Source: a virus
Taxonomy: Duplodnaviria; Caudoviricetes
DNA length: 64,000 nucleotides
IMG/VR virus record: IMGVR_UViG_3300043077_000173
Coordinates: 46,259-110,258 of that record
Reading direction: 5' to 3' (one strand)
Shown here: positions 1 through 64,000 of the stretch, piece by piece
Position numbering within the stretch: position 1 is the stretch's first letter
How the letters are laid out: every line of letters begins with the position of its first letter
Notes under the pieces: generated by a model
Told to the model about the DNA's origin: nothing
Seen by the model: only the letters and a program-made list of their open reading frames with translations
Database searches by the model: none
Position numbers and translations under genes: made by a program

Positions 1-553
1 CCAAATCTTCATGTGTCATACCAAGAGTGCTTGCACTTTGTACTAAACTGTCAAAACCATCTCTTACAAGTACACCACTATGTTCAAGATCTGCATATAT
101 GTTTGCATTTTTGAGGGTGCCCTTCATTTCGTTTACGGCACCGTCCCACGCTTTTGTCGCTAAAACAATAAATTTTTTAAATTTACTATCTGAAACACTA
201 TCAAATTTACCTAATGCTTTTGATATAACATCAGCATTGTTTTTCGCTGTTTGTTGTTGCCTTCTTCTTTCTTCTTTTTCTCTGCGTGTGGCCTCTTTAG
301 CATCACGTTTGTTATCATTTTCTATAGTCTGTTTCGCTATATCATTAGCATTTTTGTTTTGTTTACCAAGTTCTTCTATGATTTTTGTAACTGATTTTGT
401 ATTCTTTCTGTCTAATAATGCTCCCAAGGCCTCTAATAATGGAATTAAGCCGTTAACACTACTAAATCCAACAGATATAGCACCACGCTGTTCAATGTAT
501 GGAATTAAATTTTCCATACCAGTAAGTAAATCTGATGTATCTATATCTGCCAT
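1..553 (-). CDS. N-terminus of a large helical protein running off the left edge, possible tape-measure protein
   Basis: Hand-translated open frame MADIDTSDLLTGMENLIPYIEQRGAISVGF... with AAGG upstream; coiled-coil-like composition; downstream of the chaperone locus. Absent from the ORF track because it is truncated. Confidence 0.55.
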   Translation of the reverse strand, partial: MADIDTSDLLTGMENLIPYIEQRGAISVGFSSVNGLIPLLEALGALLDRKNTKSVTKIIEELGKQNKNANDIAKQTIENDNKRDAKEATRREKEERRRQQQTAKNNADVISKALGKFDSVSDSKFKKFIVLATKAWDGAVNEMKGTLKNANIYADLEHSGVLVRDGFDSLVQSASTLGMTHEDL

Positions 554-569
554 AAAACTTTAACCTTCT

Positions 570-1880
570 TTATGTTCTATTGTGTTGCTTAATTACGTCC
601 CACATTCCTTTCACTTTTGGTGCAAGTTGTCTAAGTGTAGTAAATGTTGGCTCAATATTTAAAATTAAATCAATTATTGGATAATCACCACGACGTGAAA
701 ATGAAACTGCAGAACCTTGTGCTCCTAATATTTTAAATTCAACATCATTAGTTACACTATAATACTCAGAAATTCTCGGATCTGTACGTACAATACCTGT
801 TATCTTTGAATACTCTTTTTCATTCATTACATCCATCTTATACCAGATGCTTAAAATATATGTTCTACATAATCTAGTCAATTTAACGAATTCATCTTTA
901 TTAACATCTTTTGGTATATCCTTCTCAGATGTTTTTTTATTTCGATAATATAAATAGGTGTTAATCATCTTAATAATTGGGGCTAATTTACCAGGTATTA
1001 CTCTAAATTTCAATGTTTGTCTATATCTACTGATAATATTTCCTATCCTTTCATCGTCTATATTAAATGTCATAGGTGCAATTCTAAAACCATCAAGCAT
1101 TAAACCTGCATATGATTTAAAAAGTTGGGTTTTATTAACTTTTTGTTTTAATTTTCCATCAATGATATCTTGATTGTGTTGCATAGTTTTATTTCGTAAA
1201 GTTTCTTCTTGGCTGTCGTTTGAACCATCAGTTTTCTGTTCATCATTTGTTGAATCTTTTCTATCAATCGTTTGAATATCATTTTTTGGGTTTGTTAAAG
1301 CAACATTGCCATATATTCCTAATGCTCTTTGTACAGATTTTGAACATAATTCAACTAAACGTTTTGATAATTTTATAGATTTAGCTATATCAGTCATCAA
1401 TTCTTTATCTTCTAAGCATTCTTTAATTGATGAATAACGTTCACCTCTACCATCATCTGAATCGTCTAATCGATCCGTATTTTTTATCTTTTTATTATTG
1501 TTTTTAGCTTTTTGACCATCTTCAGAAGATTTTATTGGCTCAGCTGACTGAATCGTTTCTATTTTCTCAGCTGCTTGTTGTGAAGTTGGATTTATCATTC
1601 CTAATGGATCAGATAATCCAAGCTCTTTAGCAACAAATATTAATACATCTTCATCCGATTTATTCCTTAATTGATCATAATTGCTGTCAAGTATATTCGA
1701 CACACGATCCCAGTCGGGTACCGCTGTTTTTGTATATATATCTTTAAGGAGTGAAATAGTCTCAGAAGGATTCAGATACAAGTCTCTTTCAACCAATATT
1801 TCAGGATTATTAGCTTTAATAGATTCGTATAAAGCTTCTGTTATAATAAATTCACCATTGTCTGTATATACTTTAATCAT
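570..1880 (-). CDS. hypothetical protein, probably late/virion
   Basis: 436-aa ORF with AGGTG SD; CATAAATA late motif at 1906-1913. Confidence 0.6.
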   Translation of the reverse strand: MIKVYTDNGEFIITEALYESIKANNPEILVERDLYLNPSETISLLKDIYTKTAVPDWDRVSNILDSNYDQLRNKSDEDVLIFVAKELGLSDPLGMINPTSQQAAEKIETIQSAEPIKSSEDGQKAKNNNKKIKNTDRLDDSDDGRGERYSSIKECLEDKELMTDIAKSIKLSKRLVELCSKSVQRALGIYGNVALTNPKNDIQTIDRKDSTNDEQKTDGSNDSQEETLRNKTMQHNQDIIDGKLKQKVNKTQLFKSYAGLMLDGFRIAPMTFNIDDERIGNIISRYRQTLKFRVIPGKLAPIIKMINTYLYYRNKKTSEKDIPKDVNKDEFVKLTRLCRTYILSIWYKMDVMNEKEYSKITGIVRTDPRISEYYSVTNDVEFKILGAQGSAVSFSRRGDYPIIDLILNIEPTFTTLRQLAPKVKGMWDVIKQHNRT

Positions 1881-1937
1881 TATGTCACCTTAAATAATCT
1901 ATGAGTATTTATGAGTAAATGGTTTATCAATTATTCA

Positions 1938-2168
1938 TCAAGCTTTCATTGATTCATTCTTTTCTTCAATAAATTTATTATAAAGCTTTTTAAAAGATTC
2001 ACGAACATTATATGGCAGACTATAAACCTCTGTTAAAGAGACTTTTCCATCAGTCTTTATGCTCAAATCTATTAAAGACTCTTCAAATGTTTTGGCTCTT
2101 TTATATAAGCTTTGAATATATTTGCTTATATCTTCATCAGAAGATTTTAAGAGCCTACTCCGAAAAAA
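1938..2168 (-). CDS. -1 frameshift extension (gpGT/gp51-like) of the upstream chaperone gene
   Basis: Open -1 frame FRSRLLKSSDEDISKY...SLTEVYSLPYNVRESFKKLYNKFIEEKNESMKA*; no ATG until 3 codons before the stop; entered at slippery T TTT TTC (2168-2162). Confidence 0.7.
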   Translation of the reverse strand, partial: FFRSRLLKSSDEDISKYIQSLYKRAKTFEESLIDLSIKTDGKVSLTEVYSLPYNVRESFKKLYNKFIEEKNESMKA

Positions 2169-3079
2169 TCTGATTGGTTAAAACCACTTATTGCAATATC
2201 AAATTCGTGTCCACAGGCTTCACAAGTACATTTTACGGTAGCTGGTAAACCAATATCATTTATTTTACGAATTGTTTTATCAATTTCAGATACATACGTT
2301 GATTGAATATTCGATATAAATTCTAATATATGTTCTTTATTATTAATCGTTGTTTCATCAGGCATTTTAATGTAGCTTATGCTATCTGTAATGATATTAT
2401 TACCAATTTCATTCATTTTTAAATAGCACGAATTCATTGAATCAACAGCGTTCTTTCTTTCTTCGTCAGTTGTTGTATCGTCATAGTTGAAATCTTTTAG
2501 CATATTAATCAATTTCTGCTGATTAAAAATGAGATTAGAATATCTTTCTTTTGTGATCAAATATGTTGGATGAACATATACCGTTAAACCATTGTTCAGT
2601 TCAACCTTATATTCACTATCAAGATAAGTTGTTTGATCCATAATAGAAGAAATGCTATAAGAGGCTTCTTGCTTTCGTGGCATTAGTTTACCTTTTTTTT
2701 CTTCAGCTGCAATCTTTTCTTCATCTCTCAATTCCATCAACCTGTTCTCACACTGTGGGCACATTACCTCAAGAGTAAGTTCATCACCATATGTCGCTTT
2801 TTGAATCGCTAAAAATAAAACATTAGCATCTGGATATAGCAATTTAGACGGATCTTTAATTCCTGGAACACACGATTTAATCATCTGAATATTCGCTTGT
2901 CCTGATAATAGTGCATCAGGATTCATTAGTAAAAGCTCATCTTTTGGAAGCATTGGGTATACTTCTACTTCACCGTTCGGGGTATATTCAATATCACCTT
3001 CTTCATACCAGTTCCCATTAGATGGTAGACGAACACTTAATTCTGCTTTTCTCGCAAATTCCATTAAAGGATTAGCCAT
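2147..3079 (-). CDS. T4 gp26-like baseplate hub / tail assembly chaperone
   Basis: MANPL...RLPSNGNWY...VEVYPM..DELLL.NPDALLSG pattern, CxxC pairs, terminal DFF. Confidence 0.7.
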   Translation of the reverse strand: MANPLMEFARKAELSVRLPSNGNWYEEGDIEYTPNGEVEVYPMLPKDELLLMNPDALLSGQANIQMIKSCVPGIKDPSKLLYPDANVLFLAIQKATYGDELTLEVMCPQCENRLMELRDEEKIAAEEKKGKLMPRKQEASYSISSIMDQTTYLDSEYKVELNNGLTVYVHPTYLITKERYSNLIFNQQKLINMLKDFNYDDTTTDEERKNAVDSMNSCYLKMNEIGNNIITDSISYIKMPDETTINNKEHILEFISNIQSTYVSEIDKTIRKINDIGLPATVKCTCEACGHEFDIAISGFNQSDFFGVGS

Positions 3080-3117
3080 ATTATCTCCTTACAATTCTCT
3101 ATTTTTCGAGTATTTTA

Positions 3118-6100
3118 CTATACGTTTTCAAAATATTCAATAATTTTTTCGATAACAATTCTCGCTTCTTGTTCAATATATTCGTATTTTGTCATACCGT
3201 CTATGAAAATACTTTTATCAGCAATCATTTCTTCATCGTCTATATATGAATACATCCTATCATTGAGTTTAATAGCACCATCTTCCAAACCAACTTCGCT
3301 AAAAATTGGAACGCCAGCTTCTGTACCCATATATTGATGTAAGCTCCATTTGCCATAATTGTCATAGTATTTAATATAAGAATCTAATACCATATCATGT
3401 GTAAGAACATACTCTTTCATCTCCGCTTCAGAGTCAAACGTATATTCCGGCTGGATCAATTTAGTTTCATCATCTTTGTAAAGGTCTGAATACGTCCAAT
3501 AATTTTGTACGTTGTATGTCTGATACTGTTTAAGCTCAAAATTACCAAATGATGTAATCGTCCACAGCGTCCAAATATTATCATATTCTTCATCAGATTC
3601 TACTAAAACAGTTTTTCCAACCAATTCATTATCCCTTGATTGAGCCATATCTCTATGAGTAGCAAAAGCATAGTCATATTCAGGTATTTCTTCGCTGTCT
3701 AAGAAGGTCGCTTCAAATTCATTAGTACCAACGTCAATAGAAGTTGTGATATCCCTTGTAGAGAAAATATTATTACAAATATCAACAAAGTTTCTTCTAG
3801 CTAATGCCAAATCTTTGAACATGGTTTGGCGTGGTCTTATTTGTAAGCCTAATTGATTCCTCTCGTCTATTGTTGGATCTGGAACGGCTTGTCCTAATGA
3901 GTCAACACCGAGCAAGCTATCCTGCATTTTGCTCCACAAGACGTCTGGAATTTCATCGTCATCACCTTCTCTGACCAATAGCCATTCAGTATGGTTGTTA
4001 AGATCTTGCTGTTTCTTAAAGTTTAGCTGAATAACAAAATCACTACCAGTCGTTACTTGATCAAAATTGCATAGAATGAACGTATTCACTTTATCAACGT
4101 TGTCTGAAATATCAATTGGAGCAAACCATGTAACACCCAATGATGTTGGATCATTGATAATTGAAGAAATCTCAAAAGCGGCTGTTGATCTAAAGTCTAC
4201 ATCAGGAATTTCTGTCGGATTCTTTGTCCAATAATAGTAATAGTCTTCATATGAAGCTGTACTTGAATTCCAAACCTCTTTATGAACATACTTGGTTACA
4301 TCTGACGGCAACGTTGGAGATTTTACCCATTCCATGATAGCAATTTCAGATCCAGGAAGTTGTTTACCCCAGTTATCTCGTTTGTAGTTGATATCCCCTT
4401 GATGATAATCCAAATATCTTACTTTTGATGTATCCCACCATAGATAACCAATCCTCGAATCACCCCATTTGTAATAATCATTATAATCATCTACAGGATC
4501 ATATGAAGTAATATAGTTGACCTCGTCTAATACATCGTTTGGAACAACGTTTAATAAAGGATCATATGGATATATTTCGGTCAATGATTCATTTGTATCA
4601 TCATTTACGATAAAACTATGAGCTAAAGTTTTTGCATCAATGATTGCGGTCTGGACTCTATATAAATCGTATACACCATCATTGTATTGCAATATACACC
4701 AAGCATTTTTATCAACGATTGACTGTGAATCGTCGGCTAAATGCTTTGAATCAGATATTTCAGATAAATGATTTAATAAAACGTCTTTAACAACAACGAT
4801 TATATCACCATTCGATAAAACGTCTTTGTCAAAACTTTCCAATGATTTAAAATCGTCTACTTTCAACGATATATAATCATCTTCACCAAGTTTTTTGTAA
4901 ACGTTCCAGTCATATTCGTTAGATCGTACTACCCAAATCGTTTCACCAACAGCCATATAATCCTTATACTCTTCAAAAGAATCTACATCAGCAACTGTAT
5001 AGTCTACATCGTTTACCTGCAAAAATCCACCTAAAGGATTCATAACAGTTCCGCCAGTTTCAAACTTATTGAAATCCTTTCCTTCAATTTTTCTTAACCA
5101 ACGATTATTAGACCAGTCTATATCAATGATTGATTCATTAGTATTTGTTGAAACGCCTGTATTAAACGATATGATTTGAGGATTTTGAGTAACCTTATTA
5201 GCTGGAATATTCAACTCAATCATTGAGCTATTTTTTGTATAGCCAAAATCAGCTATTTTAAAAGCCCAGTTATCATACAAATCAATTTTTGAATCGTTTG
5301 AACTCATAACGTATGATGAACGGTTTAACTTACCGAATGAACGTTTTGTTCCTTTCTCTTTTAATAACCCTTTATAGAAATCAAAGAGGTTTCTATCGGT
5401 TAATAGCAAGTTTTCCATTGTTGTGGTTTTCTGATAGCCAATAGTCTTTTTAGCCATTTCACGAAAATCACCATATGAATGAATGTCATCCGTATCATAG
5501 ATGTAGTTGAAATCATCAGCTAGCTTATCAAAGTTTGCTACAGCTCCATCTTTTTGTACCAAATATCCTGGAGCTAATAATGTTCCATCCCAACCATTTG
5601 CTCCAATAGCATTTATCTTAAAGCGTTGTGTCTTAATGCATAGTAATGGATCGTATAAAACTTCTCCATAAATGGTTTCATTATCAAATAGTATACAATG
5701 CTCATATTCAATAGTGTTTACTCTTAAAGCAGCCATAATAGACGTTTTTGTTGAAATATCCGTATAGCCACTATGTCTATAAACCTGTAAATCATTGTTA
5801 TAAATCGGTTTACCAGCTGTTCCTAATACTGTCCAAACACCATTCAACTGTTTTCCAACAATATCAAGCATTCCAGAATGTTTTATTCTTACTTCAGAGG
5901 CAAATGGGTTCAATATAATGATAGAATCAACTGAAGGCGAAACACTTGTCCACTTCAAAAAGTCTTCTGCTTTCATTCTAAAGTCAATAACTACACCATC
6001 ATTGTTCATCGTGATGTAATCCCAACCTTCATCCTCAAGATATTCTCCATAACCGCAAATTATTTCAAATAATTCTTGAACAGATGTGTAAACAGTCTTG

Positions 6101-9100
6101 TAGTTAACCCTTTTAGTATCATCTAACCAAACGTTATAATAGGTAACGTTTTTCCCATTGATTTCAACAGGGGTTTTCTTTTTGTTTTTATTCGGTAATT
6201 TAACGGTAAAATATGGCTCAGTAGAATTATAGCCATCAATCACATACCCCTTTTCAACCTTTCTGATCATTATCGCAGAATATGATAAAATCTTTGAGGT
6301 CTTAGATTTGTACATATTGATAGAATAATTGTTATCAGGTATTATACCATAATTATCTGATTTAACTACCAGTGATCCTTTTTTATAGTATCCACCACAC
6401 CGATAGAATAAACGGATATCAATACTTCTGAAAGGATCTCCTAAATTCTCTGTAATGCCAAGATTTTGTCTTACCAAATAATCGGAAATCCATTGCTGTA
6501 CACCTGTTTTTTGAATATACTCATCATCAATAAGCTCATTGTGAAAGTATTCTTCATCATTCGTCGATCTTTCATAAGTATCTGAGTGAATTAGCTGTTC
6601 ATAATCCGTTCCTTTGAATAGATATTCTTTTCCTAATGTTTCCCAATTCTCCTCAATCCATTCCACTGGCTTCATAAGATACAGAATCGTCTGAATTGCA
6701 TAGCGATATTCAGATGTGAACATCCAAGCAAGCTCCACATTACCCATATCACCGCTTTCCCAATCTTTAGAAGCATAGAATGCAATCGGAGCTTTTTCAA
6801 CAATACCAATCTGATAAGGTGTTTTCAAATTACCTTGCTCATCAACTGGTAAGAACCTTTCAACAAGACCAGCTCTCTTAAATTCTTCATGAGTACCAAC
6901 GTTTACACCGTCAGCAATGTATCCATTCTCAAGATCTCTCCACATAGGAATGTTGTTTGACGTATATGGGGCTTTACCATAGTGAGATTCCCACCAAGAT
7001 GGCTTCTGTCCAAAGCCTAACATCTCCCACGGATGTGTATGTGGTCTGTATGTGTCATAATAGTACATATAAACCGACTTATATGAACCATATAATTGTT
7101 GTCCGTCAACGTCTTCACAAGTAGAATAGTTATAGGTTAATGGATCACTTACAGAAAAGTTTGTATTAGAAGCATATGAATAACCATTATCAGCACACCA
7201 TTGTTCAAAGAATGCTTTAATATGGTTTCTGTATTCTTCATAAGAGTAATCTGTTGTTCTAAACTTTCCAGGAATAATGGTGTATTTGTTAAAATCTGGA
7301 ACTTCTTTAAAAGTTGCTGGAATCGAGTTATAAATCTGCCGTTCCATTTCAAGCAATGCACTATCACGATAATCCCCAAACAAAATCTGATAAGATCCAT
7401 CGTGACATAGTAAAACTGTCGCCTTTCCATCTTCATCATCAACAGTTGTTATCTTAGGCTCGTAGCAAAGATCAAGACCAAGATATGCAGGAGTAGCAGG
7501 AATATAACATTCACCAAGTGTTGAGCATACACCATTGTTATAAAATGGTGATATTCCTTCTTTACCAATATTCATTTTTGATAAAGCAGTTGTAATAACA
7601 GTGTATAAGTCCGTACTTTCCGTATATTCATTAGTCTTTGACATAGACTCAATAACATTTCTGAACTTGGCTTTAAACTTAACATATTCAGAAGATACAT
7701 AAGAAATAGCATTTCGAACGCTTGTTTCATCTTTAGCGTTTAAAAGCATTGCTTTAAGTATTTGATGAGAATGTTGGATAATATTAGTACCTAATGAAAT
7801 ATCCTGTTTAGTATCAATGTAGTTGTTATTTCCAGAACTATTTCCAGTAAATCCTTTTTGATTACTTATAACAGACGTTAATTGATCAAAGCATTCATTA
7901 TATTTGATTTCGGTAATATTTTTATTTAAAGGATTTGCTGTCAATGCTAATGGAAGATCATAAAAATATCCATCTGCAAGTGTTCCTTCAATCTTGTTTT
8001 TCAATAGTTTAACATATATGTAGTCTTCAATATCCAATGAACTATCATCGTCAAAGATTTTCAACACTTTACCATCAATGACATAATCATTTCCATCATT
8101 TAACAATGATCCGTTCAAGTATACCAATGATGATTGACAATATTCCGATTCATCAGGTTCATAAGCTAGATCAAGCTCAATATACTGCCGTTCAACATCA
8201 TCAATCTCACCTTTTACATAATCAATACTGTCAAGCTTTATCTCTGTCGTAATATAGGTATCATTAATGTTTGACGATAAATGCCAATCACTTAAATAAT
8301 CACCACTACCGTTTATTCTAACAAATTTATAGCCTTTAATCGTTTCGGTTTCATTATAATTCAAGTATGTATAATCAACAGTGTTTAAAAGGTTTTCAAA
8401 AATATAGTTTCCATAACCACTTACTAATAATCTTTTATCTAAGTCTTCATCAATTGTTGCTGTTTCATCATCAGTTGTTTTGTAATCAAATAATTTACTA
8501 CCTTTAAACGATGATTGTGAATAATAAAGCTTGTTGTCTAATGCAATACCGTCTTTATCAAATAATTTAAACAAGGGGGATTGGTTTACATCAGTTTTTT
8601 GCTGTCCTTCTACCCAATTTGTTCCGTCAAAATAAAAATAAGTATTTGCATAATCGCCACTTATAACGTTTACACCTTCGCCTTCAACAGCAATACCCTG
8701 TGGGGATAAACCATTTACAACAGGCTGTAACATAATCGTTTTAATAGTGTTTTTACCAGATACTTCATAAATTTTGTTATCGTTTAACTCATTAGTATCC
8801 CCTGAAATAAGAATTCTATCACCATCTTCTAATTCTCTAACACCTTGAAATAATGAATTAAATGATTTACCGTGAATATCACTCTTTTTGCCATTGTAAT
8901 AAAAGTTTACATAACCACGATCAGATGTACCATGATTATATAACTCCATATCTTTCTTAAAGCATAAAATAGGCTTTTTAGCTTGAGTGACGTTAATACT
9001 GCTATCACCATTAGCTATAATTGAACGATGGAACCAACGGTTTCTTTTAGACCATTTGTTTCCATCTATACACCCACGTTCCATCACATAATAGTCTGGA

Positions 9101-9756
9101 ATCGTATTAGTGTCAGAGGCTTCACTATCATCAATTAAAATGATTGAAGAACCTACTCCTTCAACGATATACACAATGTTGTTATATTCTTCATTCACAT
9201 CATTTAACAACATTATTCTCATACCACTTGACAAAACCGTTTCAGATTCTTCATCAACGTACGTATAAGACGATTTACCAATTATATCGTTTTTAACATC
9301 GGTTTGAGCAGAGAATTTACAAACGGTTGGACCTTCCTCCACCCAATAATAATAGTTATAGTTGACAAACATATCAACGTTTATTAAAGGACACCATGAC
9401 CAATATTTTCCACCAATAATTCTCGCTAAATCATTTGTATCAACACCCTGTAACTTTAAATCATTTATGAAATTGCTATAGTCAACAATGGTATCAACAT
9501 TATTATCTTCATCCGTTGTAATTAAAGCAGGCGTTAATTGATAATTCTGTCTTTCATCAGTAGATTCTTCAACATAATAGTCCCCATCTTCCATCGCAAC
9601 AGACTTTTTACCAATATAGCCATTAATCTCTTTCTCACTAGCTTGTTGAAAGAAATGATTCATGATATAATCAATAAATTGTCCGATTAAAGCTCTACTT
9701 GTAAATTCTTTAGGGAAAATCTCTTTTAAATCTCTTTTAACTACATACTTTACCAT
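3118..9756 (-). CDS. giant virion structural (baseplate-associated) protein, 2212 aa
   Basis: Motifs recalled from jumbo myophage structural proteins (DMFVNYNYYYW, YDTYRPHTHPWEMLGF, WWDTSKVRY, LGLQIRPRQTMF); late motif at 9788-9795. Confidence 0.65.
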   Translation of the reverse strand: MVKYVVKRDLKEIFPKEFTSRALIGQFIDYIMNHFFQQASEKEINGYIGKKSVAMEDGDYYVEESTDERQNYQLTPALITTDEDNNVDTIVDYSNFINDLKLQGVDTNDLARIIGGKYWSWCPLINVDMFVNYNYYYWVEEGPTVCKFSAQTDVKNDIIGKSSYTYVDEESETVLSSGMRIMLLNDVNEEYNNIVYIVEGVGSSIILIDDSEASDTNTIPDYYVMERGCIDGNKWSKRNRWFHRSIIANGDSSINVTQAKKPILCFKKDMELYNHGTSDRGYVNFYYNGKKSDIHGKSFNSLFQGVRELEDGDRILISGDTNELNDNKIYEVSGKNTIKTIMLQPVVNGLSPQGIAVEGEGVNVISGDYANTYFYFDGTNWVEGQQKTDVNQSPLFKLFDKDGIALDNKLYYSQSSFKGSKLFDYKTTDDETATIDEDLDKRLLVSGYGNYIFENLLNTVDYTYLNYNETETIKGYKFVRINGSGDYLSDWHLSSNINDTYITTEIKLDSIDYVKGEIDDVERQYIELDLAYEPDESEYCQSSLVYLNGSLLNDGNDYVIDGKVLKIFDDDSSLDIEDYIYVKLLKNKIEGTLADGYFYDLPLALTANPLNKNITEIKYNECFDQLTSVISNQKGFTGNSSGNNNYIDTKQDISLGTNIIQHSHQILKAMLLNAKDETSVRNAISYVSSEYVKFKAKFRNVIESMSKTNEYTESTDLYTVITTALSKMNIGKEGISPFYNNGVCSTLGECYIPATPAYLGLDLCYEPKITTVDDEDGKATVLLCHDGSYQILFGDYRDSALLEMERQIYNSIPATFKEVPDFNKYTIIPGKFRTTDYSYEEYRNHIKAFFEQWCADNGYSYASNTNFSVSDPLTYNYSTCEDVDGQQLYGSYKSVYMYYYDTYRPHTHPWEMLGFGQKPSWWESHYGKAPYTSNNIPMWRDLENGYIADGVNVGTHEEFKRAGLVERFLPVDEQGNLKTPYQIGIVEKAPIAFYASKDWESGDMGNVELAWMFTSEYRYAIQTILYLMKPVEWIEENWETLGKEYLFKGTDYEQLIHSDTYERSTNDEEYFHNELIDDEYIQKTGVQQWISDYLVRQNLGITENLGDPFRSIDIRLFYRCGGYYKKGSLVVKSDNYGIIPDNNYSINMYKSKTSKILSYSAIMIRKVEKGYVIDGYNSTEPYFTVKLPNKNKKKTPVEINGKNVTYYNVWLDDTKRVNYKTVYTSVQELFEIICGYGEYLEDEGWDYITMNNDGVVIDFRMKAEDFLKWTSVSPSVDSIIILNPFASEVRIKHSGMLDIVGKQLNGVWTVLGTAGKPIYNNDLQVYRHSGYTDISTKTSIMAALRVNTIEYEHCILFDNETIYGEVLYDPLLCIKTQRFKINAIGANGWDGTLLAPGYLVQKDGAVANFDKLADDFNYIYDTDDIHSYGDFREMAKKTIGYQKTTTMENLLLTDRNLFDFYKGLLKEKGTKRSFGKLNRSSYVMSSNDSKIDLYDNWAFKIADFGYTKNSSMIELNIPANKVTQNPQIISFNTGVSTNTNESIIDIDWSNNRWLRKIEGKDFNKFETGGTVMNPLGGFLQVNDVDYTVADVDSFEEYKDYMAVGETIWVVRSNEYDWNVYKKLGEDDYISLKVDDFKSLESFDKDVLSNGDIIVVVKDVLLNHLSEISDSKHLADDSQSIVDKNAWCILQYNDGVYDLYRVQTAIIDAKTLAHSFIVNDDTNESLTEIYPYDPLLNVVPNDVLDEVNYITSYDPVDDYNDYYKWGDSRIGYLWWDTSKVRYLDYHQGDINYKRDNWGKQLPGSEIAIMEWVKSPTLPSDVTKYVHKEVWNSSTASYEDYYYYWTKNPTEIPDVDFRSTAAFEISSIINDPTSLGVTWFAPIDISDNVDKVNTFILCNFDQVTTGSDFVIQLNFKKQQDLNNHTEWLLVREGDDDEIPDVLWSKMQDSLLGVDSLGQAVPDPTIDERNQLGLQIRPRQTMFKDLALARRNFVDICNNIFSTRDITTSIDVGTNEFEATFLDSEEIPEYDYAFATHRDMAQSRDNELVGKTVLVESDEEYDNIWTLWTITSFGNFELKQYQTYNVQNYWTYSDLYKDDETKLIQPEYTFDSEAEMKEYVLTHDMVLDSYIKYYDNYGKWSLHQYMGTEAGVPIFSEVGLEDGAIKLNDRMYSYIDDEEMIADKSIFIDGMTKYEYIEQEARIVIEKIIEYFENV

Positions 9757-9894
9757 TGATGTTGGTTCCTTAAAACATTACTGTGAGTATTTATTAGAAG
9801 ATTTTTAGAGATTTTATGTAGAAGATATCCAATAAATATTGTTAGAGTTAGATGATAATAAATAATCATATAAGTTAAAATATTGGAGATAAAA

Positions 9895-10497
9895 ATGGAT
9901 TATGTAAACACTTTATCAAAGTTTGGCGTAAAGCTTGCTGATAGAAATCAACGAGTAAAGTTTCCCAAATTAAAAACTCGTTATAAAGTATTGTTTGAAG
10001 GCTTTGCTGCACCACTTGGCGGTGATAACATCTCTATGGATATGAAAACATACAGCGTTCCTAAAGGGGAATTCGAAGACAAGACAATTGAAATGGTAAA
10101 TGGTGATATCCATTATCCTGGAAAATGGACTTGGGCTGCTTGTGATTTCACAGTCTATGATTCTTATGACAATGCCAACTACAAAGAATTATATCGTCAA
10201 ATTCAGTTACAACGTGATTTATCAGAACAAGTTACTGGTACAGTTGCTCAAAACTACAAATATGTCAGTAAATTCTGTAACACCGACGGTCACCAAAATG
10301 TTATCTGCACTTGGGTAATGGAGGGTTGTTGGTTACAAAAAGCTCAACCTGAAGATGGTGCTAACGGCGATCACGAAGCTCAAGTAATCAATTGCACGCA
10401 AGTCTTTGATAATTGTTGTCTTTATGATTGTGACGGTACGCTTATTACTGGTGATGGAGCAATTTCAACTATGATGGAAAAAGTTTTGGCTTTCTAA
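9895..10497 (+). CDS. tail tube protein (gp19-like)
   Basis: PKLKTRYKVLF, HYPGKWTW, TWVMEGCW pattern; GGAGA SD supports ATG at 9895; late motif 9831-9838. Confidence 0.75.
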   Translation: MDYVNTLSKFGVKLADRNQRVKFPKLKTRYKVLFEGFAAPLGGDNISMDMKTYSVPKGEFEDKTIEMVNGDIHYPGKWTWAACDFTVYDSYDNANYKELYRQIQLQRDLSEQVTGTVAQNYKYVSKFCNTDGHQNVICTWVMEGCWLQKAQPEDGANGDHEAQVINCTQVFDNCCLYDCDGTLITGDGAISTMMEKVLAF

Positions 10498-10517
10498 TTC
10501 GTTTATCTCAAAAATCA

Positions 10518-10545
10518 AAAAAGAGCCTCATTAGAGGCTCTTTTA
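10518..10545. terminator. bidirectional intrinsic terminator
   Basis: aaaaagagcctc-atta-gaggctctttt between convergent genes. Confidence 0.8.
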
Positions 10546-11556
10546 TTATTGTTTATCAAACCATTCTTTAAACTCTTTTTCAGAAAAGAATTCCAAATAA
10601 TTCAAATTGTTATCTTTAGCTGTTTTTCGCTTTAAAGGATCTCTAATTGACCAATTATTCGCAGCTCGTAAATATTGTGTTTTAGGTTTTCCATTTATTC
10701 CTAATTCCTTAGATTTGTTATACCAATCGCTAATTACTTGCTGATGTTCTTGATTATTTTCATTAAATGGACAATGATATTTTAACGGTCCATGATACCA
10801 ATTTCCTTGATATTCAATGAATAAATCTTTAGATGGTATATAAAAATCACAATTAAATGGATAACGTACATTATCACGATATTGATGTATAGTATCTGAA
10901 AATTTTGTTAATAGCATTTTATATATCCTAAGTTCTTGCTGTGAAGAATTCATAGTTTGATGTTGACGTTTAGTAACATACTCATTATAAACTCTATGGG
11001 TATTAACATCTCTTGTTTTCATATATTGTCTCATTTCTGTACTTTGAGAATAGTTTTCCACCCCATATTTCCTTTTACATGTTTCTTTAGATTTTTCTTT
11101 AACAGATTCTAATTGAAAACTATTATTGACTCCATACTTATTAACCATTATTTGCTCATATTCATCTTTCCACCCCATTTTCTTAGCATATCGTGTAGCT
11201 CCATATTTTTTAAGACACGTTTGGGTAGTTTTATTATTATATTCTTTTGTTTTTGTATAAGAAGTTTCTCCATATTTTTCAAGGCACGTTTGTTTTCTGT
11301 TTTTAACAATACTACTTTTATCTTTCTTAATATTAAATAGCTTTAAATCATTTATTATAACTTTATTACTTAGATTAAATATTTTAGATAAAACAGATTG
11401 ATTGAGATTTAATTCAATATATAAGTATAAAATATCCTCTTTAAATGGTTTTTCATATATTCCATTAATCTTTTTCAAAGGATTTGTTAAATAGTCTCTC
11501 TTTAATTTTGACTTATCAATGTTATAGGTGCTATAAATATCAGTAGATTCATTCAT
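10546..11556 (-). CDS. free-standing putative homing endonuclease (KYG repeats + PD-(D/E)XK-like domain), paralog 1
   Basis: TCLEKYG repeats; YPFNCDFYIPSKDLFIEYQG. Confidence 0.7.
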   Translation of the reverse strand: MNESTDIYSTYNIDKSKLKRDYLTNPLKKINGIYEKPFKEDILYLYIELNLNQSVLSKIFNLSNKVIINDLKLFNIKKDKSSIVKNRKQTCLEKYGETSYTKTKEYNNKTTQTCLKKYGATRYAKKMGWKDEYEQIMVNKYGVNNSFQLESVKEKSKETCKRKYGVENYSQSTEMRQYMKTRDVNTHRVYNEYVTKRQHQTMNSSQQELRIYKMLLTKFSDTIHQYRDNVRYPFNCDFYIPSKDLFIEYQGNWYHGPLKYHCPFNENNQEHQQVISDWYNKSKELGINGKPKTQYLRAANNWSIRDPLKRKTAKDNNLNYLEFFSEKEFKEWFDKQ

Positions 11557-11645
11557 AATTCTTCCTTATGTTTGAGTTTAGAAAGGTGTGAAAATTACAG
11601 TTTTCATGCCTTTTGTTATATCATCATTTGTAAATGATTTCAATT

Positions 11646-11675
11646 AAAAAATCCCCAATTTCTTGGGGATTTTTA
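11646..11675. terminator. intrinsic terminator
   Basis: aaaaatcccca-atttct-tggggattttt. Confidence 0.75.
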
Positions 11676-13583
11676 TTATTTTCCTTTTTTAGCTTCCATT
11701 ATAATTCGACAAGATGTTTTATATGAACAGCCTTCTTTAATAAGTTTTTCAACATATCGTCTATCAAGGCTATCCCAAGCATCTACGTCTTTTTTAGCAT
11801 ACATCTTTTTAGCTGTTTCGTAAATGGATTTAATCTTAGCTTCATTAACGGTTTCTTTACAGGAAATTGTTTGTTTGCTACCCTCACTGGCTTCAGCACC
11901 AAATTCATCAGTAGAAACTTCATGATATTCAGCACCTTCTTCAATATCTTCTCCATCATTACCTTTCTCAATATAAGAAATGTAAATTTTTGTCTGTTCT
12001 GGAGCATATTGTGATCTAGCAGCCTGTACTTTAACGTTATCGCCAAACCGTTTAGCAATCATTTTCTTAATTAATTCAAAAGTATCACCAGAAACTGCTA
12101 CTTTACCTTCGAATACTAAATATACTCTACCGTCTTGTTCTTTTGAATCAACAAAGTCCAATTTTGGGAAATACTTATTCATATATTCATAAATGTCATT
12201 GAAGTCATATTCCTGAATACCGTCTTTGTATACAGTATCTTCACCACCAAACATATCTGGTTGAACTTCTACGGCTTCAGAAACCTCTTTTGGATCACGA
12301 CTACGAACATAATCCATTACCTTCTTGTAAGCAGGAAGTGGATTGTATTCACTGTTTGGTTCTCTATGAGCAAATACCTCTTCACCCTGTTCTTCATAAC
12401 TGTGAAGTAATTTAGATATTTCACCGAAGCTAACACTTTGTGATGCTCCTAAATCAAAACGCTTGTTATCAATGAATAGGATTAAATGTCCATCATTTCT
12501 ACAAACTAACGCATTTTTATTATCTCTTGATACACAAATGTCGTCTGGTTCAGCTCTGTAGTACTGTTTGAATTCATCGCATAGTTCTTCCCAGCTCGAT
12601 TTTTTTGCTGGTTGATATACGGCTTCAGAAACCTCTACACCAGCAGCTCTTAAAGCTTCTTCAATTTGTGCTTCAACGTCTGGACTTAATTCTTCATCAG
12701 CAGATTCTTCGGTAATCTCTTCTGCGAATTTGTCCTGCTGATTTGAGCCTTCTGTATCCGAAGGAATAATTTCTTCTGCTTCGTTTAATTCAACACCAGC
12801 AGCCCTTAAAGCTTCTTCAATTTGAGCTTCATAGTCAACGTCTGTATCTTCATTTTCGTCATACATACCAGCATCCATCATATCATCAATCCCCATTTCA
12901 TCAGCTGACATACCTGCTAGTTCAGGTTCAGCAGGTTCTTCAGCAGATGTCATCTCAACACCAGCAACAGGAGCTTCTGCTGGTAATTCTTCATCAAATG
13001 GAACTTCGTCGTCAAATGCTCCTTCACCACCCATTGCTGGAACTGTTGTATCCATATCCATTGGTGTTCCATCTTCCATGTTCATTGGCTCTGGGATAGC
13101 TTCCATACCATTCATTGGTGTTGCCCCAGTTCCCTCAGCCTGATTGGCTAAATCAAACATTTGAGATAATGCAGCAGCATCTTGTGTTTCTAAACCATTG
13201 ATCGAAACGCTATATTGTGCTTCATTTACGTTATTCATTCCATTCTCCGTAATTACAGGTGTTATTTCTGTCTCCGATGCAGTAATTTCTTCGTTATTGT
13301 CTGTATTCCTCAAAACAATAGCATCCTTGTTGTTAATATTTATTACCTCATACTGTTTTTGACTAGCATCGTTTTTCAAAGTTACAAAAGACCCTTCTTT
13401 TGTTTTAACATCATTGTAACCATGCTTTTCTGTTTCAGCATTTGAATCAATGATTGACATTAATCTATAAGGGTTTACACCATACTTTTTAGCAACGATT
13501 GAAATAGCTTGAGGTTTAGATAAACCATTAGCAATATTTTGCTCAATTTCTTGTTTTATACCTTTTGATTCAGTATCCATCAA
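11676..13583 (-). CDS. acidic low-complexity protein, probable prohead core/internal head protein
   Basis: Very E/D-rich; EAQIEEALRAAGVE twice; many (V/L/I)-x-E-A sites; late motif 13626-13633. Confidence 0.5.
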   Translation of the reverse strand: MMDTESKGIKQEIEQNIANGLSKPQAISIVAKKYGVNPYRLMSIIDSNAETEKHGYNDVKTKEGSFVTLKNDASQKQYEVININNKDAIVLRNTDNNEEITASETEITPVITENGMNNVNEAQYSVSINGLETQDAAALSQMFDLANQAEGTGATPMNGMEAIPEPMNMEDGTPMDMDTTVPAMGGEGAFDDEVPFDEELPAEAPVAGVEMTSAEEPAEPELAGMSADEMGIDDMMDAGMYDENEDTDVDYEAQIEEALRAAGVELNEAEEIIPSDTEGSNQQDKFAEEITEESADEELSPDVEAQIEEALRAAGVEVSEAVYQPAKKSSWEELCDEFKQYYRAEPDDICVSRDNKNALVCRNDGHLILFIDNKRFDLGASQSVSFGEISKLLHSYEEQGEEVFAHREPNSEYNPLPAYKKVMDYVRSRDPKEVSEAVEVQPDMFGGEDTVYKDGIQEYDFNDIYEYMNKYFPKLDFVDSKEQDGRVYLVFEGKVAVSGDTFELIKKMIAKRFGDNVKVQAARSQYAPEQTKIYISYIEKGNDGEDIEEGAEYHEVSTDEFGAEASEGSKQTISCKETVNEAKIKSIYETAKKMYAKKDVDAWDSLDRRYVEKLIKEGCSYKTSCRIIMEAKKGK

Positions 13584-13625
13584 TGATTCCTTAGATCGTT
13601 AAATATTTCACGAAATATCTACGAA

Positions 13626-13657
13626 TATTTATTATGTAACACTCATAAACATAAATA
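13626..13657. promoter_or_regulatory. divergent pair of T4-type late promoters
   Basis: AATAAATA on - strand (13626-13633) and CATAAATA on + strand (13650-13657). Confidence 0.65.
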
Positions 13658-13682
13658 TTTCTATGAAATATCGGAGAAAAAA

Positions 13683-15035
13683 ATGGTTGCAAACGTTAAT
13701 TATTGGTACAACTCTCAAATAAGAACGATAATATTACACGTTTTAAGAATGATGTCAAATTTCTGTGTATCATCTGGAAACGATGCTAATGGAAACCCAG
13801 AACTCACTAGAGTTCCTTGTACGTTTATGTCATCAGATAAGTCTGTATTGAGTATGATTAACAATAATTCAGATACCATTCTACAATCTGTTCCAAAAAT
13901 GGTTTTAACAATCTCAGATTTAAGCCTCAACAATGATAAAATGAGCGGTTCTCCATATATGCCTTATGAATCAGAGTTTAATGAGAAAAAATATGATGAA
14001 GAAACAGGCAATTATGTACATGATTTAGGAAACTGTTATCGTGTAGAACGTTTAAACCCATTACCTATTGGTATAACCTTTAAGCTATACATTTTTACAA
14101 CATTAATTACTCATAAATTACAGCTATTTGAACAAATAAGAATGTTGTTTTCTCCAACAGCCGAATTACAAACATCTGAAAATCCTCTAGATTGGTCAAG
14201 ATTATCCGCACTGGTATTAACAAACGTCAATTATTCATCAAGAGGTACTAATATTGATAGTTCAACATTAGATTCTATGGATTTAACGTTTCAACTTGAT
14301 ACAAATTTAGACGCTCCAGCATTGATTTCAAAATCAACACTTATTGAAAACATTATAACAGAAATAAATGAAGGTAATATTGTCGATGATATATCTTTTG
14401 GTGAAAATCTTGCCAGACAATATCATAGTCCTACAGAAAATAATATAACCGTTCAAAACAACAATGAGCTTATATTATCTCCTTCAAATATTGCTAAAAA
14501 CTGGTATCAATTGATTAAAGCATATCATATGAAATACAATGCTTTATTGTCAGACATTTATGTACATTGTTTAATAAACGTTGATACAAATACAAAAAAG
14601 TCAATATATGGTCCTATAAAGATTGATGAAAAAGATCCAACTAAAGCATATTGGACATATAATGAAGAATCTTTACCTAAAGAGAATTTAGACCCTGTTG
14701 ACGCAATTATTGACCCACATCATTTTAAGCCTCAAAACGTTGAAGGCGAACGTTATATCTTAGATGATTCAATACCAAATAATACAAAACTATGGGGTGA
14801 ATTAAGGGATAGAAACGATAATATTCTTGATAAAATAGATGCCAACAATATTATTCAATACATAAATGGTTATTGGACACTAATGACTGATCCTGTTAAT
14901 GAACCAGCGGTATATTATGTAAGAGATCTATCTGACGCCAAATATCTTTACTCATTCAATACAGATTACAATATTTGGTATGATGTTATCAATAAACGTT
15001 ATAGATCTGGACAATGGAGAATATCGTCTAACTAA
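13683..15035 (+). CDS. tail sheath stabiliser/terminator (gp15-like) with C-terminal extension
   Basis: YWYNSQIR...FxV, RVP, ERLNPLPIGITFKLYIFT, KLQLFEQIRMLFSP. Confidence 0.7.
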   Translation: MVANVNYWYNSQIRTIILHVLRMMSNFCVSSGNDANGNPELTRVPCTFMSSDKSVLSMINNNSDTILQSVPKMVLTISDLSLNNDKMSGSPYMPYESEFNEKKYDEETGNYVHDLGNCYRVERLNPLPIGITFKLYIFTTLITHKLQLFEQIRMLFSPTAELQTSENPLDWSRLSALVLTNVNYSSRGTNIDSSTLDSMDLTFQLDTNLDAPALISKSTLIENIITEINEGNIVDDISFGENLARQYHSPTENNITVQNNNELILSPSNIAKNWYQLIKAYHMKYNALLSDIYVHCLINVDTNTKKSIYGPIKIDEKDPTKAYWTYNEESLPKENLDPVDAIIDPHHFKPQNVEGERYILDDSIPNNTKLWGELRDRNDNILDKIDANNIIQYINGYWTLMTDPVNEPAVYYVRDLSDAKYLYSFNTDYNIWYDVINKRYRSGQWRISSN

Positions 15036-15077
15036 AGAATTAGTAATAAATACCTTTATATGATACATTAAGGAATA

Positions 15078-15632
15078 ATGAAAATGGCTATTGATCTAAA
15101 AAAGATATTGTTTACAATGAAAAAAACATATTCATTTAATATCAAGATTGCTTGTGATGATATAAAAGATTATGATTTTAAATCCTTTGACACAATTATG
15201 GGATTAAAAGGTATGATAAAGCGTACAAATCCAGTCGCTCTACCTCTAGCTTCTGCCCCGTTGGATTTTCCACGTTTAAAAAGCTATTATGGAACAATTT
15301 ACAAATTTGAAGCAGAGTTTGAATATCCTATTTCAGAAAATCAAATCAAAACAGAATTAAGCAATTTATTATGCCTTGATAGAAGCTTTATCATTGTTAG
15401 AACCTCTGAATCTCCTTTAGAACAATATGATGACGATTATCTTAAATACAAAGATGAAGATTATGCTTCCGTTTTATTAGATGATGCTCAAAAAGATTCT
15501 GTAAATCCTAATGACTATTATGGTGACGAATATAATAAATCAATGATTGACGCATTACTTTCTAAAGAAGGTCAAGAAAATCAACAGCATTTCAAAGAAG
15601 TTGATAAAAATACCTATAATGGGCAGAAATAA
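15078..15632 (+). CDS. hypothetical protein
   Basis: KTYSFNIKIA...PLDFP...FEYP; late motif 15045-15052. Confidence 0.55.
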   Translation: MKMAIDLKKILFTMKKTYSFNIKIACDDIKDYDFKSFDTIMGLKGMIKRTNPVALPLASAPLDFPRLKSYYGTIYKFEAEFEYPISENQIKTELSNLLCLDRSFIIVRTSESPLEQYDDDYLKYKDEDYASVLLDDAQKDSVNPNDYYGDEYNKSMIDALLSKEGQENQQHFKEVDKNTYNGQK

Positions 15633-15635
15633 TTC

Positions 15636-15663
15636 AAAAGCGGAGTCATAAAGCTCCGCTTAT
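15636..15663. terminator. bidirectional intrinsic terminator
   Basis: aaagcggag-tcataaag-ctccgcttt between convergent genes. Confidence 0.75.
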
Positions 15664-15666
15664 TTT

Positions 15667-16434
15667 TTAGATAGCTTTTCCTCTTAAAGCACCAACTCTG
15701 TAAGCATTATCATTTTCAGATGCCATTAAAATTCTTTCAGGTAAAAACTTTACCTTAATCGTGTCTTTATACATTGATCTAAATAACGCCGAGAAATAAT
15801 CTACGGAAAAATATGTATTCTCTTTCCAAATATTTGTACCACCAATATTACCAATATTGATTGATCCATTATCTACTGATTGGTTTTCATCACCAAAATA
15901 GATATAGTTATTACCATCTTTAGAGGTTATTCTAAAATATTTCTCATTAGTTAATGAAGATAATCTACAAATATCTTTAACAATATCTTCAGTCAATTCT
16001 CCAGCATTAGATTCTAATGTATGCTGTAAGCCAAACTTTCTTTGGTCAAACTTATCTTTTAAATCTTGTTGATTAACAATAAAGCTATAGTTTTGAAGAA
16101 AATATTTCATCTTCAATCTTCCAGAAGATATATTGAATACTTTAGGGCTACCGCCATCGTCAGTATCTATATCAATCTTTAAAGAAGATTCATCATCTTT
16201 ATTATAAAAAGAACTTATAATGGTGTGAATTGATGACCAATTTCTTAATCCAAACATTTTTGTCGTATATTCTTCTCCCTTATCCTCTACATAAGCATAT
16301 ACTAAATCGTCTGAAGTCTTACACGATATACAACAATGCTCACTAGAAGATGGATATACCACAACAGTTTCAAAATCAAACTTATTAAATAAACTATCTG
16401 CTTCTATAAGTGTCTGTCTTAACATTTTCATCAA
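15667..16434 (-). CDS. probable DNA polymerase sliding clamp (gp45-like)
   Basis: About 250 aa directly after the polymerase; FGLxN...YF..GD pattern; own sigma70-like promoter at 16454-16482. Confidence 0.5.
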   Translation of the reverse strand: MMKMLRQTLIEADSLFNKFDFETVVVYPSSSEHCCISCKTSDDLVYAYVEDKGEEYTTKMFGLRNWSSIHTIISSFYNKDDESSLKIDIDTDDGGSPKVFNISSGRLKMKYFLQNYSFIVNQQDLKDKFDQRKFGLQHTLESNAGELTEDIVKDICRLSSLTNEKYFRITSKDGNNYIYFGDENQSVDNGSINIGNIGGTNIWKENTYFSVDYFSALFRSMYKDTIKVKFLPERILMASENDNAYRVGALRGKAI

Positions 16435-16491
16435 CCCTTTCTTCTATTGGTTTATAATAAAGCTTTCTTTAAAGATTGTCAAGAAGAAAAT

Positions 16492-18324
16492 CTATACATC
16501 AAAGCTTAAAAATCCATCCATATCATCATTGGCTTGTAGAGCTTTATCTATACTTAAATCCCAACCAATTACACCAAAGATTGTATCAATCGTTTTATCA
16601 ACAATGCTGTCTTTCATAGATTGTACATCAAATGGTAATTCTCTAAACCATTTAGGAAATGATGTTAAATCTACCGGATAAGCAATTTTAGTCATTCCAA
16701 ACGGATTATTGGGCTTCAATTTACATACAATAACTTTATTGCCATCAAGAATTTTAGGTGTTTTATTGTCTTGGTTTAATTCAATCATTCGATTCCAATT
16801 GATTGAGGCTAAAACCTGTGATACAGAACATTTTCCAGATTCTTTATAAATTTGTTCATAATAATCTAATTTATTGCATGCTTGTGGCTTACCTTTTTTC
16901 CATTCAGGTAATTTATTCCAATCATTTATAGCAAAATCTCTAACAATATTTAATAAATCCTCTTTTGTACCATCTGTTAAAATCTTTTCAAGCATCTTTT
17001 TAAGCATTACTTTAACTAATTTATGCGTATCACTTCTCTGTGTTTGAATACCCATAATCTTGATTTTTCCAGGTTTACCATGAGTATCTAAACGCCACCC
17101 ATCTTTATCAACCATCATTAAAGCATACCGCTTTTTACCGCAAAATAAGCCTTTTGTAGCAACAACTTCACGTCCAGCTTTCATAATATCTTTAGCATCA
17201 TTTTCACAATGAAACGTTTTTGCCATATAATCTGGATATGTTGTATTAATATGTTCTTCAACCATATTAGAAAACGTTACTAAATTATCTTTTGAATAAT
17301 CAAAATCAGGATGTGCTTCTTTAAACTCTTTACAATCTAGCGACATGTAACAGGAATTATGTACTAATATATTATTTGAGAATTCCCACTGCCGTCTATC
17401 GTCTTTAATACCTATATCATATACATACTCATCCTCAAAGTTTCCAACACACTCACATCGTTTGATTTTGCTTCTAACAATTTTCATTTCCGTAAGTTCA
17501 TCTGTGCTAAAATTACCATTATTATCTAAAACCAATCGACTAAAATGCTCTTTAATTTCTTCTGAATGTTTAATCGTATAAACATCAAAATATTCTTTTA
17601 TTGTGATTAAAATATCTGTATCAATTATTTCTGAAGGTTTAACCTCAATCAATTTCCCATCTCTCTCAACCATACAAGAATGATCTGATGTAACTGTTAT
17701 AATATTACCGTTTTCATCTTCAATCTCCCATTTTGGTTTCGATGTTTTATGACGATATACGTAGTTAATATTATAATATTTTGGTGTATTAGTTATATCA
17801 TCATAGCCTAATACCAAATCATTTGTAAACCCATATTCTTTTCCAGTTCTTTCATCAAAATAATATGATGAACATTTATTATATAAATCTTCAACCGTTT
17901 CTGATATTTCTTTTCCATCACGCATTACTTTCTGAACGGTTGAGCCAATTTTTGAATCAGTGTCACCGCCGCGTAAACAACAACCTTTAGATGTATAAAT
18001 GTTACACATTGCTTCATTTGCCGCCGAACATAAATGTAGCCACGTTAATCTACCACTCATAGTTGTTGATGTACCAAGCCTAAAATCATAAAAAATTGAT
18101 GATGGCTGCAATAAATAGCCATAAAGGCTATTTAATGAAATTTTTTGAACGTATTGTCTAAGGTTGTAAAATTGTTGCCGTTCTTTCAGATAGTTAGCGT
18201 CTTTACTTTCAATAATGTCACCAGATAATACAAGATTGTTTTCTTCCATGAATTGTTTGATAGCTTTCACATCTTTGGAAGCTACTAATTCTTTCAACTT
18301 ATTAAAATCATACTCATTGGCCAT
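16492..18324 (-). CDS. family-B DNA polymerase, C-terminal part (motifs B and C, thumb), intein-containing
   Basis: KISLNSLYG (motif B), GGDTD/S (motif C), KKRYA, KIMGIQTQRSDT. Confidence 0.9.
   Translation of the reverse strand: MANEYDFNKLKELVASKDVKAIKQFMEENNLVLSGDIIESKDANYLKERQQFYNLRQYVQKISLNSLYGYLLQPSSIFYDFRLGTSTTMSGRLTWLHLCSAANEAMCNIYTSKGCCLRGGDTDSKIGSTVQKVMRDGKEISETVEDLYNKCSSYYFDERTGKEYGFTNDLVLGYDDITNTPKYYNINYVYRHKTSKPKWEIEDENGNIITVTSDHSCMVERDGKLIEVKPSEIIDTDILITIKEYFDVYTIKHSEEIKEHFSRLVLDNNGNFSTDELTEMKIVRSKIKRCECVGNFEDEYVYDIGIKDDRRQWEFSNNILVHNSCYMSLDCKEFKEAHPDFDYSKDNLVTFSNMVEEHINTTYPDYMAKTFHCENDAKDIMKAGREVVATKGLFCGKKRYALMMVDKDGWRLDTHGKPGKIKIMGIQTQRSDTHKLVKVMLKKMLEKILTDGTKEDLLNIVRDFAINDWNKLPEWKKGKPQACNKLDYYEQIYKESGKCSVSQVLASINWNRMIELNQDNKTPKILDGNKVIVCKLKPNNPFGMTKIAYPVDLTSFPKWFRELPFDVQSMKDSIVDKTIDTIFGVIGWDLSIDKALQANDDMDGFLSFDV
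17356..17955 (-). mobile_element. 200-aa mini-intein in polymerase motif C
   Basis: Begins at Ser after DTD; block B TVTSDHS, block F YVYDI, ends ILVHN followed by Ser; no LAGLIDADG domain. Confidence 0.9.
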
Positions 18325-19594
18325 ATTTTTCTCTCATCTTATCTGATACGTACAACTTTATCTCATCTTTAGTCATTATATCCTTATACCGAATAAATGT
18401 CAAGGGTAAAATATCAGACCATAATTTTCCATTATACATTTTTAAACATTTATTAATATCACCATGTGTTGATCGTATATTAATCACCGCTGTAGGATAT
18501 TCTAAAAACACCCTACTGATTGATGTTCCTATTTTATCTGGTATATGAATATTATAGTTTTCTTCCATATATTCATTAAAAATATCTATATTAAAAAAAT
18601 ACATATTATCTTGTAATATTACAATATTATCTTGAATTGATGTTTTAAATTGTTTCACAGGAGAAATAATTTGATATTCTAAATCTTGAGTTCCTTTTTT
18701 AATCATTTTAACTGTATTATCTCGAATATCATAACACCGCACATTCTCATTTATTTTATCAAACCCAACAAAATTACCTTTTTTCTGCCTATGTTTAATA
18801 AAGCCTTCTGGAAGTTCTTCATAATTATATTGTCTTCTGGTTTCTCCAGTTGTAGGATTATAAATGTATGTTAAATTCTTTATAGATTTTGATAAAGATT
18901 CTCGATGTTTTTCAGGTAATCCGTATGTATAACCATCTGGACATTCTTCAGCATAAACTGTGTTACCATCTTTATCATAAAATGAATGTAATCCTTTAAT
19001 ACCATTCTCAGACATTTTTTGTTTAGTTTCTTCTTTATGTTTATATCCAACTCTATAATATACATATTCACCTGAAACATACTTTGGATCATCAACAGTT
19101 GTTTGAAAAATCTTCCCGTCCTTATCTTTAACCACAACTTTATTCTTAAAAAGTTTGGATGTTCGTTCTTTTGATTCTTCTGAATGCTTTCTTCCACTAT
19201 TAGTTTCAGAAATAATTTTAGCAACTGCTAATCTAAATTGTTCATAATCTTCCGCATATTTTTCAAAATATTCTTCAACAGAACTTAATTGAAAATTAGG
19301 ATTATATTTTCCTCTATTCAGCATCATATTAAAAGAAAATATCACAGAACGTTGATGTTTAAACGCTTTATATAATAAATGATGTGATCTTAAATGATCT
19401 TTTGCTAGCAGTCTAACAATATTATCTTTATTTTTAACAAGCTCTGGAAATAACGCTCGTGGGTATATATGATGTCGCTCACAATATCCTTCATAGTCTT
19501 TAGGTAAAGCATGTTCTTTAATAAATTCCAGATAATTTAACCATTCATTTTCATCAATTTCGTATCTTTCTTTTACTTCATTTAGGCTAATCAT
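18314..19594 (-). CDS. HNH homing endonuclease (MobE-like, NUMOD3-like motifs) lying between the polymerase halves
   Basis: YCERHHIYPR...NIVRL..KDHLRSHHLL; GRKHSEESKE. Confidence 0.8.
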   Translation of the reverse strand: MISLNEVKERYEIDENEWLNYLEFIKEHALPKDYEGYCERHHIYPRALFPELVKNKDNIVRLLAKDHLRSHHLLYKAFKHQRSVIFSFNMMLNRGKYNPNFQLSSVEEYFEKYAEDYEQFRLAVAKIISETNSGRKHSEESKERTSKLFKNKVVVKDKDGKIFQTTVDDPKYVSGEYVYYRVGYKHKEETKQKMSENGIKGLHSFYDKDGNTVYAEECPDGYTYGLPEKHRESLSKSIKNLTYIYNPTTGETRRQYNYEELPEGFIKHRQKKGNFVGFDKINENVRCYDIRDNTVKMIKKGTQDLEYQIISPVKQFKTSIQDNIVILQDNMYFFNIDIFNEYMEENYNIHIPDKIGTSISRVFLEYPTAVINIRSTHGDINKCLKMYNGKLWSDILPLTFIRYKDIMTKDEIKLYVSDKMREKYGQ

Positions 19595-19630
19595 AATAAA
19601 CTCCAGTTATGGATCTCTTGTTCATTATAT

Positions 19631-21331
19631 TTACTCTTTCAAAACCTCTTGTAATTGTTTCAATAATTCTTCATCATCAATCTTTAAACCATTAGCCATA
19701 TCTTCATACTTTGCCATTTCTTTCTTAAAGCCTTTACGACGAGAATACCATTTAGTTAATATTTGATTAATAATACCAACTTTATCAGTTCTATATATTG
19801 TACCAGCTCCAGATAATGTTAAATTACTACCATCTTTAAAAATAAGGTTATACAAATCTTTAGCACTAATATCAGCGGATTGACCAGTTTCAAAATCAAC
19901 AGTCAGCATTACATCCGATTTTTTCATTACCTCTTGGTATTCCAAAACACCCCACATATCATCACCTGCCCAAGCAGAACCCCATTTAGGAATGCGTTTA
20001 GAAATGTTTTCCCATAAACCATTTTCCTCAATTTTTTTATACAAATAAGGAATCGTCATTGAAAGCCTAATTTGCCCAACAATTGTTTCAGGGGACATAT
20101 TCAATGATCTTAACACTGAAGGATATAGTGAGTTTAAGTCAAAGCTCATAATATTTGTACAAAAACCTACAATCGGTGTTGGAACGAAAGCTCCTGGTGG
20201 AATAATACCTTTATATTTGTCGTTTTTTGTTTCATCTCTATCTGGAACAATTTCGTTTCTCGCATGAATCTCATTTACAACCATTTGGTTCATAAAAGCA
20301 ACTGTACCCATTGTCGCTTCAAGAGAACATGTCGCTTCGTGGGCTTGTTGATTATGAATATAGATGTATTTCAACTTATCTTCAAGCTTCTTAACAAGCA
20401 TTGTATCTTGACGGTTATATTTAATAAAATCTTCATACCTTTGTCTATACATATCGTCTAACGATTCATCGTGTTCAACTTTGTTTTCGCCAAGTTCTAG
20501 CTCCGCAATAGAATCTAACTTATACGATTCTTTCTTACCTTGTTCGTGTTTCTTATACAATTCAAGATAATCAGAAAACCATTTACCATAAAACTCATAT
20601 ATTAAATCAATTGAACCAAAATCGTTTTTCTTTTGCTTTTCTTTAGGCGGAATATTCCATAGACATAACCGTTTAGATTGACCTTCGCCTAAAATGTTTT
20701 CAATTCTTCTAACAATATAAGGGAAGTCAAATCGACTGGAGTTGAACCCACAAGTTACATCAGCATCATCTAATAAAGCAATTATACCATTTAATAATTG
20801 TTTTTCATCTTCGAAAAGAAATGTTTTATCAAACTTTTCACAAATGATTTGAGCTTCATCATGTGTTAAGTTTTCAGGACGCAACATTAAAGTGTATAAA
20901 GAATCTTGCCAATCATTATAAATGGATATGGCATTAATTGGACAACAAGCTTTATCAACCAATTCTTTAACCGTAAGGTATTCATAACCTTTTCTGTCAA
21001 CTTCAATATCAATGAATGATGTATGTAATTTAGGAGCTTCTTGACCATTAAAATATTTGTACAATACTTTATTAGGCAAATTAAAGTTAAGCTCGTATGT
21101 CTTAATACCTTTAGCCTTACATTCTTCACTAATCTTTTTAGCCATAAAGGGTTGCTTATACGTTATCTTCTTTAAACGTTTACCATCATACCCTTCATAA
21201 TAACCATTTTCATCAGGTACATAATATTCAAGAATTAATGGAAAATCTTCACATATACGTTTTCCGTTAATGCGTTCAGATACCTTTAAAACACAGTTTT
21301 TATTATCTTGATAGTACCCAACATAAGACAT
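19631..21331 (-). CDS. family-B DNA polymerase, N-terminal part (3'-5' exonuclease, motif A, start of fingers)
   Basis: FIDIEVD, GFNSSRFDFPY, YNRQDT, SFDLNSLYPS, KWYSRRK. Confidence 0.9.
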   Translation of the reverse strand: MSYVGYYQDNKNCVLKVSERINGKRICEDFPLILEYYVPDENGYYEGYDGKRLKKITYKQPFMAKKISEECKAKGIKTYELNFNLPNKVLYKYFNGQEAPKLHTSFIDIEVDRKGYEYLTVKELVDKACCPINAISIYNDWQDSLYTLMLRPENLTHDEAQIICEKFDKTFLFEDEKQLLNGIIALLDDADVTCGFNSSRFDFPYIVRRIENILGEGQSKRLCLWNIPPKEKQKKNDFGSIDLIYEFYGKWFSDYLELYKKHEQGKKESYKLDSIAELELGENKVEHDESLDDMYRQRYEDFIKYNRQDTMLVKKLEDKLKYIYIHNQQAHEATCSLEATMGTVAFMNQMVVNEIHARNEIVPDRDETKNDKYKGIIPPGAFVPTPIVGFCTNIMSFDLNSLYPSVLRSLNMSPETIVGQIRLSMTIPYLYKKIEENGLWENISKRIPKWGSAWAGDDMWGVLEYQEVMKKSDVMLTVDFETGQSADISAKDLYNLIFKDGSNLTLSGAGTIYRTDKVGIINQILTKWYSRRKGFKKEMAKYEDMANGLKIDDEELLKQLQEVLKE

Positions 21332-21552
21332 TATTTAAAACTCCCACCATCCATAAACGTTTCATCCTCAGACGCCTCAGCGTTTGATTTAACGTTTTCA
21401 ATGGTTTTTGAAAAATATTCACCTAAAAGTTCTGTGATACAGAATCCTAAATCTTCTAATTCTTTAAGGGAAAACTTTACCTCACGAGCATTTTGCCGTT
21501 TAGCTTCAGACAGCTTTTCCATAAAGTTTTTAATAACAAATTCTCTATTCAT
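21331..21552 (-). CDS. small hypothetical protein
   Basis: GGGAG SD; ends MDGGSFK; TAATG-coupled to the polymerase. Confidence 0.6.
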   Translation of the reverse strand: MNREFVIKNFMEKLSEAKRQNAREVKFSLKELEDLGFCITELLGEYFSKTIENVKSNAEASEDETFMDGGSFK

Positions 21553-21586
21553 TAAATAACTCCCATATTTCTATGGGAGTATATTA

Positions 21587-21808
21587 CTAAAAATCTTTTG
21601 ATTTGTCAAGATACTTTTTCGTAATCATATCAGCAATCTTTGGATCAAGCTCTTTCTTTTTTCGATATTCTTGCTTATTTTTCATAATTTCTTGTAGAAT
21701 TTCTCGCCTGCTTTTTCCAGCATTCTCATCTTCCCAATAGTCAAACTCACCTGATTGCGGATTTTGTTGATTGTAATAATCTTTGTATTCATCATTTGTT
21801 AATTTCAT
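21587..21808 (-). CDS. small hypothetical protein
   Basis: GGAG SD; followed by hairpin actcccata-tttc-tatgggagt. Confidence 0.55.
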   Translation of the reverse strand: MKLTNDEYKDYYNQQNPQSGEFDYWEDENAGKSRREILQEIMKNKQEYRKKKELDPKIADMITKKYLDKSKDF

Positions 21809-21894
21809 TATTTGCTCCAGATAGTTTTGTTTTATAAAACCTTTTGGAGAAAATATAACATTAAAGTCATATCTTCTCCTTTTGGCTAAATGAT

Positions 21895-23250
21895 TTAATA
21901 AATCGGATGGTCTTTACACCATTCACTTATAGCGTTTTTAATACGATTTAATGCTAAATCTTTGTCAGAAAAATCTTTATATTTAGAAGATACTGCTCTA
22001 AAAAGTTCTATTCCATCGTAATCATACGCTCCAGTTAAAATATCAATGATACTACAAATTTGATGAGCAATCCATTTAGAATCTTGTTCATTAGCTCCTC
22101 GTGTTGTAATACATGCTGTACCAATTCTTAATCCAGAAGTTTCCATTTTTGGTCTTGGATCATCTTTGATAGCATTTTTATTAGTGATGATTCCAACACT
22201 TTCCAATGCTTCTTCTAATTGTCTACCAGAAATACCTTTATTTGTAAGATTTAATAAAATCAAATGATTATCAGATCCTTTAGTCATCATATCAACGTTT
22301 CTGTTTTTAAATACTTGTTCCATAGCTTTGATATTCTTTAAAACCTGTTGTTGATATTCTTTAAACTCTGGTTGTAAAGCTTCTTCAAAACAAACCGCTT
22401 TAGCAGCAATAACATGTTCTAATGGACCGCCTTGAATGCCTGGAAATACTGCTTTATCAATCTTTTTAGCAATTTCTTCATCATTTGTTAAAATAATACC
22501 ACCTCTTGGTCCTCGTAACGTTTTATGAGTAGTAGATGTAACAACATCAGCATAAGGAATAGGTGATGGGTGTAAGCCTGTGGCAACTAATCCAGCAATA
22601 TGAGCCATATCTACCATTAAATAGCAATGAGGATTACCCAAAGTATCACCGCCCTCATCTTTAGCAGTCGATTGATACTCATTATATTTGTCCAAAATTT
22701 CTCTAATTCTCTCGAAATCGATAATTCTTGGATAAGCACTTGCTCCAACAATCAATAATGAAGGATTATAGGTATATAAATCTTCTTCAATTTCTTCATA
22801 ATTGATTATGTCGTTTTCATCTAAGCCATAAGAAACAGCATTATACATTTTTCCAGATGATGATACTTTAGAACCATGTGTTAAATGACCACCAGAATCT
22901 AATCCCATACCCAAAATAGTATCTCCTGGTTTACATAAGGCTAAATAAACTGCTTGATTTGCTTGACTACCAGAATGAGGTTGAACATTAGCATAATTAC
23001 AACCAAATAATTGTTTAGCTTTATCAATAGCCAACTGTTCGATTTTATCAATGTATTCACAACCACCATAATACCTACGATACTTTCCATTAGCTGGAAC
23101 ATATCCTTCAGCATATTTTTGTGTGAGAACAGATCCTTGAGCCTTCATTACATCTTGTGAGGTATAGTTTTCAGAAGCAATTAGACAAATCTCATTTTCT
23201 TGTCTTTGTCTTTCTTGATCAATCAAATCAAAAATTTCTTGTTTACTCAT
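21895..23250 (-). CDS. glyA: serine hydroxymethyltransferase
   Basis: [43 protein letters not shown]; start moved to MSKQEI (GGAG SD). Confidence 0.95.
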
Positions 23251-23638
23251 TCGTCGTCTCCTGCTTATTTGTTCTTTCAAGTATGATTTCACCAGCTTCA
23301 TTGGTGTAATAGATGTTCTTAATGCCTACATATTCAATCAATTTACGGCACATTGGACAAGGTTTTGCCATACCTAATTTACCCTCTTTATTTGCTCTAT
23401 AAACAAGTATAGAAGTTCCTTTAAGCTTTGACCAATCAAGGTTTAATAAAGCAGACTGTTCAGCATGAAGGCTCTCTTCCCATTTTTTATACTTGTTTGA
23501 AATAGAAGAACTTCTAACATCATTGTGTCCAGAGCCATATATACGTTTTCCCTTGAAAACCACAGCCCCAATCTTGGGGCTAAATGTGGATTTCTTGGAT
23601 TCCTGTATTGCTCTTTTGATTATATTACTATAAAGCAT
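23243..23638 (-). CDS. zinc-dependent cytidine/deoxycytidylate deaminase family protein
   Basis: HAE and PCPMC motifs. Confidence 0.85.
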
Positions 23639-23923
23639 TTACTTACACAGTTCATTCTTTGTACAACCATTATACGGTTTACGTTCACGTGTAACAGTTG
23701 TATAGGTTTTCGGCTCATATACAGTTGTATATGTGGTATTTTCATATACAATTTCAACAGGTTTTCTTACTGTATAACTACTTCCTTGACAAGTATTACA
23801 AGCATATCTTGTTGTGGAATAAGTTCCAGTAGAAACTGTTTGTGTCAGTGTTTGTTCTACAGTATTTGTGGTAGAACATGCTGTTAAAGCCAATAAGGCA
23901 AATAGTACTAATAATTTTTTCAT
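23639..23923 (-). CDS. small lipoprotein
   Basis: MKKLLVLFALLALTAC signal peptide with lipobox; GGAGA SD. Confidence 0.75.
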   Translation of the reverse strand: MKKLLVLFALLALTACSTTNTVEQTLTQTVSTGTYSTTRYACNTCQGSSYTVRKPVEIVYENTTYTTVYEPKTYTTVTRERKPYNGCTKNELCK

Positions 23924-23936
23924 ATCATCTCTCCAA

Positions 23937-24158
23937 TTACATATTGTGAAAATCCGGTACGCAGTCATTGATAATATCTAAGATTTCATCACGAACTTTT
24001 TCTGTAGAAATATTAGGATCATCACTATATTTGTACCAAGATCTTGTTAAATTGTCAATCTTGTCTAGAGCAATGCTCATATTGATGGCGTTGTTGTACA
24101 ATTTGTATTTGTACATATCATCTTCATTCTCTGAATCCAGTTCAAACGTGATTTTCAT
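23937..24158 (-). CDS. small hypothetical protein
   Basis: 73-aa ORF with AAGGA SD. Confidence 0.55.
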   Translation of the reverse strand: MKITFELDSENEDDMYKYKLYNNAINMSIALDKIDNLTRSWYKYSDDPNISTEKVRDEILDIINDCVPDFHNM

Positions 24159-24216
24159 AGCAAGTTTCCTTTCATAAAATATCGTTTTCTCAATTTGTAA
24201 CTACTATATACACCTT

Positions 24217-24798
24217 TTATTCTCTCTTGTCAATAACTTTATCGATTAAACCGAATGTTAATGCTTGCTCAGGTGTCATAAAATTATCTCTATCCATTGC
24301 TTTTTCAATAACCGACAATTTTTGCCCAGTGTTTTCAGCGTAAATTTTATTCAAACGCTTTCTAATGTCTAAAATCTCTTTAGCCTGAATCTCAATATCA
24401 GATGCTTTGCCAGAAGCTCCACCAGAAGGTTGATGAATCATTATACGAGCATTTGGTAAGCAGTATCTCTTACCTTTTGTACCACCAGCTAGCAAAAATG
24501 ATCCCATCGAACATGCTTGTCCAATACAAATGGTTGAAACATCTGGTTTAATAAACTTCATTGTATCATACATTGCTAAACCAGAAGTTACAACACCACC
24601 AGGTGAGTTAATATACATAAAAATGTCTTTCGTTGGATCTTCAGCCTCTAAAAACAGTAATTGTGAACATACTACAGAAGCCATTTCATCATCAACTTCC
24701 CCAGAAACAAAGATAATACGTTCTTTCAACATTCTTGAAAAAATATCATAAGAACGTTCTCCATAAGACGTTTGCTCAATAACGTATGGTGTCAACAT
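24217..24798 (-). CDS. clpP: ATP-dependent Clp protease proteolytic subunit
   Basis: [22 protein letters not shown] (Ser), MIHQP (His), DRDNF (Asp). Confidence 0.95.
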
Positions 24799-24816
24799 TT
24801 AGTTAAATCCTTTCAG

Positions 24817-25038
24817 TTAAATCATGTCTTTTAAAATCATTTGTAAGCGTTTATATTGGGATTCATATAGAAACATTGTTCCATCATCTTTCCAATATGC
24901 TTTAACCCACTTTTTCAGCTTTTTAATCAACTCTTTATCAGCATTTTCAGCTAATTTTCTAACATTGATAGAATTAAGCTCATCTAAAAACTGTTGTGGA
25001 TCATCATAATATTCTTTAACGTAAAGCCTTTCTTCCAT
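24817..25038 (-). CDS. small hypothetical protein
   Basis: ORF with AGGA SD behind a sigma70-like promoter. Confidence 0.55.
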   Translation of the reverse strand: MEERLYVKEYYDDPQQFLDELNSINVRKLAENADKELIKKLKKWVKAYWKDDGTMFLYESQYKRLQMILKDMI

Positions 25039-25069
25039 CTTTTAATCCTATCGTTTACTATATGCTCTC

Positions 25070-25098
25070 TTTATAGCATTAATAAAACGATTTGTCAA
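25070..25098 (-). promoter_or_regulatory. sigma70-type promoter
   Basis: TTGACA-17 bp-TATAAA. Confidence 0.7.
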
Positions 25099-25104
25099 GA
25101 AGAT

Positions 25105-25839
25105 TTATTCACCGATTCTTTCTTTAGCTATTTCAAAGTATTTAGGGTCAAGCTCTATACCAATAAAATTGCGATTTAAGTTTTTACAAGCAACACCTGT
25201 AGTACCGCTTCCCATAGTGAAATCTAAAACTGTATCACCCTCATTTGTATAAGTTTTTACCAAATATTTCATTAACTCTAACGGTTTTTGAGTAGGATGT
25301 AGGTTAGATGTCAAAATATCTCGTTGAAAATGAACGATTTGTAAAGGATAACGTGTTCCATTATCTTTGTATTCAAACGGTTTACCATTTTTTGAATCAA
25401 CTAATACGCCTAATTTTCCATCTTTAATCTTATTGGTTCTTAATGGTCCTTCATATTTCACCATTTGAGGATTATATGTACACTGTTTATTATAAAAGAC
25501 GTTTATTGTTTCAATAACTTTTGCTGGTCGTTTTTTAAGCTGGAAAATGTTTGTAGCTCTCTCTTTTTGCCAATAGATGTCATATTTATATTCTTTTATA
25601 TTAGATATTCTTAAATAACTATTAAATGGTTCATTTCCAAATAATAATGTTGGAGCATTTTCTTTTCTTATATCCTTTAAGCAAGCCCACATTTTATCAA
25701 AAGGAATAATCGTATCCCAAGAACATTTTGTTGTTCCGTAAGGAATATCAGTTATGATAGCATCAACCTTCACATTTTTAGAAATAAGGTCGTTCATAAC
25801 TTCAATACAATCGCCATTAAATAGTTTAATATCACTCAT
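25105..25839 (-). CDS. beta-class N6-adenine/N4-cytosine DNA methyltransferase
   Basis: DIPY catalytic motif before HPTQKP and DFTMGSGTTG SAM-binding motif. Confidence 0.9.
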   Translation of the reverse strand: MSDIKLFNGDCIEVMNDLISKNVKVDAIITDIPYGTTKCSWDTIIPFDKMWACLKDIRKENAPTLLFGNEPFNSYLRISNIKEYKYDIYWQKERATNIFQLKKRPAKVIETINVFYNKQCTYNPQMVKYEGPLRTNKIKDGKLGVLVDSKNGKPFEYKDNGTRYPLQIVHFQRDILTSNLHPTQKPLELMKYLVKTYTNEGDTVLDFTMGSGTTGVACKNLNRNFIGIELDPKYFEIAKERIGE

Positions 25840-25872
25840 TTCATAAATTCTTTATGTTAAACAGTTTTCATA

Positions 25873-25901
25873 ATTGTATAGCAGATAAACGGTTTAGTCA
25901 A
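25873..25901 (-). promoter_or_regulatory. sigma70-type promoter
   Basis: TTGACT-17 bp-TACAAT. Confidence 0.6.
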
Positions 25902-25916
25902 TATTCTCTAATCATT

Positions 25917-25944
25917 TCAAAGGTGTCGAATTCGACACCTTTGA
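25917..25944. repeat. 28-bp perfect palindrome
   Basis: TCAAAGGTGTCGAA/TTCGACACCTTTGA with no loop. Confidence 0.9.
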
Positions 25945-25962
25945 GCATTTAAGTTATTGATG

Positions 25963-27057
25963 TTAATGAATATCCATATAAAAAGGCATATCATATTTTG
26001 GTTGTCTTTCTTTATTTTTATCAAAATTATAGGTTGAAAAGACTTCCAATTTCAAGTCTAGACTAAATCGTTCTTGTAGATACATCATTATCATAATCAA
26101 TGAAGCCGATATTAAGTCATCGTGTGTTGTACCGTTTGCTGAATATGATTGAGCCGATTTAGCAGAAAAGTTTGACAATTGTACCGCATATTCTCTTGAG
26201 TAAATTTTTAACTTATTGCTTTCAATCAAGATTTTTAGTTGTGAACAAGCAGCTGGTTTTGTTGTACGAGTTGTTGTAAAGCCTATACGCTTATTATTTC
26301 TTTCAGTGATGAGTTTAGCTCTTTTTATATAGTTTACCCCACCCTTTTCATTTAAGGCACAAATAAAGCCTTCAGCAGAACCGTTATTTTCTAATGACCA
26401 ATAGATTTCAGGAAAACGATTACCAAGCTCTCTAATTTTCGCATATAGCCAATCAGTAATAGCTTTAACCTTCTCTATCTGCATGTTCTGGTTAAGCTTG
26501 TCAGATTGCCATTCAGCCACCTGTTCCATAGAAGGAAACGCAAATAATTGAATCGCAGCAAAGTCCCCTTCAACACCCATTGAAGTATCAATAGCCAGAA
26601 AATACTTTTGCCAAGGATTTATGTCACAATAAAATCTTACATCATTGTCTACTAAAAACTTATATGTAACATTTTGTAAATCTAATAAAAGGTTTCTAAT
26701 AACAGACGTATCAATTAAAGAGTTTGATTGACCAATGAACTCACAATTATGTACCAAAATATCATTAGCAAAAAATTTATTACCATCATCTACTTGTAAA
26801 ATGTCGTAAACATCATTTACTCCAACGTTTTCAATATGTTTTATAGCAATCATTCCATCAACGGTGTAAACATAATCGTTTACCTTATATGATTTAGCCT
26901 CAGAACATTCAAAAACGTTTTTATAAATCTTATGATCTTCTGTACAAACAATTTCTTTACCGTTTTCAAGCGTGATTTTAATCGTATTCTTTCCAACGAT
27001 TTTTCTAACGCCTTCAAACGGTTTCCAGCCATCATTTGTCCAAATCTTGTATCCCAT
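25963..27057 (-). CDS. terL: terminase large subunit C-terminal (nuclease) half preceded by a split-intein C fragment
   Basis: After VHN: CEFIG, AIDTSMGVEGDF, ENNG, GFTTT..TK, HDDL as in the gp17 RNaseH-like domain; no ATPase domain. Confidence 0.88.
   Translation of the reverse strand: MGYKIWTNDGWKPFEGVRKIVGKNTIKITLENGKEIVCTEDHKIYKNVFECSEAKSYKVNDYVYTVDGMIAIKHIENVGVNDVYDILQVDDGNKFFANDILVHNCEFIGQSNSLIDTSVIRNLLLDLQNVTYKFLVDNDVRFYCDINPWQKYFLAIDTSMGVEGDFAAIQLFAFPSMEQVAEWQSDKLNQNMQIEKVKAITDWLYAKIRELGNRFPEIYWSLENNGSAEGFICALNEKGGVNYIKRAKLITERNNKRIGFTTTRTTKPAACSQLKILIESNKLKIYSREYAVQLSNFSAKSAQSYSANGTTHDDLISASLIMIMMYLQERFSLDLKLEVFSTYNFDKNKERQPKYDMPFYMDIH
26746..27057 (-). mobile_element. IntC of an atypically split intein (104 aa)
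   Basis: Block B IVCTEDHK, block F VYDI, block G ILVHN/C present; block A nucleophile absent. Confidence 0.85.
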
Positions 27058-27065
27058 TTTGCTCC

Positions 27066-28121
27066 CTAATCTTTTGGAAATGATTTAGCAAAGTAAGAAC
27101 TAATCAAGTTCAATTCTGTTAAAAGCTTTTCAAGACCCCATTTTTTCAAGTATTTACTAACATTCATAACAACACCGGTTTTATTCTCTTTATTTTTCAA
27201 CTCGTTAATACAGTTATCAATGTTTTGTTTCAAATCATCCGGAATCTCATTTAAGTCAATCAGTTTACGGTTAAACTCATAGCATTCTTTAACAATCTTC
27301 TTTTCACCTAAAGGATTTGTCCATGTACTGTTCATAAAGTTTTGCCAGTTATAGCCTTTATCCTTACGATCTTCAAAAGCATCTCTTATACCAATCTGTT
27401 TCTTTGTAGACGTTTCTCTCACTCTCGGGAAAGCAGAAATAATGTTATCAGATACATCGCCTCTAATGCATTTCATAAACAAAGCATACTCAACCCAGTC
27501 TTTCATAGGTGTTAATGGCTCACCTTTCTCCAAAGTAAAGTCAGTTCTTGAGATAGATACTTTCCCATCTTTTACAGCAAACTTTAATGGTTGATGTTTA
27601 TCGGCAGTAAAGATACAATCCTTTGTGATAATTCTTTCTTCCATAGAATTGTAGATAATCGTATTCTCATCTAATAATTGTATATAGTCATTATCGGTTG
27701 AAAGAATGACTTTTAAATCATCTGTGTGAGTCTTTACAAACCGTGCGATTAAATCATCTGCTTCAGCGTTTTCACAAGATAAGAATGAAACATTTGTAGA
27801 ATCTTTTAGAAATGGTAGAAAATCGTTTTTGAAAACATCTTTTAAACGCTCTTCCCTTAAAGCGTCAGCAGGGCTTCTCTGTTGTAGCTTTTCTATACGA
27901 TTTGCTTTATAAGCGTAGTAAATGTTCTTTCTCCACGATTTATTACCATCAGTACAGATTACTAAATGTTGTGGATTAAACTTTTCAGACGCTTTCTTAA
28001 TCATGTTAATCAACATATGTATCAACATACCATTTTGCATGTCATCACTGTCTTTTGTATTAACAGTGTACATTGCTCTAAAAAACAAGTTATAAATGTC
28101 AATTAGTAAATACGATTTCAT
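27066..28121 (-). CDS. rnh: T4 RNase H-like 5'-3' exonuclease
   Basis: LLIDIYN, WRK..Y..YKANR, EADD, STDNDYIQL, RGDVSDNI. Confidence 0.88.
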   Translation of the reverse strand: MKSYLLIDIYNLFFRAMYTVNTKDSDDMQNGMLIHMLINMIKKASEKFNPQHLVICTDGNKSWRKNIYYAYKANRIEKLQQRSPADALREERLKDVFKNDFLPFLKDSTNVSFLSCENAEADDLIARFVKTHTDDLKVILSTDNDYIQLLDENTIIYNSMEERIITKDCIFTADKHQPLKFAVKDGKVSISRTDFTLEKGEPLTPMKDWVEYALFMKCIRGDVSDNIISAFPRVRETSTKKQIGIRDAFEDRKDKGYNWQNFMNSTWTNPLGEKKIVKECYEFNRKLIDLNEIPDDLKQNIDNCINELKNKENKTGVVMNVSKYLKKWGLEKLLTELNLISSYFAKSFPKD

Positions 28122-28125
28122 TGCT

Positions 28126-28722
28126 CTATCTCAAAAAAACTAAACCATCTTGCCCTTCAACACCTTGTTCTTCAGTCTGTTCCAAATAATTGTCTTCAAC
28201 GTTTGCTGCTAAAAATGAAGCTAACCATTGACCAGCAACTTCTTCATCAGTGTTTCCAGGAAAACCTCTATCTTTCATCTTTTTAATAAAGGTTTTATTG
28301 TAAACCACCTCAATCTGGATTCGGTCAATGTTTTCTATATTTTCATTACTTCTAATAGCAACCCAAGGCTTACCTAGAATATCGTTCTTTTCTTTACAAT
28401 ACTCTATGCCATCAATCTTACCATACTTTAACTTAATGTCAAGCAATTTAATTTTGTTATCTTCATCCCTTTCATTGTTAGGGTTTAACTCACATAGCTT
28501 TAATTCATACTCATAATCATCTAAATGATTGTATTTTTTCTCTATTTCTAAACGCTTTATCTGATATTGTTTTAAAGTCTTTAAGCCTTCAGTATCGTAT
28601 TCAATATCTAATAAAGCCTTTTCCTTTTCTTCTCCCTTTAACTCATATTCAATACGAGCTTTTTCCCTATCTTTTCCTTTTAAAAAGATTCCAGAAGCTG
28701 TAAATCTAAATGGTATTTTCAT
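28126..28722 (-). CDS. hypothetical protein
   Basis: 198-aa ORF with AAGGA SD; promoter TTGACA-17-TAAAAT at 28755-28783. Confidence 0.6.
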   Translation of the reverse strand: MKIPFRFTASGIFLKGKDREKARIEYELKGEEKEKALLDIEYDTEGLKTLKQYQIKRLEIEKKYNHLDDYEYELKLCELNPNNERDEDNKIKLLDIKLKYGKIDGIEYCKEKNDILGKPWVAIRSNENIENIDRIQIEVVYNKTFIKKMKDRGFPGNTDEEVAGQWLASFLAANVEDNYLEQTEEQGVEGQDGLVFLR

Positions 28723-28906
28723 AGTATTTCCTTAAAACATTCTTAAATGCTGTCATTTTAAAGCATAATAAATGTTTTGTCAATATACAAAAAAAGAGTG
28801 GTTTTTATTATTGTTTCACATATAAATATTTCTAATACAACAAATGGGACAAGAATTACGACTTCTCACCCCATTTTAAACAACTTAAACTAATTAGGAG
28901 TTCAAG

Positions 28907-29914
28907 ATGTCTAGTAATATTTATGCCACCTATAATATAGATAAGTCAAGATTAAAGCGTGATTATGTAAGTAATCCATTAAAAGCTGGAGAACGTCCAT
29001 ATAAAGAAGATTTAGAATATCTCTATCTCGAACTGAATATTAGGGACAAAGATTTACAAATTATCTTTAATACTTCTTATTCATCAGTACGCAGGTATTT
29101 ACAAAAGTATTCTCTTAAAAAGCCTAAAGAACTGATACAACAAAACAAATGTGCTACGAATATCGCAAAATATGGAGTACCATATATTTCTCAAAACAAA
29201 GAAATACGTGAAAAAATTGCTTTAACAAATATAGCTAAATATGGTTCAAAATGCTCTGTAAATATAGAAAAATCTGAGCAAACAAAACTTCTCCGGTATG
29301 GTAATACAAGATACACAAACCGACAAAAAGCTAAAGCTACTAACAAGAGAATTCATGGCGATGAAAACTATAATAACAGGAATAAAGCATATGAAACTTG
29401 TTTAGAACGTTACGGCACAATATTTTATACGCAAACAAACGAATATAAAGAATTATATTCAAACTCTAATTTTGTTAAACAAAAACAAGAAAAAGAACAC
29501 ATAACCAAAAAGAAAAATGGTACTGAAGGAGTATCTATAAAAGAAGATAAATTATTTAATATTTTATTAACCAAATTCCCCGATGTCAAAAGGCAATACA
29601 GAACTGATGTATATCCTTACCCCTGTGATTTTTACATACCATCGTTGGATTTATATATTGAATATCAAGGTGAACCAGGACATGGAACGGAACCATATAT
29701 TGGAACTCCAGAGCAAGTTAAACTTGCTAATACATGGATGCAAAAATCAACCGAGATTAACTGGAAAGGACAAAAGAAAACACGCTATTTAACAATGTAT
29801 AAACGTTGGACAATTACCGACCCTAAAAAACGAAAAATTGTTAAAGATAATCATCTAAAATGGATTGAATTTTTCAATGAAAAAGAATTTATGGACTGGT
29901 TTAACAAACAATAA
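28907..29914 (+). CDS. free-standing putative homing endonuclease, paralog 2
   Basis: Same N-terminus as paralog 1 (YNIDKSRLKRDY..NPLK), KYG repeats, YPYPCDFYIPSLDLYIEYQG; TATAAATA at 28821. Confidence 0.7.
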   Translation: MSSNIYATYNIDKSRLKRDYVSNPLKAGERPYKEDLEYLYLELNIRDKDLQIIFNTSYSSVRRYLQKYSLKKPKELIQQNKCATNIAKYGVPYISQNKEIREKIALTNIAKYGSKCSVNIEKSEQTKLLRYGNTRYTNRQKAKATNKRIHGDENYNNRNKAYETCLERYGTIFYTQTNEYKELYSNSNFVKQKQEKEHITKKKNGTEGVSIKEDKLFNILLTKFPDVKRQYRTDVYPYPCDFYIPSLDLYIEYQGEPGHGTEPYIGTPEQVKLANTWMQKSTEINWKGQKKTRYLTMYKRWTITDPKKRKIVKDNHLKWIEFFNEKEFMDWFNKQ

Positions 29915-29946
29915 AAAAAGCATCCCCTGAATAAGAGGATGCTTTA
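29915..29946. terminator. bidirectional intrinsic terminator
   Basis: aaagcatcc...ggatgcttt between convergent genes. Confidence 0.7.
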
Positions 29947-29964
29947 ATTTTTCAGTTCAATCGT

Positions 29965-32900
29965 TTAGTTAGAACTTGATAAGGATCCAGTTTTAACAAT
30001 GCGAATGGGCAGATAAATTTGTTCTATGGATTTTGTAGGTTCCAAAGCTATTTCTGCCCATAACTCTTTTCGCTCAATTCTCTCCGATGTATTAACCGTA
30101 GTATCGGTTACAAGAGTAAAGTCATAAATTTCTTCTCTTGACATATAATCGTTAAGAATAGAGCGTAAAGAAGCGTCAAAATCATTTCTTACAGATTGTG
30201 TATTCAACTGGAAGAAGAATGGTTGGCAAGCAGCTTCTAATTCACGTTTTAATCTTAATAGCATGATAATTGTATGCTCGTCTGATAACGCTGAAGTATA
30301 TGAATTTTCAGTAGCTTCACCCCAAATTAATAGACCAGCGTTTCTTCTAGGCATAATTGGGTTAATACTATTCGAAACTAATACTTCACCAAGGCTATCT
30401 TTTACTGAAACAGCAGTATATTCGTTTTCATCGTTAATATAACCAACAGAAGAAGCATTAGATACTTGACCATATTGTGTACCAGCAGCTATACGACCTC
30501 TTGGTAATGTTAGGAGGTTATACATTTTAACAACAGATGAAGGAACAGCAATTTCAGAACCATCTACGTTAGTTGTTAATGCCATAGATGGGTATTGACG
30601 TGTTTGGTAAGCACTGTAAATAATACGACCATCTTCACCATGTGAGTTAGCATTGTTCTTGTTTGTTGCCCAAGCTGTAACTTCTGATGCTTTAGGAGCC
30701 AATCTAGCTGGAGTATCTGAAACATTGTAGAACATCTCTTTCTTATCAACGTTGAGTTCTTTAATCTCATCATCTAGTTCAGGATAGCCTGCACAGTTAA
30801 TGAAATAGAAATCATAATCATCTGAACGAATATCTTCATTGCTATTAATTGCTTCAGCTAATGCTTTAACAACCATTTTACGCTGAGCTTTACGACCAAA
30901 TAATCCAGAACCATCTAAATCATTTCCAGAAGCAGTTGACCAACGGGTTGTCTTAACATTCTTCGTAGAACCTGGGGTAGCAAATTCACTTGATTTACCA
31001 ACTGTAAAGGTTTCACCATATGTTTTAACACCGTCTACATACTTGTCGTTATATGATTTAATGTTGTTTGTTGAATACATTGTGTTAAACAATAGAATAC
31101 CACCTGGATAAGATAATGGGTTTACACAATCTGGATCAACATAATTTGAAATCATCAAATCATCAGATTCTTCTGAGAATGCAACGTGTTTAGAACCTGT
31201 GTAAGCTGGACCTGCATTTTCACGAGCATCAGCATATACAACACCTAAACCAGTTGATTGATCTGTGTTATCAACAACTTCCCACTCACCATCAAAGTAA
31301 CGATAGATTGTTGGATATTCTGTATCATTAGTATCAATCCATAAATCATATTCCTGTAGATCAGAACCTTCTTCTTTTGTTTCTGGTTCTTCTGTATTGA
31401 CAATAATATCAGCACAAGGATACATATTCTTATAACCTAACCACTGTTGACCATCGTTAACCATGATATCAAACTTGTAGTCATCATTGAACCACAATGT
31501 GCCAATTTCAGGCTCTGTAGTTGGCTCTAGGTTAGAAGATTCATAAGAAACTTCAATCCAGTTACCGTTTGTATATTCGCCTTCAGCTAGACCACATTTT
31601 TCAAGAATATTACCTTTAACGTTTGCTAATTCAATGGTGTTACCACTTGAGGAAACGATTCGTAATGCTTTATTGTAAACATCTGCAGAAACGTTTTCAA
31701 TCTTAGCTTTGTTAATGTATGTTACCAAATCTTCTACTGTCTTTCCATAAACGGTAATTAGATATGTTTGAATTGCACCATCTACAATCGTTTTAATAGA
31801 AATTACATCACCATTTGTTAATTCTTCAGCAGCCGTTGCTTCAATAGCATTTACTCCACCAACGAATTTCATAATTTTTTCAGAAACAGTGTTTTCGTCA
31901 TATTTAACGATCATAGCTGAACCCTTTTCTTCAGCTTCAAGATATGTACCATACATTGGTAATACTGATGAAGTCCAAGATTTAGAAGTCTTGCTATATT
32001 TCTTCATTACATATGAAGCACCATAGTTTGGCTCGGTTGTTTTAACCCAGATTGATCCAGCATTCTCTCCGGAAGGAATCTTTGTATGGGAACCGAATAC
32101 AACGGAAACATTATCTCCAACAACAACCTGTTTAACATCATTTAGTTCAAAGCCTAAATCTTCTAAAGCTGTACCAGATTTTTCAATCATTAGAATAGCT
32201 TCGGCAGTGTTAGCAACGGATAAAACACCATCTTCATATGTAGCTAGAACATTAACAATACCGGCTTCGTTAATAAGTTCTTTAACAGCATTAGCATTTG
32301 AACCAGCTGGAACTGTCAATTCTTTACCCATAACACTGATAACCGATTCAGTCTTAACTGTTACACCAGATGCAACAGTCGCTTTAACGGTTGCAGGAAA
32401 CTGATCTTTCCAACCACGTGAACCAATCTCATACCAAGCTTGAGCAATATTCTCATAAAACTTGATTTCGTTATTTAAACAAACTACACAAACATCACCG
32501 TTTGAACCATATGTCATAGCTGGTTTACCTGTTTCGTCAATGTAGTCATCAGATGGAGTTAAAACACCATCGATTCTATCCCATGCAATAGCTGGACGTC
32601 TATTACCATTTGCTCTGAATAAGCCAAATGATGTCGAGGCTTTATCAAGCCATAACGTGTTGGCTTTTGGCTCGCTTGTTGGTTCTTCTTTTGTAGCAAC
32701 TAGCTGACCTAAGTCAATGTCTGCACGTAAACCATAAGCCAAGGCTGAGGCACCAAGACCACTATACAAAGCATACAAGCCAACTTCGTTTAGCTCATCA
32801 CCCTGTTGAACCGTTCCGTCAATAGTTGTAAATTGTGGAACACCATATGTTTCAACAACATCAGACTGTGATGTCAAAAGCATAACTTCATTAGCTGTAC

Positions 32901-33054
32901 TTTTTGTTGTACCTGGAGCAATTTCCCCTGTGTCTTCGTCAATTACCTTGTTTTCAGCAGTTGCGAACACATATAAAGGTATAACTGTAGAAGTGCCAGA
33001 ACCATATGTAGATTCGTCAATAATCTCAATATGGGTTTTTGCTAATTCTGCCAT
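29965..33054 (-). CDS. tail sheath protein (gp18-like) with insertion domains
   Basis: EIIDES.YG, ELNEVGLYALYS, GYPEL, INPI, IWGE, ELWAEIALEPTKSIEQIYLPIRI; TATAAATA at 33126-33133. Confidence 0.9.
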   Translation of the reverse strand: MAELAKTHIEIIDESTYGSGTSTVIPLYVFATAENKVIDEDTGEIAPGTTKSTANEVMLLTSQSDVVETYGVPQFTTIDGTVQQGDELNEVGLYALYSGLGASALAYGLRADIDLGQLVATKEEPTSEPKANTLWLDKASTSFGLFRANGNRRPAIAWDRIDGVLTPSDDYIDETGKPAMTYGSNGDVCVVCLNNEIKFYENIAQAWYEIGSRGWKDQFPATVKATVASGVTVKTESVISVMGKELTVPAGSNANAVKELINEAGIVNVLATYEDGVLSVANTAEAILMIEKSGTALEDLGFELNDVKQVVVGDNVSVVFGSHTKIPSGENAGSIWVKTTEPNYGASYVMKKYSKTSKSWTSSVLPMYGTYLEAEEKGSAMIVKYDENTVSEKIMKFVGGVNAIEATAAEELTNGDVISIKTIVDGAIQTYLITVYGKTVEDLVTYINKAKIENVSADVYNKALRIVSSSGNTIELANVKGNILEKCGLAEGEYTNGNWIEVSYESSNLEPTTEPEIGTLWFNDDYKFDIMVNDGQQWLGYKNMYPCADIIVNTEEPETKEEGSDLQEYDLWIDTNDTEYPTIYRYFDGEWEVVDNTDQSTGLGVVYADARENAGPAYTGSKHVAFSEESDDLMISNYVDPDCVNPLSYPGGILLFNTMYSTNNIKSYNDKYVDGVKTYGETFTVGKSSEFATPGSTKNVKTTRWSTASGNDLDGSGLFGRKAQRKMVVKALAEAINSNEDIRSDDYDFYFINCAGYPELDDEIKELNVDKKEMFYNVSDTPARLAPKASEVTAWATNKNNANSHGEDGRIIYSAYQTRQYPSMALTTNVDGSEIAVPSSVVKMYNLLTLPRGRIAAGTQYGQVSNASSVGYINDENEYTAVSVKDSLGEVLVSNSINPIMPRRNAGLLIWGEATENSYTSALSDEHTIIMLLRLKRELEAACQPFFFQLNTQSVRNDFDASLRSILNDYMSREEIYDFTLVTDTTVNTSERIERKELWAEIALEPTKSIEQIYLPIRIVKTGSLSSSN

Positions 33055-33158
33055 ATTTTTTCTCCTATTTTTAATCTATGTTCTTTTAAAGCTTTTAACA
33101 AAGTATCATCAAAAGCCTTTACTCATATTTATAAGGTCCTATCTTTTTAGGGGGTAAA

Positions 33159-35195
33159 TTACAGTTCGTTTTCAACGATAATTATCTCATTATCTAATGG
33201 TTTTTCGTTCAAAATGATATGTGTTTTATCCTCTGAAATTGTATAATCTTTCACGGATAATTTTTCTGGAGAAGCCGAATAAATGTACGAACTGTTTGCT
33301 GAATAATCTTTATCGGCAACATAGTTTGAAATAGTGTATGTATAAACACCTTTCTTACGATTTGTTGTAATAGTTTCAAACAATACTTTATCACCATTTA
33401 CATAAAGTATTCCTTTACGGTTTTTGGAAGAATTTGGTAAAATGATGTTATTAGAGTCTATGGTAAACGATTCACCATCTTTCTGAATATCTGTTAATAA
33501 TGATATATGAGATTTTTTCCAAACCGTTAACTTGCTTTCACTCTTATAACCATTTGGTATCTCATATTCTTGATTACCGTTTAAACATACTGCTGAAATG
33601 CTTGGCAAAGTATAGTCATAAACTTTTTTAGTTTGTTCGTTATAGGTATATACGGTTGATCCTTTTAAATGTTTTTCGGTAATATATGATCCACCACTAC
33701 CTCTCCTTATAGATTTTAAAAGATTCTCAGAGGCATCATAATCATAAAACTCAATGATTTCAGAGCCTATCAAAATCTTTCCTGGAATCTTTACGTCAGA
33801 ATCATCTACATATGGTAATTTAAGCTTTTTAATATTCTTTACTCTAATGGTTTTATCACCAATGTTTAATTCTCTAGCTAATTCGGTAATCATTGATTTT
33901 GAAATAACAATATCACTATTTTCACCTTTATGATCTACGTTAAATAATGATGATATCGTTCCGTTAGACTCTGTACAAATCTTTAAATCTTCGTTAGGAT
34001 ATACCGCAATAAGTTCAGATGGTCTATTCTGTTCATAAAATGGTCTTAAAAACTCGTTTCCATCAAGAGTTATGAGGTTATTACTTTGTCCGTAACAATC
34101 TTCATAAGTATAGATCTTGTCATATAGTTGTCCATAGTCTATAACCGTTATGATAACATGATAACCTTCTTTTAGTTCATCCTTTAATAATAATCCTTCA
34201 GAAGTCCTTTCGTAGTTGTATGTCGGTATTCTTGTACCATTTGGATACTCAATATGAACAATAGTTTTTCGAGTACCATATTTGCTATCCGGAATCGTAA
34301 AGACTGTGTTATTAACATCTACAAATTGTCTGATATCGCTTTCATCAGTCGATTCTTTAAATGATGTAACCGCATAAACAAGACCACTCCGAACACCATC
34401 ATATTCGTTAATGATGTAGATCTTATCATCTTTTTTAACCTTTGTAAATACTGATAAAATTTTTGTGTTATCATTATACGAAAATTCTTCTTCTACACCG
34501 TTTCTGTAAACCGTTAAATTACCAATTTTATCAAATTTCTTTAATGAAAATGTTGATACACCAGCAATTATGTAACTCTTTTCATAAGGGAATGTTAATA
34601 AAGATGATTTTTCCGTAGAATCTGTTATGTAGTAATCAGCCGAAACTGTTGGAGCATCATATAGTTGGTTATCATATAAAAATGTATCATACCCAAAATT
34701 GTCTATATCAAATTCTCCACCTTCAACGGTAATCCCTTTAAAATGACAGTTTAAAACGTCTTCAAGGTATGCTTTCATTTCATCATCTGTCAAAACGTTA
34801 TGCTTTATGTACCACAAACGATTTGCTGCAGTTGTATCCATATATTCAATGTCCGACATCGAACCTTGCTCATCAACCTCTTTACAAACGGAGTCAAATC
34901 GCATACCAACTTCAATATTGCATTCATCTTGTGCTTCAATGTTACAAACATCTGTTTTATTGGAGTATTTTTCAATAAACTGTTCAAATTGTACATGATA
35001 TGGCTTAACACTATTAATGTAATCAATAATGTCATCTGATAAAGACTCTTTTTCATACTTTTGATCCGTTACAGTCGAGTTAATACCTGTAAAGTTTACA
35101 AGACTTGTTTTTAAAGCCCAATCTACATTCTTTTGCTCAGAAAATATGTAATGTAAAAGACCAAAAAATATTTTATTTCTATCAAGTGCGGACAT
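33159..35195 (-). CDS. virion structural (baseplate) protein
   Basis: NKIFF..L.YIFSEQ..VDWALKTS, YINSVKPYH, RPSEL, IRRG..G; late motif 35221-35228. Confidence 0.6.
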   Translation of the reverse strand: MSALDRNKIFFGLLHYIFSEQKNVDWALKTSLVNFTGINSTVTDQKYEKESLSDDIIDYINSVKPYHVQFEQFIEKYSNKTDVCNIEAQDECNIEVGMRFDSVCKEVDEQGSMSDIEYMDTTAANRLWYIKHNVLTDDEMKAYLEDVLNCHFKGITVEGGEFDIDNFGYDTFLYDNQLYDAPTVSADYYITDSTEKSSLLTFPYEKSYIIAGVSTFSLKKFDKIGNLTVYRNGVEEEFSYNDNTKILSVFTKVKKDDKIYIINEYDGVRSGLVYAVTSFKESTDESDIRQFVDVNNTVFTIPDSKYGTRKTIVHIEYPNGTRIPTYNYERTSEGLLLKDELKEGYHVIITVIDYGQLYDKIYTYEDCYGQSNNLITLDGNEFLRPFYEQNRPSELIAVYPNEDLKICTESNGTISSLFNVDHKGENSDIVISKSMITELARELNIGDKTIRVKNIKKLKLPYVDDSDVKIPGKILIGSEIIEFYDYDASENLLKSIRRGSGGSYITEKHLKGSTVYTYNEQTKKVYDYTLPSISAVCLNGNQEYEIPNGYKSESKLTVWKKSHISLLTDIQKDGESFTIDSNNIILPNSSKNRKGILYVNGDKVLFETITTNRKKGVYTYTISNYVADKDYSANSSYIYSASPEKLSVKDYTISEDKTHIILNEKPLDNEIIIVENEL

Positions 35196-35347
35196 TATTT
35201 TTCCTTAACCATTCAATCAGTATTTATTACTTTTCAAACCGTTTGTTTATGAGCAAAAATTCGAATTTTAGATAATACGAATAAATAAAAGTACAAACAA
35301 GAAAAATAATGTTTATTTAATACAATATGTTATAATAAGGGGTTTCT

Positions 35348-35875
35348 ATGTCCTACACAGGATTCTTAACATCACCAGATTACACAAGACGTTCACAGAA
35401 CGAAACTATTGACGGTGAGTGGGTTTTTTCAAATGTTACTACTTTTGAAAAGGTCGTTAGGGGAACTGCTTTAGCTACATATTATGGCGACATTGCTGAA
35501 TATTACGAACATGATAATGAAGAAATGCTACCAGTTGGCACTTTAGTCAAATTCGGTGGCAAATATGAAATAACAAAAACACAAAAAGATGATAAAAGCT
35601 TCTTCGGAATCATATCGTCTAATCCAGGTGTTGTTCTCAATGAGCAAGAATCAGATAGATTTTCACCCATTGCTCTTTGTGGCCGAGTTCCTTGTCGTGT
35701 TAATGGGTTTGTCAAAAAATTTGATAAACTTACAATCTCTAAAGTTCCAGGAGTCGCTAGAAAGAAAACATTTTTAGACACTCTTTTAAGAAGACCAACT
35801 ATAGGTATTGCTTTAGAAGATAAGTTTAACAAGTTTGAAAGACTTATCCCAATTTTTGTTAGAGCGAATATCTAG
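35348..35875 (+). CDS. stand-alone tail-fibre C-terminal/intramolecular-chaperone-like (peptidase G2-like) domain protein
   Basis: YGDIAEYY, GIISSNPG, PIALCGRVPCRV, S..PGVA, IGIALED. Confidence 0.6.
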   Translation: MSYTGFLTSPDYTRRSQNETIDGEWVFSNVTTFEKVVRGTALATYYGDIAEYYEHDNEEMLPVGTLVKFGGKYEITKTQKDDKSFFGIISSNPGVVLNEQESDRFSPIALCGRVPCRVNGFVKKFDKLTISKVPGVARKKTFLDTLLRRPTIGIALEDKFNKFERLIPIFVRANI

Positions 35876-35920
35876 TCATTTGGCTTCATAAATATTCCTC
35901 GATAATGGTAGGAGTATTGT

Positions 35921-36736
35921 ATGCGTCAATTAACTATTTTTCCAAGCTTATACTGTCCCTTTAATTGTGCTTATTGCATCTTTAAAGATAAACTCTATAG
36001 TAAAGAATTACTTTCTTTAGATTCTTTGAAAGAGTTCCTTGTAAAAGATCATGAAAAATTTGACAAATTTGTTATTGATGGTGGTGATCCATTATCATTG
36101 AATGAATCGTATTTCAAATCTTTAGTAAGTATCTTGAAAGAGTTTAATAAAACGATTACTCTTAGATCGTATCCATATACTCTATTAAATACTCAAGAAG
36201 ATATCCATTACGATTTCTCATATGATTTTCTCGCAAAAGCTATGCCAAATGATGCTTGGGGAAACCTTTACAGCTTCAAGAAACCATTTGACCTTACAAT
36301 CACTTTATCACCAGCTTTATTCTCATATCATCCAAACGGAATTTTAAGAAAATTATCTATGTTGGAAAACCTTAAAAGAGTAGAGTTTGTCCCATACTTT
36401 AAAAACAAAAATTCTCAATACGATATCAATAGAAACGATTCACTTAAAGAATTTTCAAAACTTTTATTAGGCTCTCAATTAAACGTTCCATTCACAATCG
36501 TTAACAAAGAAATTATGAACAAAAAGATTTTAAAATCCTTTGCAGATCCTATCGATATATGCTTATTTCCAGATGGAAAGCTTTACAAAAAGGATTTTGT
36601 AGAGGATTTTCTAACTTTTAAAATGATTGATAACATAGACGATGTACAGCCAAACGTTTTACCTGAATCATGTGATATGTATGATAGAAACATTCAGGTA
36701 TGGTATAGCCAAAACATTTTAACTAAAGATTTTTAG
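35921..36736 (+). CDS. radical SAM protein without a SPASM domain
   Basis: CPFNCAYC (CxxxCxxC) and GGDP; CATAAATA at 35887-35894. Confidence 0.8.
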   Translation: MRQLTIFPSLYCPFNCAYCIFKDKLYSKELLSLDSLKEFLVKDHEKFDKFVIDGGDPLSLNESYFKSLVSILKEFNKTITLRSYPYTLLNTQEDIHYDFSYDFLAKAMPNDAWGNLYSFKKPFDLTITLSPALFSYHPNGILRKLSMLENLKRVEFVPYFKNKNSQYDINRNDSLKEFSKLLLGSQLNVPFTIVNKEIMNKKILKSFADPIDICLFPDGKLYKKDFVEDFLTFKMIDNIDDVQPNVLPESCDMYDRNIQVWYSQNILTKDF

Positions 36737-38119
36737 TAAACCAGAAGCACTGGACGTACTCCCACCAGTGGTTATCTGACCAACAATTGATGAAGGATCA
36801 TCCGTCAGCTTTAACAAATATTGCCCTTTATTATCTGATTTCTTATAGTTTGAAACAGCAGATGTAGCAGACTGAACCAATGAAATCTCTTGTGAAAACC
36901 CTAACTTTCTCAATGTATCCAATGACTGTGATTTTAATACGCTCCACCTTTCATTTGAAGGAGCATCTAGAATACCTTTGATAAATGATACCGCCGTATC
37001 AATCCCCATCGCTGCACCAGATTTATACCGAACGTTTAAGAAATTAGCCATTTCTTCTGTAATATTAGCATTTATCATTGACTTGAGATATGCTTTATCG
37101 CCAGTCCACGTAACATTGTATGGATTAACGTCTAATAAATCATTTGTTATACCTTCGTATTGAAAGGTTACCATTATTTCATTCGGGTTAAATGATCCAA
37201 CTCTGTTTGTTCCAAATTTTATATCCTGAATTACTGGATTTTCAATGGTATAAACCATCATTTTATCCATATAGTATTCACAAATCGATATCTTATCAAT
37301 CATTCTGAAGTTTGAATCAGTATCAAAACCCCAATCACTCTTATCATAATCAAAATCATCCGTAACTATTTGTTTACGATAGTTTCGATAATCTTTGCAT
37401 AAAAAGTTGTTACTAATAAGCTTCAAATATGTGAAAAAGAATTGCTCTACAGGGTTGTCTTTAACATCATAAAACGTTACGGTTATAGGATTATATGTTA
37501 TTTTATCATATACCAAACGTTTTCTATTGTATTCATTATATTCACTAATTTTAAACGAAACACCTGGCTTATCAATCGATTTAACAAACTTTGATAACTC
37601 GAACGATAACTGGTTTAGCAAATACTTTTCTGGCAAATAATCACCATACGATTTACTATCCTCCGTCGTTTTTATGCCAGAACTTGAACTACTAGAAGAT
37701 GATGATGAGGAAAACAAATCTGACACACTCGATAGTCCAACACTACTTATTAATGATTTAGCCGCTGATTTAATAGAGCTACTAAGTGTTGATAAAATGT
37801 TGTTCGTTGATGTTTCTGATGAACTAGAACTCTCGCTCGATGTACCATTTACCAAATATTGTACTAATGCTTTCTTTTTTGCAAGCATATTATGCGTTCC
37901 GGGATTTAACGAAAAGTAAACAAAGAACATTGTCTCTGTTTTTGGTAAATTCATTATGGTAGATTGTGTCTGAAAACGCTTTTGACCAGTTGTTGTTATA
38001 TACTCTGGAATAAAATCAGTACCATAAGTTGTTGCAGCATAATTTGAGCCTTCCCCACTTAACAATTTACCAAGAGAAGAATTTTGTAATGATGATGTAA
38101 AAGAACTAAATATGCTCAT
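36719..38119 (-). CDS. tail-tube-like baseplate protein (gp48/gp54-like) with Ser-rich linkers
   Basis: VKSIDKPGVSF...NEYNRKRLVYDKITYNPITVTFYD...VTFQYE. Confidence 0.55.
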   Translation of the reverse strand: MSIFSSFTSSLQNSSLGKLLSGEGSNYAATTYGTDFIPEYITTTGQKRFQTQSTIMNLPKTETMFFVYFSLNPGTHNMLAKKKALVQYLVNGTSSESSSSSETSTNNILSTLSSSIKSAAKSLISSVGLSSVSDLFSSSSSSSSSSSGIKTTEDSKSYGDYLPEKYLLNQLSFELSKFVKSIDKPGVSFKISEYNEYNRKRLVYDKITYNPITVTFYDVKDNPVEQFFFTYLKLISNNFLCKDYRNYRKQIVTDDFDYDKSDWGFDTDSNFRMIDKISICEYYMDKMMVYTIENPVIQDIKFGTNRVGSFNPNEIMVTFQYEGITNDLLDVNPYNVTWTGDKAYLKSMINANITEEMANFLNVRYKSGAAMGIDTAVSFIKGILDAPSNERWSVLKSQSLDTLRKLGFSQEISLVQSATSAVSNYKKSDNKGQYLLKLTDDPSSIVGQITTGGSTSSASGLLKIFS

Positions 38120-38190
38120 TCGTTAAAACCTTGATTTCCATCGCTAAATATATTTACTAGAATATAAGCGTATATTTTTTAAGGCATACA

Positions 38191-38670
38191 ATGAACAAAA
38201 AATTAAATGAAGAATTTAATGTGTTAAGTAATGAGGAAATTTCTCAATGTACCGATTTACAAAATGCTCTTGAGTTAATCAATAAGGAGAATATTATCAC
38301 CGAAATTGAACCAATAGAACTCAAGAAATTCTCTGTTGCCAAAAAAGAAGAAGCAAAAGAGTTAGCAAGTCTTCCTTTTGAAGAACGTTCTGAAAAAGAA
38401 CTCGATGAAATCTCCGATCAGGCTAATTCCGCTTTTTTAGATCTTATGGATATTGCTGTTAACTCAACTGGTAAAGGATGTGCCGATATTGCTTCTGCCG
38501 CAAACAGCTTCCTCAACATTAAGCTAAGCACAAAGGTTGCAAAAATTGACGCAAAAATGAAAAGACTCAATTATGAGCTTGCAAAGCAGAAATTTGAGTC
38601 TCTTAATAAGCCAACGTCATCAGACGATGAAGATGATGATGACGGTATTGTCATCATCGATGAGCATTAA
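38191..38670 (+). CDS. possible terminase small subunit
   Basis: Helical 159 aa; ELDEI...A..AF.DLMD pattern recalled from jumbo-phage proteins so annotated. Confidence 0.4.
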   Translation: MNKKLNEEFNVLSNEEISQCTDLQNALELINKENIITEIEPIELKKFSVAKKEEAKELASLPFEERSEKELDEISDQANSAFLDLMDIAVNSTGKGCADIASAANSFLNIKLSTKVAKIDAKMKRLNYELAKQKFESLNKPTSSDDEDDDDGIVIIDEH

Positions 38671-39704
38671 TCTTCCGTTTCTTCATTATCCGAATCATTC
38701 ATATCTTCTGGTTCGTCAATATCTTCCATTTCCATCTCGTTACCGTCTTCATCGTAGAAAACGTTCTTAAATGTTGCATTCGTCTGCTCACCAAACGTCG
38801 GATTATAACCAATTGACTGCATAATTACTGATTTGATACGGCTTAAATTCTTTTCTCCATTAAGAATAGCAGTAAATTTGTTTGAAACACACTGTGTCAT
38901 ATACGCAAATGCATTTAATCCTTCTGATTCTTCGAATTTTAAAGCAACGTCGTATAATTGAACCAACGCAGAACCCTTCATATCATCAATATATGTGTAG
39001 CCAGACCAGTTTCCAGACTTTGCATACTGCTCAACAAGCATCATGATCATATAAACCAAACCATCTGTTAACCGTCCTTGTGAAACATCATAATGTCCAG
39101 ACTCAATAGTTTCTCCAGACCAATGACTTCTCAATACTTCTGTTAAGTATTTCTTAATATTTTCATAAAAGTCTGACGTCAAAGACTTAATTTTTTCAAA
39201 GTTTTCTTTAATCTCTTTATCAATCTCATCTTTACGGAGTTTAAATGGTTCTTGCTTCTTTTTATTAAGCTTATTTAACCGAATATTACGATTAACATCT
39301 TTCTTTTCTTCTTTAAGATCAAAAATGTGATTATTCAAGACTTCAATCTCATCCATATTATGGCCAGATTCTGTGCAAACCTTTTCAAAATCTTCTTTTT
39401 TCAAAAGATAATGCTTAAAAGGTTTCATTTTCAAATCTTGAAGGTTTAATTTCCCATTCTTAAAGGTACAATAATCTAAAACGTGTTCATCAGTCATTAC
39501 TCGAATAATGATATAATCACGATCAGGTTGTTTTTCAAAAAAGGTTTTTAAAACATTTGGGGTAATTAACTTATAATCTTTACAAATAATATCGTAATTA
39601 CCATATTCTGGAGTTTGATAGCAACAATACGTCAACTTTGATGCATGTATTTCCGCTAGCAGATTGGAATTTTTTAAAAAATAGCGTTTTTCATTATTTT
39701 TCAT
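38667..39704 (-). CDS. late-transcription sigma factor (gp55-like)
   Basis: YFLKNSNLLAEIHASK; NWSGYTYIDDM; LKF...NAFAYMTQ; start chosen at MKNNEK after AAGGA. Confidence 0.8.
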   Translation of the reverse strand: MKNNEKRYFLKNSNLLAEIHASKLTYCCYQTPEYGNYDIICKDYKLITPNVLKTFFEKQPDRDYIIIRVMTDEHVLDYCTFKNGKLNLQDLKMKPFKHYLLKKEDFEKVCTESGHNMDEIEVLNNHIFDLKEEKKDVNRNIRLNKLNKKKQEPFKLRKDEIDKEIKENFEKIKSLTSDFYENIKKYLTEVLRSHWSGETIESGHYDVSQGRLTDGLVYMIMMLVEQYAKSGNWSGYTYIDDMKGSALVQLYDVALKFEESEGLNAFAYMTQCVSNKFTAILNGEKNLSRIKSVIMQSIGYNPTFGEQTNATFKNVFYDEDGNEMEMEDIDEPEDMNDSDNEETED

Positions 39705-39769
39705 GAATAAATCCTTAACAATTTTCATTATTGTTAATGACTGTATCACAATTTTTTAGAAAAAACAAA

Positions 39770-40036
39770 TTAAAATAGCATTGACCAAACAATATTAGAT
39801 GTTTGCTTATATGGACCTTTAATATCTTTCCATACAGTTCCATCACAAACTTGTAAGCACTTTCTTTCTTTATTGAAACGCATTGCACCAGCATATTTAG
39901 AAAGATCTACACCGTTTTCTTCTTCCAAATATTCACCGTTTCCTAATAAAATGGCACCTTTATTGCCGATTTTAACAATCGCATCATCTGATGTTATAAT
40001 TTGTCCGTTTTTGTTATCGATATTAATTGAAGCCAT
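39770..40036 (-). CDS. small tail/baseplate-associated protein
   Basis: GAMRFN....LQVCDGTVW fibre-type motif. Confidence 0.55.
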   Translation of the reverse strand: MASINIDNKNGQIITSDDAIVKIGNKGAILLGNGEYLEEENGVDLSKYAGAMRFNKERKCLQVCDGTVWKDIKGPYKQTSNIVWSMLF

Positions 40037-40039
40037 AGT

Positions 40040-40852
40040 CTACACCTTTAATATCTCACCATCAACTTCCCACTGAATCGATGTATTCTTATCGGAAATA
40101 GTTGCGTTTACCGTTATAACAAGTTGGTTATCCTTTACTTCAACATTGACCGTCCAATCTTTTGCATCATCTGTTTGCCCAATTAGTTCATAAGTTGGTG
40201 AGCCAACCATTATTGCATAATCACCGGTTGCTGATACATAGTTATTGACAAGCAATTTGTAAATCCACGCCGAGCAAGCTGGAACTTTTTTTGTATAATA
40301 TACCGATTTTGTCGATATTTTTTCAGAAGCCACAATTTTCAGCGTGATTAAGCCAACTTTTTCACTATCTAAGTCAATCGTATAGCTTCCTTCACCCATA
40401 CTTTTTGACGTTTCAATAACGCTTGAAACTTTTTGTTTGTGCATATAGTTATCAGGACCAATTAAGACCCAATCCCCAAAAGGATCAATAGAATCATCAA
40501 AAATGAATAGTTGTTTATCGTCCTGATCATAGAACATGTCACCTCTTTGAGGAGATTTTGGCTTCTCAAAATTCAATGAAGCCATTTTTGTCCAAGTTTT
40601 TTGGGTAGCATCTGTACAAACGTATAACGAATTATCCGTTTTGTTAAAGAATATCATACCACTTAATGGATTTTCTGGAGTTGTTGTTCCAGCAAAGTTT
40701 TCAACAAGATGAACAAAGTTGTTTGATTGTGTTTCACCATAGTTTGGAGAAAGTTTACCAATCAAACCAATATTTGATATTGTGTCAAAATCAATGATAT
40801 TCTCACCAATTTCCTTGATAATTGTTCCGTCTGTCTTTGTAATATTGTACAT
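40040..40852 (-). CDS. tail-fibre-like structural protein
   Basis: LIGK..PNYGE....NFVHLVENFA..P.NP..G.IFF, GDMFYD; late motif 40879-40886. Confidence 0.65.
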   Translation of the reverse strand: MYNITKTDGTIIKEIGENIIDFDTISNIGLIGKLSPNYGETQSNNFVHLVENFAGTTTPENPLSGMIFFNKTDNSLYVCTDATQKTWTKMASLNFEKPKSPQRGDMFYDQDDKQLFIFDDSIDPFGDWVLIGPDNYMHKQKVSSVIETSKSMGEGSYTIDLDSEKVGLITLKIVASEKISTKSVYYTKKVPACSAWIYKLLVNNYVSATGDYAIMVGSPTYELIGQTDDAKDWTVNVEVKDNQLVITVNATISDKNTSIQWEVDGEILKV

Positions 40853-40887
40853 TCTTTAACGCCTTATTCTTTCACAATTATTTATGA

Positions 40888-43800
40888 CTATTGTCCAATC
40901 TTGATATTTGATGAAGTAATATTCGAAATAATCTGTACATCATCAATTGTAGCAGATGATAGTAAGATTTCGTCCGCATCACAGTTGATTTCAAATAAAT
41001 TACCAAACTTATTTGTCGAATATGAAGGAACAATCACTACTGAACTAATGTTTGAACCAAGTTGTTCGTCAATATACGCCGATAATTTGGTATAATAGAA
41101 CGTTTGTCCTGGTTCTAGATCTTCAAAATAGTCATCAATACAGTTAACGCTCAATGTTGTCGTATCACTCTTGATAACTCTAAAGCTTGCCCTCAATTCT
41201 GCGTCAGCTTGATTACCAAACAATACTCTGTAATGTATTGGGTTCCATACCATACTATCAGAAATCATATCATAGTCTTCAAGGTCTGCAAACATCGATC
41301 TTAACTCTGTAGCTGTTGGAACTTTTGGAAATTCTCCGCTCTTACCATTGTTGAGCCAGTTATAAACGTTTGAATAATAATCTGTTGTCAAAACATACAT
41401 ATCAATAATGTTTGTTGGACAAGGATCTATTAAATGCTTATTTGACGCATAGTGTTGCCAAATGAATGAAATGTTTCCGATACCAGTCTTTGTTGTCCAT
41501 AAATCTCTTTCATATCTTGTCAACGTTTTTGTTCTATAGTTCCACGATAATAATTCTTCACCAACAGTTGTAACCTCATAATCGGCTAAATAATCTTCGT
41601 CAACGGTTGGATCAATCTCACTTTTCCAAGTAAAATCAACAATTTTTCCATCATCAACAATATCATAATCGTATGTATAGCCTTTAGCCCAAGTATGTGG
41701 ATTATTTTTTGTAGCTACAAGCGTTTCACCATTAGATAATTTAACTGTCTTTGTTATTGTAACATCATGAGGTAGTTTAGTTCCAGCTGTATATATTGTT
41801 CCAGAAATATTACAATGATATAATCCAGAAACTGTTGTATTTCCCCATAAAGATTCTATCTCAACAACGTTTGAATTATATGAATCATCAATAAAGTACA
41901 AATTTTGTGATTTAATTGCTGTCATATCTTGAAACTCAAACGGATTATCAATAGATTCGTCTTTATCGGAGTTGTATCCATAAACGTATACTTTACGGTT
42001 GTCTTCAAAACCGTCTACATAACGTATTGTTTCACATGGTTTCCAGTAATAATCTCTACTATAACCGTTTATTGATAATACTTTAATGTAATCCTTTGTC
42101 GAAAACTCATTTTCAGAAATCTTTGTATCAGTATTAAAGAAAAACGTTGCTGTATTTGCTGAACCAAAGATGTATTTCAAACTTTTTACATAAAATGAAT
42201 ACATGTTTGGTGAATTATACTCTGCTTTAAAGATCCATGTATCATTGCTTAAATCTTCTGCACCAATAATTTCCCAAGATGTTGTAGAATCATTGTATGT
42301 CAAACCAAATGATGTTCTTGAATCAATTAGTTCTTGAATACTACTGCTAACCGTTGTTGTCAATGATGTTTTGAAAGGATTGAAGTATTCGGTCATAGTC
42401 CAAACGTGTTCACTATCATCCTCGCTCAGTACTTCATTTATATTAACGGTATAATCAGAGTATGTTAATTCATCGAACTCATAACTGATAATTGATGCCC
42501 AGCGTTCTTCTTTTGTCTTACTGTTTATAAAATGAAGCATATTACCAGTTTTAATAAACGATTTCATCGCAGAATATTCTGTGTCATAACCATCCGCATC
42601 AACGAATATACCAGCACTATTGTTAGATCCTTGTGTATATTTTTCTCTCCATTTCACAGTCGTGTTCATTTTAACCGATTGATAGTTATCAAAATAATAA
42701 TTTTTCAAACCATTTGAGTTAATCATCGGTAAAATGTAGTCATTAACAACTGTTCGAGAATTTGTTGTCGTATCTACTGTTATATCATTTGATTCAATGA
42801 TATTGTCTTTGTATAGATAGCCATCTTCCGCAAGAATATTTAAATCCTGATATGTACCAGTTCCTTCATTAAACTGAATATACCTAGAGTTTCCAGAATA
42901 GTTTCTAACAACGGCTTTACATTTTTTTATCAATGTACCATATGATTTTGGGAAATTGTTGTAATCTTCACCAGTTACCATACGGTTTTGTGTTGAATAA
43001 ACTCTTGGAGCATTTTCACGAATTGTTTCGACTTGTTCTTGAACAACGGATTGTCTAATATGAGAAATATCTTGTACACTAAAGTTAAGCGTTAAGTAAT
43101 AAATGTTCTCATCAGTCGTATTGTTTGAATAATATGGAATCTTTACAGAAACATTTTTAATGTCAGCAGGTTTAATGTAAAGGTTTGAGTTACCATGTGA
43201 TACACGATACCATACCCTGAATACACCATAAGGAATTGTTCCAAAATTTCCATCAGAGAATCTTAAAATAATCGTATCATTATCTCTTGTTTCAACCTTA
43301 AAGACATCTCGTACATCATTATCAGTGTTATTGTAATCAAGATATTCTGTGTTGGCAATCTTTGTCCAGTTACTCTTTACAAGACCCGTAGAAGAGTTTA
43401 ACTCCTGAAACCATACATCATATTCATTGATATTTGATGTATCGATTTCATAACTATTGTTCTCAATCTTGTTGCTAAAGTTTATAACTTGATAATTTAA
43501 TGTACCCTGTTTCCAATATACGAAGAAACCAGTATTTTTTGAACTATTTCCAGATCCATCATTTCTGTAAAGAATATGAAATGCTTGTTCAGGAGTTGGA
43601 GTACGTTCATCCAAAACGTTTAAGGTCGTATCAATATCAGCATTTACTACTTCAAAGTTTTGCGAACTACCATTTACGGCAGCCGAGAAAGAATATGCAC
43701 ATTTTGTACTTGATACATTGTTTATTTGATAAAGTTGTGTCGAAACAGTGTCAACAACAGCTTTTTTTAATGGTTTACCATAGGGATTCGTTGAGGTAAA

Positions 43801-44274
43801 TGCCGAATTAAGGATTAATAAGAAATGCTCTAACCAATCTTCATCCGTTGAATCGTTCCATGTAACGGTTGTATCCTTTAAAGATTTTCCAAGCATATCA
43901 ACAACTGGTTGGGTTGTAGAAATTGATGTAAGCTTTGCTATACCATTTGCACAAATATTTCTTTTAGGCGAATAAGAAAGCATTTTAGTAAAGTTTAATA
44001 ATGATTGCTTTCTCTCTGTTGTTGAAGGGAACACATCATGAGCATTTAAGTCAACTCTATAATGAATGCTTTCACCAAGATATGCTAAACCATTAGCAAA
44101 AATTCCGGCTTCACTACTTTACGCCCAGTCATTATAGTTTTCAGGGTTATTAACAGTTACATAGTATCTAATAACCTCTTTTAACGAATCAAAATCACCA
44201 GCAACAAAGTTTACAACGTTCTTATACTTGTCATAAATGTCTGTCCAAGACTCGGAATAGTTTGTAATGCTCAT
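40888..44274 (-). CDS. baseplate wedge subunit (gp6-like), interrupted by one in-frame TAA at 44119-44121
   Basis: The two listed ORFs share a frame: DFDSLKE..Y..NPENYNDWA*SSEAGIF..LAYLGESIHYRVDLNA..F..TERKQS; FSDGNFG; TQNRMVTGEDYN. Confidence 0.85.
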
Positions 44275-44376
44275 ACTTATTTTCCTTAACCAATATATAG
44301 AATATTTATTACTCACAAAAGAGTTACTAAACCCATTTATCATAAATACCATTATAATAGTTTAAGGTATTTTAAA

Positions 44377-47355
44377 ATGGCAAAAAACACTACTCAAATT
44401 AGTTTGATCAAACATCGTAGAGGGAAATTATCTGAATTACCAACACAATTAAATGAAGGTGAATTTGGTCTAGCTCTAGATACCAACCAATTGTTTATCG
44501 GTAACCCTGAAAATGATGAACTCTCACAAAGAATTGAGGAAAATATCTTCCCTTATGGTAACATAGAGGTTTTAACAGAGTTCACAGACAACCTCAACAA
44601 AATCAAATACACATACAAGTCAAACACAGATGTTACCGCCAGACTACCTATTGTTATATATGGTAGTAATGCTAACCCAATTTTGCCAGCAAACAGTTCA
44701 ATCATCTTAAACTCCGATGAAATTTATTTTAAGAACAACTCTAGCTTACAAACTATTGTTGAAACAATTAATGAAGAATCTACCGAAGTTAAAGCGTTTA
44801 TTTATGACAATGCTTTTGTAGGCTTGATCTCAAATAGTACCGAAATTTTTATTGAAGATGGTACAGTTGGTACTACAAGTAACGTTTCATTATTAGGCTT
44901 TGGGGAAGATAGCTTTTATTCTCAAACTTCCGAAACATTACCTCAAAGAACTTTACAATCAACCTTAGATGATTATTGTTCAATCAAATCATTCGGCGTA
45001 AAAGGTAATGGAACTACAGATGATTCCGAAGCAATCTTTAATGCAATCATTTCTATAAACAAAGCTGGAGAAGAACCACAATTTTATAGAACCATTTACA
45101 TTCCAGCTGGTATATATAATATTTCTACAAAGCCCGTCCCATTACCAACCGGTACACATTTAAAAGGTGATGGTATAGGAAGAACCGTTATTAAAAACAA
45201 AGATTTATCCGAATGTTTAGTAATGGTTATGGATGATAATTACAACGTTGCTAATGCTACATCCTTTGGAAAAGATTCTAAAATCATTTCTAATATAATC
45301 GTTGAAGATCTAACGTTTGACGGCTCGGAAAATGATTCACAAATCTTGTCATTAGGATCTGTTGAAAACGTTTTATTCAAAAATGTCGAGTTCATAGGTA
45401 CTGATTTAACAACCCTTATCAATATTTCAAATAGCACATATAACAACAGTTCTCTACATATCGTTTTTGAAAACTGTGTATTCGATAACTGCTATCACGC
45501 TTTAACATCATCAACAAACGTTGAACACCTTGTTATTTCACACTGTTTATTCAAAGATTGTAACCACGAAGCTATCATTTTCAACAAATCAACAAATAAA
45601 ATCATCAATTCAATCATTGACGGAAACGATTTTGTAAATTGTGGTACAGGAAGCTATTTAATCATATCATTGTCTGAAAACTGTGAATATGTATCTGTTA
45701 TCAATAACAAATTTGAAGATAATGTCGCTAATAAAATATCTCCGATAGAAGCTTATTCATCAACATCTGACAAAACATTTACTGACATTCTTGATGCCAC
45801 AACAGATACCAAAAAGCTTTTACAGTTCAAGTTTACCCAACCCGTTTGGGAATATATTGACTATTTAATGAATCCAAATGGTCAGTATATATTAAAATCA
45901 GAATATGGTACAACCATTATAAATGGTGAAGAAAAAGCATCAGATTTAACAAACGGTTTAATCCTAACACAAGGTGATGCAACAAATGGAAATACCGTTT
46001 CTCTAAAATCTTCTTTAGATTATGGTGATATATCAATTAGTGGTAATGCATATGGATCTGTTCATTTAGGATCGGCCAATGAAACATCTCTTGAAGAATA
46101 TAACGAATATTATAACTATCACGAAGATGATATCATTATTTCATATGATTCTGTAAATCCTGGTATATATCGTTGTATCAGTCCTTGTACTGGTATTGGT
46201 ATCACAAATGAGGACTATTGGGAATATGTAGGTTCATTTGATCCTTCCATAATTCTTCATCATCAATTAGATGTCAATGAAAACGTTATCACAAACACAG
46301 GTACTTCCGGAGATATTGAATTTAAGATCGATGGTTCTGGTATTATGAAGGTTACAACCGAGTCTGATGGTGATACAGATGGAGCAACAGTTTATGCAAA
46401 TAATATCGCTTCAACAACAAATGCTATTGCAACGGTAGCATATGTTAATAAAGCAGCTTCATCGACAATTATAAATGAGTTCAATTACAACACTTTGATT
46501 GCAGATCCAGTCAACAAGTTCGATCTAATCACTTTTGACCCAAATATCTATGGAGATGTCGTTAATATTGATAAAATCTCTATCAATGTTCGTGTTCCTT
46601 TCTATCCTATTCAAGATCGTATTGCAGATGCTCAAACTTGGCAGCCATACAGCAAATACTATAAAGGCGATATCGTTTACTCTGCTGATGAAGGCATTTA
46701 TATGATATGCTTAGACGATCATATTTCTGGGGAAACAACTGATAATGGCGATAATGCTGACAACTATTGGGACGAGGTTAAAGTATCAGGTACTTGTTTA
46801 GATGGTTCTACAACCAATTTCAACGATGTCAAATACATCTCAATCATTGCCACAAATGATACAGAAAACCCTGCTCGTCTATTGTTTAATAAAAACGAAA
46901 TTGATATTACAAAGCGTGATATTCACTCAACTTATTATCCAGATTGGACTGCTAATAAAGCTTACAAAGTTGACGATAAAGTATCTTATCAAAATCGTTA
47001 TTGGAAATGCTTGAAAGCTCATACATCATCTGAAGCTACTGATTTGCATGATTCCAGCTTATGGACAATCATTTCAGAAGAAGGTTTTAACTACATCTAT
47101 GATTTTGATAGAGAAATTACACCAATTGATTTCAAAACAGAAGTTGAACTTGACGGAGAATCTTTAGAAACAACAAAGGTTTATAACTACTCTGGGTATA
47201 GACTTTATATGGAAATGTTTGATGAAAACATGAATCTAGTTCCTATAGCTAAACACGTCGAAGGTCAAGAAGATGATGACATTAGCTATTTTATGCAACT
47301 TTGCCCGACAGGTTATATGACAATTAGCATTCACTATATACGAGGTGAAAAATAA
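44377..47355 (+). CDS. tail fibre/spike with pectate-lyase-like beta-helix and CBM5/12-like modules
   Basis: RRG..LP.QL.EGE.GLA.DT..LFIG; FGVKGNGTTDDSEAI..AI, IYIPAGIY; W....YKVDDKVSY..RYWKCLKAHTS; CATAAATA at 44341. Confidence 0.75.
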   Translation: MAKNTTQISLIKHRRGKLSELPTQLNEGEFGLALDTNQLFIGNPENDELSQRIEENIFPYGNIEVLTEFTDNLNKIKYTYKSNTDVTARLPIVIYGSNANPILPANSSIILNSDEIYFKNNSSLQTIVETINEESTEVKAFIYDNAFVGLISNSTEIFIEDGTVGTTSNVSLLGFGEDSFYSQTSETLPQRTLQSTLDDYCSIKSFGVKGNGTTDDSEAIFNAIISINKAGEEPQFYRTIYIPAGIYNISTKPVPLPTGTHLKGDGIGRTVIKNKDLSECLVMVMDDNYNVANATSFGKDSKIISNIIVEDLTFDGSENDSQILSLGSVENVLFKNVEFIGTDLTTLINISNSTYNNSSLHIVFENCVFDNCYHALTSSTNVEHLVISHCLFKDCNHEAIIFNKSTNKIINSIIDGNDFVNCGTGSYLIISLSENCEYVSVINNKFEDNVANKISPIEAYSSTSDKTFTDILDATTDTKKLLQFKFTQPVWEYIDYLMNPNGQYILKSEYGTTIINGEEKASDLTNGLILTQGDATNGNTVSLKSSLDYGDISISGNAYGSVHLGSANETSLEEYNEYYNYHEDDIIISYDSVNPGIYRCISPCTGIGITNEDYWEYVGSFDPSIILHHQLDVNENVITNTGTSGDIEFKIDGSGIMKVTTESDGDTDGATVYANNIASTTNAIATVAYVNKAASSTIINEFNYNTLIADPVNKFDLITFDPNIYGDVVNIDKISINVRVPFYPIQDRIADAQTWQPYSKYYKGDIVYSADEGIYMICLDDHISGETTDNGDNADNYWDEVKVSGTCLDGSTTNFNDVKYISIIATNDTENPARLLFNKNEIDITKRDIHSTYYPDWTANKAYKVDDKVSYQNRYWKCLKAHTSSEATDLHDSSLWTIISEEGFNYIYDFDREITPIDFKTEVELDGESLETTKVYNYSGYRLYMEMFDENMNLVPIAKHVEGQEDDDISYFMQLCPTGYMTISIHYIRGEK

Positions 47356-47356
47356 T

Positions 47357-47377
47357 AAAAGGGCTTTAAGCCCTTTT
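47357..47377. terminator. bidirectional intrinsic terminator
   Basis: aaaagggctt-t-aagccctttt. Confidence 0.7.
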
Positions 47378-48676
47378 ATTTAACCATTCATTAAATTCAT
47401 CAAGAGAAAAGAATTCCACCCATATATATTGTGGATGTTCTTTAGCCCATTTTCGTTTATTAGGATCTTTTATAGTCCACGACATAATAGCTCTCTCGAA
47501 ATATCCACTATTTTTATTCTTCATAATTTCAACTATTTTTCTATGTGTTTCATTTAAATCATCATATGGACAATGTGCTGAATAAACTATCCCATTTTCA
47601 GTAATGTATGTTGGACCATGTACCCACGAGCCTTGATATTCAATAATCGTATTAGTCTCTGGTATATAAATATCAGCAATTCCCGGATAACTATCTTCTC
47701 TCCACTGGCTAATAGCTGACGGATAAATTATCTTCACTTTTTCCAATAATTCATTTTCTTCTACCGATAGATGGTTTTCACGGTTCTTGATTTTATTGGA
47801 TAGCGTTTTTACAGCTTTTTCTTGATATTCTTCACGATGCTCGTCAAACTGTTGACTAGATACAAACCACTCACTTCCGTATTTCTCTAAATTTGTTTGT
47901 TTTGTTTTTTGCTTATATTCATCTGTCATTGGAAAATATTCAGCACCATATTTTTCAATCATCGTTTTCTTTGATTGCTCTCTAAAATCATCTTTATTAA
48001 ATATACAAGCTACACCATATCTTTCTTGATTAGTTGTTTCTATCTTCTCTCTAATCTCTTTCGCTGTAGCAAAATGATTTACACCGTATATTTTTTGGCT
48101 TGTTTCTTTAATTTGCTCTTTGTATTTGTCGCATTTTGAATAATGATCTACGCCATATCTATCTTCCAGTGTTTTCTTGGATTTTTCTTTAATCATTTCA
48201 TTTTGAAATACGTTATCAACACCATATTTCTCTCTTACAGTCTTTCTTTGTTTTTCTTGAACTTCTTTATTTTGAAAGGATGACTTGTAACCATATCGCT
48301 TTATATTTGTTTCAGAAACTTTCTTTTTTACTTCTTCTAAAGAAGATGTATAAGGTACACCATATAGCTTAATATTTGTTTTTTGAGTATTTAATAAAGC
48401 TAACTTTTTATCTTTTTTAATGTTATATTTTTCTAAACAGTGAACAATAACGGCATCACTAACCTTAAATAACTTACATAATTCAGCCCTTCTAAGATTT
48501 ATTTCAAGGTATAAATGCCTAAAATCTTCTTCATAAGGTAATTCAAATTTCAATTGATTACGAATCGGTTCACGAATACATTTTTGTAAAGGATCTATAA
48601 TATAATCACGTTTATATTTAAAATCATCAGTAATACCAAATTTATCACGCAAATATGTATAAATATTGTCAGACAT
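47366..48676 (-). CDS. free-standing putative homing endonuclease, paralog 3
   Basis: KRDY..PL...LY.E.N N-terminus, about 8 YGV/YGA repeats, ADIYIPETNTIIEYQG; TATAAATA at 48699-48706. Confidence 0.7.
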   Translation of the reverse strand: MSDNIYTYLRDKFGITDDFKYKRDYIIDPLQKCIREPIRNQLKFELPYEEDFRHLYLEINLRRAELCKLFKVSDAVIVHCLEKYNIKKDKKLALLNTQKTNIKLYGVPYTSSLEEVKKKVSETNIKRYGYKSSFQNKEVQEKQRKTVREKYGVDNVFQNEMIKEKSKKTLEDRYGVDHYSKCDKYKEQIKETSQKIYGVNHFATAKEIREKIETTNQERYGVACIFNKDDFREQSKKTMIEKYGAEYFPMTDEYKQKTKQTNLEKYGSEWFVSSQQFDEHREEYQEKAVKTLSNKIKNRENHLSVEENELLEKVKIIYPSAISQWREDSYPGIADIYIPETNTIIEYQGSWVHGPTYITENGIVYSAHCPYDDLNETHRKIVEIMKNKNSGYFERAIMSWTIKDPNKRKWAKEHPQYIWVEFFSLDEFNEWLNKRA

Positions 48677-48722
48677 ATAAACCCTTTATTTTTAGGATTA
48701 TTTATACAACAGGATTTTTAAA

Positions 48723-49025
48723 ATGAAGTTATCACTCTTTTTAAATGAACAATTAGTTCAATCGTCTTGGATCGAAGATATATCATTTAAGGGCCGTCAC
48801 AATATGTTGTTTCCGGGTGAATCTTTCATAACCTTTAAAGTAAAAGGTAATCCTAAAACCTATATCTGTAGAGGTGTTACAAGAAAAGATTTCTTAGATT
48901 GGATTAACAGTCCTTCTAAAGGAAGATATTGGCATCAAATCTTTAAGCACATCATTAATAGGGATTGGTATTTAACAAATCCTTTCAGAATCGTTAACTA
49001 CGGTAAGATTAAGCCCAACAAATAA
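48723..49025 (+). CDS. KTSC-domain protein
   Basis: SSWIEDISF...ITFK...Y..GV....F..WINSPSKGRYWH. Confidence 0.65.
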   Translation: MKLSLFLNEQLVQSSWIEDISFKGRHNMLFPGESFITFKVKGNPKTYICRGVTRKDFLDWINSPSKGRYWHQIFKHIINRDWYLTNPFRIVNYGKIKPNK

Positions 49026-49148
49026 ATGATCAATAAATACTTCCAGTAAAAACGAAACGACAAGACTAAGAGGATTATCTTGCCGTTTCTAAACATCAAA
49101 AAACATAAAGACCAGGAGTTTAAAGGTCTGAAAATAAGGAATTTTAAG

Positions 49149-49226
49149 ATGTCTGATTTTATTTATTCAACTACTGTTCAAAATAGCTTAAAAATAAAAA
49201 AGCACCATGGAAGTGAAAGGAATTAA
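49149..49226 (+). CDS. 25-aa leader ORF in frame with the downstream gene
   Basis: AAGGA SD; MSDFIYSTTVQNSLKIKKHHGSERN*; stops 6 nt before the next ATG. Confidence 0.45.
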   Translation: MSDFIYSTTVQNSLKIKKHHGSERN

Positions 49227-49232
49227 GCTTCC

Positions 49233-51203
49233 ATGATGTTACAAGATATATATATTACGGATAATGATGAAAGTCAAATAAAAAATATTCTTGACAACAA
49301 TATTATTATGCATTATAGTAAGACACGTTTGTTGGAAGATTTAATGTTAAACTATATTGCTGATACATATTTTAATGAAATAAAGGATTACAATAAAGAT
49401 ATTGTATCTTTTAAGCAATCTTTTTTCCAAAACGTTGATATAAACGATTTAAAGAATTTACTCCATATTTTATCTTACAATATTCAATTCAATTCAACAA
49501 ACTATCGTTGGGGTAAACGTTTTTTCAGTAAAGATCAGAGAAGATTAACTTGGATGTCAGATACCAACAAACAAATCCAAGCCAAATTCTGGTCTCATGA
49601 AAATCATCAAATGGAAAACTATTGGAAAAACATCAAATTCACAGATGATATGATTAGTGATCACTTTCTATCTTGCTATAAATGCAATAGAAAGGTTAGT
49701 TTTTATTACAAGCTTTCAGAAACGGCAAAAGCTGAATTAAAGGATTATGAAAAAGCTTTAATCAACCTTTACAAAATCGATGGTAAGACATATGGTGCTT
49801 CGCAAAGAATGTATACAGATGTCTTACTGATCGATATTGACAACTATGAAGAAAGACATTCTTTGGAAACATTAGGCTTATTGTTGGATTATCTACAAAT
49901 TTCAACCGAAGATCTAATGGTATTGGAGCAAAATGTCTTCACAGGCGGTCTTCATACAGCCATCAAATTGCCTTATGTGATTGATAATCTGGAGGTTTAC
50001 TCGGAAATAATGACTCATTTGAAAGAAATAGACATTAAGATCGAGTGTAACTTCATGAATAATTTCTTGAGATTACCATTATCTTATGAATATGTTGCGA
50101 TTAAAAAGACTGATAAAATCTTTATGTTTGATGAATTTATCCCTGAATCTTTATGGGAACAGTCTTTTGAAGAATATTTCAAGAACATTAACTTAAATCC
50201 TTGTAAATCAGAGGTTTTAGATAGTCTTTTACAAAAAGATGAGCCAGATAATAAATGGAAAAACTATTGGAAAACATCTAAGACAAGATTTTATACAAAG
50301 AATACAAGCAATTTAAGAAAAGCCTTTAAGGTATATGATATTACAAAAGGTAACAGATATAAAACCTTGTCAAAAATCATTCCAATGCTAAAGGCTTTAG
50401 GATGTAGTTTGGATGAAACCGTTGATATCATTAAAGAACACAATGTTGACTCAAAAGATTTAGCTAAATGGTCTAAGAGCAAATTGAAGAAAAACATTGA
50501 AGGGTTTTATAACAAGTGCAATCTATCTATAAACGTCAAAAAACGTTCTTACAGAGGTTTTATTTCAAACATTGATAAGTTACCTATCCAGACTTTAAAC
50601 TTTCTTTCTAGCGATGATTTTAGGGATAATATAGTTAAAAAATTTATCTCATATTATTTAAGAGAAAGGAATAAGGATGGTTTAAGATTAAATGATTTAA
50701 GTAAAGAAAAGAAAGACATTCTTTATAAAATCATTCCGTACATGATTCAAGAAATTATTGGTTCAATGTTTTATCACATTGATCATAAAAAGCTTACAAC
50801 TATTCAAGAAAGGATTGGTTATCAACTTTCTGATGAATATCTTATGCGTCTTCAGGATAAAGCTATAAATGATTTAAACATTGTTAATCAACATGGTTTA
50901 GCAAAAACTTCGTTACAGTATTTAAAGAGAGCTATTATTAAAAGTCTTTCTCTTAAAGAGATTAATTACAAGAATAGAAAAAGAAATTGGTTAAATGGTT
51001 CTTGTAAATCGTATGAAGTAAATTGTTTAAATGATTTATATAATTTATTACAGCATTTATTTAATAGTATTAAGGGAACTACTTTCCAATCGGATGCTCC
51101 CTCAAATATTTTATATATATCACTCGGCAGAAAACAACAGCTTTTAGAAAATGATGACTTCAATATTCATAAAAAGATGATTGACATAGATGATTGTGGA
51201 TAG
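49233..51203 (+). CDS. AEP-like primase-polymerase / Rep-like protein
   Basis: LLIDID (motif I), TGGLH (motif II), RLPL, then PriCT-like KGNRY..L. Confidence 0.55.
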   Translation: MMLQDIYITDNDESQIKNILDNNIIMHYSKTRLLEDLMLNYIADTYFNEIKDYNKDIVSFKQSFFQNVDINDLKNLLHILSYNIQFNSTNYRWGKRFFSKDQRRLTWMSDTNKQIQAKFWSHENHQMENYWKNIKFTDDMISDHFLSCYKCNRKVSFYYKLSETAKAELKDYEKALINLYKIDGKTYGASQRMYTDVLLIDIDNYEERHSLETLGLLLDYLQISTEDLMVLEQNVFTGGLHTAIKLPYVIDNLEVYSEIMTHLKEIDIKIECNFMNNFLRLPLSYEYVAIKKTDKIFMFDEFIPESLWEQSFEEYFKNINLNPCKSEVLDSLLQKDEPDNKWKNYWKTSKTRFYTKNTSNLRKAFKVYDITKGNRYKTLSKIIPMLKALGCSLDETVDIIKEHNVDSKDLAKWSKSKLKKNIEGFYNKCNLSINVKKRSYRGFISNIDKLPIQTLNFLSSDDFRDNIVKKFISYYLRERNKDGLRLNDLSKEKKDILYKIIPYMIQEIIGSMFYHIDHKKLTTIQERIGYQLSDEYLMRLQDKAINDLNIVNQHGLAKTSLQYLKRAIIKSLSLKEINYKNRKRNWLNGSCKSYEVNCLNDLYNLLQHLFNSIKGTTFQSDAPSNILYISLGRKQQLLENDDFNIHKKMIDIDDCG

Positions 51204-51305
51204 ATCATTTACAAAAAATCATTTTACGAAAATATTTTGAAATCATTTACCGTTAAAAGTTCTCCTAAAACCATTTGAGCTTAAAACCGTTTACTTAAAT
51301 CATTT
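51202..51305 (+). repeat. array of six direct AAAYCRTTT-like repeats, candidate iterons/origin
   Basis: Copies at 51202 (one mismatch), 51216, 51240, 51268, 51284, 51297. Confidence 0.6.
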
Positions 51306-51336
51306 ATAAACGCTATAAAAAGATTGAAATATTCTC

Positions 51337-51365
51337 TTGACAAAGCGTGCCAAAAATGATATACA
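51337..51365 (+). promoter_or_regulatory. sigma70-type promoter
   Basis: TTGACA-17-TATACA with TG extension. Confidence 0.6.
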
Positions 51366-51401
51366 AGAACGGTATGGTACAAATGATGAAAGGTATAAAA
51401 G

Positions 51402-52190
51402 ATGGCCAATTGGAAAGAGTTTGAAGAAGAATGCACAAGCTATTTAGAAGCGGTTTTTGGTGACTATGCTTCTTTTACCCATTTGGGTGGATCTAATGCC
51501 AACGTTGGTGATATTCGGGTTACGACCCCTACGGACGACTTTTATATCGAAGTCAAACATTGTCCTGCACAATGTGGTCAGTTTGTTCTTTTACAAGACT
51601 TAAAACATCGTACCTTTAAGTATAGTCGTAAGAATGCAACTAATGAGAGTTTATATACAGATAACATCATTTCTTATATGAATCAATCTTTTGACGAGTT
51701 TGCAGAAGCTGGAACAACAGGAAAAGAAATTGATATGGTTGATGGCTCTAAATTTTTTGCTGATTGGATTGTTAATCATTATCAAGATAGGGGTGTTAAA
51801 TTCATCATTACCAATGATTTTACTATTTTACCGATAAAGAATTTCTTGGATTATTTTGAAGTAAGCGGTAAGTATCGTGTTAAAAAAAGCGGTTCAGGAA
51901 ATGTTGGTAAAAGACGCTTGAATATGATAAAAGAATATGTTTTTTCAAATGATTATGAGATTACAAGCTTGAGAATTGATGGTGGTAAGTTATTTGTCAC
52001 TTCTACTAAAAATTTAGAAGGAAAACGTTTTGTTGTAGATGATTTTGAATACTTGTTTTCAAAGCGTGAAGGAGAATATGAGATAAGAAAGTTGTCGAGA
52101 ACATTTAATGCAAACGTTATTTTCTCAATTGTGTTGAAAGATGATGTTGAAGGAATAACAAAAGAATCGTTCATAAAGGCTCTTAAATAA
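51402..52190 (+). CDS. restriction-endonuclease-like PD-(D/E)XK nuclease
   Basis: W..FE..C..YL, GGSN...GDI...FYIEVK...QCGQF. Confidence 0.6.
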   Translation: MANWKEFEEECTSYLEAVFGDYASFTHLGGSNANVGDIRVTTPTDDFYIEVKHCPAQCGQFVLLQDLKHRTFKYSRKNATNESLYTDNIISYMNQSFDEFAEAGTTGKEIDMVDGSKFFADWIVNHYQDRGVKFIITNDFTILPIKNFLDYFEVSGKYRVKKSGSGNVGKRRLNMIKEYVFSNDYEITSLRIDGGKLFVTSTKNLEGKRFVVDDFEYLFSKREGEYEIRKLSRTFNANVIFSIVLKDDVEGITKESFIKALK

Positions 52191-52269
52191 GCCTTGACAA
52201 ACGATTTAGTAAATGATATAAGGTATACGTTGATAGAGTGTAAAACGTTTCTTGAAAGGATTTAAGTAA

Positions 52270-52560
52270 ATGATTATCAACTTTTTATTAGATGTTTTAA
52301 CGATTTATTTGATCACGGTTTTTGTAAACATTGTTATGATTGGAGCTTTATCCTTTAGTAAAAGCTTTGTAAACGAGCTTAATAGAGCGGCTGATAGATT
52401 CTTTAAAGATTTCGAAGGCTATGATAACCGTGTTATTAGATGGATGGATAAGCACAGAACAGGTGTTATGATCTGGTGTTTGTTTGTAAGTTGTTTAGAA
52501 TCGGTGTTTTTCCTAAAAGATTTGCTTGTATGGATTGAAGAAAATAATAAGAAAAAATAA
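52270..52560 (+). CDS. small membrane protein
   Basis: Two hydrophobic segments; promoter TTGACA-17-TATAAG at 52194-52222. Confidence 0.55.
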   Translation: MIINFLLDVLTIYLITVFVNIVMIGALSFSKSFVNELNRAADRFFKDFEGYDNRVIRWMDKHRTGVMIWCLFVSCLESVFFLKDLLVWIEENNKKK

Positions 52561-52595
52561 TTGACAAAATGGTTTTTAAAGTGTATAAAGAAAAT

Positions 52596-52700
52596 ATCTT
52601 ATGAATAATGAGTTCTGTATTTGTTTCATGAGATTTTAAATATTCATATTTCGTGTTTGACTCCTGGAAGTGGTTCTTTTAAAAAGAGCCACTTTTTATT
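52596..52700 (+). ncRNA. candidate small RNA of about 100 nt
   Basis: TTGACA-17-TATAAA (52561-52589), no convincing ORF, terminator aagtggttcttt-t-aaaaagagccacttttt. Confidence 0.45.
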
Positions 52701-52756
52701 TGATTATTTGAAAATACTGTGATATAGTGAGTTTAAACTATTAGGAGTTAAAAGAT

Positions 52757-53398
52757 ATGGTAAACATTATTGAACCAAGTGCTAAAATCATTACAGATAT
52801 TGATGCTACAAAGATTAAGAAAAACATTGAAAGAGCTGCCAGATGTTGTTATAAAAGCGAAGATAAAATCTCTGAAGGCACTGAAAGTGCTGACAAGATT
52901 ATTAAAATGCTTTTGACAAAACATCATGAAGCTATGATAGAGTTTTCTGGAGATATTGATGTTGAAATCACTGTAGATATTGGTGCTCAAAGAGATTTTT
53001 CTCGTCATCGTCATATTTCAATGGCTTGCGAAAGCACAAGATACTGTTGCTACAATAAAGACAAATTTGGGGGTGAATTAAAAGTAATTAAGCCTTGTAA
53101 TATCGACGAAAATTCCGGATTATACCATACTTGGTTGAAGTCTATGGAGATGATAGAGAAAGAATATATGCTTATGGCAGAGTTAGGTGCTAAACCAGAT
53201 CAGATGCGTTTAATTCTGCCTTTAAGCACAGCTTGTACATTCCATATGTCTTGCAATATTCGTGAATGGCGACACATTTTAAGCCTGCGAACATCAACTG
53301 CCGCCCATCCTTCTGTTCAAAAGGTTGCTAATAGCATTTATGATCAATTTTGTGAACAAGGATTGGGACTATTCTTTGAAGATATTAAGGAACAATAA
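52757..53398 (+). CDS. thyX: flavin-dependent thymidylate synthase
   Basis: ARCCY, HEAMIE, RHRHISMACESTRY, NIREWRHILSLR..AAHP. Confidence 0.9.
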   Translation: MVNIIEPSAKIITDIDATKIKKNIERAARCCYKSEDKISEGTESADKIIKMLLTKHHEAMIEFSGDIDVEITVDIGAQRDFSRHRHISMACESTRYCCYNKDKFGGELKVIKPCNIDENSGLYHTWLKSMEMIEKEYMLMAELGAKPDQMRLILPLSTACTFHMSCNIREWRHILSLRTSTAAHPSVQKVANSIYDQFCEQGLGLFFEDIKEQ

Positions 53399-54732
53399 TG
53401 AAATTTGAGGATTATTTTAAGCTAAAAGAGGCTACAATTATTGTTAGCAATGGGTGCAACTTGAACTGCACCTATTGTTTCGAACATGATAAGACTAATG
53501 AAAAGCTATCAGGAGATGATATGAAAACAATTTTGGATAAATGCTATGAATCATATTCAAAGATTGATGATAAAAACAAAATACCATTGATAATAAATTT
53601 TTTTGGTGGTGAGCCGTTTTTAAACTTTGAAGTAATTGAGTATGCCTTAAAATACGCCAGAGATCAAAAGTATAATATGGAATTTGGGGTAACAACGAAC
53701 TTAACTATTCTCACGGATCATATGATTGATGTTATTGAAGAATATGAGTTAGGGTTGCTCATATCAATAGATGGGACAAAAGAAATACATGATCGAAACC
53801 GTTGTAAATCATTTGATACGGTTCAAAAGAATATAAAACGATTGATGGAAAAGCATTTAGGATACCTTTTAGAAGCAAGGATTACTTTAATGCCTCAAGA
53901 TGTTACATCGTTGCTAGATTCTATAAAAACCGTTGTAGATATGGGTATAGTAAATGTTGCTCCAGTTCCTGTTACTGATACCATATGGAACGATCAAGAC
54001 ATTATTAATCTGAAAGATAATTTGTCAATCGTTTGGCAATGGTTGTTTGATATGTATAACGATAATGATAATAAGAAAAACATTAGCATAAAGTTCATAG
54101 AAGATTATATGGAAAAGGTTTTAACCATGCAGTCTTTTGAAGATCAAACGAAAGTATGTTCAGCAGGTTCTAATCAAACGTGTTCTATTGGTGTAAATGG
54201 TGAAATAATGCCTTGTCATCAACGGCATACTGTAAATGTTGGTAAAGATAATTTAGTAATGGGTAATATTTTAGAAGATACTGATATAAAGCCTGTAGCG
54301 TTTAATAATATGACAAGAAACAGTGAGTTGGATTGTTCAACGTGTATTGCTAAAAACATTTGTAGAGGCGGTTGTCCTTCTGAAAACTTTACCTTAAACG
54401 GTAATGGTAATCAAATGAATAAAAACCAGTGTAGAATATATCAAGCAATGTGTGAAGTAGCCATCAATTTTCAAAATGATTTACTTAAATGCTCTAATAT
54501 AAGATCTCATAGGTTAAACGTTTTAGCAGAAAATCTAAAGCTTCTGGAAATATTTAAAAATGATGTTTTAGGAGAGAGTAAAACATCGAAAGAATATTTA
54601 ATAAAGCTTCATAAATTTTACGAAACGTTAATGTCAAAAGAAGGAATTTTATTACCAATGTTTGAAGAAGCTATAAATGTTCAGGTACAAAAATTGATAA
54701 ATACGTTCAGTTCTTATAAAAAGGAAAACTAA
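53398..54732 (+). CDS. radical SAM/SPASM-domain peptide/protein maturase
   Basis: CNLNCTYC, FFGGEP, TTN, ISIDG; SPASM CSAG...GEIMPC...CSTCIAKNICRGGCPSEN...C. Confidence 0.9.
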   Translation: MKFEDYFKLKEATIIVSNGCNLNCTYCFEHDKTNEKLSGDDMKTILDKCYESYSKIDDKNKIPLIINFFGGEPFLNFEVIEYALKYARDQKYNMEFGVTTNLTILTDHMIDVIEEYELGLLISIDGTKEIHDRNRCKSFDTVQKNIKRLMEKHLGYLLEARITLMPQDVTSLLDSIKTVVDMGIVNVAPVPVTDTIWNDQDIINLKDNLSIVWQWLFDMYNDNDNKKNISIKFIEDYMEKVLTMQSFEDQTKVCSAGSNQTCSIGVNGEIMPCHQRHTVNVGKDNLVMGNILEDTDIKPVAFNNMTRNSELDCSTCIAKNICRGGCPSENFTLNGNGNQMNKNQCRIYQAMCEVAINFQNDLLKCSNIRSHRLNVLAENLKLLEIFKNDVLGESKTSKEYLIKLHKFYETLMSKEGILLPMFEEAINVQVQKLINTFSSYKKEN

Positions 54733-55556
54733 TGGCTATTAAAATCGCTCGAAAGTTTTATGAAAGTCTTCGTTCACGCTTTGTATCATTGGCTCGTAAA
54801 TGGAATGGTATTAACAGTGTTATTCAAATGTATGGTAAAAGTCCAGCTTATGATGGTAGATGGGTTCCAGGACGTAAAGGTAGTAAGATTGCGACAGGTG
54901 ATCAAATTCCTGAATCTTCAAGAAAAACCATTACGAAAAATTATTCAAATACGACTAATGAGATAAACCCAACTATTGCTGAAGAAACATCTAGAATCCA
55001 TACTCTTGGTAATGAAAACTATATAAGAGATGCCGTTATATCATTGAATAATATGACTCATTCACAAATTGGTCAATATGAGGGTTTGACTAAACAATCT
55101 CTTTCAGAACGTGGTACAAAAACTTCTACAGATTTAGCCAGCTTAAAGCTTACTTCAAATAACACGGATTTACAAGAACTGTTTACTGCAGACAATGGTG
55201 TTAAAAAGTTTTCTCAATTATCAAATAATTCTTCTGATAAAAACGGTAACACAAGTCTTTTATCTAAACCGTATCAAACCTCTGCTATATTAGATAATAG
55301 TTCAAACATCTTAACATTTAATGTTGACTCAAATTATTCCTTAAAGAGTGATGAAACGGTTAAATATGAAGACTATGAAGAAATCAATGAAGTATTAGAT
55401 AGAATAAGTATTTGCTTAAATAGACGCAATAAATGGTTTGACTCAAATGGTAGATGTCAATTAACTTGTCAAGTTAATTGTCAACATACTTGCCAAATTT
55501 CGTGTCAGGGTTGCAATACTAAACAATGTCACCACCAACACTGTGGCTCTTTTTAA
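54732..55556 (+). CDS. protein with C-terminal Cys-rich (CQxx)n tail, putative radical SAM substrate
   Basis: Ends CQLTCQVNCQHTCQISCQGCNTKQCHHQHCGSF; TAATG overlap with the maturase. Confidence 0.75.
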   Translation: MAIKIARKFYESLRSRFVSLARKWNGINSVIQMYGKSPAYDGRWVPGRKGSKIATGDQIPESSRKTITKNYSNTTNEINPTIAEETSRIHTLGNENYIRDAVISLNNMTHSQIGQYEGLTKQSLSERGTKTSTDLASLKLTSNNTDLQELFTADNGVKKFSQLSNNSSDKNGNTSLLSKPYQTSAILDNSSNILTFNVDSNYSLKSDETVKYEDYEEINEVLDRISICLNRRNKWFDSNGRCQLTCQVNCQHTCQISCQGCNTKQCHHQHCGSF

Positions 55557-55673
55557 ATACCTGAACATATTGATTTATAATAATATTTTTCTTAAAATAT
55601 TTTAAAGTGAGACACTTGACAATGCCATATAAATATGTTATATAGAAGATATATTAACATATAGGCGATAAAA

Positions 55674-56834
55674 ATGGCAGAAGAAATTAGTAGAAATAAG
55701 ATAAAAGACGTTTATTTGTATTCAAATGACATACCAAAGGCATGTGAATACTTTAATATAACGGTTGAAAAGTTTAATGAATTGGTTAAGCAATATGGTA
55801 TTGATAAAGAATGCCAAGAAAAAATACAAAAAATAACTCCAGAAATCATTATTAATGAATATTACGAAAATAATACATCTTTACGGGATATTTGTAAAAA
55901 ATACCATACTCATTGGACAACGTTGAAAAAAATGATGGAAGATAATGATATAAAGGTTAAAGATTCAAAACATGATCTCATTCCTGATGAGGTATATCAA
56001 TATTATGTAGTTGAAAAGCATTCACAAGAAGAAACTTGTTCATATTTTAATGTTCCTTATTCATATTTTAGGAAATTCATTATTGAAAATAACATCAAAC
56101 GAACAAAAATTGCTAATAAAAGGAATTTATATAAAGGAACTTATGAAGATTTTTATCAATATTATGTAACCGAAAGCCATACATTAGACGATACAGCAAA
56201 ACATTTTAATATAGGCTATTATACCGCCCAAAATTATGCTATAAAAAATGATATGAAACGTTCTAAAGAGCAACGTTTAAATAATATGTATGAGTCAAAC
56301 CTTAAAACTATAGGTTCTAAAACAACATTTGGTACAGATACGTATAAAGAATGGTATACCGAACATAAAGAGGATATTAAGAAAAAAGTTGAACAAACGT
56401 GTTTAGAAAAATATGGTGCTAAAAGCTTTGTAGAATCTAAAGAAGCCAAAGATGTTTGGAAAATGGGAACATCTAAAACAGAAAACGAGATTTATGAAAA
56501 GCTTTTAAGTAAATATTCTGACGTAAAACGTTGGTATACGGATGAGCGATATCCATTTGAATGTGATTTTTATATACCATCAAAGGATTTATTCATTGAA
56601 TATCAAGGATTTTCAACACATGGTGAAGAACCATTTAATGAAAACTGTGAAAGTCATCTAAAATTATTGAAAAAAATGCTTGACAATCCGCACAAATACC
56701 AGCATGATACAGTATATATTTGGACGATTAGAGATCCTTTAAAACGAAAGACTGCTAAAGAGAATGGTTTAAATTATTTAGAATTCTTTAATGTTAAACA
56801 GTTTGATAAATGGTTTGAAAATGATGGAGAATAA
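55674..56834 (+). CDS. free-standing putative homing endonuclease, paralog 4 (HTH-like repeats)
   Basis: TCLEKYG; YPFECDFYIPSKDLFIEYQG; WTIRDPLKRKTAKENGLNYLEFF; promoter TTGACA at 55616. Confidence 0.7.
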   Translation: MAEEISRNKIKDVYLYSNDIPKACEYFNITVEKFNELVKQYGIDKECQEKIQKITPEIIINEYYENNTSLRDICKKYHTHWTTLKKMMEDNDIKVKDSKHDLIPDEVYQYYVVEKHSQEETCSYFNVPYSYFRKFIIENNIKRTKIANKRNLYKGTYEDFYQYYVTESHTLDDTAKHFNIGYYTAQNYAIKNDMKRSKEQRLNNMYESNLKTIGSKTTFGTDTYKEWYTEHKEDIKKKVEQTCLEKYGAKSFVESKEAKDVWKMGTSKTENEIYEKLLSKYSDVKRWYTDERYPFECDFYIPSKDLFIEYQGFSTHGEEPFNENCESHLKLLKKMLDNPHKYQHDTVYIWTIRDPLKRKTAKENGLNYLEFFNVKQFDKWFENDGE

Positions 56835-56835
56835 G

Positions 56836-57657
56836 ATGAGAGAAGATAAACAAGAGATTTTAGATTTTATCAAAAGCCTTAGAGGCAATTATGTGGAAGA
56901 TTTTGTTACTCCGTCTGGGGCAGATATTGATGTTTATTATCCTTCGAGAAAGATGGGTATTAGATTATCTGGCTATTTCTGGAAACCGAATGATAATCCG
57001 AAGCAAATGATGACAAAAGGGATTAAAGATGGGATTAGAATTGTTCATATATACGATTACGAGTGGAATAATTGTAAAGAAAACTTTAAAGAGTTTTTAA
57101 AAAACTTTATTAACAGTCGTGGTAAACGTATGATTAGAAGCACTGAGGTTAAAGAGATTGGTGCTGAAGAATTTGCTGACTTTTTAAAGGAAAATCATTT
57201 ATTTGTAGATACCATTAAAGGATGTACAGTAATGTATGGTATTTACGAAAATGATTTATTGGTAAGTGTTGCTGGATTTAATAAAAGGAATAGCAAATTA
57301 TATGATTGGGAATGGAAACGTTTTAGTATCAGATATGGATGGATGTCAGAACACAATTTAGCCAAATATTTTTTGAAAGAGTTTGAGAAAAATCATACAG
57401 GTGTATTGGTTGACTATCAACAATGTGATAGATTCCCTTTTACAACCGATGAAGAAATGGGCTTTGTTAAAAAAGGTTCAAATGCAGGTGTTGTTTCTAT
57501 AAACGTTAATACAGGAATCTTTACCCGTCATGGTTTTATCCCTGAAAAGCCTTTAACTAAAGAAGAAACAATGAAAAAGTATGGCTTTGATGTTGAGGTT
57601 AAAACTTGTGGCACGGTTACATGGCTTAAAGTATTGGAAAATAATATTGACAAATAG
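56836..57657 (+). CDS. Hef-like endonuclease homologue with degenerate active site
   Basis: DIDVYYP..KMGIRLSGYFW, GIRIVHIYDYEW, FLKENH, YGIY...LVSV..F, WEWKRF. Confidence 0.55.
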   Translation: MREDKQEILDFIKSLRGNYVEDFVTPSGADIDVYYPSRKMGIRLSGYFWKPNDNPKQMMTKGIKDGIRIVHIYDYEWNNCKENFKEFLKNFINSRGKRMIRSTEVKEIGAEEFADFLKENHLFVDTIKGCTVMYGIYENDLLVSVAGFNKRNSKLYDWEWKRFSIRYGWMSEHNLAKYFLKEFEKNHTGVLVDYQQCDRFPFTTDEEMGFVKKGSNAGVVSINVNTGIFTRHGFIPEKPLTKEETMKKYGFDVEVKTCGTVTWLKVLENNIDK

Positions 57658-57696
57658 ATATTTTAAGTAGATACTATAATGACAAAATGATTTAAG

Positions 57697-58182
57697 GTGA
57701 AAAATATGGCAAAATATAAATTTAATCTTTCAAAAATCGTTAAGCTGTCAGATACTTGTTTAATGCCTGATGAATCAGAGTTGGTATATACTTCGACTTA
57801 TAGTATTGATAAAACTCTACCTCTTATAGCATTTTTGAGTATTTCTGAAAACGATTTTGAAGTAGATGATGTAACTAAAGACTTTATTGTAAAGTTTTCT
57901 GAATGGGTTAAAGAACATTCTACCGTTAAAGCATCTGACAAAAATGATGGTACAGTAGAATATGAGTGGAAAATGTCTGAAGAACAAATTTTTGTAGTAT
58001 CTTGTTTATTAAATATTGCAAATATGCTTTGTATGAAATGCAAACTTAAAGAACAGGTTTTCCAAAAGCATATTGATGCTTCTAAGTATGAATATTTCGC
58101 TTCAAATATTTTAGGTAAAAAGCTTTGTAATGCTAGACTTTCAACCTTTATTAAGAAAGGTTTAATTGAAGAAATCCACTAA
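57697..58182 (+). CDS. hypothetical protein
   Basis: ORF with its own TTGACA promoter (57647); true start probably the ATG at 57706. Confidence 0.5.
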   Translation: MKNMAKYKFNLSKIVKLSDTCLMPDESELVYTSTYSIDKTLPLIAFLSISENDFEVDDVTKDFIVKFSEWVKEHSTVKASDKNDGTVEYEWKMSEEQIFVVSCLLNIANMLCMKCKLKEQVFQKHIDASKYEYFASNILGKKLCNARLSTFIKKGLIEEIH

Positions 58183-58189
58183 TAATTGA

Positions 58190-58217
58190 GCAACCCTGAT
58201 CGTAAAATCAGGGTTGA
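58190..58217. terminator. bidirectional terminator-like hairpin
   Basis: caaccctgat-cgtaaa-atcagggttg between convergent genes. Confidence 0.65.
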
Positions 58218-58222
58218 ATTAT

Positions 58223-59002
58223 TTAACCAGCAAATGGCATACAAGGAACATCGCCACCAGCTACAAAGTTGTTTAATTCCTTCGTTAATTCTTCTTTAAG
58301 AGCTTTTGATTCATTCTTTAACGCTTCACCATCCTGAGATACCTGACCTAAAGGACCAGCAAGATTACTAAACCGACTTCTAATACGTCCTAATAATTCC
58401 ATTGCTTCAGCAAATGCCCAGTTTTCTATCCATAATCCTGCAAATCTATCTTGAATAACCTCATAATCAGGCTTATCTACATAAGAATGAAGTAAAACAA
58501 TTTCATCTTCGCCACGAGGATTTTCAGCAAATATTAGCTTGTGAGTATTTGGATTAAACTGATATAAAGGATATGCTCCTAACATTTTACCATAGGTTTT
58601 CATATAGTTTGAGTAAAGTTCTATATTAACAGGTGAGCAAAATTGTGATCTGCCATCGGTTGTACCAAGCATATAAACGTTAGTCATTGAAGCAACTGTA
58701 AACGGGTCAATATTTGTTCCGGATGTTGAACCAAATGTTCTTGTATATCCTCTACGGTAAATCTGTTGTATTTCAATGATTTCATCTGGGAGGATATATT
58801 CTTTTTGATTCTTTTTAAGAGTTAATAAAACAAATGATTCTTCGACATAAGCATCTCCACGTTGCTTTAATTTTCTTAAAGCCAAATTGATACAAGTATC
58901 TAACTGTTGATCAGATAATTCAACATCAATCATTGTATCACCAAGTCTTCTCAAGATATTTGCTTTTAGCTTTTCTTTAACTGTAAAATCATTTGTTTCC
59001 AT
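58223..59002 (-). CDS. neck protein (gp13-like)
   Basis: LK..ILRRLG..MIDVEL..QQL..CI..AL; W...A.A...LGRIRSRF..LAGP.G; late motif 59029-59036. Confidence 0.8.
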   Translation of the reverse strand: METNDFTVKEKLKANILRRLGDTMIDVELSDQQLDTCINLALRKLKQRGDAYVEESFVLLTLKKNQKEYILPDEIIEIQQIYRRGYTRTFGSTSGTNIDPFTVASMTNVYMLGTTDGRSQFCSPVNIELYSNYMKTYGKMLGAYPLYQFNPNTHKLIFAENPRGEDEIVLLHSYVDKPDYEVIQDRFAGLWIENWAFAEAMELLGRIRSRFSNLAGPLGQVSQDGEALKNESKALKEELTKELNNFVAGGDVPCMPFAG

Positions 59003-59090
59003 TGTTTACTCCGAAAATATCTATGAAATATTTATTGAAAAACAAGGTATTTAATGATATACTGCCAACAGTTTAATAAAGGATTTATAA

Positions 59091-59501
59091 ATGATAACAT
59101 CGGCTGGAGCATTGATTAAAGCAGAAGATACTGGAAGATTCTTTTTTGTTTTAAGGAGTTCATTAACATCTTATCCGTCAAAGTGGAGCTTGTGTGGTGG
59201 AAAAATACATTCAGATGAGCATGTATTAGATGGTTTAACAAGAGAATTATCAGAAGAATTAGGCTTTGTACCAGAAATTACAAAATGGGCAGCTTTTAAC
59301 TCGTTTTTATCAAATGATGAAAAATTTAGTTATTATTCACTAATTCTCTTGACACCTAAAGAATTTATGCCTATACTCAACCATGAGAATGACGGTTATG
59401 CTTGGGTAAACATTGACAATCCACCATTTCCTTTACATCCTCGTTTAAGGGAAGTTATAACAAGAAAAATCATTAAAGAAAGTTTAAAAAATTTTTGCTA
59501 G
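59091..59501 (+). CDS. NUDIX hydrolase
   Basis: WSLCGGKIHSDE....GLTRELSEELG Nudix box. Confidence 0.85.
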   Translation: MITSAGALIKAEDTGRFFFVLRSSLTSYPSKWSLCGGKIHSDEHVLDGLTRELSEELGFVPEITKWAAFNSFLSNDEKFSYYSLILLTPKEFMPILNHENDGYAWVNIDNPPFPLHPRLREVITRKIIKESLKNFC

Positions 59502-59627
59502 AAATATCAAATATTTATGAAAAAATGATGTAAAATCAAGTATTTAGAAGGCATTTAAAATCATAATCTAAAATATAAATATTTCTACCACAGATGAAAC
59601 ATGGAATAAAAGTATAGAGGTACAAGT

Positions 59628-60905
59628 ATGAAAGTTATTAAGAAAAATGGTTCAGAAGCAACGTTTTATAAAAGTAATATTATTAATGCTATATCGAATG
59701 CTAATATGAAAGTTGGTTTAGATAAACGGTTTACCAACGAAGAAATTAAAAAGATTGCTTCAGATATTGAAACAGTTGTTAAGGAAGGAAAACATACTAT
59801 TTCAACTGCTGATATTCAAGATATGGTTGAACGAGCTATTTCCGTAAATTATGATGTACTTAAAGAATATATTCAATATCGTTATGCTAAAGAATTGCAA
59901 GCTCGTCAAAATACAACCGATGATTCTATTCTTTCTCTTTTAAGTAATGCTAATGAAACATTACGCCAAGAAAATTCGAATAAAAATGTAACCATTGTAT
60001 CAACTATGCGAGATTATATGGCTGGTGAAGTTTCTAAAGACTTATCCAAACGTTATTTAATTCCATCAGATATTTGGGATGCCCATGAAAAAGGTATTAT
60101 TCATTTTCACGATACAGACTATTTTAGTATGCCAATTCATAACTGTGATTTATGGAATCTTGAAGATATGCTTCAAAATGGTACAATGATTTCAGGAGTA
60201 AAGATTGATAAACCAAAATCTTTTAGTACCGCTTGTAATATAGCAACCCAAATTGTGGCTCAGGTAGCAAGTAGCCAATATGGTGGACAGACATTTACAC
60301 TGACACATTTAGCTCCATTTGTTGATGTTTCACGTAAAAAATTTACTAAACAAATTAAGGAAGAATTTCCAGATATTTCTGAAGAAGAATTAAAAAGAGT
60401 CGTTGAATTACGAGTTAAACGTGAAATTGAAGTTGGCGTTCAAACTATGAATTATCAATTAATTACATTACAGACAACAAATGGGCAAACACCATTTGTT
60501 ACAGTGTTTATGTATTTAAATGAAACAGATGATGAACAAACAAAGGCAGATTTAGCTTTAATCATTGAAGAAGTATTAAACCAACGAATTCTCGGCGTAA
60601 AAAATTCTAAGGGTCAATATGTAGCCCCAGCATTTCCTAAACTAATTTATGCTTTAGAAGAAGATAATATTACAGAAGATTCAAAATATTGGTATTTAAC
60701 CGAGCTTGCTGCTAAATGTTCAGCTAAACGTCTTGTACCTGATTATATTTCAGAAAAGAAAATGAAAGAGCTTAAAAAGGATAAGAAAGGCAACGGTTAC
60801 TGTTATCCAGCGATGGGGTGCAGGAGCTTCCTCACCGTTTATACCACAAAAAATGCAATTGTTCGTCCATATGAAGAATTTAATCTCGATGATGAGGAAA
60901 TTTAA
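59628..60905 (+). CDS. nrdD: anaerobic ribonucleotide reductase, N-terminal part (ATP cone to finger-loop Cys)
   Basis: ATP cone, ENSNKN, GIIHFHD, NC, SSQYGGQ, FPKLIY, MGCRSFL. Confidence 0.92.
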   Translation: MKVIKKNGSEATFYKSNIINAISNANMKVGLDKRFTNEEIKKIASDIETVVKEGKHTISTADIQDMVERAISVNYDVLKEYIQYRYAKELQARQNTTDDSILSLLSNANETLRQENSNKNVTIVSTMRDYMAGEVSKDLSKRYLIPSDIWDAHEKGIIHFHDTDYFSMPIHNCDLWNLEDMLQNGTMISGVKIDKPKSFSTACNIATQIVAQVASSQYGGQTFTLTHLAPFVDVSRKKFTKQIKEEFPDISEEELKRVVELRVKREIEVGVQTMNYQLITLQTTNGQTPFVTVFMYLNETDDEQTKADLALIIEEVLNQRILGVKNSKGQYVAPAFPKLIYALEEDNITEDSKYWYLTELAAKCSAKRLVPDYISEKKMKELKKDKKGNGYCYPAMGCRSFLTVYTTKNAIVRPYEEFNLDDEEI

Positions 60906-61669
60906 TGTACAAAATATATAAAATTACCAATACCATTAATGGTAAAATATATGTTGGACAAACAATGAGATCGTTGAATGAACGATTACATCGTCATATA
61001 GAGGATAGTAAAAAAAGACTTCATACAAAATTTGCGAATGCTATAAAAAAATATGGTAAAGAAGCATTCATTATTGAACAAATTGATACAGCTGAAACAA
61101 AAGAGGATGCAAACTGTAAAGAAATATTTTGGATTAAAGAACTTAAAGCAACTGATCGTTATATTGGGTATAATACTACTGATGGTGGTGATGGTGGAAA
61201 TACCTATTTATATAAGACAAACCGTGAAATGTTATCTATTAAACACAAGATTTCAAAAGGTTTAGCAAGTAAAAATAATGGTAAGCACCGTTCCATTTAT
61301 GTTAAAAATATTATAACTGGTGATGTAAAAGAGTATGGAGCTATTGAAGATTTTTGTAGAATAATATATTTACCCCATAAAATTGTTTGTTCTAGCTTAC
61401 ATAAAGCAAATTTTTATGGAATACAAACAGTTATTAATGGGAAATATATTGTAAGCGATACCAAAGAATTTTCAAGATATACCTTTTATAAAACACGATG
61501 TGGTGAAACTCCATTTAAAGTAACGAATTTGTTGACAAATGAAGTATTTTATGGAATATGTAAACGAGAATGTGCCGAACACTTTAATTTAGCTGATAAA
61601 AGATGTTTGGAGAGAAAAACTTTTTTAGTAGAACCTATGAGAAACGAGGATAAAAAGGAAGTAAAATGA
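60905..61669 (+). CDS. GIY-YIG homing endonuclease lying between the nrdD halves
   Basis: KIYKITN.INGKIYVGQT...R..H, E.FWI, GYN...GG. Confidence 0.88.
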   Translation: MYKIYKITNTINGKIYVGQTMRSLNERLHRHIEDSKKRLHTKFANAIKKYGKEAFIIEQIDTAETKEDANCKEIFWIKELKATDRYIGYNTTDGGDGGNTYLYKTNREMLSIKHKISKGLASKNNGKHRSIYVKNIITGDVKEYGAIEDFCRIIYLPHKIVCSSLHKANFYGIQTVINGKYIVSDTKEFSRYTFYKTRCGETPFKVTNLLTNEVFYGICKRECAEHFNLADKRCLERKTFLVEPMRNEDKKEVK

Positions 61670-62790
61670 AAGCAGAAGATTTATTTAATAGATTGATTGA
61701 AAAATATGATTTACCTAAAAATTCAAAAGACATCACTCCACCTAAACGGATTGAAATTAAAGGTAAAGGTGTTATTAAAAAACTTAAAAAAGTCAATGAT
61801 GAGGTTATTATTGAGCTTGAAGATAGAGCAAAGTATTATTCGAGATTTAATCAGGGCGTAGTTACAATAAACCTTGTTGATGTAGCTTGCTCATCAAAGA
61901 AAAATATGGACCTGTTCTGGTACATTTTAAATGATCGTTTAGAATTATGTCATAGAGCGTTAAGGGTACGTCATGAACATTTAAGAGGTGTTAAATCTGA
62001 TGTAGCACCAATTTTATGGCAACACGGAGCATTAGCTCGTTTACAACCGGGTGAAACTATTGATTCATTATTGTATAATGGTTATTCAACATTATCATTA
62101 GGATATGCTGGATTATATGAATGTGTTAAATATATGACTGGATATTCTCATACTGATGAAGAAAATGGTGGCAAAGAGTTTGCTATGAAGGTTATGAAAG
62201 CTTTAAATGAAGCTTGTGCTAAATGGAAGCAAGTAGAAAAGATTGATTATTCATTATATGGTACACCAATGGAATCCACTACATATAAATTTGCTAAATG
62301 CTTACAGAAACGCTTTGGCATTATTCAAGATGTTACGGATCATAACTACATTACCAATTCATATCACGTTAATGTTCGTGAAAATATTGATGCATTTAAA
62401 AAACTTGATTTTGAAGCTGATTTCCAACAATTATCACCTGGTGGAGCTATTTCATATGTTGAATTACCAGATATGCAAAACAATATTCCAGCAGTTCTTG
62501 AAGTCATCAAACATATCTATGACACAATTAGCTATGCTGAATTAAACACAAAGCAAGACTATTGTGAACATTGTGGCTATAATGGTGAGTTAGAAATAAC
62601 AAAAGATGAAGATGATAAAACAATTTGGAGATGCCCACAATGTGGATGTGGTGATGGAAGTGTTACAGGATCTGAGGCTGAAGATGCCAACCTGTTACAT
62701 CCAGTTCGTAGAGTATGCGGATACATTAGTTCAACCGTACCAAATGTTGGACGTTCTGAAGAAATAAGAGATCGTGTACTTCATCTGTAG
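61666..62790 (+). CDS. nrdD: anaerobic ribonucleotide reductase, C-terminal part (glycyl radical domain)
   Basis: RFNQGVVTINL, YGTPMEST, YITNSYHV, CEHC...CPQC, RRVCGY. Confidence 0.92.
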   Translation: MKAEDLFNRLIEKYDLPKNSKDITPPKRIEIKGKGVIKKLKKVNDEVIIELEDRAKYYSRFNQGVVTINLVDVACSSKKNMDLFWYILNDRLELCHRALRVRHEHLRGVKSDVAPILWQHGALARLQPGETIDSLLYNGYSTLSLGYAGLYECVKYMTGYSHTDEENGGKEFAMKVMKALNEACAKWKQVEKIDYSLYGTPMESTTYKFAKCLQKRFGIIQDVTDHNYITNSYHVNVRENIDAFKKLDFEADFQQLSPGGAISYVELPDMQNNIPAVLEVIKHIYDTISYAELNTKQDYCEHCGYNGELEITKDEDDKTIWRCPQCGCGDGSVTGSEAEDANLLHPVRRVCGYISSTVPNVGRSEEIRDRVLHL

Positions 62791-62793
62791 TTT

Positions 62794-63753
62794 ATGGGAA
62801 AGAAATTAACAAAAGACGAATTTATCAAAAGAGCTGTACTTATTCATCAGGATAAGTACAGCTATGATTCTGTAGTCTATGTCAATAATTACACGAAAGT
62901 AAAAATTTACTGTAAAGCTTGCCAGAAATATTTTGAGCAAACGCCTAAAAAACATTTAGAAGGATATGGTTGTCAAGAGTGTGGAAAAAAGTATTTTTCT
63001 GAAACTTACAAATACACAAGAGAGCAATTTGAAGAAAAAGCCCGTAAAATACATCATAATAAGTATAATTATAAAGATGTAGAATATACAGGAATATTTA
63101 ATAACGTAAAAATCTTTTGTAATGATTGTCAAAAAACTTTTATTCAAACGCCTCATAGTCATTTAGCTGGTCATGGATGTCCATATTGTCATAATAAAAA
63201 TACTTCAGAACGTTGTAGATCAAATACTGATGAATTTATACAAAAGGCTACTAAATTGTTTGGTAACACGTTTGATTATTCTTTAGTAAAGTATGAAACA
63301 AATCTTAAAAAAGTAAAGATTATATGTAATACTTGCCATAGAGAATTTGAACAACGTCCAACAAATCATTTATCTGGATATGGTTGTCCCTATTGTAAAA
63401 GTTCTAAAGGTGAACTTGTTGTTAAACAGTTTCTTGAAGATCATAGCATAGAATATATTAGACAGAAAAGATTTAATAATTGTAAGGATTTAAAGCCTCT
63501 ACCTTTTGATTTTTATCTTCCAACAAAAAATATTTGTATAGAATATCAAGGAGAACAGCATTTTAATAAACGCTTTTATTATGGAAAATATAAAGATGAA
63601 ATATTAGCAGAAGAAGCGTTTAACAAGCAATGCTCTCACGACAATATTAAGCGTGAATATTGTAAAATCAATGGTATAAAACTATTGACAATAAACTATA
63701 ATGATGATATAATAGAAAGACTAAGTAAGGAAATGATTGGAGCAAAGCAATGA
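62794..63753 (+). CDS. zinc-ribbon-repeat endonuclease (DUF723-like repeats + DUF559-like nuclease)
   Basis: Three KV.I.C..C...F.Q.P..HL.G.GC..C repeats; PLPFDFYLP...IEYQGEQH. Confidence 0.75.
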   Translation: MGKKLTKDEFIKRAVLIHQDKYSYDSVVYVNNYTKVKIYCKACQKYFEQTPKKHLEGYGCQECGKKYFSETYKYTREQFEEKARKIHHNKYNYKDVEYTGIFNNVKIFCNDCQKTFIQTPHSHLAGHGCPYCHNKNTSERCRSNTDEFIQKATKLFGNTFDYSLVKYETNLKKVKIICNTCHREFEQRPTNHLSGYGCPYCKSSKGELVVKQFLEDHSIEYIRQKRFNNCKDLKPLPFDFYLPTKNICIEYQGEQHFNKRFYYGKYKDEILAEEAFNKQCSHDNIKREYCKINGIKLLTINYNDDIIERLSKEMIGAKQ

Positions 63754-64000
63754 ATTACGCAAATATCAAATATTTAGATGTCGCTAATGGAATAGGACTA
63801 AGAACATCATTATTTGTTAGTGGTTGTAGGAACGGCTGCCCATTCTGTTTTAATAAAGCAGCTCAACTGTTTGATTATGGCAAAGAATATACCCAAGATG
63901 TTGAAAAGGAAATACTTGATTCTATAGAGTATTCGCATGTAAAAGGTTTATCAATTCTTGGTGGTGATCCTATGGAATTAGAGAATCAAGAAACCGTTTT
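63750..64000 (+). CDS. nrdG: anaerobic RNR activase, partial
   Basis: Hand-translated MNYANIKYLDVANGIGLRTSLFVSGCRNGCPFCFN...LSILGGDP. Confidence 0.92.
   Translation, partial: MNYANIKYLDVANGIGLRTSLFVSGCRNGCPFCFNKAAQLFDYGKEYTQDVEKEILDSIEYSHVKGLSILGGDPMELENQETV

Follow-up and report, generated by a model that had tools for sequence, protein, structure and literature searches.

A phage radical SAM/SPASM enzyme and a Cys-tailed protein form a gene pair that may staple the tail of a retained, probably host-facing protein

The stretch of DNA under study (hereafter the window, 64,000 nucleotides) belongs to a large uncultured phage of anaerobes, and the presence of the anaerobic genes NrdD/NrdG serves as an indicator of its habitat. 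On the plus strand, three consecutive genes encode the thymidylate synthase ThyX, a radical SAM/SPASM enzyme and a 274-aa protein with a Cys-rich C-terminal end (Table 1). The genes are joined by two TAATG overlaps, the first between the thyX stop codon (TAA, 53396-53398) and the ATG of the enzyme gene at 53398, and the second between the enzyme stop codon (TAA, 54730-54732) and the ATG at 54732 of the gene for the Cys-tailed protein. A first-pass annotation of the window had reported a complete radical SAM/SPASM gene overlapping the 274-aa gene, and both the coordinates and the overlaps are borne out. The late-promoter motif TATAAATA is absent upstream of thyX, the enzyme gene and the Cys-tail gene, and the trio is surrounded in the source phage by nucleotide-metabolism genes. 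At least 12 contigs, which come from several independent samples, show the same gene order, so that the trio is not an assembly artefact.

Table 1. Features of the locus, in window coordinates.
Feature	Position	Strand	Evidence or remark
Terminator-like hairpin closing the upstream unit	52666..52696	+	14-pair stem, then T-run
Sigma-70-like promoter before thyX (TTGATT, 17 nt, TATAGT, with TG)	52700..52728	+	Consensus match only
thyX, flavin-dependent thymidylate synthase, first of the coupled trio	52757..53398	+	PF02511, 117.5 bits
Radical SAM/SPASM maturase, 444 aa	53398..54732	+	PF04055, NCBIfam, PDB, AF2 model
Radical SAM cluster motif C20-x3-C24-x2-C27	53455..53478	+	Invariant, 19 orthologues
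SPASM region, seven invariant Cys	54157..54432	+	Orthologue alignment; includes CX2CX5CX3C at 313-326
Family-specific C-terminal helical extension, ~residues 365-444	54490..54729	+	AF2 helices, conserved block
Cys-tailed protein, 274 aa: folded body and C-terminal module	54732..55556	+	ORF, AF2
Amphipathic helix (residues 212-230) and W235-F236-D237, conserved, just before the Cys ladder	55365..55442	+	Alignment, AF2
Cys ladder C242-x3-C-x3-C-x3-C-x3-C-x2-C-x4-C-x4-C271, then G-S-F and stop	55455..55544	+	Sequence, alignment

The enzyme belongs to the radical SAM superfamily, as it scores 63.4 bits with PF04055 (cut-off 29.5) and contains the CX3CX2C motif. The three Cys of this motif (C20, C24 and C27) and seven more in the SPASM region (C254, C273, C313, C316, C322, C326 and C345) are invariant in the alignment of 19 orthologues, and the latter correspond to the seven-Cys motif for two auxiliary [4Fe-4S] clusters. 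With the Pfam SPASM model the source enzyme remains below the cut-off (14.6 versus 21.5 bits), while an orthologue exceeds it (L006, 25.3 bits; the seeming split of that orthologue is a scaffold gap, an X run, and not biology). Its top-ranking NCBIfam models all describe thioether or peptide maturases, namely PapB (NF047865, 193.1 bits against a cut-off of 340, with an alignment covering nearly the whole model), QhpD (TIGR03906, 142.7 against 453, with no amine dehydrogenase genes nearby), nif11 (138 bits) and the SCIFF maturase ScfB/CteB (TIGR03974, 122.2 against 425). The score is likewise below the cut-off for the CXXX-repeat target maturase (TIGR04115, 93.1 against 350), as for every curated named maturase family, and the model of the CrpC family, TIGR04463, falls outside the 25 top-ranking NCBIfam models. 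Among solved structures, CteB is the closest both by sequence (2e-24 in the PDB) and by fold (E 7e-19, TM 0.64), followed in the fold search by anSME, TigE, ChlB, SuiB and SkfB, and the AF2 model of the enzyme (pLDDT 87) superposes on CteB and anSME. The enzyme is thus a radical SAM/SPASM protein with three clusters, of the same type as CteB, PapB and QhpD. The sequence alignment begins at residue 97 of CteB and residue 10 of the phage enzyme, which lacks an N-terminal RRE. Outside the region aligned to CteB, the enzyme carries a C-terminal extension of three helices (371-391, 398-413 and 420-443, pLDDT 82-90) that holds a conserved NIRSR..LN...ENLK block and is a candidate substrate-docking domain.

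The 274-aa protein contains nine Cys, at positions 228, 242, 246, 250, 254, 258, 261, 266 and 271, so that its first 227 residues are Cys-free and, as had been annotated, eight Cys fall within the last 33 residues (DNA 55455-55553). Cys makes up 1.5% of the 45 long ORFs of the window; the chance of finding at least eight in any 33-aa stretch of these ORFs is ~6e-4, and none of the other ORFs has more than five. The first ~225 residues had also been described as Cys-free and rich in Ser, Thr and Asn, and this composition holds (71 of the first 225 residues are one of the three), but rather than low-complexity filler this part is predicted by AF2 to form a folded domain. The model of the whole protein has a pLDDT of 81 and a pTM of 0.79, with residues 1-240 confidently folded, whereas residues 250-274 have a pLDDT below 50 and the tail is disordered.

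The predicted fold of the body resembles no known virion protein. Neither Pfam nor PHROG has a match for the source protein, and NCBIfam, the SCIFF precursor model TIGR03973 included, matches neither the whole protein nor its 58-aa tail at E values up to 1; the tail also matches no Pfam model. A Foldseek search of the PDB with the body returned nothing below E 1, T3SS tip proteins being the weak top rows, the VIA fold search gave generic helical bundles at Z scores of at most 8.6 (TssK at 6.4), and the Atlas fold search remained at TM below 0.3, with a pLDDT of 0.34 for the Atlas's own model. In a profile search of the PDB, the sole matches were to designed helical proteins, on the helix that precedes the tail. 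This helix (212-230), together with W235-F236-D237, is a candidate recognition element, and the Cys ladder is proposed to be the core that the enzyme modifies.

Relatives were recovered from viral sequences with alignments as queries, the tail protein on its own having retrieved none. Scans from the tail side and from the enzyme side return identical IMG/VR contigs, and in all 26 of those with an enzyme orthologue a tail-bearing ORF lies directly downstream, adjacent and co-oriented. By comparison, a tail ORF is downstream of the enzyme at 0 of the 54 loci where a different phage SPASM enzyme is present (Fisher p 1e-21). Further contigs from ENA, Logan and JGI also hold the adjacent, co-oriented pair. 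Enzyme identity across the paired loci is 32-61%, and the pairing persists even when the tail-bearing protein is unrelated outside its tail. At every locus with a true tail, the enzyme orthologue is the gene immediately upstream, in the same orientation and at a distance of 3-240 nt (665 in one lineage), and in four cases (L019, L059, L082 and L083) a single enzyme is followed by two tail-bearing ORFs whose bodies differ. It had been suggested beforehand that a failure of the two genes to co-occur in related phages would speak against a maturase coupled to a full-size protein with a C-terminal Cys core; the universal pairing instead supports it, and the HMM searches and neighborhood analysis proposed at that time yielded both the SPASM maturase class and this strict linkage. 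The operon with thyX fared differently, since the trio is indeed coupled by overlaps in the source phage, but linkage to thyX is confined to the T4-like lineage and the cassettes of other lineages lack it, so that thyX is not part of the system.

The cassette appears to be restricted to phages. Among 185,579 prokaryote species genomes, no relative was retrieved with a tail profile, and in GenBank phages the tail gene is matched at neither the DNA nor the protein level, the best enzyme match there being 26% identical. Most relatives encode one to three additional SPASM enzymes and a helical partner downstream. These are missing from the 110-kb record of the source phage, which represents a two-gene version, and the local set may therefore be incomplete.

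The tail module occupies the extreme C-terminus in all 124 representative proteins, whose lengths range from 49 to 950 aa, and its Cys spacing is identical in 97 of the 132 tail proteins retrieved. Gln follows the second, third, fourth and fifth Cys in 95, 97, 87 and 97% of them, respectively, and His follows the seventh in 100%. What the whole family has in common is limited to the last ~70 residues, so that recognition presumably adjoins the core and does not reside in a leader. The remaining segments of homologues include CBM_5_12, F5/8 type C and Gly-rich (Gly_rich_2) domains, as well as matches to PHROG 'tail protein' and 'tail fiber assembly', and at one locus (L056) the ORFs on either side of the cassette give weak PHROG hits of the tail and tail-fibre kind (E 1e-5 to 1e-7). 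When 30 more members of the family were scanned with PHROG and Pfam, most gave no match.

Several characterized systems share features with this pair. In SCIFF (CteA/Tte1186a and CteB/Tte1186; TIGR03973/TIGR03974) the enzyme is the nearest solved one and has three Fe-S cluster motifs, and the core likewise lies at the C-terminus, with a Cys every fourth residue and small or polar residues between. However, CteB has an RRE of ~96 residues at its N-terminus where the phage enzyme has a C-terminal helical extension instead, and the SCIFF substrate is a peptide of ~45 aa with six Cys as opposed to a folded 274-aa protein with eight tail Cys and no TIGR03973 match, encoded by a cassette found only in phages. 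In the freyrasin system, PapB converts repeated short Cys units of PapA into a ladder of small thioether rings of the Cys-X3-Asp type (PMC8172795, PMC9413430). PapB provides the top NCBIfam model for the phage enzyme and both substrates contain repeated short Cys units, but the Asp of C-x3-D contrasts with a candidate Gln acceptor in C-Q-x-x-C, and the phage substrate is a protein. Intact proteins also receive thioethers from enzymes of this class, as established for QhpD on QhpC of quinohemoprotein amine dehydrogenase (PMC8172795) and for CrpC on CrpA of Methanococcus voltae, CrpA having C-terminal Cys repeats with putative Gln/Asp acceptors (PMC13692751). The phage pair differs from these two in its substrate, in its organism (a phage rather than a bacterium or an archaeon) and in its mode of recognition, as the phage enzyme has no RRE.

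Because the gene pair recurs in every related phage checked, the tail is very probably a substrate of the enzyme, and by analogy the product would most likely contain sulfur-carbon bridges. The reading that we favor, with a probability of roughly 60%, is that the coupled enzyme staples the Cys tail of a retained, probably host-facing phage protein with thioethers. The two genes would then constitute a phage-specific maturation cassette in which the enzyme acts on the disordered tail of the protein whose translation follows its own. The three-helix extension of the enzyme may dock the conserved helix and Trp-Phe-Asp motif, and the Cys ladder would be threaded through the active site. As in ranthipeptide maturases, reductive cleavage of SAM would generate a 5'-deoxyadenosyl radical that takes a side-chain hydrogen, after which a Cys thiolate would close the thioether. 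The likeliest acceptor would be the near-invariant Gln after Cys2-5, in a repeated Q-x-x-C / C-Q unit, which would produce a ladder of small rings. The product presumably stays uncut as a C-terminal knot of the folded protein and would resist reduction and proteolysis in an anoxic habitat. Counting against this reading, the enzyme lies below every family cut-off and neither NCBIfam nor Pfam has a model that fits the tail.

The same enzyme class would allow for other outcomes on the tail, such as alpha-carbon sactionine bonds, C-C or ether cross-links, epimerization or anSME-type Cys oxidation. SPASM enzymes are capable of all these reactions, and anSME, SuiB and YydG-type as well as cyclophane-forming models also score with the enzyme. 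Nevertheless, thioether formers supply both the highest-scoring models and the best-matching structure, and the substrate has invariant Cys and Gln in place of the aromatic-basic pairs that mark cyclophane systems. The tail also contains no copy of C/S-x-P/A-x-R, the motif that anSME targets. We consider such chemistry very unlikely.

The first-pass annotation had left two outcomes side by side, a cross-linked protein that is retained and a peptide that is released. In the second, the modified tail would be cut off as a ranthipeptide-like product for signaling, host manipulation or the killing of competitors, with the 240-residue body as a large leader. The C-x3-C periodicity of the tail does resemble SCIFF cores, one family member carries the automatic annotation 'Six-cysteine peptide SCIFF', the enzyme is nearest to ranthipeptide maturases, and other RiPP classes, such as the nif11 and NHLP types, are known to have long leaders. 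On the other hand, no protease, peptidase, exporter, transporter or immunity gene is present in any cassette neighborhood listed, and the would-be leaders, which share nothing beyond the C-terminal module, range from ~70 to 950 aa, some with carbohydrate-binding or tail-type domains. Since the body also folds confidently in the AF2 model, the retained, cross-linked protein is favored, and release of a peptide appears quite improbable.

It may also be considered that the tail is an autonomous knot held by metal (Zn, Fe or Fe-S) or disulfides, and that the enzyme acts otherwise, either with the tail as a partner or electron carrier or on nucleotides or DNA. The eight Cys and the single invariant His are ligand-like residues and could form a metal site. 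AF2 is usually good on zinc knuckles, yet gives the tail a pLDDT below 50, which is weak evidence against a knot and not decisive. The C-x3-C spacing is unlike ferredoxin or zinc-finger patterns, the PDB profile search found no solved relative of the tail, and it is not obvious what the near-invariant Gln behind each of four Cys in a row would contribute to binding a metal. As for another target, the translational coupling of thyX to the enzyme in the source phage recalls the participation of phage radical SAM enzymes in thymidine hypermodification (PMC8989533). Such a role was rejected because the thyX linkage is lineage-specific, whereas that between enzyme and tail is universal. In addition, the nearest relatives of the enzyme in sequence and fold are peptide and protein modifiers with full SPASM domains. 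Altogether this alternative seems improbable.

Returning to the stapled, retained protein, the carbohydrate-binding and tail-type domains of its homologues suggest that the 274-aa protein is probably host-facing or virion-associated. A virion role is opposed by the sigma-70-like promoter, the position after thyX, the lack of a late-promoter motif and the nucleotide-metabolism neighbors. Only tentatively, and with more doubt than confidence, would we generalize that large phages of anaerobes use radical SAM thioethers to staple host-binding virion proteins at their C-terminal end, with one enzyme recognizing a portable follower module of ~70 residues on several different proteins without an RRE.

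Full-text searches of the literature brought up no description of a cassette of this enzyme and a Cys tail. If the chemistry holds, radical SAM thioether cross-linking would no longer be confined to small bacterial peptides and two known cellular proteins but would include viral proteins, and RiPP-type post-translational modification might reach a structural protein of a virus. This would represent a new kind of maturation for virion or host-facing proteins that needs no disulfides in anoxic habitats. From a practical point of view, a compact RRE-free enzyme and a short C-terminal tag already present on many unrelated bodies have a profile suited to the enzymatic stapling of recombinant proteins, and the two-gene form in the window is the smallest version for testing.

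Other viral contigs (L030, L031, L105 and L109) encode long CQxxCExx repeat proteins. L030 and L031 were rejected as family members, being different Cys-repeat proteins; the fixed eight-Cys end module and a paired enzyme orthologue are absent from all four. These proteins, like the CXXX-repeat maturase systems (TIGR04115), share with the phage pair a Cys at every fourth residue beside a SPASM enzyme.

The radical SAM/SPASM enzyme and the protein carrying the eight-cysteine tail module are coupled in both directions. From the tail side, three alignment-based IMG/VR scans and look-ups of single homologues turned up roughly 24 different viral contigs, along with several from ENA, Logan and JGI. 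Wherever a true tail module is encoded, the gene immediately upstream, in the same orientation, is an enzyme orthologue (32-61% identity, full length, E <1e-70), and the two are 3-240 nt apart, except in one lineage, where the gap measures 665 nt. The enzyme-side IMG/VR scan recovers the same contigs plus two more, and a tail-bearing ORF follows the orthologue in 26/26 contigs. Among loci of phage SPASM enzymes outside this group (<=28% identity), 0/54 have the module (Fisher p 1e-21). It could be argued that the tail is an autonomous metal or disulfide knot and that the enzyme has another task, such as a nucleotide-related role, to which the neighbouring thyX and the hypermodification of thymidine in phages (PMC8989533) would point. 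Nevertheless, the enzyme-tail linkage is universal, whereas the neighbours thyX, WYL_2 and DNA ligase are found in the T4-like lineage only, which makes this explanation unlikely.

Coordinates of the features in the window
Feature	Position	Strand	Remarks
Radical SAM protein, 271 aa	35921-36736		short, divergent, without SPASM domain; only weak N-terminal matches, to NrdG, KamA and EpmB-type models
Tailspike-like protein, 992 aa	44377-47355		pectate-lyase-like beta-helix and CBM_5_12 module, the CBM type inserted in some Cys-tailed homologues
thyX	52757-53398	+	ORF
Enzyme gene, 444 aa	53398-54732	+	ORF
Tail gene, 274 aa	54732-55556	+	ORF
Split homing-endonuclease-like gene, 386 + 288 aa	55674-57657		match N- and C-halves of a 549-aa ORF in related contig L002
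NrdD, 425 + 374 aa	59628-62790		two ORFs with a GIY-YIG endonuclease gene between them
NrdG	63813-63977		begins at the record end

The source of the 110-kb record (29% complete by CheckV; the window covers bases 46259-110258; G+C 31.5%) is a T4-like jumbo phage. The lineage is indicated by a gp13-like neck protein and a split NrdD within the window and by gp23 and a prohead protease adjoining a homologue, and the jumbo size by the contigs of relatives, which measure 206-388 kb. Two TAATG stop-start overlaps couple thyX, the enzyme gene and the tail gene, and no fewer than 12 contigs, which come from several samples, show this arrangement. Upstream of thyX there are a terminator-like hairpin and a sigma-70-like promoter and no TATAAATA motif, which argues for early or middle rather than late expression of the trio and thus counts against a structural role of the tail protein in the T4-like lineage. 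L056 belongs to a jumbo phage that encodes an RNA polymerase domain; there, ORFs with weak PHROG tail/tail-fibre matches (E 1e-5 to 1e-7) stand on either side of the cassette.

The 274-aa protein has Cys at positions 228, 242, 246, 250, 254, 258, 261, 266 and 271. The first-pass annotation had placed eight Cys within its last 33 residues, an exact match on checking, DNA coordinates included, and its description of the N-terminal part as Cys-free and Ser/Thr/Asn-rich also holds, as residues 1-227 lack Cys and are about one third Ser/Thr/Asn. At the window Cys frequency of 1.5%, about 6e-4 such clusters would be expected across all long ORFs. The protein has no match in Pfam or NCBIfam and no meaningful one in PHROG. 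Ten homologues (32-58% identity) display an invariant N-terminal HTLGNEN.IR motif, a variable middle and a near-invariant end. When 1.84 billion representatives are searched with a profile, the tail module is detected in 124 proteins of 49-950 aa, which have in common only their final ~70 residues, always at the extreme C-terminus. The exact spacing C-x3-C-x3-C-x3-C-x3-C-x2-C-x4-C-x4-C plus 1-5 residues is present in 97/132 retrieved proteins; in these, Gln follows Cys2, 3, 4 and 5 in 95, 97, 87 and 97%, and His follows Cys7 in 100%. The module also includes an aromatic-aromatic-Asp motif 4-6 residues ahead of Cys1. In four contigs (L019, L059, L082 and L083) a single enzyme gene precedes two tail-bearing ORFs (559 and 443 aa in L059) that differ in their bodies, so both the recognition element and the core must lie inside the shared ~70 residues. 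A subfamily of 740-911 aa (L014/L070, P0037, P0041, P0046, P0050, P0057, P0073) bears a shortened three-Cys tail (WFD..G.CQRSCQINCQT...); it is also encoded downstream of an orthologue, whose C-terminal extension diverges more than any other in the alignment.

The variable parts of the homologues contain CBM_5_12, F5/8 type C and Gly_rich_2 domains, as well as PHROG 'tail protein', 'tail fiber assembly' and 'minor tail' segments. The AF2 model of the tail protein (pLDDT 81, pTM 0.79; 29-sequence alignment) depicts residues 1-240 as a bundle of three long helices plus a small beta subdomain, and residues 250-274 have pLDDT <50. Fold searches with the body gave no convincing relative; BFVD gives two hits, both uncultured human-metagenome Myoviridae proteins, and an automatic annotation names one of them 'Six-cysteine peptide SCIFF'.

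The enzyme matches radical SAM PF04055 (63.4 bits), and its top NCBIfam models, all of peptide or protein cross-linkers, are PapB (193 bits), QhpD (143), nif11 (138) and SCIFF maturase (122), every score falling far short of the curated cut-off. The closest solved structure is the SCIFF maturase CteB, both by sequence (2e-24; residues 10-356 against CteB 97-446) and by fold (Foldseek E 7e-19, TM 0.64, using an AF2 model with pLDDT 87), followed in the fold search by anSME, TigE, ChlB, SuiB and SkfB. C20/C24/C27 and seven SPASM Cys are invariant among 19 orthologues. The N-terminal RRE of CteB is missing, and a conserved three-helix extension occupies approximately residues 365-444. In a 5.8-billion-protein collection the orthologues are a sharply separate group, with ~110 clusters at >=206 bits and the next proteins at <=110 bits. 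Several orthologues contain inteins with a LAGLIDADG or Hint domain (L007:1-2169, P0150-P0153, P0163), and that of L007 ends (...HN) directly before C27, the third Cys of CX3CX2C. The orthologue at L005:6652-7998 has C-x9-C-x2-C instead of the usual C-x3-C-x2-C; the six residues inserted between Cys 1 and 2 may reflect either genuine variation or misassembly.

We put at roughly 60% the probability that the tail receives thioether links from the enzyme and that the product remains attached to the body, because thioether formation is what the enzyme class and the nearest characterised relatives carry out, the coupling is strict both ways, and protein substrates have precedents in QhpC (PMC8172795) and CrpA, whose Cys repeats also come with putative Gln/Asp acceptors (PMC13692751). 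By analogy, the candidate acceptor would be the invariant Gln of the repeated C-Q-x-x-C unit. NxxcB, with its Asn-x-x-Cys beta-thioether motif, provides one such analogy. Others are the linked pairs Cys-X3-Asp in PapA and Cys-Thr in CteA (PMC8172795). That the same tail undergoes some other chemistry is very unlikely. Three features suggest that the tail is retained after modification: the bodies are folded and highly diverse, carbohydrate-binding inserts occur in them, and protease or exporter genes are lacking near the cassette. A released ranthipeptide, with the body as a giant leader, is quite unlikely, as the bodies are varied and functional and processing genes are missing. For an attached product, a redox-insensitive knot would suit a secreted or virion-exposed protein in this phage, which carries anaerobic NrdD/NrdG.

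The cassette may work in the same way as the ranthipeptide, QhpD and CrpC systems. It falls outside the curated PapB, ScfB, QhpD, CXXX-repeat and SCIFF precursor families, and has an architecture of its own, combining an enzyme without RRE but with a C-terminal extension and a substrate with a follower-type module. It is limited to uncultured large phages, the tail module being found in none of 185,579 prokaryote species genomes and in no GenBank phage, and full-text literature searches returned no description.

In most relatives, genes for one to three more SPASM enzymes of the PapB-like type and for a helical protein of 364-394 aa lie downstream of the tail gene. None of these is present in the 110-kb record, so the window holds the minimal enzyme-tail pair, from an incomplete genome. 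Their position is occupied here by the homing-endonuclease-like gene, in two overlapping ORFs versus a single one in L002, which takes up the same place directly behind the tail gene; the gene is probably split here by a frameshift near 56791-56834. In relatives, accessory SPASM enzymes come next after this slot. Helical proteins of 373-562 aa that are poor in Cys and match no family (L002:12978-14099, L056:13313-14497, L056:10600-12288) accompany accessory SPASM enzymes in unrelated jumbo-phage lineages; those of L002 and L056 share an N-terminal ML.Y.PER.Y motif, and they may act as partner or chaperone. Finally, Cys repeats of four residues with C/E/Q (CExxCExxCQ...) occur in proteins of other viral contigs, L105 and L109 (around 3209) as well as L030 and L031; in L105 and L109 a SPASM enzyme that is not an orthologue is encoded nearby, in what looks like a separate, analogous system.
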